A stretch of DNA of 64,000 nucleotides, taken from the NCBI GenBank assembly GCA_001179505.1, contig CDMY01000243.1, positions 186,001-250,000 of the forward strand. Reading direction: 5' to 3'. Shown piece after piece: positions 1 through 64,000 of the stretch. The first letter of the stretch is position 1, and each line of letters starts with the position of its first letter. Below the pieces are notes generated by a model. That model had not been told where the DNA came from, searched no databases, and worked only from the letters and a program-made list of their open reading frames with translations. This DNA is from Vitrella brassicaformis CCMP3155 (Eukaryota > Protista > Chromerida). Both the position numbers and the translations under genes were made by a program.

Positions 1-1781
1 GCTCCAGTCGGCTGAGCAGCCGAAGCCCGCCGGGCCCCCCTCCCCCGCCTTTTCCAACACGCTCGCGGCCTCTTTCGCACGCGCGGCCATGTCGGACTCA
101 TCCATTGGGGGGATGGCCTCGGCCTCGTCGTAGGAGGGCGGTGTTGACGGGCTTCCCTCTTCTGGGCTCTCGGCGTCATCATCTCTTTCGAAGGGGACGT
201 ACTGAACGATCACGTTGATTTTGCCCGCGTCACCTGCCGATAGATGTCGGGCGGCGCGGCCATTGGGCCGCTCGTCGACGGCATGGTCGCCTTGGCCGCG
301 TTTGCATCGCTTGCGGACGTCTTCTGTTCTGTCTGGGGCGGACTTCTGGAGAGGGAGCCACCCCTGCCACACGAACCGACCGCCGCCATCTGTTTGGGAA
401 AAAGGAAACGGCAGAGCAGATGAGAGATGAGAGAGGCTGGTGTGCTGGTTTACTCGTGAGTGGGGGTGTCTGGCCACCTGCGTCGTGTCCCTCTTCGTCC
501 AAGAGAGTGGCATTTGCTCGTATCTCATCGACATCGATGGTCACGACACCGAGTTCGTCGTCATTCGAAAACAACTCCTGGTGAGCCAGCAGGCAACACG
601 GATGCACTTCTGAATGCATTCTTGTATGTGTGTGTCGCATCCGGCACCCATGCCCCACTCACCTCATCGAGGACTCTGAGGTTGAGGACTCCTCCATCCA
701 GGCCTCTGGTGTAGAGGGACAGCGTCTGCTGCCACTTGGGATTAGAGCTGCTCTTGACCGTCCTGGTCCTATCGACAACGCCCCGCGTGCCTGAAACAGA
801 CAGACAGACAGACAGATAGGTGGCCGTGTGTGTCGTCTTCATGTGTTTCTTCTACCTGAGGCATCGGCGAGCGAGACCACGACGTACGGGTCGCTTTCGA
901 ATCCGGTCAGGGCCGCCTCTAAGAACGAGTCCTCACGGACGAGGTCAGATGCCTCCAGAACAGTCACCAGCAACAGGCCTAATGGACGAGGCACCAAGGC
1001 AGACAGGCAGGTTGCCCGTGGACACGTGTGTTCCACCACCCGCAGCAGGCACCTTGTACCCCTCTCCTTGAAATACTCACAGCTACGCACACATACCGTC
1101 GAAGACCTGACGAATGAAGTCAGCCGACTGAAAAGCCACGTCGTTGCCATTCGCAGACCGCTCCCACTTGCCTGAAAGAACCAGCCAACCAAACCAACAC
1201 AGCCACTCATCACATCGCCATGCATCCGGTCTTGTGTGTGGGTGCAGTCAGTCACCTGCCCTTGGCTCGTTGTACGCCTGAAACGAGAAGCCCGCTAGTA
1301 GAACAGCCTTGCGAATGTCGAACTGGGAGTAATGGAGATGAGAGGCCAGGTCCTCGATCTTCTCGAAGACGCCGCCCCGCTTGAACCATCGAGATGCCGT
1401 GGACAGCAGGCCCGATGGAGATGGCCGTTCTGAAGGGCGCGTCGGGCTCTTGAGTGCATGCAAGGGGTGCAGCGACCCATGGCGGAAGGAGGCAGAACGG
1501 AATGGCGTGAGGAAGGCAGATGAATGCCTCTGTATCGACAGTGATGCGAGCAGGCAGATCACCAGCCAGCGGATCCGGGCAGATCCTCTCCTCTCTCTCC
1601 TCATCATCATTGCGTCATCTCTCCTCCTCATCATTGCCGCCAGTAGCATCGCATCGGATGCATGAGGTCGTCGCCTTCTTCTGTCCAGCAGCGCCTTCAC
1701 CTCCACGTCTGCGAGCTCGGGAACAGCCGGAGCTCGCATTGATCCGACCCTCCCTTTTTGGAAACGCGGCTGGGTGAGCAA
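1..1781 (-). CDS. Multi-exon gene (5' part; runs off the window start), probably plastid-targeted, with a C2 domain; possibly a class-3 lipase
   Basis: The first exon has a hydrophobic signal-like stretch WLVICLLASLSIQRHSSAF followed by an S/P/R-rich transit-like region, then AVLLAGFSFQAYNEP (resembles the class-3 lipase N-terminal helix). A later exon (~655-790) reads RTRTVKSSSNPKWQQTLSLYTRGLDGGVLNLRVLDE, which is C2-like. The start codon is uncertain (ATG near 1610 or upstream). No GxSxG motif lies inside the window. Confidence 0.55.
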
Positions 1782-1786
1782 CGTTC

Positions 1787-3260
1787 ATGGATGACAGCAA
1801 AGCAGAAACTGGCCCTCTCCCTCATGAGGCTTCATCGAGCGATCGCCCCTCCCGGCACCCAAGATGGTTTTCCCGCCTGTGGACCAAGGCCAAGAACGTC
1901 AAAAGACGAGTAGCCAACAAGCTCAGAAAGAAGTCGGCACCCATGGGTGATCACAAGGGAGATCCGTTCGTCCACACCATGGGGAGGCAGAGCGGCCCAA
2001 GCGAGCACTCGGGCAGCACTCAGACCTGCGAGCACCCGGAGGGGCAGCAGGACGAAGGCGCCGAGCATGACGTCACGCATGAGCCGGCAGATCTGGGGGG
2101 AACGATCAAGGTGGCGGTCACATCGCCGCCTGACGACTCCTTTTTCAGCTTTTCTCTCACATTTATGGTGGCCCTGCTTCTTTTTGCTGGAGGCCTGTGT
2201 GTGATTTTGTGGTCGTGGCCCAACGGTGAGTGAGTGAGGGACCGATTTGGGAGGCGAGGGGCCACTCACATGCAAGTGGAGCCGACGCATGATATATCTC
2301 GGTGTTTGTGATTGTGTGCATGCCTTGTTCAGGTGGTCTTCATAACTTGTCAATGTCTCCGTCTTCCCTCGTCACTCGGGAGTCACCGGCCGCAGCCGTG
2401 CAATCCGCGTGCGGCCCTTCACACCTACATATGCATACAGCCGAGTGTCGACAGGACACGGCGGCTGCCATCGCAACCAAAGGTCGGCGGCTCCAGCAGA
2501 ACATCACCACAGTGCCCACCCTCACCATCAAGAACACATCCTTCGAGCAGCTGCCGCCGCCCGACTTCACGCCGCGGTACGGCCTCAGCGCCCTGAGTGC
2601 GTCGCGTGCCGTCGTGGTCATGGGCGGCTCGCTCATCTACCACGACACCAGCCTCGACGACGTGTGGATGACCACCAATGGCGTCGGGCCCCGCAGATGG
2701 AAGCTGGCGCCGCAGAAGAACGAGACCAAACTCACTCGCAGATCCTTTTTTGGTGCGGCAGTCCACCCAAGTGCGGACGCGCCCTTCAGGTTCCTTGTCA
2801 CAGGTGTGCGATGCTCTCAGGGAGACAGACAGACGTGGGCCATCACTCAATTCCTCCCTTCTGTGTTGTGTGGCAGGTGGTTTGGACATCTCGGGCATCG
2901 AAGGCGACCCCCCTTCTCGCTACCTGAATGACGTCCTGGTGAGCCGCGACGGCACCACCTGGCGCACACTGGTCGACGATGCGCCGTGGGAGCCACGCGA
3001 AGGCCACCAGCTGGTCGTCATCCCGGGCCCCGAGAACTCCACGAACGCGACTTTTCTCCTGCTGGGTGGCCAGACGGCCAAGGGCATCCAGCACGACGTG
3101 TGGCGGTCAACCAACGGCATCGACTGGGAGCTGCTGAGCCGCCGCGCGCCGTGGAGGGGACGACGGCTGTTCCAGACCGCCGTCACGGGCTGGCCGGGCG
3201 GGAGTGAGGGCAAGAACATGAGCGTGTATGTCATGGGGGGCGAGGGGCTGAGCGAGGGAC
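1787..3260 (+). CDS. 5'-partial paralog (copy 1) of the Asp-box/TSP1/clostripain gene: cytosolic N-terminus, single TM, then propeller repeats; truncated by a gap
   Basis: ORF 1787-2233 ends in the TM segment FSLTFMVALLLFAGGLCVILWSWPN with a gtgagt donor. Later exons encode DVWMTTNG, NDVLVSRDGTTW and HDVWRSTNGIDW repeats. Near-identical to 4707-6053. Confidence 0.7.
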
Positions 3261-3560
3261 NNNNNNNNNNNNNNNNNNNNNNNNNNNNNNNNNNNNNNNN
3301 NNNNNNNNNNNNNNNNNNNNNNNNNNNNNNNNNNNNNNNNNNNNNNNNNNNNNNNNNNNNNNNNNNNNNNNNNNNNNNNNNNNNNNNNNNNNNNNNNNNN
3401 NNNNNNNNNNNNNNNNNNNNNNNNNNNNNNNNNNNNNNNNNNNNNNNNNNNNNNNNNNNNNNNNNNNNNNNNNNNNNNNNNNNNNNNNNNNNNNNNNNNN
3501 NNNNNNNNNNNNNNNNNNNNNNNNNNNNNNNNNNNNNNNNNNNNNNNNNNNNNNNNNNNN
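3261..3560. other. Assembly gap (300 N)
   Basis: Run of exactly 300 N. All five gaps in the window are the same size, so this is a placeholder length. Confidence 0.99.
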
Positions 3561-3793
3561 GCTCACTCCTGAACCGACAGATCGACTGACTCACTCCTCT
3601 CTGTGGTGCTGCAAAAATCGGTGAGTGTAACACGTAGCTCCTCAAAAATCGATGATGTAACCTCGCGATGAGGAGGGAGGTGGCATCAATTGTGGCCAAC
3701 AATTCAGCCACTCGCTGGATGCCCTCGGGCTAGAAAAACATCTCTGTCTGCCCCATCCACGCCGCATCAGCACCCCTATGCATGGGTACTCAC

Positions 3794-4434
3794 TCAAAGA
3801 GCGAAGAGGTAGCCCCAGGGTATGAAGGGAGTCATGATGACAAGCCCCAGCACGTTGAGTAAAGTAAAGGGGACGGGAAATCCTCCCATGCCTCCCTTGC
3901 GACCGCGTACCAGCCACGGCAAAGCAAAGAACACGAGAAACAGCACCTTGACCAGCACCTGACACACACACACGTGCAACATGCCCTCACTCACAGTGTC
4001 TACCTGACTCACTTCACTGGTGCAGTCGTGCACTCACCGAGATGAGCAGGATGGAGGCGAATGGCAGCGGGCTATAGATGCCACACGCAGACAGGATGGC
4101 GATGCTCGTGATGAAGATGCCGAGGATACTCAGCGCAAGGTTGGGAACCATACTCCCCGAGAACAGCTGGCTGTAGGCAGCAGACACACACATGCCTGTT
4201 AGTAAGCATTCCCACGCAGGGAGGTAGTGTTCTGTCCGCGCACTTACTTTGCGGCAAACTTCGGAGCCCACAGGCAAGTTAGACCAGTGCTCCCTCCGGC
4301 TGCGCACACGCAGGGAGACAGACACATATACAGACGTCTCAAAGGCCGTCTTCTGTTGTCACACAGGAGCCCCCTCACTTACCGACCACATTGGTGGCAA
4401 ACACCACCCGCAGGGCCAGATGCTCCACTGCCAT
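3794..4434 (-). CDS. Small (~135 aa) four-TM membrane protein, 4 exons
   Basis: The phase-consistent GT-AG splice gives MAVEHLALRVVFATNVVAGGSTGLTCLWAPKFAAKNQLFSGSMVPNLALSILGIFITSIAILSACGIYSPLPFASILLISVLVKVLFLVFFALPWLVRGRKGGMGGFPVPFTLLNVLGLVIMTPFIPWGYLFAL*. Confidence 0.75.
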
Positions 4435-4967
4435 CGTTGAATGACGCAATCGCCGCTGCTGTGTCAACCCACAGAGGGAACGGACAGCCTCTTGACCAAC
4501 GACGGGAGAGGGAAACGACGCCGAAAGCCGCACCAAATGCGAGCTCAAACGTGCGAAAGGGAGGGGAACCCAGTGAGACGCACTCAATCGAAGGCGTCTA
4601 GCCGCGAAGGTGCAATCCCAGCGTCGTTTCTTTTCTGCACTGATTCCCTTCAAGCGGATCCTCCAGCCCGCCAATGAGTCAGATCTATCCCTTCCTGTCC
4701 TTGATCGCGTCTGTGGACGAAGGCCAAGAACGCCAAGAGACGAGTAGCCAACAAGCTCAGAAAGAAGCCGGCACCCATGGGTGATCACAAGGGAGATCCG
4801 TTCGTCCACACCATAGGGAGGCAGAGGGGCCCAAGCGAGCACTCGGGCACAACAGCACCACGAGCACCGAGCATGACGACACGCACGAGGCAGATCTTGG
4901 GGGAACAATCAAGGTGGTGGTCACATCGCCGCCTGACGACTCCTTTTTCAGCTCTTCTCTCACATTT

Positions 4968-7900
4968 ATGGTGGCCCTGCTTCTTTTTGCTGGAGGCCTG
5001 TGTGCACTTTTGTGGTCGTGGCCCAACGGTGAGTGAGTGAGGGACCGATCTGGGAGGCTAGGGGCCACTCACATGCAAGTGAAACTGACGCATGATGTAT
5101 CTCGGTGTTCATGATTGTCTGCATGCCTTGTTCAGGTGGTCTTCATGACTTGTCAACGTCTCCGTCTTCCATCGTCACTCGGGAGTCACCGGCCGCAGCC
5201 GTGCAATCCGCGTGCGGCCCTCCATACCTACACATGCATACAGCCGAGTGTCGACAGGACACGACGGCTGCCATCGCAACCAAAAGTCGGCGGCTCCAGC
5301 AGAACACCACCACAGTGCCCACCCTCACCATCAAGAACACGTCCTTCGAGCAGCTGCCGCCGCCCGAATTCATGCCGCGGTACGGCCTCAGCGCCCTGAG
5401 CGCGTCGCGGGCCGTCGTGGTCATGGGCGGCTCGCTCATCTACCACGACACCAGCCTCGACGACGTGTGGATAACCACCGATGGCGTCGGGCCACGCAGA
5501 TGGAAGCTGGCGCCGCAGAAGAACGAGACCAAACTCACTCGCAGATCCTTTTTTGGTGCGGCCGTCCATCCAAGTGCGGACGCGCCCTTCAGGTTCCTTG
5601 TCACAGGTGTGCTCAGGAAGACAGACATGGGCCATCACTCAATTCCTCCCTTCTGTGTTTGTGTGGCAGGTGGTTTGGACATCTCGGGCATCGAAGGCGA
5701 CCCCCCTTCCCGCTACCTGAATGACGTCCTGGTGAGCCGCGACGGCACCACCTGGCGCACACTGGTCGACGAAGCGCCGTGGAAGCCACGCGAAGGCCAC
5801 CAGCTGGTCGTCATCCCGGGCCCCGAGAACTCCACGAACGCGACTTTTCTCCTGCTGGGTGGCCAGACGGCCAAGGGCATCCAGCACGACGTGTGGCGGT
5901 CAACCAACGGCATCGACTGGGAGCTGCTGAGCCGCCGCGCGCCGTGGAGGGGACGACGGCTGTTCCAGACCGCCGTCACGGGCTGGCCGGGCGGGAGTGA
6001 GGGCAAGAACATGAGCGTGTATGTCATGGGGGGCGAGGGGCTGAGCGAGGGACACCTCAGCGACCTCTACAACGACGTGTGGAGGTCCGATGACCTCGGT
6101 GAGGCATATCCATAGAGGCACAGGCGCGCACATGGTCTGTCTGCATTCCTCTTGTTTTTCTATTCATCTGTCGCTGTGTGTAGGTGTGACGTGGTCTGAG
6201 GTGACGAAGTCGGCTTCCTGGCCTCCCCGTTATGGCTTTGGTGGGTTGGGATTCTTTCATGGCGGCCTCCTGGTCATCGGCGGGGCCACCATCTCTGACG
6301 CAGGCATGGACGAATACCTCAACGACATCTGGTGCGTACAAACGCCACGATGACACGGAGAACACAACTGCATCTTGTTGCCCATTCGTGTGTGCCGACT
6401 TGTTGGTCAGGTATTCTCCTGACGGCGGCAAGACGTGGAAAGAGCTGCTGGCGAAGGAGACCAAGCCTTTCTCGCCCTGCGCCTTCTTCGGGCTGACGAT
6501 TCGCATCAACGAGCTGTGGCTGATTGGCGGCATGCACCTGGCACAGCTCGGCCAGGGCCGCGTCACCATACCCACCAACGAGGTCTACAAGGCGACACTC
6601 AAGGCGCGAGAGACCTACCACGACGTCACCGACTGTGAGCAGTCAGCATGGAGCGAGTGGAGCCAATGTGACGGGCAGCGGACGCGCAACCGTACTACGA
6701 TCACGGAGGCGCGAAATGGTGGGGAACCATGCGGAGATTCGGTTGAGACAGAGAACTGCACCGTCCAACGGGTGGAGACGTGCGAGGGCGACGAATGCGC
6801 CGCGCGGACCGTCTTGTTCTCCCTCAGAGGCTGTCCATGCATCGAGAGGAGCTGCCAGAAGGAGGGCCTCAACATCCCCGGTCTGGAGCGCTTCTGCATC
6901 GTTCGGGAGGAGGACTGCGGCAAGGGCCCATGCACGTGCGAGGGGCCCATCCTTGGCCAGTTCTACGATGCGTGCGTCGAAGGGGGCATCGAGCAGGTCT
7001 TCACGAACGGTGGGTGCCGGTGCATCAAAGAGTGCCGGAGGCGGTCAAACGACGATAAGCCGACGTGCCCGATCCATCCAAGGGAGGAATGTGCCGACCA
7101 GTCGGCAACTGGCTCGTACACATTGCCTGAATGCGACAGTCCCAAGTGGGAGTACCAGCTGAGACCGCCCACTTTCTGCGCGGGGGTGGAGGAGCGCCTC
7201 AGCAGCAGGAGGAAGGCTCACTGGACGCATCTCGTGTATATGAACGCGGTAAGTGGGACGCACGATGCCATGTCAGGGGAGACGACGCTTTCGTCATCTC
7301 GTGTGTCCGTGTGTGTGTGCTGGTATCATCAGGACAATAACTTGGAGAGCTATGCCATGAGTGACTTAAAGGAGATGCTTCAGATCCCCAAGAGCGACTT
7401 CAACCTGCTGGTGCTCGTCGACCGCGCCGACCCTGAGGTGGAGGATTCGTCTCATAGGGCGATCCACGATATGGTCATCTGTCCAAATGCCACCTCAGAC
7501 GTCAATGCCAGAGTGGTATGCATACATACATGCACGCACGTCCAGTCATCTTCATCCCGACCGATAGAAGAGCATGGATGCCTCATTCGTTCTGTACTTG
7601 GATGGCGTCGGTTGGTTCAGGCAAGGCAGCAGTTTTCCGGGGCTTATGAGCTACTGATGATTGGCGACCCGTATGAGAACCAGAACAGTACCAGCCGGCG
7701 CCGCTGGCTTCTGAAGAGGGACTTAGAAGAATCTAACATGGACGACGGCCAAGTGCTCCGGGTGGGTCAGACGAGACGGCGTCAAGACATGCCGCTTCCT
7801 TCCCAGATGACGATGGCCCCTTCCCGTTTGTGTGTGTGATGTGTGCAGGAATTCATCGCGGGCGCCTTGAAGGAGTTCCCCGCAGAGCATTACGCGCTCA

Positions 7901-10876
7901 CTTTATGGGATCATGGCGTCGGCCGGAAAGGGTGAAGCACCATGGACAGCAAGGCATGTATCGAAGCATGGGTGGGTGTTGTGTGTGCAGTTTCGGCGGC
8001 GATTCTAGCCACGGCAACTGGGATTCGCTGATGAATCTCTGGGCTCTAGAAACGAACATCAGAGTAAGCCACGCTGACCGTTCTATGCCAACGATACTTC
8101 TTCTTTCACTGATGGTGTCTTGTCTTCTTGCTCAGAACGGCGCTAAGGACGCGGGCATGCCTGACGACTTTCGCTTCGACCTGCTGTCATTCGACGCATG
8201 CCTGATGGCGTCTTATGAAGTCACAACGGCCCTCGCATCACAAGGACACTTCTTTCTCGGTCGGTGAATACCACCCATATCATGCACAGAAAGACAGCTA
8301 GTCAGAATCATGTCTGTTTTCAATATCAATCATGGTCCTCCTTCTGTTCTGCGTGTACGCGTCCAGGCAGCGAGACCCTCATCAGCGGCACTGGCTGGGA
8401 CTGGAAGTCGCTGAGACCCACACAGCCGAACGGCACGGCGACGCCGCCATTGGAGTACGCCAGAAAGATCGCCTTGGCGACGATGGACTTGTACGTGCGC
8501 AAAGAGCGCCTGATGACTCTCGCCATCGTGGACCTCTACAAGATCCTGGAGTTCCGCAAAGCCTTCGCCCAACGCCAGAGGACGCTGACCAAACGCCTGC
8601 ACGATTGCGTCGATACGAAGGAGGTCGATCGCATCCGGACGGCTTACCAGAGGGCCGACGACAGCCTGCGAGGCCGCCAGGCGTCGCTATTTAGCGGGGA
8701 GATAGTGAATCCGGTGGACATGGGTATGCTGCTGCAGTTCTTGGAGGCCGAGGTGGAGCGGGTGATGCCTGCCGACGAGCTCGATTCTTTTTCTTTCAAG
8801 GTACAGGAAGTAGAGTTAGTGTAGAATGCATGGGTGAATGGAAAATGTGTTCTCAGGACGCCATCAAGAAGTACAACGAGAGCATCGTCTACTTCAACGG
8901 CTCGGACAACTTCGGCAACATCCCCCTGACCGGTGAGGGAGTGGGGATATGGGTAGGTTCATGAAGCAAGCTGCAGTGTAGATTGTCATTCATGTCTCGT
9001 GTTTGTCAGGTTTGCACGCTGATTTGACTCTGGAAGAGCCGGTCACTTCCCGCTTGCTTGAGGCAGATGAGCATTCCACCAGCGAGGCGCCGGCATCTGA
9101 TGCTCGCCAGCTGCAGGACGACGCCGCCAAATGGGGAGCAGGCATCGTAAGGCAGCACGTACACTCACTGGACAGAGAGACCTTTGCTATGTCGTGTTCG
9201 TTGCTGCCTCGCTGCGCAGAGCGACGACCCGAACTGGCAGAGCACCGGCACGCCGAACGACCTGCGGGTCTTTCTCGAGCCCATCTACGATACCAAGCGC
9301 ACCGTGTGTCGGGCGAGGAAGGGTCCACCGGAGCTCCAGCCCAAGTTTGTCATGCTCAACTGTACGCTCTACCTCATGAGCAGTGCGGGGCAGGAGGCCG
9401 ACAGCACTGCGGCAGCGCCGCGCTACCGTGTGGAGGTCTTCAGAAACACTTCCAGCGGAGCCGCGGCATACACGGTCAGTGAGGCAGACGGGGCCATGAA
9501 CACTACTGTCTGTGTATCTATCGAGCATCCTGTCCTTCTTATGCCGTTCAGGCCCTGAAGACGATCATGACCAAGCCCAAACCCGAGAATGATGGCAAGT
9601 TCCAGCAGGCGTTTGTGGTGACAGCGGAGCAGTCGCCTGACAAGGATGAGCTGGCAGATTATGTAATCGACCATGTGACGGCCGAGTGGGAGGGCGAAGG
9701 CTGGATCCTTCATCAGAGCCTCTGGACGGAGATGGAGAAGTTTACGAAACGGGGAGACTGCAAGGCTCCCTCATGGATCCGACAGTGCCCGGCGGGATTT
9801 GGCGATGCAGTGCCCGCACGCCCGGCCACTAATGAGGGAAGCGACCGCACATTCGAGCGCCAGTGCGTGTGGCTGAGTGCGCTGGCGTCCAAGCAGAGCA
9901 ACGAGCAGAGCAACGGCGCCACCCGGCGAACCCTGCAGATCCCCGCCCGCCTCTATCGGAGCTTCACCGACTTCACTCGCCAGGTGAAGGACGCCCGTCG
10001 CGCCAGGCTGGTGATCGACTACAACGCCAAGAGTCCCGACGAGAGCCGCCTGTCTCTCTTTGCTGCCAATCGCTTTGGCGTCGAGGCGGAGGTGTCCTCA
10101 CAGGATTGGGGGCTGATCGAGCCGCTGCACACGTACGTCAATCTCACGGCGGTCGACGGGTCGGGTCGATATGACATGGCCCCTGACGACGCGGAAAGCA
10201 TCCAGTCGGACGTGCCGTCGTGCTTCGCATTCATGTAGGCGGACGGAGAGAGGGAGAGGCAGATGCACATACACAAGTGCATACATCGGCTTACGATGAC
10301 GAGTCCCTCATTTGTGTGGGTGCTGTGCAGGTGGGGATCTGATCCTGAGGCTCCTGAACGTGAGGCAGACAAAATCGAGGTACTGCAGTGGCCGCCAGCT
10401 GGCAGCGGGACACCAGGACAGGCAGAAGAGGCCGAAGACGGAGATTCTCGACGGGCTCTGCAAGATACTGACGACGACAAGCGTGGTACGCACTGCTATG
10501 GCATGACATATCCGATTATATACTTCACCATCTCTCCTTCTTTCGCTCTCTCTCTCTCTCTGTGTGTGTGTGTGTAGAGCGTGTGTTGGGCATCAAAGCC
10601 AAGGAGACCATAGGCGCGACGCCGAAAGTGATTGGCAGTTTTGTGGTCCTCTCAGAGGCCAACTCACAGCAGCGGCACACCAACACGGGCTGTTCGGAGT
10701 ACGAGAAGGACCCGACGGCCTACTGCAAGACGTGTGACGCACTTGCTTTGCTGGGCGAGGCGGACTGCGCCAGAGAGGAGGATACGCTTGGGTGCAGTGA
10801 TATTTGTGCACGGTTCTGTGAGGGCAACCCATGTGCAAGAAGGCTGGCTGGGGTGGGTGGGTGGGTGTGTCAGTGA
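4968..10876 (+). CDS. Large secreted multidomain protease: Asp-box/kelch-like beta-propeller + thrombospondin type-1 repeat + Cys-rich region + clostripain-family (C11) peptidase + C-terminal extension
   Basis: Asp boxes DVWRSDDLGVTW and YSPDGGKTW. TSR: CEQSAWSEWSQCDGQRTRNRT...NGGEPC...ETENC. C11 motifs: YMNADNNLESYAMSDLKEM, FPAEHYALTLWDHG (His codon 7912-7914) and FDLLSFDACLMASYEV (Cys codon 8199-8201). Start and last-exon assignments are approximate. Confidence 0.8.
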
Positions 10877-11343
10877 GGGTGTGGGCGAAAGAGTTTGTCA
10901 GTGCGAGATGCGTTGGGAGGGGCCTGGGCAGATGACAGGTGCGTAGCATTTGTGATGGATGGAGGGATTGATTGATGTGATTGTTGAGAGTTGAGTCTAT
11001 CTTTGTTGTGCCCCTTGGCTTTGTACGCATCTTGTGAGGCGAGGGATTGATTCGTCGGCCCTGGTTGGTCGGAGTCCCGGACGCAGCGTGTGTGTGAGGT
11101 GTTGGATTTATAATGAGTCTTGTGTTGCGCAAAGGGTAGTCTGTGTAACCACTTACATGAATCGAAGGACAGCAAAGGAGCCTTTCCGAGCTCATCATAC
11201 ATTCAATTTGTTTCTTACCGGCGCAGGTTCGGCACGCAGATACGCTGCCTGTCGACAAGCCTGTCACCATCAGATCTTTCATCAGATCAGTTCTGCCCGA
11301 GGTCGTGCCATCTCTCTCACGGCTACTGCAGCGCCCCAGCACC

Positions 11344-12837
11344 ATGTCGATTGACCTGTACAGCATCGGAAGTAAGCGAATTGCACACGAAAGAGAGACC
11401 TCACCCATGGGTCTGGGCTCCTTATCTGCAACCTGCCAGCGCCGAATGGGCAGAAGATAACTGTTGCTCTCGAGGAGATGGGCATCCCCTACAAGGAGCA
11501 CCTTGTGCACATCGGCAAGAACGACCAGTTCAAACCGGGTACGGACGAACACCACGGCACCGCCACGCATGCTTTACCACACCACACATGCCTTTCGTTC
11601 TGCCTTTGAATGGTCGGTCGCAGAGTTCCAAGGATCAGTCCCAACAACAAGATCCCCGCCATCGTCGACAACGGTGCACCTGGCGGCCCTCTGTCACTCT
11701 TCGAATCAGGTCTGTGGGCGGGTTGGCGAACTACTTACATGCAGCCAGCGTGTTTGCACATCGGTCGGTCGTGTGCTGCTGTGCTGCAGGCGCCATCCTG
11801 TTGTATCTGGCTGAGAAGAGTGGGAAGTTCATGCCGTCCGACCTGCACAAGAAATACGAGGTCACCCAGTGGCTCATGTGGCAGATGGGAGGCCTCGGTG
11901 GGCGCACATACATCGACACACTGACATACATAGCTGACAGACAGACATAGCTATGCACAGCGAATGTGTCTGTTGGTGTTGGTGGTGTTGGGTGTGTATT
12001 GTGAAGGACCGATGTTGGGCCAGATGGGTCACTTCTGGAAGTAAGTGTGCAACAGACAGACCCACAGACCCACAGACCCACAGACAGACAGACAGACAGA
12101 TGGATGGATGGATGGATTGAACGATACACATTCGTGTGCCTGCGCAGACACGCGGCCAAGAACCAGCCTGAAGAGAAACTCGCCTATGGCCAGGAGGTGA
12201 CCCGTTTGGCACACACAGACACACACACACAGTACGCTCTGACTGGCGCTTTGACTCGTCGCTGCGTCCTCCCTCCCTCCCTGTGTCCCTTTCCGGTCCG
12301 TGCAGCGTTATTTCACCGAGGGCCAGCGGCTGTGGAAGGTGCTCGACACGCAGCTGGAGGGCAAGGAGTACGTATGCGGTGACATCAGGTGAGGCAAGGA
12401 AGATGTGGGGCCGCTGCGGCAGGGGTGGTATTCAAATACACATTTGTACGTGTGTGTGTGTGCCTGCATTGCGTGTGTGCAGCATCGCCGACTTCGCCAT
12501 CTTTCCATGGCTCATGTGAGTGGGTGGGTGGGGTGATGGGGTGATTTGATGGGGACACACATACTGTGTGGCTATCTGCTGTTTGCGCGTGTGGCATGAA
12601 GCTGCGTCGACAAGTTCTACGGCATGGTACCTACCTACCTACATCACACACACGCGACACTGTACACATGGCCGCTTTGTCCATTGCCTTCTACCTGTTG
12701 TGTGTCGCGTGTCGATATACATAATCCATCAGGCTGACAAATTCCTCGAGTACAAGAACGTGCAGGCATACATCGAGCGAATGTGGTCCCGTCCGGCGGT
12801 CAAGAAAGGCATGGCCGCCATGCCCTTCCCGCACTGA
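11344..12837 (+). CDS. Glutathione S-transferase, YfcG/YghU/Ure2-like (nu class), multi-exon
   Basis: Spliced motifs: TPNGQKITVALEEMGIPY, ISPNNKIPAIVD, LFESGAILLYLAEK, QWLMWQMGGLG, SIADFAIFPW, YIERMWSRPAVKKGM. Confidence 0.92.
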
Positions 12838-13641
12838 AGGTGCCTCGTCCATCATATCGAGGGCCATGTGCATTTGATTAGCTCGTTCGGGACAAGTGAG
12901 TAGACTGTTTATCAAGCAAGTGGAGAAGCGGAAAGACAATATCATATATTGTCTCTGGCCGCTCTTTTGTGTGTCTTGGTCTTGGCGAGAGCTGATTTTG
13001 CTTCGGGTGCAAGCAGGCAGGGTGGTTTGTTGTGAAGGAATGAAGACAGCGTGCAAGAAAGGAACACCGAATGGACTGACCTGCACGATAATACGCTTTC
13101 TCATGACGCCATGTCGTGTTTCCCTGTATGGTGTTCTGGCGCATTTGAGCGCATCTTTTTGAGTGTGATGCGTGTGGTGACTCGTCCGTCGATCGAGAGA
13201 ATGAGTGAATAGGCGAATGATTGGTCACATCCCTCACGTCTCTTTGTGCACACACATACGACACACATGCGCACATGCAACGTACGTCAACTCCCTCCCT
13301 CCCTCCCTCCCTCCCTCCCTTGCGCTCCCACATCTCTTCCTTCCTTGTGTGTGGATGCATCTGTCGTGGCGACGGATGCCCGTCTATCTGCTAGATGGAT
13401 ACACACACTCTACGTGGAAACAACAAACTCAGTCAATCCTTTTTCCCTTTATGCACCCTCTTCCCTGCTCCCTAAGTGTACAATTGCACTTCGGCACCAC
13501 ACACTTCAAGCACTTCCAAAAATCGCCTCGCCCCCCCGCACCAAAACCCTCGCCGAAAATAGTCCCCCAGTATTTGGTGGTCACCATGTCTCCCTTACAC
13601 AAAACAATCATGGCACACATGTCCGTCGCATCGGCTTGAAT

Positions 13642-16212
13642 CTATGTCGTGCGTGCTATATTCGGGTGGGCCGACTGTGGGCAAAATTCTAGCAGCGTTA
13701 CGTCTCCATACACGGAAGAAGGCAGGGTACGGAGAAAGAAAAGGACGAGCCAGGGTGAAAAGGAGGCAAATAGGGAAGTACCTACGGCGAACAAGGTCAA
13801 CAGCCTGAACTTTACCACGCCAGGCTCCTCCTCGGCCCGCAGCATGGGCAGATTATGCCAACGGACTTGCACCTATATCACAACAAATACAATCACAACA
13901 AGGAACACACCACTCTCGCTGCTATCATCATGTCTCTCTCACACGACGATACCATGAAAAATACGGTCTCGCATGCCATCTCGATGACCACCAGGAGGCA
14001 CAGCCCACCCAGCCTCTCCAACAGCCGGGACAGCGAGAAGGGAGACAGCAGCTGCTCCATGGATATGAGTGACAGATTGATGACGATCAGTATCAGGCTC
14101 TCTGCCTGGTTGTAGCCGTACTGCTGGTCCCTCAACGCACGAAGATACCTCGGACGAACATCGAATGCAATGAAATTACTCTGGAGGTCGAGAGCCGATT
14201 TCGTCGACCGCATTCGCCTTCCCGCCCGCACCACACTCTGATAGACCTCACTCGACGAGCGTCTCGAGTCCTCACTGCTGACACAACTATACGATGCGGC
14301 TGTCCCCTTCTTGTTCGATGTCACGGTGGCAATCGTCTTGTTGCTGCGCAAGTCAGCGACATGCGCAATATGGCGATCGCGGTCAGCGTTTGGGCAGCGT
14401 GTCTTGCGTGTCGGCTTGGTCGATTGGCCGTTACATGTTCTCGTGAGCCAGCGGGCGACGTTGGCGTGGAGGATGTCAGCATAGGGCACCGCCAGATCGC
14501 CAATGAGGTCGTAGAAGGCGAACAGCAGAGACGACATGATTTTGCTGCTCAGGGCAGCCATTTCAGCCTGTATAAAGAACAAGAAGACACGCAACAATAC
14601 GAAAACGCCGATGCCAGATTGCCATCTCATTGCTGCTGACCTGTAGTAGGCGCGGAGCAACACAGCATCCCAAAACCTGAAATGTGTCGATGTGCCAATG
14701 TGTCACTCTGTGGGTATCATGTGTAGCGCGTACGAGATAATGGGCAGCAGCATGATTGTACAGCGGCGGCCCATCCCGCATTTTTCGCACAGTCCCATTC
14801 ACCAGTGCCACCAGCGGCCAGAAACTCATGAGACATGTGAACGCCACTCGGGTTCTCTCGGTGTCTGTCGCCGCCCTCTCGCCTCTTGGGCCGAAGATAG
14901 CAACCCATAAAAACACGCCAGCTGAGGAGACGCTGAACACGAATATCAGTTGGAGGGTGTGAAGCCACGGTCTCTTGATCACTGAGGGTGTCTCTCTCGC
15001 CAGCTGGCGAAACCTGGTGCAAGAGAGAACAAAGGGCATGTACGGATACACAAATGTTTGAGCTCGCATGCGGGTTGGAGCATACAAGGTTAGTGGGATT
15101 AGAACGATGTAGCATATATGCTCGAACCTGACGAGAAACCAAAGATTTGTCTTCAGGCTTGCTCTCAAGATGCCTTTGTGTCTTTCTCACCCCCAAAGGG
15201 CCACGGCATAGGGCCACAATCCGGGCACGACAAAGAGGCGGGTGAAGGCAACGCGGGCGATTGCAGGGAGGAGAAAGTAGAACCACGTCTTTTTGAATCG
15301 GCTGAATAATTTACTTCCTTGGTGTCCCTCAGCGATCGCCAGGAGGTACACGACGAGGACCGAGAAGGTAATCGTATTCCGTACATAATCATACGCGATG
15401 ACTAGTGATGCCCTCTCGGATTTGCAGGTGTGCCAGAAGGCAAGCGGCCAGACAACCTGCACACGCACAATATAGATTGGAACAGGTTTCCTTCAAGCCT
15501 TCCGTTTTCTCTTGCAGCAGAGCCCACCATTGGCAAGGCCAGGACAAATGCATATAACACCTGCAGCACGACCGCACGGATGGCGCGCTGTAGTGACCGC
15601 ATGAAAGGCTCAGGCGAAAAACGAGTGCCAATCAGCACCTCCCGCACTTGAGTTGTCTGTCCGTCATCCATCACTCCTGGCTCGTAGACGAGGTGCGATT
15701 CGAACTCCTCAAAGGCAGCCGGGTATCCTGAATAAATGAAACATAAACGGGTTGGCGGATCAGAGGGATGCTGGGTGCCCTTCAACCCGTTCACTCTACC
15801 TACCGGCAGCCTTCTCAAACTCCGTTTTCATCGCCTGGATGGCCATCTCCTCGGCCCTGACTGGTGGCCCTTGCGCCCCCTCCTCATCGATGTCCGGCAG
15901 ATGAGTGCTCATCGACTGTGACGCCGCATGACGACAGGCGCCCCGGAAGCCATCAGTTTGACACGAAGGATTTGTCTCTTGTTGTTGAAGACCAAGGTCC
16001 ACGAGGCACTCGCTGCTGTGGATCTCTTCGCTGCGGATCTCTTCGCTAAGCGCCTCTTCGTTGGCGAGCTCTTGGGGCCTTCCCTGCTGCCCGTCCAGTT
16101 GTGTCACATGCGTATTCTCACAGCTGGGGCCGACGACGGAGGTGTGTTCGTCCAGCCGGAGAGCACATTGACGCCCCTCACCACCCTTAGTTGGCTGCGA
16201 CAGTGCCTCCAT
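13642..16212 (-). CDS. Hypothetical multi-pass membrane protein (multi-exon, boundaries approximate)
   Basis: A chain of minus-strand ORFs carries many hydrophobic helices (AVVLQVLYAFVLALPMVG; TITFSVLVVYLLAIA; LQLIFVFSVSSAGVFLWVAIF; GIGVFVLLRVFLFFI; LLTLFAVGTSLFASFSPWLVLFF) after an acidic N-terminus. No family recognised. Confidence 0.55.
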
Positions 16213-16540
16213 GAGCCATCGTTCATGTCGTCGTTTCCGCGGCTGACGACTGGGCCTGCGCCATCACCGTTGGGTGGAACAACACACAAAGGATGTCCCC
16301 CGTTCTCCCGCCGAGAATGGTGGACCCTTTTTGAGCTCGCGATCCGACTCCCTCTCTTGCATAGATTGAAAGCATCCCAAATGGCTCTCAGGCGTCCGTC
16401 AGACATGCAAACACATGACAGGGGTGGTCAACATGATGGCACAGTCGCCTAGGCCTCTGCAAACCTTGCATGCGCCATGCACGAAAGGAAACAATGTATG
16501 TCTGTGTACACTCAAAAGCCAATGAACTGAACATAGGGCA

Positions 16541-19500
16541 TCAAACCTGCAATAACGTCTGAATGCTCTTTCTCGGTGAAGCACTAGTCCGGCTCCTGCC
16601 ACGACCACTGGTTGCGAACCATCTCACCTCTCTCCCTCCCCTCTCTCTCTCCATGCACCGATACTGGTGTTGGCTCATGTGTTGATCTGCAGCCTCCTGC
16701 AGCACTGTGAGGGTCGACTCGAGCCGTTGTAGGTGGATTGGATCCACTGAGGACCTCCGCTGGGTGAGGAACGCTGCCGTCTCGGTGAAGAAAGCTTTGT
16801 GCGGAACTGGGTGGGATATGGTGGAGAGGTAGTCGAGGAGGCACTCCACAGCTGTCAAGTCCAGCTTCGACATGGAACTGTGGAACACAGCCAACGAGAC
16901 GACGTACCATCCATGGTCGTCTGTCAAATATGCGCAGTCCGACGCTGCTTACCCAGGGCGTGAAAAGCTTGCCGTGAGAGCGTCGAGAAAGGCCGCTGGC
17001 CCGTACCTGAGAGATTGCAGCCCTCTCGCTATCATCGTCAGCCTCCGGGGCCCACACTCCCCCAGCTTCTCAGCCAACACGAGCACCAACGCCGACAGCA
17101 GCCCCTCGTGGTGAAACCGCATCTGGCCCAGTGCAAGGACCATTTGTGCCAACTGGTGGGTGCCGTACTCCTCCAACCGACACTGGTTGCGGCTTCCACC
17201 GCTCAGGAACTCGGCAATGCGCTCGAGGAAAGAGAGGCTGCGAAACTGCATGGCCGCCAGCGCTCGGAGTAGACATGCAATGTCGACCGGCGTGAGTGTG
17301 TGAAGGATCCGTGGGTGGCTGAGGGCTGCGAGGGCTCGTTGGCAGAAGTGAGGGTCGATGTGGGCCTCTGACATGCTGTACAGGATCACGCTGAGGCTGT
17401 TGCCCTGGATTGGCTCCATATCTTGCTCAGGTAGCGCATAGAGAGGACTGGTGTGGGGATGAGGCGGGGCTGATGGGATGGATCCGTCGAGAAACACCTC
17501 GGTGTCGTCTCGCGGCGGCCTCCTTGGCTCAGGGAGGTCTTCCCGGACGACACCGATCTCCTCCCCTTGCATGAGCCACACCTCTTCGTCCTCTGTCTCC
17601 TCATCGTCTTCCGAGCAGACTTGATTCTCTCCCATCTCATCACGTGCCGCGTCGCGGTGAGTCATCCCCACCCCACTGGCCCATAGTGCCTCCCCATCCA
17701 CCCACTCAGCATATCGCTCAACCGCCTGCTGCCGATCCGACGGCGGCTGAAGCCGACCACTCTGTCCGTGCAGCGAAGGTGGGTCCAGCGCCGGCAGTCT
17801 GTCCAATACCTCGTCGCTGATTGCCCGCCAGATGTTTGGGAACAGCGGACGGCGTCTGTGGCCATAGTTGCCCGAGCTGCCCTTGGCCACCGCGTATGCC
17901 AAGTTGGCGAGTGCCTGATCCGAATAGTGACTCAGCGAGAGGGGAGGGAGAGCCGTGCCGTAGGGGCTGTGATGCGATGACGATGTGCTGTGTGCGAGGG
18001 CCTGGTCGATGGTGGCTAGAAGTGGCTGCACGGGGCAGCGGAACTTGGTGAGGGATAGCAGGATGGATGTGAGGGCCCGGGGGTCGATGTGGTCTCCGCG
18101 GTACAGGCATCGCTCAACCATGTCGTTTGTCACTGCAAACACATCACAGTAACGATGGATGAATCGAGGCACCCTTTCGAGATCAAGATCTCGTTCTCTA
18201 CACACCTTCCAATATGCTGTCGTCGCGCCACCTGACCTCCAGCAGCCCCGTGAGGACCATCGTGAGCTCCTGCAAGCCCACGTCTGCCTCACCGTACCCA
18301 CCGGCCAGCGATGTGCCGGTCTGCTCGAGCCACTCCAGCACCTCGCCTCCCTCCTCTTGCTGGACACACACACACACACACACACAAAGACAGTGAAAAC
18401 AGAACACACACAAGTATTTATTCATCGAACGTCAGTCTCACCGTGGCCTGGAAGAGCTTCTCANNNNNNNNNNNNNNNNNNNNNNNNNNNNNNNNNNNNN
18501 NNNNNNNNNNNNNNNNNNNNNNNNNNNNNNNNNNNNNNNNNNNNNNNNNNNNNNNNNNNNNNNNNNNNNNNNNNNNNNNNNNNNNNNNNNNNNNNNNNNN
18601 NNNNNNNNNNNNNNNNNNNNNNNNNNNNNNNNNNNNNNNNNNNNNNNNNNNNNNNNNNNNNNNNNNNNNNNNNNNNNNNNNNNNNNNNNNNNNNNNNNNN
18701 NNNNNNNNNNNNNNNNNNNNNNNNNNNNNNNNNNNNNNNNNNNNNNNNNNNNNNNNNNNNNNNACCGTTGCCTGGAAGAGGTTCTCAGGTGCGATTCGCA
18801 GCCGCCCGTAGCCCCAGATGAGACAGCTCAGGTCTCTGGATGACATCAGTGGCACCGACTCGCCAACCAGCTCTGCCATCTCCCTCAAACCCTTGACCAT
18901 CCTCTTCCTCAGACTGGCTCCCTTGCCCAGCATCTTGGACAGATTGAACACCAGGTCCGCACATGCCAGCAACAGAAAGGCCACCGGATAGCCGCCTTGG
19001 GTGCCTTTCAGTCCATCCGCGCTCCTAGCCTTTCGCAGCTCGCCGGTGAGGCGCGTCATGACGGCATGAAAGAAATCCTCATCCATGACGCGGAATAAGG
19101 CGCTTGTGCGGAGGAGCTCCATGGCCGCATGAAGGCCGAGGCTGCCCTGGCCCACAAGTGGCGCTGCCTTGGCTACGACGATGCGCAGGAGAGGGTCGGA
19201 TTGATAACCAAGGTGCTGCAGGCGCTTGAAGAAACCCAAGATGGCTTCATCGTCGTGATGCCCCTCTCTCTGCTGCCGCTTCCTCCGGTGCTGGGAGTCC
19301 TGGTGGACGACGCTGTCCGTGATGGCCACGGCCCATTTGTTGAGCAGCTGTCGACGGAGATGCACGTTTTGGCGGTCAAGCGCCGCCACAATCTCGTTCA
19401 GCTGTCGCCAGTCGACCACGGTCATATCGCCAGCCGTCATCGGCAGGCCCCTCACCATTAGTGCCTCCTCGACGCAAGACAGCACGGCCCTTGTAAGACG

Positions 19501-20049
19501 CTCATCCAGTGGAAGCGCCGCTAGAGTGTTCACAAGCTCTGTGAGCTCCTGATAACTCATGGCGTCGATAAGATGGTGGCCCTCGTGGACGAGATGGGCG
19601 AGGCATTGATGGGCAGCGTGTTGCACTGAGGGCCTCCAGCGGTGCTGCCGGAAGAGCCTCAGCAAAGCGAGAAGGGAAGTCGGCGGCAACAGGTGGAGAC
19701 CGGCCTGCGGCGGCAAAGCTGCAATGGCCTCGACGGTGGCTGGATGCAGGTGAGCCCGCCTCTCCAACAAACTGACGAGCGATGGATCAGTCCACGAGTC
19801 GAAAGCCGTCACAGGTGCTGGTAGCGAAACAAGTGAACTCTCGTCATCTCCTCCCCGGAGAGCCCCATGTGCCAGATCTGCATCGGATGCTGCCCGGCGG
19901 AGGTCAATCGCTGGCGCATAGCCGTTGATTGCGCGTGTGGAGGCTGGGACGGGCAGAGGGAAGGGAGCCGAGGGATGGAGCCAGAGAAAGAGCAGGATGG
20001 ACAAAATTGGAAGAGATCTTGAAACGGTTGAAACGTCGCTGCCTCTCAT
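16541..20049 (-). CDS. Helical-repeat protein (OPR/HPR/FASTK-RAP-like) with a signal-peptide leader; interrupted by a gap
   Basis: The N-terminus reads LPILSILLFLWLHPSAPF. Degenerate helical repeats include LSCLIWGYGRLR, LANLAYAVAK, IACLLRALAAMQFRS and LAQMVLALGQMRFHH. Long exons at 18764-20049 and ~16949-18190. Confidence 0.6.
18464..18763. other. Assembly gap (300 N) with near-duplicate 24-bp flanks
   Basis: Left flank accgtggcctggaagagcttctca vs right flank accgttgcctggaagaggttctca. Confidence 0.99.
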
Positions 20050-20157
20050 TCACTCACGTCGGAGAAACATGCCAGACAATTTGTCCTAGGGTTTCGTAGG
20101 GGTGTAGGGTTCGGCCTCACGGAAACCTATCAGCACACGGGGCTGCAGATAGATCTG

Positions 20158-20640
20158 ATGAGTTTCATCGACAAGCTCGTCATGCCTGGCATTGTGGTAA
20201 GCATCTACACGTAACCCGAGAAGCCATCCTCAGAATGGAGCGCCTGTTTGTGTGTGCAGCCGGTGGTCAAGGCCCGTGTGATGTCGATGCCCCTGCCTGC
20301 GCCGGTCAAGAGCTTCCTGGACCACCCCGCAGGCCCCTTCACCATCCACTTCTGGGCGCCCACCTTCAAGTGGGCCATCTCCATCGCCAACCTCATGGAC
20401 ATCAACCGGCCCGTCGACAAGATGTCGGTCGCCCAGCAGACGGCCGTCGCCGCCACGGGCGTCATCTGGTGCCGCTACTCGATGGTCATCATCCCCGTCA
20501 ACTGGAACCTCTTCTCGGTCAACCTGGCGATGGGCTCCAGCGGCAGCTATCAGCTCTATCGCATCATCAAGTGGAAGTACTTTGGCGGAGAGGCGGCAGA
20601 TGGGGCCAAGGCCAAAGAGGAGGCGGAGGGTGGCAAGTGA
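20158..20640 (+). CDS. MPC2: Mitochondrial pyruvate carrier subunit (MPC2-like), 2 exons
   Basis: MSFIDKLVMPGIV|PVVKARV...HPAGPFTIHFWAPTFKWAISIANLMDINRPVDKMSVAQQTAVAATGVIWCRYSMVIIPVNWNLFSVN. Confidence 0.92.
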
Positions 20641-22235
20641 TGGGGGAGGGAGCGTAGCGGCTGGCTGAGGTGCCTTTTTTCCAGCGGCTGCCTGTCTGCC
20701 TGTCTGTCTGTCTGCCTGTGTGTGGGTTGACGCGAGGTAGATGAGGCTGGGGCAGACGAGAGACGACCAGGGTGACGTGGTGTGTTGTGTGTGTGATAAG
20801 TTTAGAGTTGTAGGTGTAGACGCTGCATTCTGTTGGCTGGACACGATGGCGGCGCGAATGCGATGTGTGTGTAAACAACCACTCATCAAAGGCCTTTTGC
20901 GCGGGCATGTGAAGTCTGTCGGTATGGTCATTCACCCATACGTATCCCCAGGTATGTATGCCATCCATTCATCTGTTCGGTTGATTCCTGACGAGGGATG
21001 CAGTCTCCTCATGCCCTCATCCCTCACGGGATGGGTTCCATCTCCAGTACAGTCGTCCACTCCACACGTGCACACACACATGCAAACACCAGAGCACAAC
21101 TAGCCCTCTTCTGTACACTGTACACCCACCCACCCCACGTATGCGTTCGATTGTCCAGACAGACAAGACACGCAAGGACAGCCCACGCACTCGCACCCTT
21201 GTCACTGCTCACGGCATCTACACCACACCACACCCAGCCCAGCTATCCGCACCACTCGAGGCACATCTTGATGAGAACGCTCAGAGTCGCATCGGTGGCG
21301 CCGCTGATGTTGGACATTCTGTTGGACGGCCCCTCAGATCATCCAGCATCAGCAACGGTAATGCCACGACTTTGTGCGTCCTACCCTACGGACGCCCCGC
21401 AGGGGGAGGGGTGTGGTGCCGGTGTGGGGCGTGCGGGAGCTGTCACCACAGCTGCACATGTGACGGCGACTGTACGTGACTGGTAAGTCGTGATGGTGGT
21501 GTTGGTGCTCGGCGGGCATGTGTGGAGGGGCATTCCTGGACGAAGAACAGGCGCTCGAACGCCACCCGAACGCCACTCAGTGTCAAGTCATGCCTCGACA
21601 CCCATGCCCACCGGACGCTCCCATCACTCCCCACCACGGATACAACGCCTGAGTGACGGGCGAAACAAACGACATAAACATGCAAACGATGAAGCAGCCG
21701 AGGGAATGAAGTGACTGTTTGTGCTTGCTCGTGTCGTCCTCACCTCAAGTGTGTCGCGTTCGTTCGTTGGATTCTCTGCCATCCGGGTGCTTAGGCAAGC
21801 AGGCAGGCAGGCAGGCGACTAGAAAGAGACCGACAAATGCGTGGACGCGTCGCAAGTTGCATATGCAGCCTGACTGCAAAAGTGTAAGTGTGTGTGTGTG
21901 TGTGTGCGTGTGTGTCTTCCTCGCCCTTTCTTTGCGGGCGGCGCGGCTCACCGTCCGTCCTCAGATCATCAGAAAAAGCATCTCCCAGGAAGAAAGATCT
22001 GGAGCTCCGCAAGCTACAGGATGACTGCCCGCACAAACATGCAGCGTCCAGGCGGCAGATCTGAATCATTCAAACGCATCTCAGGCTGCGTTGACGCCTG
22101 AGCTCGCAGAAAGAGAAGCGGGGAAAAAAGGGGAGAAGCTAGAGCATCTGAAGCCCTTCGGCGAGCCGATTGGCTGCCCCATCTTGATCTCCGCCTTCCC
22201 TTCTCTCCGCCCCACCTGACTGACCGCCATCCGCC

Positions 22236-23281
22236 ATGGCAGGTGTGGACGCGCAGGTCAAAGCCATCACGCGCGACTACAAGGTGGCCCCCCGGCTCGA
22301 CTACAAGACGGTGGCCGGCGTGCAGGGCCCGCTCGTCATCCTCAATGACGTCAAATTCCCAAAGTTCGCCGAGATCGTGTCGCTCGAGCTGGCGGACGGC
22401 ACCATACGGCAGGGGCAGGTGCTCGAGATCAATGGCAAAAAGGCCGTCGTCCAGGTGGGCCGCTGGGCGGGGCCTCTGGGCGAACACATACACACGACAC
22501 ACGCGCGCATGTGGCCATCTTTGTGTGTGTGGTTGTCATGCTGTCATGTTAATCAAGGTGTTTGAGGGCACGACGGGCATCGACAACAAGAATTGCCGTG
22601 TGGAGTTCACGGGAGACATCATGAAGATGCCCGTGTCGGAGGAGATGCTCGGCCGGGCCTTCAACGGCTCGGGCAAGCCCATCGACGGGGGACCCGTGGT
22701 GCTCGCCGAAGACTTCTTGTCCATCAATGTGCGACCACAACACAGCACAACACAGCACAACACAACACAGCACAGAAGGCGTCATGCCATCAGCTGGCGT
22801 GGAGCGTGTGGTGCTCACTCACTTGCTCGTTCTCTGCGTGTCTGTGTGTGTGTGTGTGTTGTGCAGGGTGAGCCGATCAACCCCTTCAGCCGCGTCTACC
22901 CCGAGGAGATGATTCAGACCGGTGAGTCGGTCAGGGAGTCGACAGCCACACTCTGACAGACACGTTTTGTGTTGCATGCACCAGGCATATCCACGATCGA
23001 CGTCATGAACACGGTGGTGCGCGGCCAGAAGATCCCCCTCTTCTCGGCCGCTGGACTGCCACACAACGAAATCGGTACGCACGGGAGAGAGAGAGGGACA
23101 GACAGGCACCACACGCACAACGCGCTTCCGCACACTCATCGTCTTGATGTGTCCGGCCATCCTCTGTGTATGTGTGTGTGTCAGCTTCCCAGATATGCCG
23201 TCAGGCGTGTCTGGTCAAGGTCAGCAGGGAGCCGGCGACACTCCACACAACACACCCGCACAGGCATACGTAGAATGCGGG

Positions 23282-23315
<34 letters not shown>

Positions 23316-23483
23316 AATGCAGCACGGCGACAAGAAGGACGAGAGTGAGGAGAGTTTCGCCATTGTGTTTGCGGCCATGGGTATCAACATGGAAACGGCC
23401 CGCTTCTTCAGACAGGACTTCGAACAGAACGGATCCATGGTCACCACAACACACTACACAAAGAGGGAGGCGCGCTGACTCCC

Positions 23484-23520
<37 letters not shown>

Positions 23521-24503
23521 TGTGTGTGTGTGTGCAGGAGAACGTGGTGCTCTTCATGAACCTCGCCAACGACCCCACCATCGAGCGCATCATCACACCC
23601 AGACTGGCACTCACAACTGCTGAGTCAGCCACACAAACACACCCACCCACCCACCCACCCACACCCACACACACACAGCCGCCACAGTGCACCCATCACG
23701 TGTATGGTATGTGTGTGTGATCATGTCAGGTATCTGGCGTTCGAGCGCGAGAAGCACGTGCTGGTCATCATGACGGACATGTCGTCGTACGCGGATGCCC
23801 TGCGCGAGGTGTCGGCTGCGCGTGAGGAGGTGCCGGGTCGCCGCGGGTACCCCGGCTACATGTACACGGACCTGTCGACGCTGTACGAGCGTGCGGGCCG
23901 GGTGGAGGGCAAGTCGGGGAGTGTCACGCAGTTCCCCATCCTCACCATGCCCAACGACGACATCACTCACCCTATTCCAGACCTCACGGGGTACGTTAGC
24001 TTGGGTTGGTGGGGGGNNNNNNNNNNNNNNNNNNNNNNNNNNNNNNNNNNNNNNNNNNNNNNNNNNNNNNNNNNNNNNNNNNNNNNNNNNNNNNNNNNNN
24101 NNNNNNNNNNNNNNNNNNNNNNNNNNNNNNNNNNNNNNNNNNNNNNNNNNNNNNNNNNNNNNNNNNNNNNNNNNNNNNNNNNNNNNNNNNNNNNNNNNNN
24201 NNNNNNNNNNNNNNNNNNNNNNNNNNNNNNNNNNNNNNNNNNNNNNNNNNNNNNNNNNNNNNNNNNNNNNNNNNNNNNNNNNNNNNNNNNNNNNNNNNNN
24301 NNNNNNNNNNNNNNNNGGGGCTGAGAGAGGCAGGGACAGACTGTACGCCCGTGCCCTCTGGATTTGTTTGTTTCTCTGTCTGTTCAGCTACATCACTGAG
24401 GGTCAGATTTTCGTCGACCGTGCGCTCCACAACCGACAGGTCAGCCGGCTTAGCTTAGCCGGGGGATGATGCACCTCTGACGTGTGTGTACCGTACCACA
24501 GAC

Positions 24504-24535
<32 letters not shown>

Positions 24536-25499
24536 TGTTTGTCGGCGTAGATTTACCCGCCGGTGAACGTGCTGCCCTCCCTCAGTCGACTGATGAAGTC
24601 AGGAATCGGAGAGGTACGTCGGTGTATGTCACACACACACACACACACAGGCACACACGAGGGAGGGGTGAGAGAGCGATGGTGTGTGTCTGCGCGGTGT
24701 CTGCGCACGATTCCCAGGGCTTCACGCGCAAGGACCACCCGCCCGTGTCGAACCAGCTGTACTCCAACTACGCCATCGGCAAAGACGTCAAGGCCATGAA
24801 GGTCACTCACCCCTTCCTTCACACGACAGACACCACACACATACAAACAAGTGGGGGCGTGTGTGTGTGTGTGCTGCCCACCACGTCTACAGGCCGTGGT
24901 GGGTGAGGAGGCGCTGACGTCTGAGGATCTGCTGTATCTGGAGTTTCTGGAGAAGTTCGAGGGCAAGTTCGTCTCACAGGTACCAACGAACACACCACAC
25001 CCATTCACGGGCATATGCCACACACAGACACATCCACGCGGAGCATGTGTGTGGTGTTGGTGTGCGTGTGTGTGTGTGTGTGTGCTGTGTGCAGGGTCCG
25101 TATGAGTTCCGCAGTGTGTTCCAGTCGCTCGACATCGCCTGGGAGCTGCTGCGCACATTCCCCCGTGACATGCTGCGAAAGGTGCGCACCTAACCACACA
25201 CAGAACAGCCGATGAACGTACCCACCCACCCACCCTGCCCACCCACCCTCCCCACAACCCATGTGCGCTTCGTGCTGTTTCTTAATGCAGATAAGTCCGA
25301 AGATTCTGGATAGCTTCTACGACCGCGACAAGCACCTCGAGCAGATCTCACAACCAGGTCAGCCAGCCAGCCAGTCAGTCAGGCAGGTGCCTTCCTGCCT
25401 GCCTGCCTGCCTCGTCTGAGTATGCCGAAGCCACACGAGAGTGTGTGTGCATGTGGGTGTCTGTGCGCAGGGAAGTTGCCGGGAGACCTGCTGTCATGA
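22236..25499 (+). CDS. ATP6V1B: V-type H+-ATPase subunit B, multi-exon (gap inside an intron)
   Basis: [111 protein letters not shown]. Confidence 0.98.
24017..24316. other. Assembly gap (300 N)
   Basis: N run flanked by poly-G inside a V-ATPase B intron. Confidence 0.99.
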
Positions 25500-25785
25500 G
25501 CTCGGCGCGTGGCCGGATAGCAAGGGTCAGGAGCCGTGGGTGAGTAGGTGCCTGTATGGTAGGACAGACAGACAGACCTTTGCTTGGATGGATGGATGGA
25601 TGGTGATGCTCTTTCTCGCCTTGCCGCCCGTTTCTATTGTGCCTTATGGGTATGCATGTGGGAGGGAGGGTCGCTGCTTAGCCCGACCCGATAGCTGTTT
25701 GTTTTGCGATCCTTTTTCCCTCTCTCTGTTTCATTCCTTTCTCCCTTCTCGTTGTGTGTGTCACCGATGCCCCCCCCCCCCCCCC

Positions 25786-26085
25786 NNNNNNNNNNNNNNN
25801 NNNNNNNNNNNNNNNNNNNNNNNNNNNNNNNNNNNNNNNNNNNNNNNNNNNNNNNNNNNNNNNNNNNNNNNNNNNNNNNNNNNNNNNNNNNNNNNNNNNN
25901 NNNNNNNNNNNNNNNNNNNNNNNNNNNNNNNNNNNNNNNNNNNNNNNNNNNNNNNNNNNNNNNNNNNNNNNNNNNNNNNNNNNNNNNNNNNNNNNNNNNN
26001 NNNNNNNNNNNNNNNNNNNNNNNNNNNNNNNNNNNNNNNNNNNNNNNNNNNNNNNNNNNNNNNNNNNNNNNNNNNNNNNNNNNNN
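25786..26085. other. Assembly gap (300 N)
   Basis: N run flanked by poly-C. Confidence 0.99.
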
Positions 26086-26826
26086 CCCCCCCCCCCCCAC
26101 ACACACACCCCCAACAACACACAGACATCCAGACGCCCCATATAGGATTTTTGTCGTTGTCTGCGACCGACCGACCGACCGACCGACCGACTGACTGATA
26201 GAGCTTTTGACGTATGGACACTTCCAAGTGGGTGGTGGTGTGTAGTTGGGCAATTTAAGGATGGAGCGACACAGAACAGAGAGAGAGAAACGTGACCGAC
26301 CGTGTATGTGTATGTATGTGGTGTCTGCGCGTTTGGTGTGGCTGGTCGGCTCCTCTGCTTGTTTGGTATATGTCGTTGGTATGTATTGTATGTGTGTGTC
26401 TGTGTGTGTGTGTGTGTGTGTGAGATGACGACCCACATTGGTTGGCAAGACCTGCTCACTGGCTGGCTGGCTGGCTGGCTGGCCTCTCGGTCTATCTATC
26501 GGTCAATGCGTGTACACACATTGATAGATGCAAAGAAAGAAGACACACATGACATGTCATGTCCATGTCATGTCATGTCGGCATGCCGACATTTCTTCTC
26601 CAGAATTGTCCAACAAGCTATCGTTAACGCAGCTAGCAGCGCAGCAACTCACCAGCCAGCACACAGCAATAACACTCACTGGACACACCACACCCACACA
26701 CCTGCCTGTCCTAACATGGGCTACCTCCCCGACAGTCCCTCCGACAGTCCGACAGACACAAACCCAACGGTCCCAACCGATCACCGCCGCCCCCTCCCTC
26801 TTCATCACATCAATCGGCCGAATATA

Positions 26827-29771
26827 TCATCCGAAAAGGCTTCTCCGCACGCCCGTCCCCGCGTCTCTCTTGTCGACCGTGTCGCTGTCGCTTCTCCTGT
26901 CGGGCTTGCGCAGTTTCTCGTGGGTCGCCTTCTTGTCCACCTCCTTACCCTTGGGCGAACTCCGCCTCGCCGCCTTGGGCGACTCCGGGGCTGGGGCTGG
27001 GGGGGGTTGGGGGGCTGGTGCTGGAGGAGGCGGTGCTTGTGGCGGCGGTGGTGGTGGGGATGGCCTGCGGGATTTGGGTGGCGGCTTCTTCGGAGGGGGC
27101 TTGGCCGGGGCTCTGTATGTATGTTGTGTGTAACGAGACACGAGACACGGTGGATGGCTATTCGCTTCTGACGTAACTTCCGACGCGACTGCTCACTTCT
27201 TTGGGCTGTGCCCCTTTGTTCTTGGCGACCAGGTCAAGAAGTCCGAACATTTTGGGTTTCTCGACGTTGGAGGTGCGGATGAGAAAGGCCGCCGCGGGCA
27301 GCACGGCCTCGCTGATGGATGTATATCGAGAGAGACGGACGGATGGAAAGCCATGCACAGCACACACATGAATCGACTGATGGCTGTTGATGGCCAGGCC
27401 TCTCATTCTTGGTACTTATTTAATTACCTGGGTATGGCTGTTAAGGTCACATAGATGATGCCTATGGATGGATGGATGGATGGAGGCGTACAGGCCCACG
27501 GTGAGAGGGCGTAGAGTGCACGTCTTACTTACCGTCTTGTTTCTCCGTCCCTGGGACCATTATCGGCCTGCAATTAAATTGCACACACACGCACAAGTCA
27601 TGTCTCTCTCTCTGTGCAGTGCAGCATGGTCTGTCTGTCGCCCACCCCACCAGGCGTTGTTGGCCTCGCTGGTCTGTGGGTCCAGGAAGCTCTTCTTGGC
27701 CGTGCCCAGGTACACCCACCTTCTCGAATCCTGCACCCACACCACCCATCGCGTCAGTCAGTCAGTCAGTCTTTGTTTGTTTGTTGTGCAGGAGCGTTGC
27801 ACATACGTTGGCTCCTTTGGTGTCGTAGACGTCGGCGTGGTAGTGCGGCATGACCCTCGGCACCTTGGGGGGCAGCTTCCTGATCGACACGCTCTGCTCG
27901 ATGGTCGCCGAGTATATCGTCTTGTACACCTTCTTGGGCTGACAGAAACACACACAGACACAGACGTAGAGGGCAGGGCGTGGTTGGCAGAGGAGAGCTT
28001 ACCACTTCCTTACCTGCACCGGGTTTGTCCGTCTTGACGAGTCGTCGCGCATGGCTTCCCTGTTTTCGTGGTCATATCTGTAATATAATCCATGCCATGG
28101 GGGGGAGAGGGGAGATATCTATCGTGTGTCTTGACGCGCTCTCTTTGCCACCCTCCGCCCCGCACACAAACGAACTACCTCACCTGCACACGCACACGAG
28201 TGTGACATCGGGCTTGTACATGGCACTGTGGATCGTCCACTGCATGACAGGACACAACCGCACAACGACCGAATCGAGAGACAGACACACGCATTGCATT
28301 GCATATCCGGCTTGCCTTCCATTGCGCTTGCTCGGCTCACCTGTATTCCCTCCAGCGTTGCCTTCCGCCTCAACGCCTCAAGCATCTGTGTCCTTGCGGG
28401 TGGCTTGGCGGCCGGCGGCGGCGGCGTGGGCCCTGACGCACACACGCACACACAACACAAACCATTTGCGCCTTAGCAGGTAGGTCGATTGGTCTGTCTC
28501 GCCCTCACGTACGTATGGCTCCCTCGCTAATCTGCACTGCCTCCGTCTGTACGGCCTCGTCGGATTTCTCTGGGGGCGGCGAGGGCAGCAGCAGCCGAGG
28601 AGACACCTGGTTGAGGTCGATGAACGGCCACGGCCGATCGTCCGTCTGAGTCACCTTGCGACGACTGCATTACACCACACACAGCCCAAGATGCCGCATC
28701 CGGCTCGACGCACTTTAAGAATGTTGGTCTGTGTCTCTTCTGCTGACTCGACGCCGAGGCTGTCCCAGTCGTCTCGCGATGTCTGTGTGGCCCTGCACTT
28801 GGTGGGCCGCCGGCGTCGCTGCAGCGGGTGAGCCCAGCGGTCCTCGGGGGCCCTGTGCTGATCCAGGTACCGCACCTCCAGCAGCATCTCTTGCAAATCT
28901 GATGGAGAAAGGGACGCCAGAAGGGAAGACTAGCGATGGAAGGAAGCAGGGGGGATCTGGCCAGAGGGTAGCTAGCGACCTTGTAGCCTTGGGTCGAGGG
29001 CTCTGATGGGCTCAACGTAGGCCACCATGGCGTTGAGGGCGTCACGGGGGCTCAGGTCGCTGAACGTCAGGTGACCCAAGACACCTGCGGTGCGGACCAA
29101 CACCTGCGGCTGTAGGTAGGATGGAACGGCTTTACTCCGATTCACTTACCGACGATGGATTGAATCATGGCTTCGAGTTGCGAGATGAGGACGCCCACTT
29201 TGTTGCTGATCTCCTGGATCAGCCGCAGCTCACCCACCCTCATCCCACAGGCGCACGACTCTACACCCCCACACCCCCCACACACAAGCGGCAGAGAGTC
29301 AAGCAGGAATCGCACGAGCCCCTGTGCCTGCCTGCCTGCCTGCCGACCGACCTTTCTTCAGGTCGCTGAGGTTGGCCGCTTGTAATGATGCATTGCGTTG
29401 TTGCAAGTGGATGGATGACATACATACACACATTGATTGTCTATAGTTGTGTGTCCAGGTGTGCATCTGTATCTGCCAGCTCACGATTCTATCTCTTGCG
29501 GTCCCTCTCGGCGGTGCCCCAGGAGTGCCGGCGGCCCTCTCCCTCTCTTTCTTGTGCTCATGGGGGTGGGGCACTGGCGCGTCAGGCCGCCATGCCGAAA
29601 AGGGAGACGACCTCTCTGACAACATGAAGCATCAATGGAGGCCTCCCATGCCATCTGCATTGCGCGTGTGTGTCTACAGAGGAGCTTACATACTTGTGTG
29701 GAACTCATTTGGTCGGCCATCACTCTGTCCCGGGCGGAGCAGGTGGGTCCGACCGCGAGGCGTGCCGTCAT
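26827..29771 (-). CDS. Hypothetical protein with a proline/lysine-rich C-terminus, multi-exon (boundaries approximate)
   Basis: Exons include LIQEISNKVGVLISQLEAMIQSI, EMLLEVRYLDQH, PKKVYKTIYSATIEQSVSIRKLPPKVPRVMPHYHADVYDTK and a final APAKPPPKKPPPK...VRRSLFG*. Confidence 0.6.
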
Positions 29772-30202
29772 CGCCGCCTCTGACAGGCGCCGAACTCACC
29801 CTGAACACACACATGAATGCGCCAACATACTCACAGCTTGAGTCAGAAGAGTAAGAAACGCAGCTTGCCTGTGAGCCGCGGAGGATGGCTGGGGCTCGCG
29901 GGGATAGTATGACGGGCCGCGGTCGCCGCGCATTGAACGGCTAAACGTGAACGGCGCTTAACCGGTGAAAAAGGACGTGGGGGGCGAGACTGCAGGCCCC
30001 CTGAGCTCGCAGCGGAGGGGAGAAAGCAAAGCGCCTTTCAGGTGTCCGTCCTGAGCGGGAGCCTCATTGCGACTATAATAACAAGCCGCCTTGTCGTGCC
30101 GTGCTCTGAGATGCTGCACGAGGAGCTGCTGAGGCGGTCTGCTGGTGTTTGATCGCTGCCTGGCCTGCCAGACTGAGTGAGTTGAGTTGCTTCCTATAAT
30201 AT

Positions 30203-30958
30203 ATGGGCGATATCAACCTCAAGTTCATATTCGCCAACTATGACGGCAAGGCCCTCGAAAGACCATTCGCGGTCAGTCAGAGGGACGACACACACACACA
30301 CACACAGACAGCTGGCCGGCATTGGATTGGGGAGTGTTGTGTGTGATGTGTGTGTGATGTTCAGGCATCCACTTTGGTCAGGGACATTAAGAGGACGCTC
30401 CTTGCAGAGCACTGGCCACCAGGTGGGTGCCTCAAGACAAGACACGGAAAGATGATGGGGCTTCCTTCACAGTCTGATGTGTGTTGTGTGTGGCCTGGTT
30501 GTCATGTCTGACAGACATTTCGATAACGGTTGAGCAGGTGGACCGGTTACGTTTCTTCTGCGGAGGCAAAGAGCTGGAGGACGCCAAGTCATTGCAGGGT
30601 GGGTGGGTGCAGAGGGCAGGCACTTCCGAGAGAGGGGGAGAACAGAAGTGTGAGTGTGCCCGTGTGATCGTCTGTCTGTGTGTCTGACTCTGACCGACAG
30701 ACCAGAAAGTGGCTGCTGCTGACTTCCCCACTGCAGTACACGTCAACACCGTCCTCAAGAGGCCAGGAGGAGGTCAGCACACACACATCACACACACATC
30801 ACACACACCCACAGCCTCACCCACCCACCCACATCAACAATTCTCTCTGGCTGCCCTGCCCACATCTGGTTTGTGTGTGGTTTCCTCTGTGTCGGTTGAT
30901 TGATCGATCAGGTCACTTGGCGGGGAAGCACTCGTGTCTGCAGTGCTCCATCATGTGA
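30203..30958 (+). CDS. UBL3: Membrane-anchored ubiquitin-fold protein (MUB/UBL3), 5 exons
   Basis: MGDINLKFIFANYDG...TLVRDIKRTLLAEHWPP...LRFFCGGKELEDAKSL...TAVHVN...HSCLQCSIM*. The C-terminus is a CaaX box (CSIM) with an upstream Cys. Confidence 0.85.
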
Positions 30959-31599
30959 CTGACTGATGTGAGCACTCACACGCCCGCCCGCCTGGCCTGC
31001 TGCCTGGCCTGCAGGCCGTGTGGTTCCTGCCCTGCCCCCTTTCTGCACAGCCTCGCCCCCCTCACTGCCTCCCTCCCCCGCTCCCTCCCTCCAGTGACCT
31101 TCTGCCCCTCCCCGCCCACCCCACCTGCCCACCTGCTTGTCTGCCTGCCTGCCTGTGCCGCCCATCGGTGCCCTTTTGGGCACGGCGCTGATCGACTGAC
31201 TGACTGACTGACAGAGACCTCTTATTGACTCACTCACTGTCCCTTGCTGGATTATATAGCTATATAGCTAAGATGGGTCGCTGACTGCCAGACATGACAT
31301 ACGGACCAGACGGATCGACGAGAATGAGTGACTGAGTGAATGCATATGAATCAATCAATCATGCGTTCATACCAACTGCGTGGCTGGCATGCGGTTTGTG
31401 CGTATTTGTGTGTGTGCGTGTGTGTGTGTGTGTCTGTGTGTGTGTGTGTCGACTGACGTGAGAGTGTGTCCATGTGCGCGTGCGCGCCTCTCTAACCTAA
31501 TTGACTGAATCAGATCATCGACTGACTCGGTGAATCGCATGCGCCATGGGGAGTCCATCATTAGAGCTCGCAGGGAAAGCGAAAGCAACGCGGAGGAAG

Positions 31600-33167
31600 A
31601 TGGAGGACGACCAAGATCCAGGCTATTATGGCTACATGGACGAGCCGCCGTCCCCACTGCCGCCATACGCCGCAGCAGCTGCTGCTGCAGCAGCGGCAGC
31701 CGCGCATGCACCTTCCCCAGACATGATGGATGACCAGCCACACCACCACCACCAGCAGCAACACCAGCAGCAGGAGGATCAGCAAGAGGAGGTCATCCAT
31801 CCGCCAGGCCTGTACACATCTCTGCGGCTGTCGGCCAGCGAGCACACGGGCGTGTCATTCGGCGGCCCATGTCTGCTGGCTGTGGCGCCTTTGCTCAAGC
31901 GGACGGCCGCTGCGGACGCTGGTGCGGGGCTGCCGATGGAGCGGTGTGTGGAGATGCGGTGCGGGCAGCTCGGCAAAGAGATCTCCATGAGCGCAGCCAG
32001 GGTACGTACGTGGGCACACACATGCTCATCTACAGCTGGCATACACCGTGGTCTCTCTGTGTGTGTGGTGTGTGTGTGTCCTCAGTTGCTGGAGGACTTG
32101 TCGGGTCTGTATGAGCGGTACTCGCTGCCTCTCGCGGCGTCCCGTTCGCGGCGGACAGATGGGGACGTTGGGGAGGAGGGAGGCATCGACCATCAAACCC
32201 AGGACACACTCATCAGCTACGGCAGGGAACTCAAACACATCCTGCACACTTACAAGCAGGTAGGTATGGTATGCCGGGGGCCGGGCGAATGGGGTGCTCT
32301 GCCCGCTCTCGCTCATGCGTGTGTGTATGTGTGCGTGTAGGTGGGTGGATTGTGCAACACGACGGACACGGGGCCTGCCGATGTAGACGAAAACAACGTA
32401 CGTATGCCCTCCCACATAGGACAAAAGGGACATAGGGGAGCGAGGCAGGCAGGCAGGGAGGGGGGATCCATCCATCCACAAGCAGTCAGTCGGTAAGCAA
32501 TCCTCGCCTCTCTGTCAACAAGTCTGTCTGTCTGTTGCAGATGGCGCACCTGGTCTACTCACTCGTCGACGTGTTCGTCAACGAACCTCCAGCGGCCTCA
32601 CTCGGCGCAAAGTACGGAGGAGGAAGCACAGCCGTCTGTCATCCGTCCATCCATCCATCCATCCTGCCATCAGGTTGCTGGAGTGTGTTCGCGAGAACCT
32701 GTTTGGCGGTGGTGATGAGGTGACCCGGCTGCTTGAGACTGCTGCAGAGTTCCTCGCGCGGCCGTCCGACGATCCTGTGGGCATCGCAAGTGTCTGCAAG
32801 TGAGTGACTACTGACTGGAGGGAGGGAAGGTGGGCGGACCGACGGACGGACAGACAGGCTGTGCACACGTGTGTGTGTGTGTGTGTGTGATTGATAAGGT
32901 TCTACCTGTTCCGTGCTGAGGGCGAGTTGCGGGAGCACACGCCCCCACACCAGATGTGGGACCGAATACACGTAGGTCCCCCGGCAGCTGAGCTGCATCG
33001 CCTGCCTTCCATGTGTGTGTGCGTTGACGCGTGTGCATGTGTGTGTATGTGTGTGGCAGCGTCTCTTTGACGACCTCAACCAGCGTATGCCGCTCGCCGG
33101 CGATTTCCGCCCGGAGGTCATCCAGTACTTCAACAGACAGGCGCAGTAAGCACCACATACACGCACA

Positions 33168-33202
<35 letters not shown>

Positions 33203-36002
33203 GGGGAGAGAGACGGCATGGCGTGGCTGTGTGTGCCATGTGTGTGTGGTAGGGCGTTGCTGCGCGACCTGGATCGCAGGCCGCCTAGTGCGCACAAGCC
33301 GCTGCTGACCGCACTGCTCTCGGCGCTTGGCGGTGATGTGGGTGCCATCGCACAGGTGCGTTGCTGGTGGCTTGGCGGAGAGGGGGGCAGGTCGTTCTAT
33401 GCTATTCGTCCGTGTCTGTCTCTCCTCTCTCCGTGTGCTGTGCGTGTTTAGGTGACGTTCCACTCGTTCATGGAGCAGTACATCGTGACGCTGTATTGGG
33501 TGTACCCACACGTCACGATGGCCGGACAAGGCGCGTCGGACAAAATACTGGAGCTGTCCAAGTATGTCTGTGCCAGTCTGTGTGCAGCTCTCTCTCTCTC
33601 TCGCTCTCTCTCTCTCTTTCTCTCTCTCTGTGTGTGTGTGTGTGTGTGTGTGGTTCAGCAACATGGGCGACGCCGCGCAGTGGGGGCCTCCAGAAGATCT
33701 GCTCGGATACCTCATCAGCAGAGTCGAGCATGTGGTTAGTGAGCCAGGAGGTGGGCGAGAGAGGCCATGTGTGTGTCAATTACTCACCTGGTCTCTCTCT
33801 CTCTCTCTCTGTGTGTGTGTGCCTGTGTGTGCATGCATCATGATGTGTTGCTGCTGCACCGGCCGGTGTGTTCGTCTTTCGTTCAGCCGGATGTGTTGAG
33901 GGAGCAGTTCCCGATGCTCCCCGACTTCATCCTGCCCTTCGTCACAGACATCCTATTCCACGCCAGAAAACTCAATGACCAACAGGCAGCAACCATCCCT
34001 CTCACTCACTCACACACACTCACGGAACACACAAGGCGTGTCGTGTGTCGTGTGTGTTCAGGCGGCCGTCACACAGGCCTGGTACCACTACGCCGGCTGG
34101 CTGACCACCCTGATACCCATCCCCCGACCCACAGCACCAGCGGCACCAGCGGCAGCGGCAGCGGCAGGAGGATGGGCCATGGGGCAGCAGCCACGTGGAG
34201 GGGTCGAGCAGCACTTCATGGCGCGGCTGGGTGTGTGGAGGTGTGCGCGGACCGTCCTGCTCGGCCTGGTGCGGCACTTCTCGTCCGTCGCTGCTGCCTC
34301 GCTCATGGCCAAGTCCATCGAGGTACGCAGCTAGGAGGGTCTCACTGCAATAGAGTATCTGTGTGTGTCTACCTACCGGTCCCCCTCTCTCTCTGTGTAT
34401 GTGTGTGTGTGTCTCTATGGGCTGGTTTCTCAGCATTTGTGTGCTGGTTGTCCGCCCCACTGCCGATCTGACCTCGAGGGCACCGTCCGCGACACCATGG
34501 AGCGCCTCAGCGACACCATGCCGATGGAGCAGCGCCTCAAATGGCACCTGGCGGGTCTCATGCCGTCACTTATGCAGGTCGGGACACCATCGTCGGACGC
34601 AAAACGACCTTTGCTCGCGCCGTGTGTGTGTGTGTGTGTGTGTGCAGCGGTATGCCATCGAGAGCTTCTCGGAGTACGAGAGCCTCACCGAGGGCCCGTT
34701 CCTCCCCTGGCAGCCACGGCAGCTGCAGCACGACGCGCTGAGGCGGTCGGTGGACTTGGCCGTCCAGGCCATCACCCACAAGCTGCGGCAGACCGGCGGC
34801 CGGCCTCACCCCTCCGACACACCACCACTCTTCGCACTGGTCAACCGACTGCTCATCAGGGCAGGTCTGTTTGCAGGCAGAAAGGGCCCACACACGACAC
34901 GGGCACACACACACTGTGCCAATCTGTCTGTGTGTGTGTGTGTGCAGATGTGGGCGTGCTGATGGGGGTGTTTGCGGACGGGGCCTTCATCGGTGTGGTG
35001 CGGCAGCAGCTGCGCGAGCAGCTCAGCATACTGGGGCTGCCCCTGGGGGTGGGCAGGCAGGAGGACAAGAGCGGCAGTGTCATCCTGGACTTCTGGATCA
35101 CCGTGGGGGAATACGCCGCCACTTACAGGGTACAGTACACCTTGATCCACTGACTGACGGAGTCAGTGGCTTTTCTCTGCGGTCGAATATATTGTTTGTT
35201 GTGCAGTCATTCGAGCAGCAGTATACGCCTCCCCCTCCCCCTCTCGCCCCACCACCAGCGGCGGCAGCAGCAGCCGCCGCCCCGCCCCACCCCCCGGGCA
35301 CCCCCCCCGTCTCGCTGCACCTGTTCGCCTCCCTGCTGGAGCCCCTCTACAACCTCATCCGCGGCCCCGTGTGGTCCAACAACCAGGACGCCTGCCCCCC
35401 ACCGCTCAGGATGGCACTCTGGCAGCAGCTCGCGGCCGTCGTCACGGCCCTTGAAGCGCAGCACCCCATTAGCGACCACCAGGATGTAGTGACATCGGCG
35501 GCGAGCGACGAGGGCGTGTTCTGGCGTGACGAGGGGCACCCGCTGCTCAAGTCTGTGTGCGGTGGGGGTAGTGGTGGGGGAGGGAGGGCAGGTGTAGGTG
35601 GTGGTGGTGTGGAGGGTGTGGCGAGATCGGTGTTGGGTTCTGACGACTGGGGCAACCTGGTGACCGAGCTCATCAAGGACAGCCGCTTCTTCGTCAGCGG
35701 ATCTGACACCCAGACAAAATCAGGTAGGGTAAGTGAGCGGGCCAAGGAACACCTGCCGCAGCTGAGGGAGAGATATGTGCTTTTGCGTGCTGCCGTGTTG
35801 ACCAGGCCATGGCTACCTGCACGCCGATGCGCCCGCCTTGTCCCCCGACGCCGTCGATGAGTTTCGCCTGTCCTTCGGCCCGCTGCTCAAGATGCTGCAA
35901 GCAGAGAGGGAGGCCGCCAGGCGCATCGGCTACTCCGTCCGAGACATAGCGGGCAGACGAGGGGGGGCAGGGAGGGCGGCAGAGGAGATCGAGAGTCAGT
36001 AA
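31600..36002 (+). CDS. Large alpha-helical protein, putative divergent nucleoporin Nup85-like, multi-exon
   Basis: The order of motifs LLTALLSALGGDVGAIAQ / FMEQYIVTLYWVYPHV / ILPFVTDILFHARKL / WYHYAGWL recalls the Nup85 core (LLKILLGD..; LLYSNPTV; FVAHLTDLL; LLEYA). Recognised by eye only. Confidence 0.45.
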
Positions 36003-36503
36003 GGTAAGACCCAGCCAGCAGGCCGGCCCGGCTGGTGTGGCACGCACTGAGAGGCGCGCCTCGTGTTTGCAGTCGTCTCATGGATTGACAGTTTTCCGAC
36101 GCTGCTCGGTGTGCTGTGCCTTTGGGGGGAACTGTGATGGCCAGCCATTTTGCCGGCCGTTCGCGGGCGTGGGTGGCGAGATGAATGACCGTCACTAGAC
36201 CGGACCCATGGGAACAGCCATCGAGTGGCGCTGCTTAGACCGTGAGGGGGTGAAATGGATCAGATACCTGTGGATTGGATTAGTAGTGTCTGTCTGCCTG
36301 CACCCGACACGCCAAGAGGAAACACGGCTGGCTGGCTCCACACATCCTTCCTTCCTTCCATCGGTCCATCCGGTCCATCCGTCCACAGCTTGCATTGCAC
36401 TTAGCGTCCGCGCAAAGAAAGATACACAGAAAGAGTCAAGAAGGCCCTGTCTGTCCGGTCCGTTCGCATCTTCAGTCAGTTTCGTCGCATCTTCCTTCGA
36501 ACA

Positions 36504-39500
36504 TCACTCCCTCCCTTCAGAAAACTTGTACCGGAGCTGACACAGCACCAGCAGCCCACACCAGGGATTCTCCTGGAAGCGGTAGTTCCACAGAGGCACC
36601 CACCGCAACCTGATTGATTGACACATTGATTGCAACCAACAGTCATCCACACCACACCACACCACACAACACCACACCACACCCGCCACACAGGCGTGGC
36701 GTGAACCTGGCTGCCTGTGGCCTAGCGACTCACCCTGGTCTGATGCACGACACGGGCATGGCCCCGGCCGCCAGGAACTCGCTCCTTATGCGGTCGTGGT
36801 CCCGTACCTCAAAGGCCACCATGGTGATGGCCGGGAAGTGGACATCAAACGTGAAGACCTGCTCGGCCCACGTCGGGTTGAAGCCGTTGTCGTCCACGTG
36901 CGGGGTGCGGAAGACGCGGCAGTCCGCTGGTGGCCCATCCACCCACAGAGTGACGTAAGGCGAGACGGCCTCCCCCCTGTGCTGGAGGTAGGGCTTGGGC
37001 AGCTGGTGGGCCGACAGGATCTTGACCGTGAGGGTGACGGGCGGGGGGTCGTCTGTGCGGACGCGGGGAGGGGGCAGGGAGGGGTCGAACATATCGACAA
37101 CGGGAGAAGGGTCGCGCAGCAACGCCGGCTTCAACACATAGCCACCCGCCGCACCCCCATTCTCAGCAAACCTGCCGGGTCGATAAAACAGAGAGAGAGA
37201 GAGAGTGTGTGTGTTTGTCTGGCCGTGTGCGTGTGTGTGTGTGTCCGATTGGTGGCGCATCTCACCTTCCCTCGTTGAGTATGGTGGGCAGTCCGCCCAT
37301 TTGGTAGTTGAGGGCGACCATCTGGCAGCCGGCGAGCCAGCAGGGGGTGGGGTTGAAGTTGGACGATGTCCACCGGGTGACTGTCATGACAACACATCAC
37401 AGCAGCCATCAACACATCAACACACCAATACATCAGTCAACACATGGATGGCCACACACGCCAGAAACAAACAGAGGCCTCCAGGGCATGCTATGCTCTG
37501 CTCACTGGAGGGGTAGACTCGTGAAAGGTATTTGCGGTGGAAGGTGACGAGCTCGAGTGGCCTCTTCTTGATCCACTTGCTCATCTTGGTCTCGTTCACA
37601 GACACTATGTCGCAGTCTGACCGACCAGACCAGACCAACCATGGCACGCCACCGCACCACAGACAGACAGACAGACAGTTGGGCAGACGATCCAATCCTC
37701 CCGTAGTATGGTACCATTTCTGGGCAGGTGGAGCTTCCACTTGACCTTGCGACCCGTGATAAAGATGCAGTCGTAATACTGACGAGGCAACCGCACACAC
37801 ACACACACACACACGAACGATGGACGAACGCGCCTCATCCATCCATCCATCCACACGTACCATTTGCAGCTCGTCTTCGGGGGGCATCACCTTGGACCGA
37901 CTGCGCGTGAGCTTCTCGATAAAGGTGGGACTCCGCAGCGGCCCCCCGGTGCCGTTGGTCACCGCCGACCTGCTGGCGTTGTCACCCGACGGCACGAGAG
38001 ACACACTCGACTCGGGGGCATTGGCTGCAGTCAGTCGACAAATGAATGCAGCCCCCACAGAGGAATGCAATGCTTGTGGGCTTGTGTTGGGGTGTGTGTG
38101 AGGTGAGGGATTGGATTGGGAGGCTGGTTGGTTACTCTCAGGTTGTGAGGCGGTGTATGAGACGATGGGGGAGCTGAGGTCGTCGACGTCCTCCTGCGAG
38201 CCCTTGGCGGAGAGGTTCTCGTTGGGCTGCAGCGCCGCCTCGCAGTCCGCCTCGAGAGCACGCTCCGTCTCCTCCATCTTGACACACATACGACCCGGTG
38301 TGGTGTGGTGTGGTGTGGTGTGGTGCAGACGGGCGTGTGTGCTCGTATAGTCACTGACTACCAGTATGTCTGCTTCGTTTCCTTCCTCCATCTCGGCCTG
38401 TCCCCTCTGTGGCGGCACCTTGCCCTTGACGATGAACCGATGGCGACACTCGTTGGGCGTTGGCAACTTGGCGTCGCTCATGCCGTCTGCACACGCCCAA
38501 CCACACCACAATGGGGGTGTGTGTGTGTGTTGGGTGTGTGTGTTGGGTGTGGTGGTGCTGACCTGGTGGCAGGCGCAGCATCTGTTCTCCAATGAGTTCG
38601 TTGAGTATCTGGCCGACCCGCGCCTTCTGCATGGGGGAGCAGTGCATCTCAAGCGACAGAATCACCGGATACGGCGAACGCTGGAAGGCGAAGTCCTTGC
38701 AGGCCTGCACGACGTCGGAGAACTTGATGCGCGAGGTCATTGTGTGTCCGTGGTAGATGACGGGCTCCCCGCTGGGCCCGTCCCAGCAGTCGAGCTCCAC
38801 ACACCGACACCCGCGGCCCAGCACTTCGACGTACTGACTCACCGACGACTTGCCCACCACCTGGTCACCTGAACAATCCAATCCACACACACACGGATGG
38901 ATGGATGGATGGATTGTGAGGGTGTGTGTGTGTATGTGACCTTCGAGGTATGTGTTGTGTGAAGACGCTATCCAGTACTCATTGAGGGGGCGGTCCATCG
39001 ACTGAGGGAGGGAAACAGGGAGGGAGGGCCAGACAGACGGTGTGTTAACGCGCCGGACGAAAGATGTCTAAGTCTATCTGTCTACCTGGTAGACTTTCCT
39101 CTTGGCTGGGTGAAAGAGCGAGTTGTGGTAGCTCGACAGCAGCTTCGAGAACCCTATCGCATTCAAGCCGCCCTGCACAGACAGACAGAACAAGCCAGCC
39201 GTCTCTCTCTCTCTCTCTCTAACAAGCCAGCCGTCTCTCTCTCTCTCTCTCTCTCCATCTCTGTGTCTGTGTGTCTACGTACGTCTTTGATGAAAGGTTC
39301 CTGCAGGCTCCTCATGCCCTTAAGCTCAGTGTCAATGTCTTCTTCAGCCGTCTGCTGCACGTCCACAAGGAAGCGACGATACCCTGCACCAGACAGACAG
39401 ACAAAGCCGAAGTGGATCGACGTGTAGACAGACGCCCCTGCCTGTGTTGCTGTGTGGCCATCCCATCACCACAAACACATACACTGCACCACAGCACACC

Positions 39501-40072
39501 ACAGCACACCAGCGCACCTTCCTCGGTGACGACCCCTTTAGCGGGGTCCTTGTAGGAGTGGAAGTACTCGTCCAGGTCGCTCAGGATCAGCAGCGAGTTC
39601 AGCATCTGAAACGACATCAGGAACCACACACAACTTGAATGGCACTCGTGAATTTGTCTGCTGCGGCTGTCTGTCTGTCTGTCTTTACCTCGACGAACTG
39701 CTCGTAGTGAAGCGACTGCGTGCCGTCCGTGTCAAACTGACAAACGGACCACACACACACGAAGGAAAGGAATTGGCAGGTCGGCAGGAAGGGTAAGGGT
39801 CGTCTCACGTGCTGGAGGAGCCGGTAAGCATGTCTCCTGTCGGCCGATATGTTGAGCCGCTGCATCAACTTGAGCAAATCCTCAAACCCAACACTCCCTG
39901 TATGTGTCCACACGCACACACACACACACACAGAGAATTGTGCCTTAGTGCCGTCCGTCCGGCCACCCACATGCATTAGATCTGTACCAGCTCCATCTCT
40001 GTCGCATAGGTTCCACTGCTTGCCGATGAAGTCGTTGTAGCTCTCGTGCTGCAGACGGCGGTTGGCCACCAC

Positions 40073-40112
<40 letters not shown>

Positions 40113-40494
40113 AGACTTAGACAGCCACTGGATCCAGGCAGACCCATCGGCACACACACGCACTCAACCTGACCCTCTGCAGCACATGTGCCAGCGCCGA
40201 AGCCCACTGGAGAAACTCCTGATACGATTTATGCCCCCCGCCAGACAGACAGACAGACAGACAGACCAACCGCAGGCAGATGTGTGTGGGTCCTGGTATG
40301 GTGGTTGAAGCTGGTGGCTTGCCCGGTCACCCACCTCTTCGGAGGCGAAGGTGAGTCTCAGTTTCCTCTTGACGCACACGAGCTCCAGCGACAGCTCGGG
40401 GTCGGGCTTGGTCTTGAGGAAGTCAGAGTCCATCCCAGGCACCAAACGAACAACGTCCTCAAGTGCAACTGGTCAGTGTTAAACACACACACAT

Positions 40495-40527
<33 letters not shown>

Positions 40528-41124
40528 TGTGCCAAGCACCGAGTGACCAAGGTAGTGTGTTGTCTTTGCTTTGCCCACCTTGTGAGCGGGCAGGGTCCTT
40601 CTTGGGCGACTGCCACTTGAGCGTGCGGGCCTTGGCGTCCAGCCAGAACGAACGAACGTGCTGAGACACACACACACACACAAACACAAACACACACACA
40701 CACAGACGCATGTCAACACACACAGAGGTGGAGTGGCAGCTCCATAGCTCCCTCCCCTCCCCTCTCCTCCCTCTCCCCTTTTCATCTCATCTCACCTTCC
40801 GCCGCCCATCGCGGCAGTACTTGATCACGTCACTCCCCTGGCTGGCCTGCAGGGCATGGCATGGAACCGATCGATTCATCACAACACAGAGACCAAACGG
40901 GTGCTGCCCGTCCCGTCCCGAGGCCCTCGTCTGCTTACAAAGTCGAGTGCAATCTTGGCGTCGATAGGCGAGATGATTGCGGTGAGGCGGGGCGAGAGAA
41001 GGTGCACGACGACGGCTGCCCCATGGCTGCTCGATGACCCGTGCGGATCCTCCCCCTTGGTCGCGGGGTGCGAGTGGCCAGTCACCAAGGTGCTGCTGCC
41101 GCGCGAGCTGCTCTTGCGGATCAT
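36504..41124 (-). CDS. PLC: Phosphoinositide-specific phospholipase C (PH, EF-hand, X, Y, C2), multi-exon
   Basis: X box: [46 protein letters not shown] box: [27 protein letters not shown]2: [18 protein letters not shown]. Start codon approximate. Confidence 0.97.
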
Positions 41125-41386
41125 CACTCACTCACTCCACCATGATGAGATCTACCATCCTGGAAGGGCTCGAGTGGAGTGAGTGCTGTTCAATCGGTGT
41201 TGCTCTCACGTGTGGCTTCTGGCTCTTGAGTGGTGCCGTCGGGAGCCGCCCAGGCTAATCGATGAAAATCGGTTGCGAGCTAAAGCACGCGGCTTGGGTG
41301 TGAGACGAGAAGGAAGCAGTTCCCCTGACGTCTCTCCCTAGATCTGTGCTGTCCTCCCTCCGCCAGTCACCAAACCGCCGCTCAAC

Positions 41387-42382
41387 ATGTCCTCCAAAGG
41401 GTAAGCACAGACCCACTCCCAACTCGGAGGGAGGGGAGGGTGGTAGTTCCTGCCCACCCCCTGCCTGTGTGCGTGTGTGCAGCACGTGTAAGTGGTTCAA
41501 CTCGTCGAAAGGCTTCGGCTTCATCCAGTGCGCCGACGGATCTGAAGACGTCTTCGTCCACCAGTCCGTTAGTAAGCCGAGCGAACCGACACAACACAAC
41601 CAACGGACACACACACACGCGAGAGGGAGGGAGAGGGAGGGGGGAGGTGGCCGTTCAGACAGTTTGTAGTGTGTTGGTGCGTGTGTGTGATCCCTCCCTC
41701 CCCATCCCATCCGATCAGTTCACGCCCGCGGGTTCCGCAACTTGGCAGAGGGCGAGGAGGTGGAGTTCGACATCGAGACCGACGACAGCGGCAGACGCAG
41801 AGCCGTCAATGTCACCGGTAACTAAGTCAGTGGGTTGGGTCGACGCACAAGTCCATGTCTCACCGGCATCTGACGTGTGCATCTGATGTATGTCATCAGG
41901 TCCGGGTGGTGACTATGTGAAGGGTGACCGCACTCGCCCCAACGAGGGAGGCGGAGGCGGCTGGCGCGGCGGGGGCGGATATGGCGGCGGACGGGGTGAG
42001 TCAGTGCCCTGGGCCATCACACAAGACAACAGACACAGATCCTGATTGATGTCGTGTGCTGTGCACCAACCACGGTGTGTGTGCGTGTCAGGTGGCTATG
42101 GCGGTGGTGGCGGCTACCGCGACCGCGATGACTACGGGGGCGGCGGCTATGGTGGCGGCGGATACGGCGGTGGCGGCTACGGAGGCCGACGTGACGACAG
42201 TGAGTGCTCACGCGACAGACAGACAGACAGACACCACTCGCCCATTCACTCATACGCACCACAACACACGACACCACACCACACTGCTTGGTGTCCTCCC
42301 TCCTCTGTTGTGTTGATGTCTGTCAGGCTATGGCGGCGGCGGGTACGGTGGCGGCGGCGGCTATGGGGGGGGCCGATACTAG
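41387..42382 (+). CDS. Cold-shock domain protein with a glycine-rich (GGY) tail
   Basis: [52 protein letters not shown], then GGYGGG repeats. Confidence 0.95.
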
Positions 42383-42399
42383 GCGGCCTCCGCAGTCAG

Positions 42400-42429
42400 T
42401 CACATCACATCATGCATGATGTGCTGTGA

Positions 42430-42463
<34 letters not shown>

Positions 42464-44970
42464 ACATGTGCATGGCTGGAGGAGTGGCTGACTGATGAAC
42501 GATGCGATACGGGATGGATGGGATGAGGGGGGGATCGTCATGGGAGTCATGGGAAGGTCATTTCCTTCTTTTGGCCGGCCAGAAGGCTGTGCTGTGCTGT
42601 TCTGCGCTTCCCTCCCTCAGTGCACTAATGTCGTGGCTCTTGGTGTGGCTCGCGCATCCACTCGCGAGGCAGGGGGTGGAGCACATGCTTGTGCCTGCGC
42701 CCCCTGCCGACCGGCTGGGTCGTCGAGTCGCACCAGACAGCCGCGATACGTGCCGTGGAAGCCGACTTTGCGCGTGTGTGGGAAAGAGAGCGGGGAAAGG
42801 GGTCACGGGAGTCAGCCAGCAGGGAGGATATCGGCAGGGCAAGGCCGTCTGAAGGAAGTTTGTCATTTCTCGCCCTGCCTGCCTGCCTGTCTGCCTGTGG
42901 TGTGTGTGAGGGGAGAGGAGAGAGGGTAGGGTAGGGATCAGGGGGAGAGAGTGCTGTTGGGCATGGCATGGAGAAAACCGAAAATGACAGTGATGGATTC
43001 GACTCGTACGTCTGTGAGTGAGAGTGAGCGTGTCGGCGTGCCGCCTTGTGTGTAGGCATGCCTGCTGTGCTGCTGCTGCTGTGGTGCGTGCCGTATTGTG
43101 TGTGCTGTATTGTGCTGTGCTGTGCTGTGTCGGACCGATCATCCCCTCTCTCACGCCAGCTGGCGGGGCGCCTGAAGGATCCCCATAGCCCCGCATAGCC
43201 CGGTGCTGTGTGTTGTGTGTGTATATGTTTGTTGTGTTGTGTTGTGTTGTGTTGGTTGACTGACTGACTGACTCACTCACGCCCACCCATAATTTGCCAC
43301 ATACATACGCTTACCATTCACTGGGCTGATGGACCGATGGATGGACGTCTCACCCTCTCTCGTCTCGGCTTCTCAACTCTGGTTCTCTCGTCCAGCTGCT
43401 GCCTCGCCGCTGGCTGGCTTGCCTGCCTGCTGCCCGCGACCGACTCGCGTGGCAGGTCACCTTTTTCCTAGCAGGTGCCTAGCTAGCCGGTGGCTGCTGA
43501 CTGACTGGCGAGAGAGCGGTGTGTGTGCGGGTGCGGGGCGTGGCGTGGCGTTCATGCGCACACGCACACACGTGCCTCAATCAATGATCGACGGTGTGGA
43601 AGGAATAGCAGCAGCAAGCAGGGAAGAAAGACCGACCGACCGGCCGACCTGCCGATAGTTGATCAGATCAATCCATTGATACGTGTGTTGCGTGTGTGCA
43701 TGTGCCTCGAGCTTCTGCTCTCATCTTTGTGTGTGTGTGCATCGCTTTTCTCTCGCCCAGCCTCGCCTCGTGTCGCCTCCTGCTTGGAGCGCAGCGCTTC
43801 GTTCGTGCCTCAGTTTTCTCCCTCCCTGCCAACTTCCCAATGCATGTGCTGCTTGCCAGACAGACCGACCGACCGACCAGTGTCAATCAACAGCGAGACA
43901 AAAGACAGACAGCCAGACAGAGACCGACCGACAGACCAGACCGATCAGTGACTGTGGATTATTCTTTCCTACCCTCCCTTGCTTGCCGCCGCCTGCTTCA
44001 ATCGAGGCAGGCGGGCAGCCAGAGACAGATCAGATCGATGTATCCACTAACTGAACTGATGTAGCGGGCAGGCCAGACAGACTGACAGACACTGACTGAC
44101 ATTTGGTGGTAGATCTCTCTCGAGAGCAACACAGACAGACAAACAGACAGACCGACCGACTCACGTGTGTGCCAAGCGAGCCGCGTAGCATATGCATGTG
44201 TGGATGACGACAGACAGACAGACAGACAGAAGGACAGATATATCCGAGCCGACGAGTGACACAGGGGTGGTGGTTAGTGCGGGCGGTGGGTGGGTGTGTT
44301 GTGTATCTGTTTTAAATGACATATACATGGTGGGTGGAGTGGCGCCCTTGTGTGTTCTTTCTCACCACGTTGATCGTTCGTTGCCCGTTGCCGGATGGAT
44401 GGATGTGTCGCGTGTCGCTCATGGTACGGTGCGGTGTGTGCAGATGATGTTATACAACACCACTACACGGGTGTGAGTGTATCTTGTCTGTCGTCTCTCT
44501 CGTGGTGTGGTGTGTTGTGTTGTGTTGTCCTACGGGCTCACTCACTACTACCAGACAGACAGACAGAGAGACACAAGACAGCCACACACACACACACTCA
44601 CACACACTTGTATCGATCGCTGATGGTGTCTGTATATGTCTTCTACCCACCACCCCACCCCGCCCCAACCCCCTTGGATGGATGGATGGATGGACGTGGA
44701 ATGAGTGAATGAGTGGAATGGTCGATGACTCCCCCTGCCTGCCGACTTGCATACACGATGGATGGGTGTACATGATTTCTTGAAATGAATTCATCCTGTC
44801 GAACGACAACAACACCGCTCCCTCCCCGCCGTCCACACACACACACATATGGAGGGAGGGATCCGCACGCCGCCACAGACACACAACACAGCACAACACA
44901 AGCACGCCAAATGCTCAAAACCCAACGACTGACTACATGCACAATCGCATGGCAGGCACATGATCACCAA
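42400..44970. repeat. Microsatellite-rich intergenic stretch (GT/CA, GA, CAGA, GACC, GGAT, GTGTT arrays)
   Basis: Simple repeats are directly visible; no confidently spliced gene. Confidence 0.8.
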
Positions 44971-44983
44971 TTGATCACACACA

Positions 44984-46136
44984 TCATAAAGACGACAGCT
45001 GATTCTCTGGAGGCGGTCTCTCTTTCGACAGCTCAGAGATGGCCTTGAACACGGGATTGTCCTGCACACACACACCACCGTCACCGCCACCACCACACGT
45101 CCAAGTCCGAGCAGGAGAAATGTGTGTGTCCCGACCGACCTTGGTCTTCATGAGTTCGAAAAGGACCGACTCCGACGTGGTGACGACCGCCCCGGCACCC
45201 TGCATCCTCTGCAGCGCCGCGGAACGGTCCAGTGCTCGCTGACTCGACACACCGTCTGCAAGCACGTGAACTGACCAACACACACACACACACACACACA
45301 CAGACATACACACAGACATACACACAGACCAACTGTTGACCCGACCGAAACAGGGCGTGTGTTGCCCATCCGTGGCCGCGTACCTGAGTAGCCCGCAGCA
45401 ATGAGGTCGAGAGCGGTCTGCTGCACACAGACATGCGCCTCTATCCCGAACAGCACGACGGAGCGGCGGTCCCGCATCTCCTTGGTGGTCATCCAATTCC
45501 TACACACAGCGCACCCACACACACACACACACACACTCAGACACACGCAGAAGGGTCTGGACAGGGGATGGTGCTGGCCGGCCTTGCATTGCACGCCTTA
45601 CCAGACTTCGGGAATACACATGGAGAACTGTGTCTGCAGCAAGTGCCAAGCAATGGGTGGATGGATGGATGGATGGATGGCGCCCTTATCGATCTGTTGC
45701 GCATGACATGTCATGTGAAGCTGCAGCGAACCTTCTCAAATTTCTGTGCGCCAGAGATATCAATCTCGGACACCGTGTGCAGCAGCGCCTTGGGGTACTG
45801 CTCGGTCACGAGCAATGGAATACCTGAGATGGGAGCCACCCGAACGTCACGTCAATCAAACACACAACAGCAGCAGATGATACCATGAGTGTCTGTCGGT
45901 GTGTTTGGCTGACCGAGGGTCTTTGCCGCAGCGGCCATTTGCTTGCTGGTGTGGATGACGTGCGCCATGTTATAACATAGCGTCCTGAACCGCTCCTGCA
46001 CCTCGCACCGCATCGCCTCATCTATCTATCTGCAGCTGTGTGTCAGGTGTGCAGGTGTCAGGGGTGTGATTGTCTGTACCTGCACATCGCAGCAGAAGAA
46101 GACCGTCCCGGAAGGCTTCAGCCGCACCAGACTCAT
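44984..46136 (-). CDS. Isochorismatase-family hydrolase (ISOC1/2-like), multi-exon
   Basis: TVFFCCDVQERFR, TEQYPKALLHTV, VVLFGIEAHVCVQQTALDL, VHVLADGVSSQR, TSESVLFELM. Confidence 0.95.
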
Positions 46137-47256
46137 AGATCCGCTTCAGCTTGTCTGAGAGGATTTACCGCGAGGAGACGTCTGCTGGGGAGCATTAGAA
46201 GGAAGCATTAGCAAGCAGCGCACGCATGCGTCCAGCCATGCATCCGTCGTGCGCGTCATGCGTGGGCGAACCAATCACACGCATACACGCGCGCGCAGGC
46301 ATGCACTCATGCACCACTCGCCGCATCGACGTACACGGGAAAACCACAGGCTCCCACCGCGCACCGCACCGCACCGTCCACCCATCCGTCCGTCCGCACA
46401 TATCCCAGCTGGCAATGGATGAATTAATTGGCGTACGTGGTGCATACATGCGGTCGGTGCACATGTGGTGCGCTATATATAGACAGGGAACACACACACA
46501 CACACACACACAATACATTGTCAAATTGCATTCGCAGCAGCTGAGTGAGTGAGTGAGTGATCGAGTCAGTCAGTCAGTGGGTTGGGTGAGTGCACTCCCC
46601 TGGCTTCGCTTCAACTCTGTCTGTACAACGGTTGTCACTCCAACGTACGGCATGAAGGGCAGCCAGCCAGCCAGTAAGAAAGAGCCAGAATCCATACGCA
46701 CACACCGTCAGAGGTGGGCGCGGCGCCCGCCCGAACACTCACTGACTGAATTGACCGAATTGATTGATTGACAGACATTGACAGGCAGGCACGCAGATGA
46801 AAGAAAGAGCGACAGACCCCGCCGGCGCCGCGCCCCCGACACCGACCGCACCCAAAAGGTCAAAAAGCACTGTCAATGGATGATTACTTCAGCCCTTGAG
46901 TCAGTCAGCTTTGGCAGCTCCCACGCACCGAACCGCACCGCACCGCACGCACCCAAGCAAGCACGGCACGCACATCGACTCCACCGAAGAAAGCAACCCC
47001 ACCCCTGTGTGCTGTGCGGCCCTCTGCCGCGTCTCCTCCTTGCCTCCCTCCTCCCATCCCTCGTGCCGTCATTCACACCGACCTGACCTCGTTTGCAGCA
47101 GACAGACAAAAAGAGCCAGCCATGGAATGAATCGATTCGTCCCTTGATCCATCCATCCATCATTCCATTCAACAAAACACTTATGTACTTATCGACACAC
47201 CAGGGCCTAGACCATCCATCCATCCATCGGTCGCTCCTTCACAACACTCGCTCTCT

Positions 47257-50200
47257 CTACGCCTGCACCTTCTCCTTCCCGCCGCCCTCTCCCTCTCCCT
47301 CTCCCTCCCCGCTTCTTTCGTCCGTCTCGACCGAATCCTTTTTCTCAGCACTCTTGCCACTGTCACTGTCGGCTTGTTTCAGCTGCTGAGTGGTGCCCTT
47401 GAGGATGGCTAACGCCTTGTCCATGGCCTCCTCGGGTGTTGTGGCGATGTGGACGAGGCCGCCCTCCACGAGCCCGTCAGTCCACGCCGACCGGTACTGC
47501 CGGATCTTGCCGTAGTTGTTGTCCAGGATCACGTGAGGCTTCCGCATCAACGTGCACAGAATGTGCGCGTGGAGGCGATCGGCCACGACCACCTGACACA
47601 CACACACACACACACACACAGCCAGCCGGCCAGGGTGCAGGGCAGGGTGCATCTGCGGCTCGGTGTTGTCGGGTCGGTTGGCCGCTCATGACTGGCTCAC
47701 ATTGCCTCTGGCGAGGAACTGCAGGCCCCTGTTGAGTCGCGATTTGGTGACGACGGTCTGGAAGAACTCGTACCCCTCGCCGTTGCGGACTGGGTACTTT
47801 TCGCGCCACTTGATGTTGGTGCTGTTGTAGCTCACCCAGTCGTCCTGCTTCACTTTCACGCCCTTGGGCGCTGGCGGCAGCTTGTAGTCCCTTTTCTCGC
47901 GATCAGTCCGCTTCACCCACAAGATGTCATACGTCGGAGAAATCGGGGGCGGCTGAAACAGACAGACCCACACACACAACCACAGAGAGACAGAGATCCA
48001 CAACTGCTCGTGTGTGGGCCAAATGGCCTCCCCTGGTTACTCACCGTGACGCCCATCATGAAAGCGGAGTCCGGGAGCATGTAGGCCATCTTGTACTCAA
48101 AGGGGCACTGCATCAGCCACTCGTAGCTGGGGATGTCCCGGGCGATGAAGGATATGTTGGGGTGCCGCATCTTCTCGGCGTGAGCCACCATCGTGTCGTC
48201 GTGCTCGAACTTGATGGTCTGTGGGAAGACGACGATGGGGTACTCGGGGTGGTCCCGGAACCTGGCCACGAGACGCTCGCGGTCGTCCACGTACTTTTGC
48301 CAGATGTCGCCGAAGTTGCCGCCGCCCGTGTAGAAGATGATGAGTGGGTCGTCTGACGACTGGGCCACCCGCAGCGCCTCGTCGTAGTCGCAATCCTCCG
48401 CCAGCTTGGGCGCGCAGAAATGCACCACTTCCAAGCCCAGCTTCTGCACAAGCAAGTGTGGATGCCATGCATGGGCACACAGAACCGTACACACGCACAC
48501 GAGCAGATGGATGGGGTGGATGTGGGAGTGTTGTTGTGTGGGTATGGGCTGTGCTGGGCTGTGCTGGGTCGGTTGGCTTGCCTTGAGGACGAGGTATTGC
48601 CCGTAGTTGATGGCGGCGTCGCCCTTGTTCTCGTGGTCGGCCAGCCCAAACATCATGGCCCGCTTGTACCCCTTGACCAGCTGATTGACAGACAGAAGAC
48701 ACACACATGGCATGGTCCATACACAGAGCGCTTCTGTCGGGTCGGTTGCTCTCTTTCTCTCTTTCTGTCGTTGAGTGATGTCCAGTGCTCACCGCCGAGT
48801 AGGCGTCGATCATGGCCTCCTGCTGCGCCCCGATGACCCCCTCCCACGTCCTCTCCTCGAGGATCTTCTGCGACACCGCCATGGTGCGACTCCTCTCCGC
48901 CTCGTCTACCCTCGGCGCCACCGCAGCTGCACCCTGCTGCTCGCCCCCGACCTCCTGCGCCTGCTCGCCCTGCTCTGGTGGCTGCTGGTCCTCTGCTGGT
49001 GGGGGTGGCGGTTGTTGATCCCCATCGCCATCGCCACTGCTGCCCTGAGGCAGCGCCATGGAGGCGGCAGCAACGTTCTGTGACACGACCTTCTCTTTGT
49101 CCGCCTCCTCCCCGTCTGCTGCTGCTGGTGGGGCTGGTGGTGGTTGTGGTTGTGGCTGTGCGTCAGCTCCTGCGCCGCCAGTATTTGCGGGCTGCTGCGG
49201 CGCTTTGGCCTTGCCCTTGAGATTGGCGGTGGCGACGGTTGACGCGCCGAGGAGGGAGTTGAGGTTCTCGGGGGAGGCGATGTTCTTGATGGCCTCCATG
49301 ATGGGCGCGTCCGAGCTGCAACGGGTGGCAATCGCTGTCGACACACACAGACCAGACAGACAACAGGTGTGTCGGTAGGTGGCTGGCTGATGTGACGGAC
49401 GGACGGATGTGTGTGCGTACCTGTGTGCCAAAAGACGAGGCAGACGACGAGCGCGCCGAGAAGAGACCACCAGTTGGGATACCTGCCGCCGCCCTGCGAG
49501 GCATGGCCCTTCAGCACCTCCTTCTCAGGCGCCTTCTTCTGAGCAAACCAACACACCAACGACAATCAAGCAGAGACCATCCATCCATCCATCCATCTCG
49601 CCCCCTCGCTGACCGGTTTGGCGGATTTGCTGAGGTGCAGGCCGATGATGGCCATGAAGGAGCCCAGGATCTGCACGCCCGTCGGCAGCCCGCACCGCAG
49701 CACCTCGGCGGTAATGATGATGACCGCCCGCTTGACGGCGTTGAAGTAGGCGTGCACTATGGGGCTCGACACCATGGCCAGGAACCCCAGCGAGGCCATG
49801 TTGTAGGTCGAGTGGAACAAGCCGGACAGCAGGGCGGGGGGGATCGACACACTCGTCGGCGCGGCCCCCACCATGAAGAGGCAGAGGGAGATGAGGCACG
49901 CCACACAGCACCCCAGCACCGACAGGACGAAGAAAGGGATGGTCGCACCCTCCCCCTTCTTGGACACCAGCACGTTTCTTAGAGAGATGGAGAGAGCCCC
50001 CAGGAGAGCGAAGAACACCGCAATCAGCGACCCCGACCCGCCGGAGCCCCCCTGCACCGTGTCGTGCACCACAAGGATGATCCCAAAGCTCGAGAGCGAC
50101 AAGGCGGCGATCTGTGCAGTGGGCGCCGCTGTCCCCGCGATTAGCCATGCGAGGATGGTGGTAATGATGAGCTCGGAGCACTTGATGATCTGGACCAGCA

Positions 50201-50849
50201 GCACCCGCCCGCCGCCCAGCGCTGTGTTGGCGCATATGTTGGCGAGGGCGTACAGACAAGAGCTGAAGAAGAAGTCGAAGTTGAGGAAGCGCATGAAGGT
50301 GCCTCTCACGCCTTGTCCCTCAAAGAGGCTCTTGCGATAGAAAAGCAGGAAGGGTATGGCGAAGAATCCCGCCACGCAGAGCTGCAGGGAGGTGACGAGG
50401 GAGCCGAAGAAGACCCGGTCCGCCAGGGACATCTCGGTGGACGAGGGCCTGAGCGCCGTCTTGGTGATGACGCTGTGCATCGCACTCCCCAGGTACCAAC
50501 ACACGATCACGAAAATCTCCAGCACCAGTCCCCTCGCCTCCATCGTGCTTGCTGGCTCTGGCTGCTGAGAAGAGGAGTGCGGCTGAGAGGCTGAGGCTGC
50601 CCCCCCGCTCACGGGCTCGGTCTTGTGCTTGTTGTAGTGGTAGCGAATGAGGAGAGTCTCCCCGCTGTGTGTTCGAATGATGGTCTTGTTTGTTGACGTG
50701 TAGACGACGGTTGACGCTTTGCAGGCCGCCCCGCTGCCGCTGCCGCAGCCAGTCACCAGAGGTGAAGTCGGGGCTGTGGTTGACGATGGAGGTGTGCTTT
50801 TCTCGGAAGCCTTCTCACGTCCACGTCTGACTGATGGCCGGAGCAGCAT
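47257..50849 (-). CDS. Fusion: TPT/PPT-family (SLC35-like) transporter + TM anchor + linker + polysaccharide pyruvyltransferase (Pvg1/EpsI-like), 7 exons; 891 aa from ATG 50543 (993 aa from ATG 50849)
   Basis: Exons 50543-49614, 49538-49421, 49334-48793, 48680-48582, 48443-48045, 47952-47701 and 47592-47257 join in frame. Transporter motifs: QIIKCSELIITTIL and HAYFNAVKRAVIII. Pyruvyltransferase motifs: HENKGDAAI, GGGNFGDIW, FPQTI, ARDIPS, LPDSAF, DRLHAHIL, DNNYGKI. Confidence 0.88.
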
Positions 50850-51116
50850 CCACGCACACCATTTCTGACGCGCGCACCTTTTTGGTCCCACAACCAATTC
50901 ACAAACCCCACAAACCCAAAACCCCAATCCCTAGCTAAACCCAGCTTTGTTCGACCAGTGGCCCCCGGCGATCTTAACCAGCTCGAAAGATGACTGGTCG
51001 TTCTTAGGGTTTGTCGAACTGGCTGCGGCGGGGAAGGGCAGCTTATAGACTCACCCACAGCGGCACACTACAGCAAGGTCTGATTTGGATCTGTGTGAAG
51101 GCGGTGTTTTCTCGCG

Positions 51117-54012
51117 ATGGGGCTCACTACGATCCAAATCAAAAGCCTTGCCATGCTGGCAATCCTCGTCGTGGCGCACTGTAAGCGAGAAGGGGCAGGG
51201 TCAGGGTCACTGGGCAGACAGCGGGCAGACAGGATCTTGCATTCAGCTGTAGATGGCTGCAGTCAGACACCCCTGGGGGGTGGATGAGAGGGGAGTGAGA
51301 GGGGCGCTCAGCTTCACTTTGTGTGACTCTTGACCTTCACTTGCCATCCATCCACCATGGGCACACCTGAGCACCTTGATGATATGCATCGCAGCGACAC
51401 ACAATGCATCCATCAGGCGTGACAGATCTCTCGTAATCGGCGTTCTCTCTTATGGTCTGGTATGTGTGTGTGTGTGTGTGTGACTCTCAGGCCACGACGC
51501 GTCCCGCATGACTGCTTTCATCAGGGGCACCCCCCTGACCCGCAAGGTCGGCGGTGACTTTGCCGGCACCGGGCTCGTCTCGGGCAGCAACAAACAGGTC
51601 GGTGGGAGACGGCGCACACGGGTCAATCAGATCAGATCAGCGGGTGATTGCTCGACATTCCTTTCATGACTGTGTCTCTTATATCGGGGTGTTGTGTGTG
51701 GTGCAGTGCGTCCGTGTGTGCGGTGAGGGCCCGACTTGCGTGCGGATGGCTTTGGATCAGTCCAACCGCTACGTCAAGCTGGACCTGGACGAGGAGACCC
51801 TCATGAGGAATCAGCAGCACGTCCTCGTCGCATACCACATGCGACCCAAGTACCCCATCGCCAAGGACTTCATCAGGTGGGTGGGATAAGAGGCTCACCA
51901 CCCAAACCAGCCCCCACACATTGTTTTTGAGTCCTTGTGTGATGTGTGTGTGTGTGTGTCAGTACCGCCGCCCACTTTGCTGCCGAGTCGTCCACCGGCA
52001 CCAACGTCAACGTCTGCACGACCGACGACCACACCATCTCTGTCGACGCCGTCGCGTACGAGCTGGATGAGGAGAACGAGCTCATGAAGATCGCCTACCC
52101 CGTCAAGCTCTTCGACCGCAACATCACTGACGGACGGGCGATGCTCTGCTCCATCCTCACTCTCGTCATCGGCAACAACCAGGTGCGTGCGCTGCCCACC
52201 TACCTTGATGGATGACACACGCGAGCATGTGTCTCATTCATTATCCGTCTGTCGTGCTGTGTGTTGTGTGTTGTGTGTTGTGTGGTGTGATGTGTTCGTT
52301 CGTCTGGCCTCCTGCCTGCCTGCAGGGTATGGGTGACGTCGAGTACGGCAAGATCATGGACATCTGGTTCCCCCCTGACTTCGTGCGTCTGTTCGACGGC
52401 CCCGCGGTGGACATCCGTCACATGTGGCAGGTCATGGGCCGCGAGACCGTCCCCTACGACCCCACCACGGGCAAGACCGACTGGGACGGCGGCTTCGTCG
52501 TCGGCACCATCATCAAGCCCAAGCTCGGACTGAGGCCCAAGGAGTTCGCTGAGGCCGCCTACCAGTTCTGGCTCGGTGGCGACTTCCTCAAGAACGATGA
52601 GCCGCAGGTGCGTACAAGGCAGGCAGGCAGGCAGGGGACATGTCACAAGTGGATGGGTGATCGGACTGATGGACTGACGGATGGATGGATGGATGGATGT
52701 GGTGTTTTCGTGTGCTGTGTTATGTGTCTGCAGGGCAACCAGACCTTCTGCCCGATGCGGGAGGTCATCCCCATGGTGGTCAAGTCGCTCAAGAGGGCAA
52801 TGGCTGAGACCGGCCGCCGCATGTTCTTCTCCGCCAACATCACCGCCGACGACCCCGATGAGATGATCGCACGCGGCAAATACGTCCTCAGTACGCGCAC
52901 ACAGACGGGAGGGAATCAATCCATCAAGGAATCGCTCGTCGCACAGATCCTCGTGTGTGTGTATGTGTCGGTTGATGTGATGTCATGTGTGTGCAGGTCA
53001 GTTTGATCACCTGGCGGAGCAGTGCGCTCTCCTGGTGGACGGTTTCGTGGCTGGCCCCACGGCCGTGGCGACAGCGCGCCGCAACTTCCCCCGTCAGTGG
53101 CTGCACTACCATCGCGCCGGCCACGGCATGATCACCTCCCCCCAGACCCAGCGAGGCTACACCGCCCTGGTGCTCTCCAAGTTCTCGCGATTGCTCGGCT
53201 CGTCGGGTATCCACGTCGGCACCATGGGCTTCGGCAAGATGGAGTCAGAAGCCAGCGACCGGTCAGTTAATGAGACACACACACACACACACACACACGC
53301 GGATGGATGGATGTGCAGTGACATCGTGTACATGCTTGAGAGGGATGTGGCGAAGGGCCCGTACTTCACGCAGCAGTGGGCCAACATGAACCCCACCACC
53401 GGCATCATCTCTGGCGGCATGAACGCCATCCGTATGGTCAACTTCTTCACCAACCTCGGCCACGCCAACGTCGTCATGACCTGCGGTGGCGGCTCATACG
53501 GCCACGTCGACGGCCCCTCGGAGGGCGCCAAGTCCTGCCGACAGGTCCGCTGACCTGACCACACCATCACAACACAATCGTCCCACGAGCGCCCAGTGGC
53601 CACCAGCAACATGTTGTGTTGTGTTGTGTTGTGTTGGTCGTTGATTGATCAGGCCTGGCTGTGCTGGAAGGAGGGTGCCGATCCCCTTGAGTTCGCCAAG
53701 CGCCCCGAGAACCGCCAGTACGCCCGCGCCTTCATTTCCTTCGCCGCCGACTCTGACCAGATCTACCCCACCTGGAGGAAGGAGCTCAGGGGCATCCATG
53801 ACATCACCGGTGAGTCGTCAAGAAAGACACGGGCCATACGCGCACACGTCGGTCGACCCCTGATCATGTGACTGACCCACGTGTGTGTGTGTGTGTGTGT
53901 GCGTGCAGGCGAGGAGGGTATGGAGAAGATGGAGCAGGTGCTCAAGGTGGACATGGGCCGCAGTCAGGCAGTGGCCAAGGGCGTCCAGGCCTTCGACGCC
54001 TGGGGCAACTAG
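51117..54012 (+). CDS. cbbM: Nuclear-encoded Form II RuBisCO, single unit with a ~70-aa bipartite plastid leader, multi-exon
   Basis: Leader [22 protein letters not shown]...TAF...CVRM, then ALDQSNRY. Motifs: [76 protein letters not shown]. Confidence 0.97.
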
Positions 54013-55409
54013 CTGGCTGCCTGCCTGCCTGCCTGCCTGCTTCTCTTTTCCCCGCCCGTCCTCCTTTGTCACTCACCTGACCTCCCTCACCCACACATGA
54101 CATGCTTGCTGAGTACTGTGAACAACTGCGTGCATGCTTCTATGGACACACCACCCACACACACATCATCCATCCACTGGCTGCCTGCCTGCCCGCCCAC
54201 ACACCCCTCTGTCCGCTTGTCTGTCTGTCTCGCGTGTCCTGCCTACCCTAGTGTGCCTGGCTGCCTCGATCGACTGCCTCGTCTCGTCTCTACTACTTGC
54301 TGATGGGCTGAGATGAACCGAACTGACCATCTGATCTTTTTTCGCTTTGTGGCTGCTCGGTCCCTGTCTGCCCGTCTGTTCGCCTGTCGGTCTGTCTGTC
54401 TGTCTGTCTGCGTGGATGTGTCAACGAACGTCTGTCTGGGTGGAGGGGTGGTGTGTGGATGGGTGGCTGGCTGGTCGGCTGGCTGTCTGGATGTGTGTTT
54501 GTGTGTGTGTGTGTGTGGTGTGTGCGGTTGTACTCACTAAGTACTCACTTGCTGTCCGTCTGCCCTCCTGCCTGCTTGGCCATGAGTGAGCTTCGACGGC
54601 TCCCGGAGGGACTGTCATGATGTCGGTAGATAAGATGGTGGATCGATGACTGCCGGTGGTGGTGTGACGGGCTCTTTGTCGCCATGTTATCATCTAGACA
54701 GGGCAACGGATGACCGAGGGAGGAAGAATAGCACAGGATAGCATAGCATACGAACACGCACGGGACGTCCCAAGTTAGTCAGTCCGCAGCGGGCCTGCAG
54801 GAGAGGACGCTTTGAAGCAAGGAGGGGGCGGTGCTGGTGCGAGAATGAATGAATGGCGAGAGAGAGGCGAGGGATACTTGTGTGTCGTGGGTATTATCTG
54901 TATGTGTGTACGTGTGTGGGTGTGTGTGGTTCGTGGGGTGGCTGGCTGGGTGTATGGATGGGTGGTGGTGGTTGCTTGCGGTGAAGTCTGACAATGAAGT
55001 TCACTGGTGGAGGGAGGGACGGGGACACTCCCCTTTCAATTTTGCATCGAGCGTCGGTTACTGGATCAATCTCGTGGTACCACCCTTCGTCCCGCAGCTG
55101 TCGTCAGGCGGAGTACGGGCACACAGGCGAAGTACGGGCACACGGCTTTGACACAGCTCACGAACGCACACCATGCTTGACAATAGAAAGCTCGCAGCGA
55201 AGCGTGGGGGCCGTGGGACCGTCTCGTGTCGCGTCTCGCTGCCGGCCGACCTGAACGTGACAATGCTCTTCTTGCTGCGGGCCTTCGTCCTCCTCCCCAG
55301 CGTGGTGTTGGTGTCGTCGGAGATCCTTTCTCTCTCCAACACCAGCAATCAGGAGGCCCTGGGGAACCCGCGTCTCGTCAGAAATCCGGTTCCTCCTCCC
55401 GCCCTGGTA

Positions 55410-56786
55410 CAGTCCGGACAGCGTAAGTGGGTCAGTACAGGGCTGACCCACTTACGTGTGTGACCCGCTTATGCGTACGTACAGAGCTGACCCACTTATT
55501 TTCCGGCGACTTTTGGAGTGATTTCTCGCTGTGAATGAATCACAGGAGCCTCTCAGAAGCCCGTTGACTCTTTTTTTNNNNNNNNNNNNNNNNNNNNNNN
55601 NNNNNNNNNNNNNNNNNNNNNNNNNNNNNNNNNNNNNNNNNNNNNNNNNNNNNNNNNNNNNNNNNNNNNNNNNNNNNNNNNNNNNNNNNNNNNNNNNNNN
55701 NNNNNNNNNNNNNNNNNNNNNNNNNNNNNNNNNNNNNNNNNNNNNNNNNNNNNNNNNNNNNNNNNNNNNNNNNNNNNNNNNNNNNNNNNNNNNNNNNNNN
55801 NNNNNNNNNNNNNNNNNNNNNNNNNNNNNNNNNNNNNNNNNNNNNNNNNNNNNNNNNNNNNNNNNNNNNNNNNNNNNAGCCTCTCAGAAGCCCGTTGACT
55901 CTTTTTTTCTCGCTCAAAGTCACTCAAAACGACGAAAAACCGTCTGTTCTCTCATTCATTCAATCAGTCCTTGGATGGCTGCGAGAGCCCTTGGATGTCT
56001 CCGAATGTTTGATTCATCGTTGATCTCCACACACGCCACGCAAAGTGATGCAGCCTGAGTGATTTTGTAAGAAGATTCGTCATTGACACATTCACTTGGC
56101 GTCATCAACGGTGTCTGATGGGCCATGACGGCACGAAAGGCATGAACAGCAAGCATAACAGGAAGCAAATCACATAAATGATGCCGCCCCACCGCCTGCA
56201 GCAGTGAATGCATCGGTCGGAATGGCCATCAAATCGCTCTCACGATGAGTGGGTAGTGGGTGGGCGGATGGGGTGGGTGTGGGTGGGCGGAGGGTGAAGT
56301 GATCCATGGAATGACTGAAGAGGAAGGAAGGCTGAACACATCAGGGCTGAAGAAACGTGTGTTCGGCTGGATGAATGCCGCCAGATGCCTCAGGTGACTC
56401 TGTTGACCACCCTCTTGTTTGTCACAAATGGGTGTCGGTGCCTCAAACGTGAAGCAGCTGCTCTTCCGTTTACATCGTGATCAACCTCGCCAAGCAAACT
56501 CGCCTTTTTGTCGCCTTGATTCGTCTCAGAAGATGACAATCAAAATGTCTGTATTTCTCCATGGAATCACTCTTTCATCGGTCCGCTCTTTCACAGAGGT
56601 GTTCTTCATCGTCTTGCGGTCATTTTGAGCCACGAATGGTCGGCCCGAATGGCTGATTTGAGTCTCTTTGGGAGCTGACCCGGTTATCCGGTCCGTTTTT
56701 GACTGTGTACGGAGTGATCAGGATGGGCTGACCCACATACGCAATTGACCCGCTTATGCGGTGACCCACTTACGCGGTCCGGACTG
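55410..56786. mobile_element. Non-autonomous Tc1/mariner-superfamily DNA transposon (MITE-like)
   Basis: 25-bp TIRs CAGTCCGGAC(A/C)GCGTAAGTGGGTCA at 55410-55434 and 56762-56786 (24/25 match). TA on both sides (55408-09, 56787-88). Subterminal TGACCC(A/G)CTTA-like repeats at 55444, 55461, 55488, 56676, 56729 and 56746. No transposase ORF recognised. Confidence 0.9.
55578..55877. other. Assembly gap (300 N) with duplicated flanks, probably a false gap
   Basis: agcctctcagaagcccgttgactcttttt occurs immediately before and after the N run. Confidence 0.97.
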
Positions 56787-58472
56787 TAGTCTGCCACAGC
56801 CCTTTCCACAGGCTACCGTTCCCCATTCCTGACGGCTACCAGCCCAGCAAGGCCAACAGGAAGGCATGGCTTGCAGAGTAGGTGCCTTTCCCATAGGGAG
56901 GACGACACGCGTTCTGCATCATGATGCCGTCTCATTTGTACTCGATTGTGCAGTTACGACCAATTGTACGCCTTTGCTGATCTGCCTTACTTCAACTTCA
57001 GCCGTCGCAACGTGCCAACGTACAGCCCTCAATTCCCCAAAAGCATCTTTCCCCGCAAACTCTGTACGCGTCTCGCTGTACACAATTAATGCCACACAAT
57101 GCTACATCGTCATGCGCGCGCCTTGGTGTGTGTCTGTTTGCACTGTCGATTAGTCGCGTTCGACTTGGAAGAGCGCAAGGTGTTCTGGTCGCATTGGGCG
57201 GCAAGATACGGAAGGGCAGAGATTGTGCCTCACTTGGACATCCTGTGTGGGGAGGAGGACAGCGATCCCTGCATGCCTGGTGAGGGATTCACTCACCCAG
57301 TTGGCACGATGGATGGATGCATGACGGGCGCTTGGTGGTTGGTGCATGTGGCTTGACTTGTCTCGTCGGGTGTGTATGTGTGCAGGGTATTGGCCGCATG
57401 ACGTGTTGGAAGCCCCGACACCCCATTACTGGCAGATGAACGTCCTGGACAATGATCACCTCAACGAAGGTATACGTCTCTGTCTCATGAACAAGTGTGT
57501 CTGTCTGTCTGTCGGCCTGTCGACCATTATCTTCCTTCCCTTTTCCGTGTTCGCAGCTCACCAGCACCTGGATCTGCCGCTACACCACTTCAAGGATATC
57601 ATCTTCCACAACTGTCATCGGGTGAGAGACTCCAGGGGTGTGTATAACATTGTCTATGTCTTCCTCCCTCCCTCCCTCCCTCCCTCCCTGTCTGTCTGTC
57701 TTGTCTGTTTGTAGGACATGTTCTTCCTTGAGGACGACGAGGTCAAGCATGTTCAGTTGATGGACGGTACCACCGCGCAATTCCGCCCTGCGAACGTCGA
57801 CATGTGGTTAACGACGCAACTCCTGCTAGCCACGGATGGCCTAGTTGCCAACACGATCTTTCCTGCGCTCTTTTGGAACGGGAGGCCTGCAAGTTTTCCA
57901 ACAAGGCGTCCCGTTCCCCCTTCCCGTTTCTGCGAACACCACGAGCGCTTTGGCCGTAAAATGTGCTGGGACTCCAGGGCTCACCTGCAGGACTTCGAGG
58001 TCTCCATGGTGAGAGAAACACACGTGGTATGCCCTTCTCCTTTCCTCCATGTGTGCACGTGTCTGTGTCTCTCTTACCCATTGTGATGGCATCTCGGTCG
58101 ATGCGCGTCGGAAAAGGCCATGCTCGGTAGGCAGCCAACTGTCAGGCAGACGAGGTGCTCGAATGAATGGATGTAGTTGGACATCTGGTGTCGCTGCTTG
58201 CAGAGCAGCAGCACGGGTGGCGCTACTTGGGAGGATGGGAAACACAGGACTGGGTGGGCGACGCGGGAACAGAGGACTGGGTGGGCGACCGCGGCATGAC
58301 CAAGAAGTTCGGCACCATCTTCCACAGCTGTGATCACCCGGAGTTCGGACACCTCTGTCAGCACTTCTCTCCCACAGCCTGAGAGTCGACCGTCCGCTGT
58401 GTGTGTGAGAGAGAGAGAGAGTGAGAGAGAGAGAGAGAGGGATTGTGTGCGAGCCTGAGAGTCGACCGTCCG

Positions 58473-58518
<46 letters not shown>

Positions 58519-58787
58519 GGGATTGTGTGGAGGGAGGGAGAGAGTGAGAGAATGAGTGATTGAGAGGGTCGAGACAGAGTCGATGGATCAGCGGTGGGGG
58601 GGACGCAAAAGGCGCGACATGACAAACTGATCAACGCACCGATTGTCTGATATCGATTAGTACACAAATGTACATCTTCCACGGCCAATGCACATGTACG
58701 TCTGTATATATGTGTGCACGTGTGTGTACCGCCAACACAAGAGGGCTCCTCATCGACTCAATTAACGCGCTGAGGGGCGAATCAGCC

Positions 58788-59180
58788 ATGATGGCGATGT
58801 TGCTTGCGGGCTTTCTCCTCCTCACCGCCGCACTGTCGACGGGCTCTTGCTTGTCGTACGACAGTCAGGACACCGACCCACTTCATGTGCTGCCCACTGA
58901 CCAACTGACAGAGGCGGAGGCGCAGGCACACAATCACACACACACACACACAGATGACACCCACATCCATCACTCTCTCTCTCTCTCTGTCTGTGTGCCT
59001 TCAGGCAGCCGTCCACAAGCTGCAGTTGGCGGAGCGGGGCGAGACACAACCAACAGAGCCGCCCAGCGCCGTGACACCACCACCCAAGCAGCCGCCCAGC
59101 CGCCAGGCCGCACCGTCCACAATGGTCACAGAGACGATGGAGGCAAAGGGCGTCTTCCCGTCAGACTTCGACGCACAGGT

Positions 59181-59211
<31 letters not shown>

Positions 59212-59382
59212 ACAGACAGACAGACAGACGGGCGGATGTGTGTGTGTCTCCCATCGCACTGCGTGTGTGTGGTTCAGACGGATCGAGATTTGGTGGAGAA
59301 GGGCTTCCTGATGTCACAGAGAAGAAGGAAGACGTTTGCCTCACCCGCCGCACACACCAAAGGCCAGCCAGCCAAGGAATGA
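58788..59382 (+). CDS. Small secreted/low-complexity hypothetical protein, 3 exons
   Basis: Signal peptide MMAMLLAGFLLLTAALSTGSC and a P/T/Q-rich middle; ends GQPAKE*. The first intron appears to use a GC donor. Confidence 0.55.
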
Positions 59383-59635
59383 GCGTGGTGAGACTCAGTC
59401 AGTGTGCCTCAGCCGCCTGTCTGTGCGTGTGATCTCCTTGTGCTGTGTCTCATTCATTTTCTCCAGGTGACTGATGCCACTGGTCTGTCTGTCTGAAGAG
59501 CAAGAGAGGAACGAAGTGACACCTCTGAGTGCATGTAACTAACATCACCACAGACCGTCGACATCAATGTATCTGAATTATTGATATCTGCGAGAGACAC
59601 ACAGCCGTGTGCTATCGCCTAGTGTCTACTCTACT

Positions 59636-62600
59636 TCAACGGCCGGTCGCAACACGCTCCAGGAAGACGAAGAGCTTTCGAGAATCAAAGGTACACAGCC
59701 TGTCCGTGTGGGTGGCATGGGAAAGGGACACAGACAATAAACAGCATAGTGAGACGCTGACATGCACACACGGCTGCGTACCCGTCCAGGAAGACCTCCG
59801 TTCCCCCCACAGCAGCGTTTTTCATCTCATCAATCCGGCCCTCGGTGATTTGGAAGTCCATGATGGTGCACCGTTTGCTCGCCCCCGGCTCAGCGTGGCA
59901 TATCTGAATGGACGCACACACATCACATCAACGGACACCGGAGCTGGCCGAGATCCATTCACGCCACCCCTCTTGTGACCGACTGACTGACATTGACATG
60001 CCAGTCCCCATTTGGCTCGGCCGAGAAGGTGAAGCGAAGCTGCCGGTACAGGGACTTATCGATGGCTGACGACACATTCAGCAACACCTGAGTGGACAAG
60101 AGGAGACGTGACCTTTCTGGGTCAGCGAGTCATTGTGTCTCGCCCGTCACCTTTTTGTTCCTGAGGGCGACATAGCTGTACGTGGCGACCGGTGATAGCA
60201 TCGCTCCTCTGGGCAGCAGGGAAGGGTCGAGGAGTTTTCTTTTCTGATTCAGAACCGCTAAGCTCTCAAAGCGCAGTGTCGTGTTGTAATTCTGCAATGA
60301 GGGGATAGAGACCATGTGCGCCTGTGCGGTCTTGTGCTGTCTTCAGGCTCACTGTTGCTGCCTGCTGGATCTTGCTTTCCACGCCGAGGGCAATGGAGAA
60401 GCGGAGTGTCTCCCGCAGATGCTCGAGGGCTTCGTGCAGCCTTTCTTGGTGGAGCGCCCGCTTCTGAGCGATGATGTCCTTGCCACGCTGAGCAAACAAC
60501 ACATGGAAAATTTCTGTGTGTCCGGGCGCCTGCCGTGGACGTTGCCCACTCTGATCCGCTCCAGGTACTGCCAGGCATCAGATTTTGTAGAATCATTTTT
60601 CTCATCAATTAAATTAATGATTCACATGTTGTCACAATCTTTACCTGCCAGTGCTGCCTCCTCTGCCTGATATTGTCGGCTATCCAGGACATCACCTCCT
60701 CACTCGGAATCTCAGCCTGCATGAATTCCTCCCATGCACACAGCCGTCGGCCAAAGCACCCTTCACCTGTTTCATTTCGTCAATCTTTCGAATGGCATTC
60801 TGCAGGAAGTTTGCCGTCTTGTAGTCGGGCGGCGTCTTGGCGATGAGAGCCATCTGTGTTTGGTTGAGGTGCTCCCTCAAGCTGTCCAGCTCGTCTCTGT
60901 CCTTGTCGTCAGCGCTATTGCCCACCGGCTTGAGTGGCGGCACTGCGAGTAGGCTCTGCTCGACGATGCGGCGGGGGTCCTCTGAATCGGGGGGGATGTA
61001 GCGCCGGATCGCAGACGCACCGTCCTGCATGCAGGATGACCTGTACGTTATGCGACCAAGCCGACTCACTGCTCACTGCTTTCCCTGACGATGTCTGCGC
61101 AGAGAGGTAGGCGGGCACCGGGGCACGTGATAGGGGACAGTAGGCCAAGTTCGGCTCCCTGCGAGACATAAACACCTTTGTCAGAGACACACAGACTCTT
61201 TCCCCTTTACTTGAGCAGGAATCGGTGATCGACTTTGAAGTTGTGTTCCGTCGGCTGCTGCCGGCACCGTCTGACGACGCTCTCAGCGAATGGAGGGTTG
61301 CGGCCCTCCGAGATCTCGTCAAGCAGGCTCGCCAGGCGGTCCTTCTTTGCTGACCCCAGAATGATCTGCGATCGATATGCGCGCAGCATGTTGACTAGCT
61401 CCGTGACAATGTCGCTGCGGAGCGTGACGTAGCAGGGGTCGAGCTCGAAGTGAGAAGCGTACACGTCAATGGTCATCTGAACATGGATGTGAGAGCGAGA
61501 CATGGATGTCGCCTCTCCTTTGTGTGTCTTACGTCGACGTCAGTGGTGTCTTCTCGGCCGGCCAGGTCGCCGAGTATCTTCACCATGGGACTCTTGAGCT
61601 CCTGTCGCACACACACGACAGATGGATGAGCAGTCGCCCTACGCCACACCCCTGTCTGCCCGAGATCTCACCGTCCCCACACCACTGAGGAGGTTTCTGC
61701 TCTGCACCGACTCGTAGTCATCGGCGCAAAACATGTCCAGAAAGACAGCGACCTGTTCGTCCAGGAGACAGTGGAGAGAGGGATGGACAAATAATGACAA
61801 TGAAGCATGGGGCGAGTGGATGGATGGAGACCTGCTTGAGGTTTTGCTTGACTTGGTCATCAAGAGGAGCGTAGTTCAGTCGACCTGACGACGACGCACA
61901 CAAGTAGAGAGAGTACGGGTACTGTTGGAAAGCTCCCCTGCCATTTTCTCACGCGTGAATGAGTCCGGCTTCTCCAGCAGTGGCTTCACGACACCCTGGA
62001 CAAGGAAGGAACGCAGCGAGGTTGACGACAGCCACCCAGCCAAAGACACTTTCTTCGTGCGTACCAGTATGACAAGTCTGATAAGTGGCCACCGCAGCAG
62101 CTGGTCCTTGGTCAGTGAGGTCGTCTCAACCACAGGAAAGTGACGCTCGCGGATGAGGCCCGCCGAGTAGTTGAGCAGCATTCGCAGCGCCACGGGAATC
62201 TTGGCGGCCAGTGCTGAGAGGCACTGGATGATGTTGGTGAGCATCACCGTCTTGAAGGCGTCCAGCTGCGTGGTGAGGTAATTGCGCACTCTCTGGTCCT
62301 TGGCGTCCTTGATGTCTGCACACATCCACACATCCACGGGCAGCAGGCCGGCCAGCCATGAGCGTGGACGCATTGTGTGTGTGTGTGTGTGTGTAAAGGC
62401 TGACTGACTGACTCAAGATCCTCAGCGCGCTGTCGATGTCAAAGACAAAGTACACGCTGCGCATCGTCTCCAGCACGCCAGCAAGGGACCTGGACAGACA
62501 AGGAGTGACATTAAAGGAAAAGAGCAGTGGCTGCACCGTGTGTGTCTCACACACGTCTCTGTTTCATTCTTGTGTGTGGCGAAGCCATTCAGGCTCAGCA

Positions 62601-64000
62601 GCGGGGCAGCCAGGTCGCCCGAGTGGGGCTCATTCAGCGCCAAATTGGAAAACAGACGAAAGAATATCGACGCGCCTGGCTGGAAGGGCATTTCTGAGAC
62701 CCGATGGCCCGACAGTTCAGTGCATTTCTGCACCTCCCGCCCAGCCACATAGCAGCAGAGCGCCATGAACAAGTGCTCAACCCTCGGCACATGCAGAGAG
62801 GCATATAGCTGTGTGAACCACACACACACACACACACGCATAACACCAACGACATTCGCCGTCATCGGCTCGGCGTCTCACTTGGGTGGTGGCCGTGAGA
62901 AACACTTCCCTCTCCCTCTTGACGCGAGGAGACGCCGACACGCTGCCGTCTGCAGTCACTGAGGGGCAGGGCAGGCTCAAAGCCAGGTTGCCCAGATACG
63001 CTGGCTGCTGCTGCAAGACAAACATCAGCTCCCGAAGAGCATGCAGCTTGCGCAGAAGCTCGCTTGGGGCACACTGACGCAATCTGGACACAGACACACA
63101 CAGAATGGCTTGCTTGTCAGACAGATCATGGTTGTAGCAGCATGCCTGCCTGTCTAGGTCTGGCGCCGGGCACCGCAGCCGCCTCATGTTGGCCATGCAT
63201 TGCATCTCAACGTCGCTCTGCAGCCTTGCCAGCTGCGTCTCGGGGGACGACAGCGCGGCTATGTCGGCGAGGAAGCCGTTGTAGGTCGACGTCAGCTCGC
63301 CCTGTCACATCCACACGCGCTAAAAAGTGTCTCTGACCTCTGTCTCTGTCTGATGTACCTCAACTTCTGCTAGTGTTGCGTCATCGTACTCCTCAGCCTC
63401 GGCCTGATACGTCCAAAACGATTGAAAGCCTGCTCAAATTCTCCACGACACTGACTCACCCGCCGCACCTACCTGTAACATGCTCTGCAGGGCGGCGAAT
63501 GACTTGATCGACGTGCCCTTCTTGAGAGATTCAATCATCTTGGCTGTCTGCCGAGCCTCCGCCTCCTATACGGACCAAGGCAGGAGCTCACAATAACCAG
63601 CGTGCGTGCCAGCTCGTGTTATCTCACCTTGTGTTTCTCAGCCTCTTCCTCTGTCTCCTCACCCTCCTCACCGCCCTCCTGCCTCTCCTCGGCGCCGGCG
63701 ACGAGTGCCATGGCCTCCAACGACACCCAATTGGCTAACACCTATCATATGAGCACGCACCCATATGTCGATGTCTCGGACACACAGGGAAGATAGGCAC
63801 GTGCCTTAGTTGGGCTGTGAATGATGTTGCTGGAGGTTTTGCGGATGCCAAGACGGCCAGACGTCGAGGCGCCCCAGGCCAGCATGTCGCCAGACGATAG
63901 AACAGCTACAGAGTGGTGCGGGCCCGTCGCTACAAGCTCTACCGATGACTCGATCAGCTCAAGCGGCTCTGGGTGGTCTACTGTCCCAAACTCTCCACCA
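59636..64000 (-). CDS. 3' part of a large gene: RCC1 repeat + helical region + IQGAP-type RasGAP-related domain + RasGAP_C/RGCT-like C-terminus
   Basis: 63800-64000 reads VELVATGPHHSVAVLSSGDMLAWGASTSGRLG (RCC1). Then QQQPAYLGNL, KIPVALRMLL, VKPLLEKPDSF and VKQNLKQV. The C-terminus YSYVALRNKKVLLNV...FTFSAEPNG...KLFVFLERVATGR* resembles the IQGAP end. Confidence 0.65.

What the first reader, a model, noticed from the sequence alone, without database searches (positions are those of the whole stretch)
47257..50849. PEP-type transporter fused to a pyruvyltransferase: a candidate self-supplying glycan-pyruvylation machine
Seen in sequence: the ~10-TM transporter ORF has a gtcagc donor right after SAKP (49613). 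A 75-nt (GGAT)n intron leads to an exon encoding KKAPEKEVLK...R-WWSLLGALVVCLVFWHT (an extra TM preceded by basic residues), then a 180-aa linker and a complete pyruvyltransferase. All six introns keep the frame. The unspliced stop (49566) lies inside the intron, and the TM exon has no in-frame ATG of its own, so two separate genes fit poorly. Established: ketal pyruvyltransferases (S. pombe Pvg1, bacterial EpsI/CsaB) use phosphoenolpyruvate, and S. pombe imports PEP into the Golgi through separate TPT/PPT-like Pet transporters. The HxxxNxVKR and IKxxE motifs are TPT-family signatures. Inference: one polypeptide imports PEP and presents the catalytic domain in the lumen via the 11th TM, implying pyruvylated glycans in this alga. 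I do not know of a characterised fusion like this, though automated domain databases may list the architecture.
Basis: partly seen in the sequence, partly recalled or inferred. Interest (0 to 1): 0.92.

Follow-up and report, generated by a model that had tools for sequence, protein, structure and literature searches.

The report
Phosphate-translocator fused to pyruvyltransferase
One spliced gene of the alga Vitrella brassicaformis joins a phosphate-translocator-type membrane transporter to a fission-yeast-type sugar pyruvyltransferase; Chromera, Piridium and the parasite Cryptosporidium carry the same join, which suggests that these cells import phosphoenolpyruvate into the secretory pathway to add pyruvate to glycans.

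Summary
All six introns are spliced out in assembled RNA contigs from four runs (three complete, one partial), including the critical 49614|49538 junction. One mRNA therefore encodes the transporter, an 11th TM helix, a disordered stem and the pyruvyltransferase. The window is Vitrella brassicaformis CCMP3155.

The same fusion occurs in Piridium, Chromera and at least nine Cryptosporidium species. It also occurs in unnamed metagenomic organisms, where it is a single uninterrupted ORF.

A profile of the transporter domain matches the plastid triose-phosphate/phosphate translocator structure 5Y78 (E=3e-34, against 1e-9 for the next hit). It keeps all four phosphate-binding residues. The enzyme domain matches S. 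pombe Pvg1p (E=5e-37) and keeps its three proposed catalytic residues.

Chromera carries a different pyruvyltransferase subfamily behind an orthologous transporter, so the pairing was kept through a domain swap or arose twice.

The best reading is a PEP/Pi antiporter tethered to a lumenal ketal-pyruvyltransferase. PEP specificity and Golgi location are inferred, not shown. By synteny the C. parvum ortholog is cgd7_2583, which is female-specific. I found no paper describing the fusion. The scan's four other pyruvyltransferase notes on this genome concern other loci.

The parts
49614..50543 (-). It encodes a 10-TM DMT/pPT-type transporter, residues 1-310 of the 891-aa protein.
   Evidence: PF03151. 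The profile hits 5Y78 at E=3e-34. The AF2 model has 10 helices and Foldseek gives TMt 0.78 to 5Y78. K121/Y247/K271/R272 correspond to Lys204/Tyr339/Lys362/Arg363.
50544..50849 (-). It is probably 5' UTR.
   Evidence: Homologues (Piridium, Cryptosporidium) and the NCBI/UniProt model start at the equivalent of Met103. The transcript reaches 50921. An out-of-frame ATG at 50862 precedes it.
49539..49613 (-). Intron 1, 75 nt, GT..AG, containing (GGAT)n and the stop that would end an unspliced transporter ORF (49566-49568).
   Evidence: It is removed in RNA contigs of X1, X6 and X7, whose record positions are contiguous across 49614|49538. It is present in DNA-like runs.
49421..49538 (-). Exon 2: a K/R-rich cytosolic loop plus the 11th TM helix (signal-anchor-like).
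   Evidence: Hydropathy peak at residues 335-353 and model helix 332-355. The loop has 6 K/R. An equivalent hydrophobic segment follows TM10 in every fused homologue.
48793..49334 (-). Exon 3: low-complexity Pro/Gln/Ala/Gly-rich stem (disordered) and the N-terminal helices of the enzyme domain.
   Evidence: pLDDT is below 50 for residues 342-490. No Pfam hit. The Pvg1p alignment starts at residue ~513.
47257..48680 (-). Exons 4-7 (48680-48582, 48443-48045, 47952-47701, 47592-47257 including the stop) with introns 4-6. They encode the Pvg1-like ketal-pyruvyltransferase domain.
   Evidence: PF04230 scores 73.1 bits over residues 548-806. 5AX7 hits at E=5e-37. D551/R665/R786 correspond to Pvg1p D106/R217/R337. 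The junctions are seen in RNA contigs.
49335..49420 (-). Intron 2, 86 nt, GT..AG.
   Evidence: Joint 49334|49421 is listed in X1, X2, X6 and X7.

Best explanation
One mRNA encodes a single membrane protein of 891 aa (or 993 aa if the upstream ATG is used). It has four parts.

1. A 10-TM transporter of the plastidic-phosphate-translocator type (DMT superfamily), without plastid targeting.
2. A basic cytosolic loop and an 11th TM helix that carries the chain across the membrane.
3. A ~140-aa disordered stem.
4. A Pvg1p-like ketal-pyruvyltransferase on the lumenal (non-cytosolic) side.

The architecture amounts to a transporter's cytosolic C-terminus joined to the cytosolic tail of a type II Golgi transferase.

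Proposed mechanism: the transporter exchanges cytosolic phosphoenolpyruvate for lumenal phosphate one for one. The tethered enzyme transfers the pyruvyl group from PEP to a sugar diol (probably galactose-type) on a glycan and releases phosphate, which is the transporter's counter-substrate. Supply and by-product removal are therefore stoichiometrically closed within one polypeptide.

Shown here: the spliced fusion mRNA; both domain identities; conservation of the phosphate-binding and catalytic residues; conservation of the architecture across genera; and its persistence with two different pyruvyltransferase subfamilies.

Inferred: PEP as cargo, strict antiport, Golgi/ER location, the acceptor glycan, and the protein remaining uncleaved.
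For: Fusion mRNA. RNA contigs X1, X6 and X7 are continuous across all tested junctions, including 49614|49538.

Independent genomic support.
- In a Cryptosporidium-like contig (L001) the transporter and TM11 lie in one ORF. A 52-nt GT..AG intron then joins in frame to the enzyme.
- P0008 and P0011 are uninterrupted 1112- and 1105-aa ORFs with both domains.

Architecture in Piridium, Chromera and Cryptosporidium spp..

Transporter.
- The profile hits GsTPT2 5Y78/5Y79 at E=3e-34, against 1e-9 for SLC35B1. No Vrg4 or CMP-sialic-acid-transporter chain passes E 0.01.
- Foldseek ranks 5Y78 first among transporters, TMt 0.78.
- Lys204/Tyr339/Lys362/Arg363, the mutationally essential phosphate ligands (bioRxiv 10.1101/169169), are invariant in 18 relatives.
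- Phe263, whose bulk disfavours PEP in TPT and which is Asn in AtPPT1, is Ile here and Ala in the Babesia apicoplast translocator.

Enzyme.
- The only PDB sequence hit is Pvg1p, E=5e-37.
- D106/R217/R337 (PMC4872226) are conserved.
- Ketal-pyruvyltransferases use PEP and release phosphate (PMC8615578 abstract; PMC6801904).

Topology. K/R counts are 10 on the predicted cytosolic loops and 3 on the lumenal loops. A basic loop plus TM11 is present in all fusions.

Functional coupling. Chromera's transporter is inside the Vitrella/Cryptosporidium clade (support 99/98). Its enzyme module belongs to another PF04230 subfamily, shared with P0008 and P0011 (E=4e-34 and 2e-46, against 0.013 to Vitrella).

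Precedent. S. pombe uses separate Golgi PEP transporters Pet1p/Pet2p with Pvg1p (PMC6801904).
Against: - No transport or enzyme assay exists.
- PF03151 is only marginally above threshold (30.9-34.8 bits against 30).
- The residue that binds the C1 carboxylate in TPT (His185) is Asn here, so the organic-moiety pocket differs from every characterised pPT. Specificity cannot be read from homology.
- The more distant fused clade keeps Phe at position 263.
- The structure model is only moderate (mean pLDDT 65, pTM 0.42). TM11 and the stem are low-confidence.
- Logan contigs drop rare variants, so a minor intron-1-retaining isoform (transporter alone, stop at 49566) cannot be excluded.
- Orthology to S. 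pombe Pet1/Pet2 was not tested.
- No pyruvylated glycan has been reported for Vitrella or Cryptosporidium in the papers searched.
Confidence: 0.6

Rival explanations
1. The fusion is real, but the transporter carries something other than PEP. It might carry another phosphorylated C3 or sugar phosphate, or mainly export the phosphate produced in the lumen, with PEP entering by another route.
For: Only the phosphate-binding tetrad is conserved. The organic-moiety ligands differ: His185 is Asn and Thr188 is Ala. Non-plastid KR-type relatives (SLC35E, Sly41) are as close structurally as the PPTs and have no assigned cargo in the hit list.
Against: The fused enzyme needs PEP and produces Pi. pPT-type carriers are strict 1:1 exchangers, so Pi export needs an incoming phosphate ester. 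The pairing with a PEP-using enzyme is kept with two unrelated PF04230 subfamilies. Phe263 is replaced by a smaller residue in the Vitrella clade.
Confidence: 0.2
2. The transporter is a nucleotide-sugar transporter that supplies the acceptor-building glycosyltransferases (for example UDP-Gal) rather than the pyruvyl donor.
For: PF03151 also covers nucleotide-sugar transporters. The protein-atlas feature neighbours are generic NST/DMT clusters. P0008 additionally carries a GT32 glycosyltransferase module.
Against: The profile-to-PDB E-value is 3e-34 for the phosphate translocator. The Vrg4 and CMP-sialic-acid transporters do not pass E 0.01. The Lys-Arg pair that binds phosphate is invariant. 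From my own knowledge, Knappe et al. 2003 report that NST-type homologues carry KT/KD/KV there.
Confidence: 0.07
3. The two halves act as separate proteins, produced by intron-1 retention, an internal start or post-translational cleavage in the disordered stem. On this reading the fusion is only a co-expression device.
For: A 140-aa disordered linker is a plausible protease site. C. muris and C. serpentis are annotated as two adjacent genes. Contigs cannot exclude minor isoforms.
Against: No RNA-like run gave an intron-1-containing contig. Exon 2 has no in-frame ATG, and the first Met after it lies beyond TM11, so a separate product would be cytosolic. TM11 lies in the same ORF as the transporter in Cryptosporidium. 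Single ORFs exist in P0008 and P0011. Even if the stem is cleaved, the enzyme is made as a lumenal domain of the same precursor.
Confidence: 0.08
4. The protein sits in the plasma membrane or a wall-forming vesicle membrane rather than the Golgi. There it would pyruvylate extracellular or wall polymers in situ.
For: No localisation data exist. The C. parvum ortholog, assigned by synteny, is female-specific alongside oocyst-wall genes.
Against: Its closest characterised relative, Pvg1p, is a Golgi type II enzyme fed by Golgi Pet transporters. The TM-stem-catalytic layout is the Golgi transferase pattern. This rival changes the location, not the mechanism.
Confidence: 0.1

Closest known systems
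S. pombe Pvg1p (PDB 5AX7) with the Golgi PEP transporters Pet1p/Pet2p
   Same: The enzyme domain aligns to Pvg1p over ~330 residues (E=5e-37). It shares D106/R217/R337, GGGNFGD and DRLHAHIL(S/C)TLM. It has the same TM-stem-catalytic layout and the same logic of PEP import plus lumenal pyruvyl transfer. S. pombe C83.11 (Pet2 from my memory) is among the structural neighbours of the transporter domain.
   Different: In fission yeast the transporter and the enzyme are separate genes. Here they are one polypeptide joined through an extra TM helix. Orthology of the transporter to Pet1/Pet2 was not tested. The acceptor-subsite residue H168 of Pvg1p is Tyr here.
Plastidic phosphate translocators (GsTPT2 5Y78/5Y79; plant TPT/PPT/GPT/XPT; apicoplast pPTs)
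   Same: It has the 10-TM DMT fold and gives the best PDB match by sequence profile and by structure. The Lys204/Tyr339/Lys362/Arg363 phosphate site is conserved.
   Different: There is no transit or bipartite leader, and the protein is present in plastid-less Cryptosporidium. His185 is Asn, Thr188 is Ala and Phe263 is Ile. An 11th TM and an enzyme are appended. Only 16 proteins in 1.84 billion representatives match at E<=0.001, so this is a small divergent clade.
Golgi nucleotide-sugar transporter plus glycosyltransferase pairs (Vrg4, CMP-sialic acid transporter, SLC35 family)
   Same: The superfamily and the cell-biological logic are the same: an antiporter brings in an activated donor and removes the phosphate-containing by-product of a lumenal transferase.
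   Different: The substrate site is of the phosphate-translocator type, not the nucleotide type. The donor is PEP. I found no report of such a pair fused in one chain.
Cryptosporidium parvum cgd7_2583 (formerly cgd7_2580 + cgd7_2590), 'polysaccharide pyruvyl transferase'
   Same: It is the probable ortholog. L001 carries the fusion next to an FtsJ methyltransferase, a 735-aa gene and an S33-type hydrolase. This matches the gene order cgd7_2570, cgd7_2560, cgd7_2550 in the paper's gene lists. Cryptosporidium proteins are 33-34% identical over the whole protein, and 44-52% in the best BLASTP alignment, which covers about a quarter of the query.
   Different: It is listed in the literature only as a female-specific pyruvyl transferase possibly linked to the oocyst wall (PMC6877471). 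The transporter half and its meaning are not mentioned. The C. parvum sequence itself was not examined here.

Membership tests
pPT-type phosphate translocators (TPT family PF03151, DMT superfamily) | Pfam PF03151 match above the gathering score | tested here: met
   34.8 bits on exon 1 and 30.9 bits on the 891-aa protein, against a cut-off of 30. This is marginal. Relatives reach 57-110 bits.
pPT-type phosphate translocators (TPT family PF03151, DMT superfamily) | 10-TM DMT fold with both termini on the same (inside) face | tested here: met
   The AF2 model has 10 helices before TM11. Foldseek to 5Y78 gives TMt 0.78 and rmsd 4.1. K/R bias is 10:3. GsTPT2 topology is given.
pPT-type phosphate translocators (TPT family PF03151, DMT superfamily) | Phosphate-binding tetrad Lys204, Tyr339, Lys362, Arg363 (GsTPT2 numbering) | tested here: met
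   The equivalents are K121, Y247, K271 and R272. They are invariant in all 18 aligned relatives.
pPT-type phosphate translocators (TPT family PF03151, DMT superfamily) | His185 ligand of the substrate's C1 carboxylate, as in TPT | tested here: not met
   Asn102 is at that position in Vitrella and in nearly all fused relatives. The Babesia apicoplast TPT keeps His.
pPT-type phosphate translocators (TPT family PF03151, DMT superfamily) | Plastid targeting (transit peptide or bipartite leader) | tested here: not met
   The conserved start is immediately before TM1. The optional 102-aa extension has no hydrophobic signal segment. Orthologs exist in Cryptosporidium, which has no plastid (established knowledge).
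pPT-type phosphate translocators (TPT family PF03151, DMT superfamily) | Strict 1:1 phosphate / phosphorylated-metabolite exchange; PEP as substrate | not testable with these tools
   This needs a proteoliposome assay.
Pvg1-like ketal-pyruvyltransferases (PF04230) | Full-length PF04230 match | tested here: met
   73.1 bits over residues 548-806 and profile positions 1-279 of 280, against a cut-off of 25.3.
Pvg1-like ketal-pyruvyltransferases (PF04230) | Proposed catalytic and PEP-binding residues D106, R217, R337 of Pvg1p | tested here: met
   D551 (NKGD), R665 (ARD) and R786 (DRLH) align to them. H788 is invariant and R786 nearly invariant in 17 fusions.
Pvg1-like ketal-pyruvyltransferases (PF04230) | Fold like the solved enzyme | tested here: met
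   The Foldseek top hit is 5AX7 at E=2.6e-11 and TMt 0.52. The top Swiss-Prot hit is Q9UT27, Pvg1. The TM-score is modest.
Pvg1-like ketal-pyruvyltransferases (PF04230) | PEP-dependent pyruvyl transfer to a glycan | not testable with these tools
   This needs an enzyme assay (phosphate release, MS or NMR).
S. pombe Pet1/Pet2 Golgi PEP transporters | Orthology or closest-relative relationship | tested here: inconclusive
   S. pombe C83.11 is structural hit rank 8 (E=2.6e-7), no better than plant PPT, GPT or SLC35E. No Pet sequence was available for a tree.
Nucleotide-sugar transporters (Vrg4 / CST / SLC35A-D) | Closer to NST structures and motifs than to phosphate translocators | tested here: not met
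   The profile E-value is 3e-34 for 5Y78. SLC35B1 scores 1e-9, and Vrg4 and CST chains are absent at E<=0.01. Foldseek ranks them below 5Y78.

The most novel reading that the evidence does not exclude
A previously undescribed class of 'self-supplying' glycan-modifying machines: a PEP/Pi antiporter covalently tethered to its lumenal pyruvyltransferase. It would have been kept through chromerid-apicomplexan evolution, rebuilt with two different pyruvyltransferase subfamilies, and retained by plastid-less Cryptosporidium. There it is switched on in female gametes and would make an as yet unidentified pyruvylated (acidic) oocyst-wall or surface glycan. The fusion would also assign, by guilt of covalent association, a substrate (PEP) to an orphan clade of non-plastid phosphate translocators.
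Probability: 0.45. Interest if true: 0.85.

Novelty: new variant of a known kind. Interest (0 to 1): 0.72.

Why it matters
- Donor-transporter and transferase pairs are the basic unit of Golgi glycosylation, yet I found no described case where the two are one polypeptide. This fusion is a natural 'Rosetta stone' linking an orphan clade of phosphate-translocator-like carriers to PEP supply for glycan pyruvylation.
- It predicts pyruvate-ketal glycans in chromerid algae and in Cryptosporidium. In Cryptosporidium no wall polysaccharide has been identified (PMC6877471), and the probable ortholog is female-stage specific. This gives a concrete, testable lead into oocyst-wall chemistry and transmission biology.
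- It offers a compact two-in-one module for engineering sialic-acid-like negative charge onto glycans, an aim already pursued with Pvg1p (PMC4872226).

Tried and rejected
- A single-sequence search of the transporter against the PDB found nothing relevant. It needed a family profile.
- Two of the three word-indexed homologue searches were nearly empty (1 and 3 hits). The profile of full-length fusions gave 13 hits, which added six further Cryptosporidium species. The exhaustive representative search was the one that first revealed the family.
- Because one search returned no named stand-alone transporters, I could not build a tree with plant PPT/TPT, Sly41 or S. pombe Pet1/2. The question 'PPT-like or Pet-like?' stays open.
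- The protein-atlas feature search gave only generic DMT/NST clusters.
- I considered a gene-prediction or read-through artefact. I rejected it because of the spliced RNA contigs and the single-ORF homologues.
- I considered a plastid envelope translocator. I rejected it because there is no leader and because of the Cryptosporidium orthologs.
- I considered that Chromera's model might be a chimera of two genes. This is unlikely, because its post-TM11 module also matches the region that directly follows TM11 in the single-ORF protein P0011 (E=8e-6).
- The joints table of read laying omitted the intron 1 and intron 6 junctions because of a repeat filter. I read them from the contiguous record coordinates in the table of contig pieces instead.
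- The organisms behind P0008, P0009, P0011 and P0015 were not identified.
Full report
**The sequence observation**

Seven exons give an open 2982-nt reading frame of 993 codons: 50849-49614, 49538-49421, 49334-48793, 48680-48582, 48443-48045, 47952-47701 and 47592-47257. The six introns are 75, 86, 112, 138, 92 and 108 nt. Five are GT-AG and intron 4 is GC-AG.

Intron 1 begins gtcagc directly after ...SAKP, carries a (GGAT)n run, and contains the stop (49566-49568) that ends the mechanical ORF 49566..50927. Exon 2 has no in-frame ATG. It encodes KKAPEKEVLKGHASQGGGRYPN followed by WWSLLGALVVCLVFWHT.

**Is it one transcript?**

The look-up of sequencing runs returned runs holding 66-100% of the sampled words. 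I laid their Logan contigs on 46800-51400.

- X1 record 2 (3024 nt) and X6 record 17 (3809 nt) consist of the predicted exons in order with contiguous record coordinates. For X1, 49614-50921 is record 1-1308 and 49421-49538 is record 1309-1426. For X6, the break is at 1296|1297.
- Joints 49334|49421, 48680|48793, 48443|48582 and 47952|48045 are listed explicitly.
- The intron 1 and intron 6 joints were dropped by the repeat filter, but they follow from the record coordinates.
- X2 gave only a partial contig that covers the downstream junctions.
- A second call added X7, a 4932-nt contig of word depth 605 that is spliced at both 49614|49538 and 49421|49334.
- X3, X4, X5 and X8 run through the introns and have contigs of up to 225 kb, so they are genomic DNA.

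No RNA-like run produced a contig containing intron 1. Because contigs drop rare variants, a minor retained-intron isoform cannot be excluded.

**Identity of the locus**

An exhaustive phmmer search with exon 1 against 1.84 billion representatives found only 16 proteins at E<=0.001. It is CEL96597.1 / UniProt A0A0G4EJC2 of Vitrella brassicaformis CCMP3155, named 'unnamed protein product / uncharacterized protein'.

Homologues from Piridium and Cryptosporidium begin at the position of Met103. I therefore take the ATG at 50543 as the likelier start. The transcript reaches 50921, and an out-of-frame ATG at 50862 precedes 50849.

**Domains**

Pfam on the public protein gives PF03151 (TPT) over residues 11-304 at 30.9 bits, against a cut-off of 30. 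Exon 1 alone scores 34.8 bits. PF04230 (PS_pyruv_trans) covers residues 548-806 at 73.1 bits and spans the whole 280-position profile.

**The fusion is conserved**

Pfam scans of the long hits, together with cluster names and a profile search, show TPT followed by PS_pyruv_trans in these organisms:

- Piridium sociabile (837 aa);
- Chromera velia Cvel_22205 (1080 aa);
- Cryptosporidium canis, andersoni, ubiquitum, meleagridis, chipmunk genotype I, ryanae, felis and xiaoi (949-1001 aa);
- four unnamed metagenome or Logan proteins (P0008, P0009, P0011, P0015).

C. muris and C. serpentis are annotated as two adjacent genes.

A 95-kb Logan contig (L001, 32% GC, ~76% identical to C. canis) carries the transporter and the extra TM helix in one ORF (8001-9593). 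A 52-nt GTAGGT...TTAG intron then joins in frame to the enzyme ORF, which runs to 11001. P0008 (1112 aa) and P0011 (1105 aa) are single uninterrupted ORFs on 62-kb and 23-kb contigs. The architecture therefore does not depend on eukaryotic gene prediction.

**What kind of transporter**

The single sequence finds nothing useful in the PDB. A 12-sequence profile of the transporter domain hits the Galdieria triose-phosphate/phosphate translocator GsTPT2 (5Y78/5Y79) at E=3e-34. The next hit is SLC35B1 at 1e-9. Vrg4 and the CMP-sialic-acid transporter do not pass E 0.01.

In the structure paper (bioRxiv 10.1101/169169), phosphate is bound by Lys204, Lys362 and Arg363 through ionic bonds and by Tyr339 through a hydrogen bond. 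All four are strictly conserved in plant pPTs and are needed for Pi/Pi exchange. From the HMMER alignment and the chain offset of 89, these correspond to K121 (IIKCSE), Y247 (TYNMAS) and K271-R272 (NAVKRA) of the Vitrella protein. They are invariant in all 18 relatives aligned.

The organic-moiety pocket differs:

- His185 is Asn102. This Asn is shared by nearly all fused proteins but by none of the non-fused relatives, where the Babesia apicoplast TPT has His.
- Thr188 is Ala.
- Phe263 is Ile186 in the Vitrella/Piridium/Chromera/Cryptosporidium clade. It stays Phe in the distant fused clade and is Ala in Babesia.

The paper attributes TPT's poor PEP transport to a clash with this Phe, and PPT's preference for PEP to its replacement by Asn. 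A smaller residue here is compatible with PEP but is not proof.

**What kind of enzyme**

Residues 500-891 hit exactly one PDB sequence, S. pombe pyruvyltransferase Pvg1p (5AX7), at E=5e-37 over 332 residues. [quoted passage not shown] H788 is invariant and R786 nearly invariant in 17 fusions. The acceptor-subsite residue H168 is Tyr, so the acceptor may differ.

**Structure and topology**

An AlphaFold2 model built from a 17-sequence alignment is of moderate quality (mean pLDDT 65, pTM 0.42). It shows ten helices at pLDDT ~60-90, an 11th helix at 332-355, a disordered stretch at 356-490, and an alpha/beta domain at 494-850.

Foldseek against the PDB ranks 5AX7 first and 5Y78 third (TMt 0.78), ahead of all nucleotide-sugar transporters. 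Against Swiss-Prot it ranks Pvg1 first, then EpsO, then SLC35E1, plant PPT/GPT, S. pombe C83.11 and Sly41 at similar E-values.

Loops predicted to be cytosolic hold 10 K/R against 3 in the others. Six of those lie in the loop before TM11. GsTPT2 has both termini on the inside face. With both transporter termini cytosolic, TM11 must carry the enzyme to the lumenal or exoplasmic side. A basic loop plus a hydrophobic segment follows TM10 in every fused homologue. The layout equals a transporter whose cytosolic tail continues into the tail-anchor-stem-catalytic pattern of a type II Golgi transferase such as Pvg1p.

**Independent evidence for functional coupling**

The lumenal part of the Chromera protein is not detectably similar to that of Vitrella (BLASTP E=0.013, confined to the RxH motif). 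It matches P0008 (E=4e-34) and P0011 (E=2e-46), including the module just after TM11 (E=8e-6). Yet a maximum-likelihood tree of the transporter domains places Chromera inside the Vitrella/Piridium/Cryptosporidium clade with 99/98 support (branches are long and the outgroup positions unresolved).

So a pPT-like carrier is found fused to two different PF04230 subfamilies. Whether this arose by domain replacement, by two fusions or by reciprocal paralog loss, selection has kept 'this transporter plus a PEP-using pyruvyltransferase' together. P0008 adds a GT32 glycosyltransferase module behind the pyruvyltransferase.

**Mechanism proposed**

Ketal-pyruvyltransferases use PEP and release phosphate (PMC6801904; PMC8615578 abstract). 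pPT-type carriers exchange a phosphorylated metabolite for phosphate 1:1. The simplest model is PEP in, pyruvyl transfer, Pi out, all within one polypeptide. It mirrors the separate Pet1p/Pet2p plus Pvg1p system of the fission-yeast Golgi.

The steps shown here are the fusion, the domain identities and the conserved residues. PEP specificity, antiport, compartment and acceptor are inferred.

**Link to Cryptosporidium biology**

Tandel et al. [quoted passage not shown] Their supplement places cgd7_2583 (older cgd7_2580 and cgd7_2590) after cgd7_2570 (FtsJ methyltransferase), cgd7_2560 and cgd7_2550 (S33 hydrolase).

In L001 the fusion is followed by an FtsJ gene, a 735-aa gene and an abhydrolase. 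By synteny, cgd7_2583 is therefore the probable ortholog.

Both old halves rise from about 0.2-5 (asexual) to 5-10 (female) in the supplement's expression table, which I take to be log2 units. The paper does not mention the transporter half. I did not examine the C. parvum sequence itself.

**Literature**

Full-text searches were run for these term sets:

- pyruvyltransferase + PEP transporter + Golgi;
- pyruvyl transferase + Cryptosporidium;
- the two gene ids;
- PF04230 / PF03151;
- Vitrella + pyruvyl;
- nucleotide-sugar transporter fused to a glycosyltransferase domain.

None found a description of this or an analogous transporter-transferase fusion. The library lacks most subscription journals, so this is absence in what could be searched.

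**Other notes of the scan**

Four unchecked notes on other pieces of the same genome mention further pyruvyltransferase genes: clusters with glycosyltransferases, a PvT-GT8 fusion and a double-PvT protein. If right, Vitrella has a large pyruvylation toolkit that would need lumenal PEP. I did not test them.

**Verdict**

The gene is publicly annotated but uncharacterised. The fusion and its meaning appear undescribed. It is a new architectural variant built from two known families, with a specific and testable mechanism.

Noticed in passing
window 51041-51520, + strand: A very highly expressed neighbour (contig word depth 280-609, against ~19 for the fusion gene) starts about 120 bp from the 5' end of the fusion transcript on the opposite strand. 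It has a GT..AG intron at about 51181-51490, since the loose end at 51181 continues at 51491. The two genes are a head-to-head pair and probably share a bidirectional promoter.
   Followed up: partly
window 47144-47235, 49570-49607, 51340-51360: (GGAT)n/(ATGG)n microsatellites recur in the 3' UTR, in intron 1 and upstream of the gene. Many unrelated contigs end or branch at 47212-47229, so the motif is dispersed genome-wide in Vitrella.
   Followed up: no
L002 6001-9339 (P0008); L003 2531-5848 and L004 930-4247 (P0011): Intron-free 1105-1112-aa ORFs encode transporter + TM11 + a second-type pyruvyltransferase + a GT32-like module. P0008 scores for Gly_transf_sug and Gb3_synth. In P0011 and P0015 the aligned region has lost the DxD motif. 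They lie on gene-dense metagenome contigs of 40-47% GC whose organisms are unidentified and whose neighbouring genes mostly lack Pfam hits.
   Followed up: partly
P0007 (Chromera velia Cvel_22205) versus P0002: The transporter domains are orthologous (41% identity, same clade), but the lumenal enzyme modules belong to different PF04230 subfamilies. This indicates a domain swap or reciprocal loss between the two chromerids.
   Followed up: yes
P0006 + P0023 (C. muris CMU_034680 / CMU_034670); C. serpentis P0024 + P0025: The two halves are annotated as separate adjacent genes, whereas C. andersoni has one 1001-aa model. The split models probably miss a short intron like the 52-nt one in L001.
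   Followed up: no
window 48582-48581 boundary (intron 4, 48444-48581): Intron 4 uses a GC donor (AAG|GCAAGC), and the junction is confirmed by RNA contigs.
   Followed up: yes
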